Shown here: one piece after another, positions 1 through 10,097 of the stretch
How positions within the stretch are numbered: the stretch's first letter is position 1
Layout: each line of letters begins with the position of its first letter
Assembly: GCF_000143415.4 (NCBI RefSeq)
Contig: NW_003314597.1
Coordinates: 1-10,097 of the forward strand
Direction: 5' to 3'
DNA length: 10,097 bases
DNA from: Selaginella moellendorffii
Lineage: Eukaryota; Plantae; Lycopodiophyta
Position numbers and translations under genes: made by a program
Notes under the pieces: model-generated
Told to the model about the DNA's origin: nothing
The model's database searches: none
Seen by the model: the letters and a program-made list of their open reading frames with translations, nothing else

Positions 1-671
1 ATGGCGACGTCGTTCCATGTCACCTCGTTTTTGGTCCGCATCACATCAAACACAGCCTTGGCCTCTCCAATATTTCCACATTTTCCATACATGTCGACCA
101 GCGCAGTTCCCACTCGAACGTCACAAAGAATGAAAGTGGAATCAATGCTCTTGTGAACACTCTTGCCTTGTTCTAAGGCATTGCAACTGGAGAATCCATC
201 CAGAATGCTAATCAGCGTAATTTCATTTGGTCGAATCCCTTCCTGATCCATGAGCTTGAATATGCAAAATGCTTCTTTGGAATTCCCAGCTTGAGAGTAT
301 GCAGAAATCATTGAGTTCCATGAAACAACATTCTTGAGTGTCGAGGGCATTTTGTCAAAGATATCTCTCGCCTCGCGGATATGCCCGTTCTGGGCATATG
401 CGGCAAGCATGATAGTCCAGGAGAAAACGTTCCTCTTAGAGATTGAATCGAAGACGTTTTTAGCATCGCTGATGCTGTTGCACTTCCCGTACATGCGTAT
501 AAGAAGGTTGGCAAAGAATGAATCGGATTGAGAAAGATATCCTGCCTCCAGAAGGCTTTGGTGGAGTTTCCTGCCTGTTGTGATTGACTTGCACTGACTG
601 AGCAAAGCTTCATATGATCTTTTCTCAGTTTTCTCATGACAAACATCCACAAGGTTATTCCTCGATAGCAT
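1..671 (-). CDS. PLS-class pentatricopeptide repeat (PPR) protein, copy A; only the 5' part is in the window
   Basis: ATG at 671-669 (MLSRNNLV...) opens a stop-free frame that runs off the left edge, so it is absent from the ORF track. It encodes L-S-SS-P-L-S motifs and the start of a P motif (e.g. NLLIRMYGKC, VVSWNSMISAYSQAG, TALVDMYGKCG). About 98% identical to 7689..8348. Confidence 0.9.
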   Translation of the reverse strand, partial: MLSRNNLVDVCHEKTEKRSYEALLSQCKSITTGRKLHQSLLEAGYLSQSDSFFANLLIRMYGKCNSISDAKNVFDSISKRNVFSWTIMLAAYAQNGHIREARDIFDKMPSTLKNVVSWNSMISAYSQAGNSKEAFCIFKLMDQEGIRPNEITLISILDGFSSCNALEQGKSVHKSIDSTFILCDVRVGTALVDMYGKCGNIGEAKAVFDVMRTKNEVTWNDVA

Positions 672-963
672 CCAACGGTTACCCCTTTTGAATTAAGAGT
701 TTTGATTTAATATTTTTAATCTAGTAGGAGCTGTGCATCCAGGGTGAAGCATATCTGCGGTTGTTACTCTTGAATAGAGTACTTAGAAGCTAATGCTTCT
801 GATGGATCTTACTGCAAATGCAATGTTACACAGTTGTAGTACCCTTGCAGTGAAAGTCTTTTGACAATTTAGCTGTGGTGGCAAATTCTCAAACAGGCAA
901 TGGTCAATCCTTCCTCGTTAAGGTTTCTACGAGCTTGCATAAATTTTTGTGCAAAGATGATTG

Positions 964-976
964 TATATATATATAT
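964..976. repeat. Short (TA)n microsatellite; the paralogous copy is at 8637..8651
   Basis: tatatatatatat is read directly. It lies inside a candidate 62-nt plus-strand intron (923..984). Confidence 0.6.
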
Positions 977-1519
977 GCTTGCAGACGCTCTTGTGGCTGA
1001 AATACTCGGCTGGCATCCTTGGTTGGCTGTGGCAGTTCTCACAGTATGTAGGTTCCAAGCTGCAACATGCTTGAGCAGCGAATTTGTCTTTCAAAATTGG
1101 ATAGAAAACCTCTTGAATACTGTATATGTGCCATGGATCTTCCATTAAAAGGATCCTGCCTTTCTCCATTTGCAATTCCCTTTGTTATATGAAACAACTT
1201 TTGATGATCTGCAGACATCATAAAAATAATTCTTCTAATCTTAACCACCTGATTAAGAAACCACACCATCCCTATCAGATTAAAATCATGTGCACAATCT
1301 CCTCTGGCCAACCATATTTTGCAGCTGCACCATGATAACACTCTTAAGAAGTCTCACCTCTTTTGTTTGTGGCAACAGCAATACTAAATGCTCACTCTAA
1401 CAAACATAAGAGAGATACTGTGGTTTGTAGAACTTGCAAGTTACTATTAAAGGTTTATTGAGGGATTTGCTAGGGGTTCAAAATGTATAGTAAGGATAAT
1501 GAGTAGATTAGATATAATT

Positions 1520-2870
1520 TACCAATTTAAGGCATTATATAACTTCTTGTTAAAAAATTTAGTAGTTGATAGAGTACGTATATTTTCATGTTATGTTGAA
1601 ATACCATTAACCTTCATTTGGCTTTATTTTGTGTACTAATTTTAGTATTAAAATGCTAGAAGCTTTAGGATTATTCCAATGTTGCATCACACTTTTGTTT
1701 TTTTGCTCTTTGGTTGTATACATGTTTTGTACCTTCACTCTTTAGTTATACACTCAGGAGTTTGGCTCTATCCCAGCTTAAGGCTTTAAAACTCAAATTT
1801 TACTTTGTTGTCCTGTATTACATTAAAGTGAATTGCAAACAAGCCAACATTTTGTTGAAAAGTTTCTAAAGTAGATGATAGAAAAATATAACTTTGAGTT
1901 TCAGCATAAAAATACATTTAAGATTGGCTAAAGCTTTGGATTATAAAATACTTCTAGAGCAAGAAGAGATCAAAAGAAAAAAATGATGAAGTCTTAACAA
2001 TGAGTGTTGATATGGAAGAATATTGAGATATTTATAACTTTTTGGAAACAATGAATTTTTTAAAAGGTTGAAAATGTGCTAAGAGGAAGATCATATATAA
2101 ATCAAAACCATTCACACTAATAAGTGATTAACTTTATTGAGTTGGACGAGATAACATACTTCAAATAACAATTAAACAGAATGAACAAAAGGAAATCATG
2201 AGGCATTGCCATAAAAAATATTATAGTGAACACTCCTGTAATTATATAGCTAAGAAAATTGTGAATGCAAAATTTTTAGCTAACATTATTTTAGAACATG
2301 AATTAATATATTTGTCAGGTATTTGGAAGAAGAATCCTTCAGTTCAACTAGAAGGTCTTCATTCAATTTTGTTGATAATACCATTTGAAAAATGGGGGAT
2401 AGATTCCAATTCTTATAGTGGCCACATTAAAAGAAGCCTTATCTCAAAGGTAATAGACTACTTTATTAAGTGGGTTAAAATAATAGCAATTAAAACCAAC
2501 ATAAAAGGAAGTTATGATAAACTTTCTTGTCCAAAATGTATGCATAGCGTTTGGTTACCTGTTAGAGATTGTTATTGACCAAAACTCATATTTATTCAAT
2601 AAAGTAGTTAAAAAAACTAATGAGGAAGCTATTGATTAAATATCAATAGTCAATATCATATTATTCACAAGCTAATTGGTTGGTGGAAAGAATAAATAAT
2701 GTATTGTGCAATATTCTAGAAAAATTGATTATTAAAAAAAGAAAAATTGGTACAAAATGGTTGTTATATCATTATAAGTTTACAAAACCACACACAAAGT
2801 AATAACAAAGTTCACTTCTTTTCAATTAATTTCTAGGACATAAATATACTTTCAATTGAATTGCAAGAAG
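1520..2870 (+). mobile_element. Degenerate Ty3/Gypsy LTR-retrotransposon pol fragment (RT-linked RNase H followed by integrase)
   Basis: Translating across stops and frameshifts gives the RNase H end (..EKYNFEFQHK) and the integrase Zn-binding region (LY*VGRDNIL..EIMRHCH..EH..AKKIVNA..ICQ). The core reads PFEKWGID (D at 2402), IDYFIKWV, EIVIDQ (D at 2577), YYSQANWLVER (E at 2686), with D-35-E spacing after one extra A in the run at 2610-2616, then YKTTHK..FTSFQL..IEL. The RNase H-then-integrase order is diagnostic of Ty3/Gypsy. No LTR was seen and boundaries are approximate. Confidence 0.88.
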
Positions 2871-3709
2871 AGTATGATTCTATAAAAAATAAACTTGATA
2901 ATTTTTGTAGTACCAAATAGTAGTGGTGATCTTTGGAAGCTAGCTGAGTGAGCTTTAATTTCAAGTCCTTTTTATCACTTAGTTTATGCTTCAGCTCTAA
3001 TCATAAACTTGGGATTTCCAACTCTTAGAGCTCCTTGGATTTTAAAACAAAAAGACACACCAAAACCAAGAATCCCTACAAAATGTGCAAGTCCACATCC
3101 TATATTGGTGATTAACTCTTTGATCAAGTATTATAAATTGCTACAACAGCTCTACACTTTTTTATAAAATTGTAATCAAATTTTGACCAAGTCATGGTAA
3201 TTACTGATGACATGTGAAATAATATCAAATGACATCCTACACTCTCTAAATAAGTATTAGAGTAACTTTGATCCATGCCTTCATATAAAACACCACTATA
3301 ACACCAAGTAAAACAAGAAAATTAATAAACTTTATAGAATGGTGGAAAAAGCTATTTAAATTTTAAAAATACCATTTGAATTTTTCTTATATTATTGTGC
3401 TCTAAATTCCAATATTTTATATTTTAAAGAACTTACTAACTAGATCCCTCCCTAAACCTTATAATTACAGTCTCACACAAATATTCTAGAAACAGTTTAT
3501 ATTTAAAACTTTCTATCTTGCACTAGAAGGTGGATGGTGTAATTTATATTAAATTTTCAATTTCAATTTAATATGAACAAAGCATAAGAGGTTATTACAT
3601 TTCCTCACCAAATAAAGTAATAAAAATATATACTTTGGCTTGTTTTAATCTGTTCAGGAAAAGTGAAACTAGTGGAATACCACCTGGCAGTGAAGAATCC
3701 TAGCAAAGA

Positions 3710-5521
3710 ATGGCGATGGCGGCGGCGTCTAGCGCCTCCGACTCCGATCTTGCCTTCCAAATGTCGGTGGGCGATGCCCTCGTTGTAGTTGTTCTCCATT
3801 GCTTGCTTCTGTTTGTGTTTGGGCGGATGGTTTCTCGTTGCTTGCACGGCCTAGCTGGATGGAGGAACAAGCTCCTGGGCGTGGAGGGCGACGCGGCGCT
3901 GGCAATTCGCGTCCAGGAGATGGAGCTGGAGGCGCTCCAGAAGCAGGAGAAGGATCGCGAGATAGCGGCCAAGCTGCTCAAAGAGCTGAACGAGAGCGCG
4001 GACCAGCTGCTCCACGACGACGCCATGGTTCACGAGATCGATGAGATGGACGAGAGGGAGTGGGAGGAGAACGGTGACTTGTACGAGCGGCCTTTCCAGT
4101 CGGGGATCACGGGGACGTTCTTCCGGGTTTATTTCAAAGGCTACTCGGTGTCCGAGGGTGGTGTGATTGTTGGTGCCGCTCTTGGTGGATCGATCAGGGA
4201 TTCCAGTGGAAACGAGCTCCTCCAGCTCAAGAGATACGTCGCAACTCCTACCGGGAAGAACGTCGCGCAGTACTATGCTCTCGTTGACGTTCTCAAGTCG
4301 GCTCAGTCCATGGGAGCTCGCAAGATCATTGCTTACACGGACTCTCGCCCTCTCCATAACCAGGTTGGTTGTTCTTCTCTTCTTTCGCCAGCTTTTCCTT
4401 AATTGAAACGCTTTGTTTCTTTTTTCTCACCTAGATCAAGGGATATTGGAGGGTCTCTACGAAGGCTATGAAGGCCGAGTATGACAAGGCAATCGGGCTC
4501 ATCGATAGTTTCGAGTCGTTTGATATCAACCTTGCGCTCCACGGAGAGAACTGGCCAGCAGACAATCTAGCGAAGTCGGTCTCGATCAGCCAGAGGCAAA
4601 ACACGGCTTCCAGCAGCAGGTCCATGTTTCACTGCGTCATTTGCCTCGAGGACGTCCAGGATGCGGACATTTACACTCTCGCCGAGTGCTCTCACAAGTT
4701 TTGCTCATCGTGCGTGAAGCAGCACGTCGAGGCTACAGTGACAACCGGGCGGACTTTCCCGGTGGCTTGCCCGCAAGTCGAGTGCACGAAGAAGTTCACC
4801 GAGGGCGAGTGCAAGAAGCTGCTGTCCGAGGCGGCTCTCAAAGTTTTCATGAAGAAGATAGAGGAGGAGCGCATCCCTGATGCGGAGAGAGTCTACTGCC
4901 CGTATCCAAAGTGCTCGGACTTGATGGATAGAAGGACTTTCCTCGACCCCAACCCCCGGAAGTTGTGTGGAGCTTGCCACAGATACTTCTGCCTCGACTG
5001 CCGAGTTCCCTGGCATACATTCTCGACTTGTGCTGGATACCAGCGGCTGCCTCTCGACTTAAAAGATGCCGCGGACGCAAAGCTCTACAGGCTCGCGGAG
5101 AACCAGAACTGGAGGCAGTGCAAGAAGTGTAGGTGGATGATTGAGCTCTCGGAAGGGTGCTACCACATGACTTGCAGGTATGATTTTTCTGCCTCGTTCT
5201 TTTTCTTGTGTACGATACTTGGTGTTCTGGTGCTATAGGTGTGGCTACGAGTTTTGTTATACTTGTGGCATGGAGTACCGGAATAAGATACAAATGTGCA
5301 CCTGTAAGCTTTGGGACGAACACTACATTGTTAGAGAGGAAGAAGATTTCTCGGACGATGGAAGCAGCAGTGACGAAATGGATCTTCATGACCCGTTCTA
5401 CAAGACACGGCTCTGTAGATACTTCGCCAAGGGGCACTGTCGTAATGGAGTCAACTGCAGGTTTGCTCACGGTATTCCCGAGCTTGTTCATGTGTTTGTT
5501 TCCAGGTTGGCAATTAACTAA
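3710..5521 (+). CDS. RBR (RING-IBR-RING) E3 ubiquitin ligase of RSL1/RFA-like type with an RNase H-like domain and a C-terminal CCCH zinc finger; join(3710..4363,4435..5177,5239..5521), about 559 aa
   Basis: Splicing joins three ORF-track fragments in frame and restores motifs (HNQ|IKGYWRV; MTCR|CGYEFCYTCG). RNase H-like fold about 4118-4580. RING1 CVIC..CSHKFCSSC..CPQVEC at 4633-4785. IBR CPYPKC..CGACHRYFCLDCRVPWH..C at 4897-5031. RING2 CKKC..GCYHMTCRCGYEFCYTC from 5119, with the putative catalytic Cys at 5158-5160. CCCH YKTRLCRYFAKGHCRNGVNCRFAHG at 5399-5473. The N-terminal exon structure is uncertain. Confidence 0.9.
4364..4434 (+). other. Spliceosomal intron, 71 nt, phase 0, in the RBR gene
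   Basis: CAG|GTTGGT...TTTTTTCTCACCTAG|ATC. It is T-rich and contains an in-frame stop. Removal restores the RNase H motif NQIKGYW. Confidence 0.92.
5178..5238 (+). other. Spliceosomal intron, 61 nt, phase 2, in the RBR gene
   Basis: GCAG|GTATGA...GCTATAG|GTGT. Removal restores RING2 C-R-C-G-Y-E-F-C. Confidence 0.93.
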
Positions 5522-5650
5522 TTCAATGTTTAATTTCTAATATGAAAAACTTGACATTAAGTTAACATTGAACATATCATGATCACAAAGTTAGTATTTA
5601 AAATATGCTTGGATATTCTAAAGTATCCTTCCAACCTTTGTTATTTATTT

Positions 5651-5770
5651 AGATTAATCTTGTATTTATATTTATACACATGTTTATAATTTATAAACTT
5701 TCTTAAACCCTTTCTATGCAATAAGATTAATCTTGTGTTTATAAATTACAAACATGTTTGTAATTATAAA
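5651..5770. repeat. Two imperfect ~47-bp direct repeats (period 73); the second contains a perfect 22-bp palindrome
   Basis: agattaatcttgt..ttata..acatgttt.taatt.ataaa starts at 5651 and 5724. aattacaaacatgtttgtaatt at 5744-5765 is self-complementary. Confidence 0.75.
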
Positions 5771-6638
5771 TTTTATTTGATCAATTGGATTAATAAGTAA
5801 GAATAACACTATGGTTGTGATTTTCCCATATTATATATAATCAGGGTTTAAACTTTGAACTAGTTAAACACTATTTACACCTATACTTAATATCTTTAAA
5901 AAACCATATCTGTGTTTAATAATAAAAGAGAATTAATCTAAATGAGATGGTAAAATATCTGGGTATATTCTAGCAATATCCACTACCACAAAGGTTTTTT
6001 TAAGTAAATAAATTGCTATGCATTACATGTAGCAATGCTTAGTTTGCTTAATAGTAGGGGATGCACAGGCACAAGAGATCTCCAGACCAGGAGAAAAATC
6101 TATGGCAATGCTTTTGTCCATGGGCCTGTTGATTGAGAAATATCCTAGAATATACTTGGATATTCCAGCTCCAATATATTTAAGAGTATTCATCGTAATA
6201 TTCATAAAATGATCAAAATATTGTACAATGTAGAGTAAAACTATATTTTATAGGATTGACGGAATATATTTTTACTAAAACACTAAGGTTACTCAAGACA
6301 TGGATTTATATTAATCTTCATATACAGGGGAAAGTCTCCAAGTATTAATAAAAGAACCATTAAATTATTAGAAATATATAATGCATCTGTTCTCTAGGAT
6401 GCACAAGAAAGAAATATATTTTTTGGTACTAGATCAAAATATTAATACAATTTTCATATATAGTAAAATTGAGAAACAAATCTAACACTAATCCAGGCTA
6501 AACTAAATACTCTAAAAAAATTGACATATTCCGTAAATAAACACAACTTTATTTATGATTATACATATTTAAATTATTATTATTGAAATATCAATTGAAA
6601 CTAAGACCTACAATTGTTACATTACATTTTGAGTTTTT

Positions 6639-6894
6639 ATAAAGTACAAAACTGAAATCATCTTGTAAAACAAGATAATATTGACCATTATCTATTGGTT
6701 TTTAATGTTGATATTCCAGAAAGATATGGTCCCGTTTAAAGGCATGATCTAAAAGGCCAACAATCAGGTCCAGAATAACCATCATCATTTTGATACAAAA
6801 CCAACTTGAATATTTTGAAACATTAAACATGTATACTTGGATTTGAAATTCCTTATTACTAATTGAATATTGTGTTATTTCTACTGTACCATAA
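6639..6894 (-). pseudogene. Degenerate bulb-type (GNA / B-lectin) mannose-binding lectin-like fragment
   Basis: The minus strand reads DNGQYYLVLQDDFSFVLY (6692-6639), matching the B-lectin strand G-x-Y-x-L-V-L-Q-x-D-x-N-x-V-x-Y with N replaced by S (AGT). It is preceded by FWNINIK. A second, frameshifted unit reads LWYS...CLMFQN/FKLVLY (6894-6793). Several stops and frameshifts are present. Confidence 0.55.
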
Positions 6895-8348
6895 TTACTA
6901 GTCGCTCTGCATGGAAGCCAAGAAAACATCGCTCTGGAGAGCTTGCCTGCATAGCTGCAAGCAGAGAGAACGTTTGTGAAAGTTATTGCATTGGGTGGTA
7001 TGCCCTCTAGGTTCATTCTCAAGAACAAGTCTAAAGTGTCGTGGATCTGCCCGTGGCGGACATAGGCTGTGAGAATCCCATTCCACGACACTTTATCCCT
7101 TGATCTCATGTCCTCGAAGATCTTTCTCGCTTCTCTGAGATGACCACACTGTCCATACATGTGAACCAGCGCATTTTGGATCTTGGTGCTAAGATAATAT
7201 TTATAGTCACTTAGCAAGCTCGCGTGAACGAGTTTTCCTTCGTCCACAGCGAGGACACTCCCACAAGCGTCGAGAGCACTGATGAAACAAGCCTCGTCCA
7301 GTGTAAATCCCTCCAGGTCCATGCAAACGAAAACTCGAAACCCTTCCTTGCCATGCCCGCTCTGGACATATGCGACTAGTAGAGCAGTCCACAAAACAAC
7401 GTCTTTGCTTTCAGCACTGTCAAAAATCTCTCTTGCCCGATCAAACTCTCTCGATCTACTGTACATGTTTAGCAGCGAAGTTGCCACCATCAGGTTTGAT
7501 TCGTATCCACTTTGAGCAGCAAAACTGTGAATCAGTCGACCAACCGTTAGATCTCCAGCGTCACCACAAGCTTCCAACACGCTCACAAAGTTAGCGTCGT
7601 CGGGCTTGACACCTTCGACGCTCATGAGCTGGAACAGCCGGATTGCCAAATTGGAATGCCCGTTCTGGGCATATGCAGCCATCATGGCATTCCATGTCAC
7701 CTCGTTTTTTGTCCGCATCGCATCAAACACAGCCTTGGCCTCTCCAATATCTCCACATTTTCCATACATGTCGACCAGCGCAGTTCCCACTCGAACGTCA
7801 CAAAGAATGAAAGTGGAATCAATGCTCTTGTGAACACTCTTGCCTTGTTCTAAGGCATTGCAACTGGAGAATCCATCCAGAATGCTAATCAGAGTAATTT
7901 CATTCGGTCGAATCCCTTCCTGATCCATGAGCTTGAATATGCAAAAGGCTTCTTTGGAATTCCCAGCTTGAGAGTATGCAGAAATCATTGAGTTCCATGA
8001 AACAACATTCTTGAGTGTCGAGGGCATTTTGTCAAAGATATCTCTTGCCTCGCGGATATGCCCGTTCTGGGCATATGCGGCAAGCATGATAGTCCAGGAG
8101 AAAACGTTCCTCTTAGAGATTGAATCGAAGACGTTTTTAGCATCGCTGATGCTGTTGCACTTCCCGTACATGCGTATGAGAAGGTTGGCAAAGAATGAAT
8201 CGGATTGAGAAAGATATCCTGCCTCCAGAAGGCTTTGGTGGAGTTTCCTGCCTGTTGTGATCGACTTGCACTGACTGAGCAAAGCTTCATATGATCTTTT
8301 CTCAGTTTTCTCATGACAAACATCCACAAGGCTATTCCTCGATAGCAT
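6702..8348 (-). CDS. PLS-class PPR protein, copy B; C-terminally frameshifted and truncated with no S2/E/DYW (possible pseudogene)
   Basis: 548-aa ORF with about 14 motifs, L-S-SS-P-L-S-P-L-S-P-L-S-P2-L2. PPR similarity leaves the main frame near 6930 (ACSYAGKLSRA), continues in another frame as FLASMQSD, and stops at 6900-6898. The last ~75 aa of the ORF are non-PPR readthrough into AT-rich DNA. Confidence 0.88.
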   Translation of the reverse strand: MLSRNSLVDVCHEKTEKRSYEALLSQCKSITTGRKLHQSLLEAGYLSQSDSFFANLLIRMYGKCNSISDAKNVFDSISKRNVFSWTIMLAAYAQNGHIREARDIFDKMPSTLKNVVSWNSMISAYSQAGNSKEAFCIFKLMDQEGIRPNEITLISILDGFSSCNALEQGKSVHKSIDSTFILCDVRVGTALVDMYGKCGDIGEAKAVFDAMRTKNEVTWNAMMAAYAQNGHSNLAIRLFQLMSVEGVKPDDANFVSVLEACGDAGDLTVGRLIHSFAAQSGYESNLMVATSLLNMYSRSREFDRAREIFDSAESKDVVLWTALLVAYVQSGHGKEGFRVFVCMDLEGFTLDEACFISALDACGSVLAVDEGKLVHASLLSDYKYYLSTKIQNALVHMYGQCGHLREARKIFEDMRSRDKVSWNGILTAYVRHGQIHDTLDLFLRMNLEGIPPNAITFTNVLSACSYAGKLSRAMFSWLPCRATSNYGTVEITQYSISNKEFQIQVYMFNVSKYSSWFCIKMMMVILDLIVGLLDHAFKRDHIFLEYQH

Positions 8349-10097
8349 CCAACGGTTACCCCTTTTGAATTAAGAGTTTTGATCTAATATTTTTAATCTA
8401 GTAGGAGCTGTGCATCCAGGGTGAAGCATATCTGCGGTTGCTACTCTTGAATAGAATACTTAGAAGCTAATGCTTCTGATGGATCTTACTGCAAATGTAA
8501 TGTTATCCCTTGCAGTGAAAGTCAATACAAACCTTTTGACAATTTAGCTGTGGTGGCAAATTCTCAAACAGGCAATGGTCAATCCTTCCTCGTTAAGGTT
8601 TCTACGAGCTTGCATAAATTTTTGTGCAAAGATGATTATATATATATATATGCTTGCAGACGCTCTTGTGGCTGAAATACTCGGCTGGCATCCTTGGTTT
8701 GCTGTGGCAGTTCTCACAGTATGTAGGTTCCAAGCTGCAACATGCTTGAGCAGCGAATTTGTCTTTCAAAATTGGATAGAAAACCTCTTGAATACTGCAT
8801 ATGTGCCATGGATCTTCCATTAAAAGGATCCTGCCTTTCTCCATTTGCAATTCCCTTTGTAATATGAAACAACTTTTGATGATCTGCAGACATCATTAAA
8901 ATAATTCTTCTACTCTTAACCACCTGATCATTCATCTGATGTGTCTCACATAAAAGACATGTGCACAATCTCCTCATATCATTTTGGCCAACCATATTTT
9001 GCAGCTGCACCATGATAACACTCTTAAGAAGTCTCACCTCTTTTGTTTGTGGCAACAGCAATACTAAATGCTCACTCTAACAAACATAAGAGAGATACTG
9101 TGGTTTGTAGAACTTGCAAGTTACTATTAAAGGTTTATTGAGGGATTTGCTAGGGGTTCAAAATGCATAGTAGATATAACTGACCAACTTGAAATTTCTT
9201 GTTAAATGTATTTGTTTTTGTTCTGCATTTGCTTTAATCCCAAGTTTAGTAGTTGGTAGAGTACTTATATTTTTTATGTTATGTTGAAATAGCATTAACC
9301 TTCGTTTAGCATTATTTTGTGTACTAATTTTAATATCAAGATGCTAAAAGCTTTAGAATTGTTCCAATGTTGCACCACTCTGGTGTTTTACACTCAAGAG
9401 TTTTGTTTTGTTTTGGCTTAAAGCTCTAAAACTTAAGTTTTACTTTGTTGCCCTGATAATATTATATTAAAGTGAATTGCAAACAAGCTAACATTTTGTT
9501 GAAAAGTTCCTCAAATAGATGATAATTTTAGCAAAGTATGACTCTGAGTTTAATTTTAAAAAAAACATTTAAGATTGGCTAAAGCTTTGAATTATAAAAT
9601 ACTTCTAGAGCAAGAAGAGATCAAAAGAAAAAGATGATGAAGTCTTAACAATAAGTGTTAATATGGAAAAATATTGAAATATTTATAAGTTTTTAAAATC
9701 AATGAATTTTCTAAAAGGTTGAAAATGTGCTAAGAGGAAGATCATATGTAAGTCAAAACCATTCAGATTAATAAGTGATTAACTTTATTGAGTTGGACGA
9801 GACAACATGCTTCAAATAACAATTAGACAGAACGAACAAAAGGAAATCATGAGGCATTGCTATGAAAGATAATATAGTGAACACTCCTTCTATAATTATA
9901 TAGCTAAGAATGCAAAATTTCTAGCTAACATTATTTTAGAACATGAATTAATGGTAAAGATCATATCATATTTGTCAAGTATTTGGAAGAAGAATCCCTC
10001 AATTCAACTAGAAGGTCTTCATTCAATTTTGTTGACAATACCATTTGAAAAATGGGGGATAGATTCCAATTCTTATAGTGGTATCACATAAAAAAGC
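7684..10097 (+). repeat. Segmental/tandem duplication, copy B (matches 1..2437)
   Basis: Same colinear alignment as copy A. It continues to the right window edge. Confidence 0.97.
9183..10097 (+). mobile_element. Degenerate Ty3/Gypsy pol fragment (RNase H, integrase N-terminus), duplicate copy, cut by the window edge
   Basis: FVLHL..VVGRVLI (FxLxxDAS..VGAVL region), LVFYTQEF, EKFLK*MIILAKYDSEF (GRxxRWxxxLxEYDFE region), LY*VGRDNML..EIMRHC, F*LTLF..SYHICQVFG and PFEKWGID. Confidence 0.85.

Follow-up and report, generated by a model that had tools for sequence, protein, structure and literature searches.

A Selaginella Plant II RBR ubiquitin ligase ending in a TTP-like CCCH finger, a candidate RNA tether

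Introduction

The described proteins most closely comparable to the ligase reported here are the Arabidopsis Plant II RBR ubiquitin ligases RSL1, RFA1/RFA4 and LIFERING (At5g60250). These proteins consist of an N-terminal RVT_3 domain, a RING1-IBR-RING2 core and an acidic tail after RING2, and their substrates, the PYR/PYL receptors and IBR3, are not related to RNA. In the first evolutionary survey, Plant II RBRs were stated to lack additional domains beyond the RBR (Marin 2010), and an RNase H-like domain has been described for LIFERING and the 'RBRE3UT' cluster. A similar RBR core is found in the Ariadne-type ligases ARIH1/HHARI and ARIH2.

RNA-binding ubiquitin ligases have been described as a class (PMC5707401). 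They include Makorin, MEX3 and Roquin-1/2, the last of which combine a RING E3 with a ROQ domain and a single CCCH finger; the Roquin finger binds AU-rich single-stranded RNA at ~14 uM and acts as an auxiliary tether (PMC11381341). In Regnase/ZC3H12, a PIN nuclease fold and a single CCCH finger are reported to recognise RNA cooperatively (PMC8136824).

Here we analyze a gene on a 10,097-nucleotide stretch of Selaginella moellendorffii DNA (contig NW_003314597.1), the whole of which is referred to as the window. A reading of the sequence alone, without database searches (hereafter the sequence-only reading), had proposed that this gene encodes an RNA-sensing ligase in which a pseudo-RNase H domain, an RBR core and a TTP-type CCCH finger are combined.

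Gene structure and expression

The coding region comprises three exons and closes with the stop codon TAA at 5519-5521 (Table 1). Transcript contigs cover at least positions 3693-5565. Both introns are absent from the RNA contigs of four runs from four studies, and in the same runs contigs span exon 2 through the CCCH finger and the stop codon. Contig X1 joins 4954-5175 to 5237-5565, and contig X2 joins 4954-5175 to 5237-5516. Since both cross positions 5399-5473 (YKTRLC...HG), the finger lies in the mRNA; the concern raised in the sequence-only reading, that transcripts might splice it out or end before it, did not materialize. The Selaginella gene is expressed with its CCCH finger included.

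Table 1 Features of the RBR-CCCH ligase gene, with positions in the window
Feature	Position	Strand	Basis and remarks
RBR-CCCH ligase coding region	3710..5521	+	559 aa; open reading frames, splice model, contigs
Exon 1	3710..4363	+	residues 1-218: N-terminal motif, hydrophobic stretch, acidic helical region, first half of RNase H-like domain
Hydrophobic stretch ALVVVVLHCLLLFVFGRMV	3776..3832	+	Kyte-Doolittle 19-residue mean 2.52
RNase H-like (RVT_3) domain	4115..4614	+	residues ~136-278, split by intron 1; Pfam, PDB matches, AF2/Foldseek
DEDD equivalents	K143 4136-4138; Q187 4268-4270; D211 4340-4342; D261 4561-4563	+	PDB alignment, family columns
Intron 1	4364..4434	+	71 nt, GT..AG, phase 0; joint 4361>4433 in 4/4 runs
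Exon 2	4435..5177	+	residues 219-465 and two bases: end of RNase H-like domain, RING1, IBR, first half of RING2
RING1	4633..4785	+	C285...C335, C3HC4; Pfam zf-C3HC4 (1.3e-06) and zf-RING_2
IBR / BRcat	4897..5031	+	C373...C417; Pfam IBR 3.6e-09
RING2 / Rcat	5119..5305	+	C447...C488, split by intron 2; Pfam IBR_1, ARIH1 alignment
Catalytic Cys C460 codon (EGC-YHM)	5158..5160	+	aligned to the Cys of ARIH1 GGC-NHM; 27/27
Intron 2	5178..5238	+	61 nt, GT..AG, phase 2; joint 5175>5237 in 4/4 runs
Exon 3	5239..5521	+	end of RING2, acidic linker, CCCH finger, short tail, stop
Acidic linker EEEDFSDDGSSSDEMD	5336..5383	+	predicted disordered
TTP-like CCCH finger FYKTRLC-x7-C-x5-C-x3-HGIPEL	5396..5485	+	Pfam zf-CCCH 2.7e-10
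Finger ligands	C525 5414-5416; C533 5438-5440; C539 5456-5458; H543 5468-5470	+	

The hydrophobic stretch in exon 1 is an exonised former intron that is specific to the paralogue type of the window gene. S. moellendorffii paralogue a has a spliced intron at this place, the acceptor of which matches window position 3854|3855, and by comparison with this paralogue 3763-3886 was a phase-1 intron in the ancestry of the window copy, which now reads through it. Unspliced contigs extend over the stretch (3713-3897 and 3794-4020). An extra intron within the T-rich segment 3763-3886 was considered and rejected, as in-frame GT..AG candidates exist but contigs from three runs cross the segment unspliced. 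At the opposite end, the protein terminates in ...PELVHVFVSRLAIN, where the family has ...ELR. The window paralogue is thus derived at both ends, through the exonised N-terminal intron and the altered C-terminal end.

A further 3' exon starting from the donor-like CAG|GTTGG at 5506 was also rejected, as the contig continues to 5565 and 5580-6600 is without coverage. Loose contig ends at 5304 (CAACCTCT) and 3853, candidates for finger-skipping isoforms, match S. moellendorffii paralogue a exactly and represent transcripts of that paralogue. One contig (X10) shows a 65-nt skip, 4028>4094, with non-canonical TT..CT borders.

RBR core and RNase H-like domain

Profile and sequence searches were run on the separate exons and on the full-length annotated S. 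moellendorffii protein P0001 (NCBI), which shares 97.0% amino acid identity with the window protein. All sequence features named in the sequence-only reading were recovered at the positions it had assigned to them, and the core that it had judged intact is so in each of its parts. In an alignment of 27 family members, all eight RING1 zinc ligands (C285, C288, C303, H305, C308, C311, C330, C335) are present and conserved in 26-27 proteins, the IBR ligands (C373, C378, C396, C399, C404, C407, H412, C417) are likewise conserved, and the Rcat ligands (C447, C450, C465, C467, C472, C475, C486, C488) occur in 27/27. The core aligns with RING1-IBR-RING2 of ARIH1 at 7e-13. By this alignment C460 is in register with the catalytic cysteine of ARIH1 (C357), whereas the final complete codon of exon 2 encodes C465, which serves as a zinc ligand. 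RBR matches in Foldseek were RNF216, HOIL-1 and ARIH2; the AF2 model of P0001 has a mean pLDDT of 82.8 and a pTM of 0.39. Judged by its architecture, the protein is an E3 ligase with a complete RING1-IBR-RING2 core. It shares the Rcat motif CxHMxCxCGxxFCxxC with the Arabidopsis Plant II RBRs. It differs from the Ariadne RBRs in lacking the Ariadne domain as well as a UBA-like or acidic/Gly N-terminus, in place of which it has an RNase H-like domain and a CCCH finger.

The N-terminal pseudo-RNase H of the sequence-only reading corresponds to an RVT_3 domain. The Pfam match on exon 1 (2.6e-05, above the cut-off) continues on exon 2 and reaches 8.6e-13 on full-length P0001. In the AF2 model the domain has a pLDDT >92, and Foldseek aligned it to the RNase H structures 3hst (TM 0.90) and 4e19 (TM 0.92) with an rmsd of ~2 A. 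The sequence matches in a phmmer search against the PDB were RNase H enzymes (3hst, 1.3e-04). With the DEDD carboxylates replaced by K/Q/D/D, the RNase H fold is present in a form that is predicted to be catalytically dead. The first Asp of the tetrad, the D10 equivalent, is missing in 27/27 aligned family members, and the D134 equivalent is found in Selaginella only. This degenerate active site is family-wide and includes the seed-plant members that act on ABA receptors and IBR3. The domain is basic (pI 9.5).

Closer to the N-terminus, the conserved motif SD.DLAF.LQ..EAL.AS resembles a UIM by eye; a Pfam search with E up to 10 returned no match for it.

Acidic linker and CCCH finger

As the sequence-only reading had described, an acidic linker (net charge -9 for region 496-517; AF2 pLDDT <50 at P0001 residues 478-501) leads into a single TTP-like finger, which folds independently, is basic (net charge +5) and is modelled with a pLDDT of 80-90. 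A predicted complex of the core (119-478) with the tail (479-542) scored 0.00 without control runs and gave no docking of finger onto core, which counts neither for nor against a contact. The best PDB relatives of the finger are a C3H1 protein, TTP and TIS11d (5.6e-10 to 2.2e-08), and FYKTRLC ... CRFAHGIPEL aligns to TTP/TIS11d. The window finger has the (R/K)YKTELC-type lead-in, the C..C..C...H ligands and the FAHG..EL tail in common with TTP/ZFP36 and TIS11d (ZFP36L2), and the RNA-binding surface is considered to include this lead-in (PMC3427045). It differs from them in being a single C-x7-C-x5-C-x3-H finger, whereas TTP-type fingers are tandem and have C-x8-C-x5-C-x3-H spacing, and in having Asn535 at the position of the stacking tyrosine of TIS11d (the KYG tyrosine), a residue that varies across the family. 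Moreover, it is fused to an E3 ligase, whereas the TTP fingers are fused to CNOT1-binding regions. Only weak RNA binding is expected of a lone CCCH finger, tight binding by TTP requires two C-x8-C fingers, and some CCCH fingers also bind proteins or other ligands.

Family placement and distribution of the finger

The best named matches of the window protein are 'RSL1' or 'RSL1-like'. In a tree calculated without an Ariadne or ARA54 outgroup, it falls into a land-plant clade (support 99) that includes seed-plant RSL1-named proteins. Membership among the RSL1/RFA-type RBRs, already suspected in the sequence-only reading, is therefore supported by both, and the gene is best explained as a Plant II (RSL1/RFA/LIFERING-type) RBR E3 in its ancestral, non-seed-plant form. 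The absence of additional domains stated for Plant II RBRs (Marin 2010) does not apply to the window protein, which contains both RVT_3 and the CCCH finger; the statement no longer holds for RVT_3, and the finger lies outside its scope.

The finger is conserved in 34 fetched homologues. The motif [FY]YKTxLC..G.C..G..C.FAHG..ELR stands at the extreme C-terminus of proteins from Selaginella, Diphasiastrum, Adiantum, Sphagnum, Ceratodon, Physcomitrium, Riccia, Calypogeia, Myrmecia and Chlorella, and Bryopsis and Volvox have a terminal CCCH finger without the YKTxLC-type lead-in. Chlorophyte algae, liverworts, mosses, lycophytes and ferns all have the finger-bearing architecture as the standard form of the ligase. 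Among the seed plants, a C-terminal CCCH finger was found in 0 of ~100 RSL1-like relatives fetched; in these plants the finger was lost from a protein that otherwise persisted, acidic tail included. The tree indicates that the finger is ancestral and disappeared a single time, on the stem of the seed plants. Of the two circumstances that the sequence-only reading had named as refuting, an already common or an already described architecture, the first applies: it is common from algae to ferns, and such proteins are already annotated in public databases, but we found no paper in which RBR+CCCH is described or characterised, which is weak evidence as many subscription papers were out of reach. 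The RBR+CCCH design is real and old and does not constitute a new kind of system, and its link to RNA is one that we infer.

Possible function of the ligase

The best reading of these data, with a probability of roughly 60%, is that the gene encodes an ancestral Plant II RBR tethered to RNA through its CCCH finger. As in other RBRs, RING1 would recruit E2~Ub, C460 would take over the ubiquitin by transthiolation, and a lysine of the substrate would finally receive it. The finger would serve as a low-affinity (micromolar) tether for single-stranded RNA, probably U- or AU-rich, and would position the ligase at mRNPs or RNA granules, where RNA-associated proteins would be ubiquitinated. The resulting RNA-binding ubiquitin ligase would be comparable to Roquin or Makorin, and Roquin likewise joins an E3 to one CCCH finger. 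However, Roquin, Makorin and MEX3 are RING-type E3s without sequence relationship to the window protein outside the finger, whereas the latter is an RBR with a catalytic cysteine and lacks ROQ and KH domains. As to the dead RNase H-like domain, it would be a binding or regulatory module rather than a nuclease and may engage nucleic acid together with the finger. The two-module recognition by Regnase is a possible analogue, with the difference that Regnase has a catalytically active PIN domain and no ligase module, whereas in the window RNase H-like domain two of the four catalytic carboxylates are missing.

An RNA tether is favored by the intact architecture and ligands, the expression of the finger and its conservation from chlorophyte algae to ferns, the basic charge of finger and RNase H-like domain, and the precedents of the TTP-type lead-in and the Roquin finger. 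Against it stand the single C-x7-C finger with Asn in place of the stacking Tyr, the ability of CCCH fingers to bind other ligands, the action of the characterised relatives RSL1, RFA1/4 and LIFERING on non-RNA proteins, and the derived ends of the window paralogue. The position of the ancestral finger at the extreme C-terminus behind an acidic linker, together with its single loss, suggests an RNA-linked ligase at the origin of the family. To our knowledge, functional work on Plant II RBRs (RSL1, RFA1/4, LIFERING) has all come from Arabidopsis, where the finger no longer exists, and this lends importance to the finger-bearing form. RNA-binding ubiquitin ligases to date are mainly of the RING type, and an RBR-type member would join them if the tether is real. 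The hypothesis of an RNA link is open to genetics in Physcomitrium (XP_024382068.1) or liverworts.

It is conceivable, although rather unlikely, that the finger serves in protein interaction, substrate recruitment or localisation and not in RNA binding, in a ligase whose job is of the same kind as that of seed-plant RSL1/RFA/LIFERING, namely the turnover of signalling or metabolic proteins, and that seed plants substituted other tails. The PYR/PYL receptors and IBR3 as targets of the characterised Plant II members would suit such a role, as would the lack of conservation of one of the two TIS11d stacking aromatics and the loss of the finger from an otherwise retained protein in seed plants. 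However, the parts of the finger that are best conserved between chlorophytes and ferns, the YKTxLC lead-in and FAHG, are RNA contacts in TTP-family fingers. The RBR-CCCH fusion also predates the land-plant ABA receptors, so that a job at these receptors cannot be ancestral.

The mechanism favored by the sequence-only reading appears improbable. According to this model, RNA or an RNA:DNA hybrid allosterically activates the ligase via the finger and/or the RNase H-like domain by relieving autoinhibition, and the sensor would, speculatively, survey retroelement or viral intermediates or stalled mRNPs. RBR ligases are indeed generally autoinhibited by flanking domains (HHARI, Parkin), one nucleic-acid-type module lies on each side of the core, and the strongly acidic linker could mask the basic finger that follows or mimic nucleic acid. 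Nevertheless, there is no sign of contact between finger and core, with the linker predicted to be disordered and a pTM of 0.39 for the model, and the RNase H-like active site is degraded throughout the family. Furthermore, the finger-less seed-plant members are active ligases on protein substrates, and no link was found between the gene and retroelements. We give still less credence to the idea that the ancestral green-plant Plant II RBR was gated by nucleic acid, with finger-bound single-stranded RNA, possibly aided by the dead RNase H-like domain as a reader of hybrids or duplexes, freeing an autoinhibited core, ubiquitination occurring only on RNA, and seed plants later rewiring the enzyme to protein-only inputs.

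Gene copies and selection

The S. moellendorffii genome contains two tandem copies, with the finger present in 2/2. Compared with its S. moellendorffii counterpart, the window gene shows 0 nonsynonymous and 4 synonymous codon changes in the 42 codons of finger and tail, and dN/dS is 0.35, based on too few substitutions to be decisive. It is very improbable that the finger results from wrong annotation or from read-through, or that the window copy is a decaying pseudogene with the architecture but no function here: the exonised intron, the altered C-terminal end and this dN/dS value would agree with such a view, but spliced transcripts with the whole ORF come from four studies, neither the window gene nor either of the two S. 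moellendorffii copies has a broken ORF although their DNA has diverged by 6-8%, and the zinc ligands, the catalytic Cys and the amino acid sequence of the finger are all preserved. The NCBI label 'arih1' on the Selaginella protein is a misnomer, as the tree and the names of its matches put the protein in Plant II.

Structure and expression of the window gene

The window gene encodes an intact, expressed RING1-IBR-RING2 (RBR) ubiquitin ligase whose RNase H fold is dead and whose C-terminus is a conserved TTP-like CCCH finger. Its coding region consists of three GC-rich open stretches (50–59% GC) amid AT-rich DNA (22–32% GC). Joined, these exons form an unbroken 559-codon frame that closes with TAA at 5519–5521, and the introns between them, both GT..AG, measure 71 and 61 nt.

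One search located this stretch in about 20 sequencing runs from roughly ten studies. Contigs from four runs, one from each of four studies and of RNA nature by guess only, were mapped to the window. Coverage was confined to 3693–5565, and both introns were precisely absent in 4/4 runs (joints 4361>4433 and 5175>5237, GT..AG). Single contigs connected exon 2 to 5237–5565 (X1) and to 5237–5516 (X2). Since intronless contigs that stop at the borders of the gene are what transcripts would yield, the mRNA includes both the finger and the stop codon. The sequence-only reading had asked whether 5399–5473, its coordinates for the finger, are transcribed; these coordinates were exact, spanning Y520 (first base 5399) to G544 (last base 5473), and the intronless contigs X1 and X2 run through them. 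No splice in the mapped contigs used the donor-like site at 5506, and 5580–6600 was free of contig coverage in the four mapped runs.

Table. Features of the window and of the S. moellendorffii locus L001 (scaffold GL377585.1, own coordinates).
Feature	Position	Strand	Evidence or remark
RVT_3	Exon 1 (3710–4363), continuing at exon 2 start	+	Pfam 2.6e-05, above cut-off
zf-C3HC4, zf-RING_2, IBR, start of IBR_1	Exon 2 (4435–5177)	+	Pfam; IBR 3.6e-09
zf-CCCH	Exon 3 (5239–5521)	+	Pfam 2.7e-10
Former intron	3764–3854		Retained in transcripts
Spliced counterpart in copy a	L001 about 494–568
PPR gene	6702–8348	-	Intronless 548-aa ORF, PPR_2 1.9e-66
Duplicate of PPR ORF 5' part	~13–660
Direct duplication	13–2437, recurring at 7690–10097		92–99% identity
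Two RBR-CCCH genes and intervening PPR gene	L001 380–2183, 6042–7760, 10001–11758
Short RING2/linker fragment of RBR gene	L001 5747–5815		…KIQMCTCNLWDD…

Domain composition and possible function

Pfam searches were run on the translation of each of the three exons. The exon 2 product aligned with human ARIH1 across RING1-IBR-RING2 (7e-13). All zinc ligands of the three modules are present, including C465, encoded by the final complete codon of exon 2, and are conserved in 26–27 of the 27 proteins in the family alignment. The active-site cysteine C460 (EGC-YHM; 5158–5160) is in register with the GGC-NHM cysteine of ARIH1 (C357). The ligase core is thus as intact as had been proposed, and ubiquitin transfer would proceed by standard RBR catalysis via C460.

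The N-terminal domain aligned to true RNase H enzymes (the Rv2228c N-domain, LC11-RNase H1 and Sulfolobus RNase HI). In an AlphaFold2 model of the closely related annotated S. moellendorffii protein P0001 (mean pLDDT 82.8), this domain was modelled with pLDDT >92 and superimposed on 3hst and 4e19 with TM 0.90–0.92 and an rmsd of about 2 A. Its four catalytic positions are the degenerate set K143, Q187, D211 and D261, which bears out the proposed pseudo-RNase H. None of the 27 aligned family proteins has Asp at the first position (K/T/A/R/S/Q instead), and at the fourth Asp is confined to Selaginella; on these residues the fold is catalytically dead across the family, including in seed plants. 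The domain is basic (pI 9.5) and the acidic linker has a net charge of -9 and is predicted to be disordered (pLDDT <50).

On this disordered linker the model carries the CCCH finger as a separate confident module (pLDDT 80–90; net charge +5). Among proteins of solved structure, the exon 3 finger best matched a C3H1 protein, TTP and TIS11d (5.6e-10 to 2.2e-08), with FYKTRLC ... CRFAHGIPEL aligned to RYKTELC ... CQFAHGxxEL. Pfam, alignments and transcripts together confirm that pseudo-RNase H, RBR and TTP-type finger reside in one protein. A TTP-like binding mode is opposed by the presence of one finger only, its C-x7-C spacing, and Asn535, which in the alignment occupies the place of the stacking Tyr of the TIS11d KYG motif. 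By analogy to the TTP lead-in and to Roquin, an E3 with one CCCH finger that binds AU-rich RNA with an affinity of about 14 uM (PMC11381341), the finger could act as a weak ssRNA tether. The interpretation given by the sequence-only reading is supported in part; its stronger idea, that RNA or an RNA:DNA hybrid activates the ligase, is speculative and less likely.

Distribution and loss of the finger

A CCCH finger follows RING2 in 21 of 184 fetched homologues with a recognisable RING2, and in 34 once cluster members were added. The carriers identified by name are lycophytes (Selaginella, Diphasiastrum), ferns (Adiantum nelumboides, A. capillus-veneris), mosses (Sphagnum, Ceratodon, Physcomitrium XP_024382068.1), liverworts (Riccia, Calypogeia) and chlorophytes (Bryopsis, Myrmecia, Chlorella sp. 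A99 and, degenerate, Volvox). Pfam verified RVT_3, IBR and zf-CCCH in Bryopsis, Physcomitrium, Ceratodon, Riccia and Calypogeia. The finger is the final element of every finger-bearing homologue, with the consensus [FY]YKTxLC[RK][YFH][WYF]..G.C..G..C.FAHG..ELR. It was found in 0 of roughly 100 seed-plant matches from a quick search that returned best-scoring relatives only, including two Ginkgo, Amborella, Nymphaea and many 'RSL1' or 'RSL1-like' sequences. One angiosperm model, P0002 (Bidens hawaiensis, 897 aa), has two full RVT_3+RBR units in tandem, which reflect either the fusion of tandem duplicates or the merging of gene models.

A tree of 43 proteins, calculated from columns excluding the tail, separated chlorophytes from land plants (support 99) and placed 18/18 seed-plant sequences in one clade (support 95). 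The finger trait required three changes, two of which were short or 'partial' models inside the moss and fern clades. Rooted on the algae, whose branches are long and which include no streptophyte algae (hornworts are likewise outside the set), the tree indicates an ancestral finger and a single loss, on the seed-plant stem. The window gene is a Plant II (RSL1/RFA/LIFERING-type) RBR ligase in this ancestral, finger-bearing form.

The Plant II subfamily was defined with no additional domains reported (Marin 2010; PMC2904391). According to later literature, LIFERING has a reverse-transcriptase-like/RNase H domain, as does an 'RBR-type E3' cluster among RNase H-like proteins. The targets of characterised relatives are ABA receptors (RSL1, RFA1 and RFA4) and IBR3 (LIFERING). 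No mention of a CCCH finger in RBR ligases was found in the searchable literature, and a poplar CCCH family survey contains no IBR proteins, which fits finger loss in seed plants. The architecture is widespread outside seed plants and already in sequence databases, yet neither described nor characterised in the searchable literature. Its evolutionary pattern is clear and its link to RNA can be tested; it is not a new system.

Tandem copies and derived features of the window paralogue

Searching 1.84 billion representative proteins with exon 2 retrieved the 542-aa P0001 at 96% identity. Despite its NCBI title, 'E3 ubiquitin-protein ligase arih1 [Selaginella moellendorffii]', P0001 is a Plant II (RSL1-like) RBR and not an Ariadne protein, as judged by domains and tree. 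Aligned from M18 on, the spliced window protein and P0001 show 16 differences over 542 residues, with no gaps. P0001 is the product of copy b, which lies in tandem with copy a (540 aa) on GL377585.1. Both copies encode RVT_3, IBR and zf-CCCH, and a PPR gene sits between them. The window gene shares 94% DNA identity with copy b and 92% with copy a. The direct duplication has a period of ~7.7 kb (spacing about 7.65–7.69 kb), so that the window holds ~1.3 units of a tandem array, each unit carrying an RBR-CCCH gene and a PPR gene. The window is thus DNA of S. moellendorffii or of a very close Selaginella relative and belongs to a small array. The last ~70 residues of the window PPR ORF are unlike PPR/E/DYW sequence, and the ORF may be truncated or decaying. 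At L001, the RING2/linker fragment adjoining the PPR gene is probably a remnant of another duplication.

Loose contig ends at 3853 (X1) and 5304 (X7, X10) were rejected as alternative splicing, as they match copy a letter for letter (L001 463–492 and 1989–2001); a second, copy-a-type RBR-CCCH gene is thus expressed in the same samples. One contig of run X10 skips 65 nt within 4028–4094; the skip is bounded by non-canonical TT..CT, includes one additional letter, and may reflect a paralogue indel or an assembly artefact.

Copy a has the family N-terminal motif (LAFQMQMNEALAAS) followed by a spliced phase-1 intron, and ends in HGNHELR. In the window gene and in copy b the intron donor is gone, the former intron is read through in frame, and the protein ends in HGIPELVHVFVSRLAIN. 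The read-through yields a strongly hydrophobic stretch of 19 residues (ALVVVVLHCLLLFVFGRMV; KD 2.52), which could serve as a membrane anchor. The window paralogue is thus somewhat derived. It nevertheless keeps an intact ORF. The comparison with copy b gives a dN/dS of 0.35, and across finger and tail (42 codons) the two genes differ by 4 synonymous and 0 nonsynonymous changes.

The family N-terminus (alignment A1; window 3737–3790) has a conserved SD.DLAF.LQ..EAL.AS motif, with a second copy ~40–60 residues on. It resembles a ubiquitin-interacting motif by eye only and had no Pfam match; the window copy retains only half of the first motif (LAFQMSVGDALVVVV).
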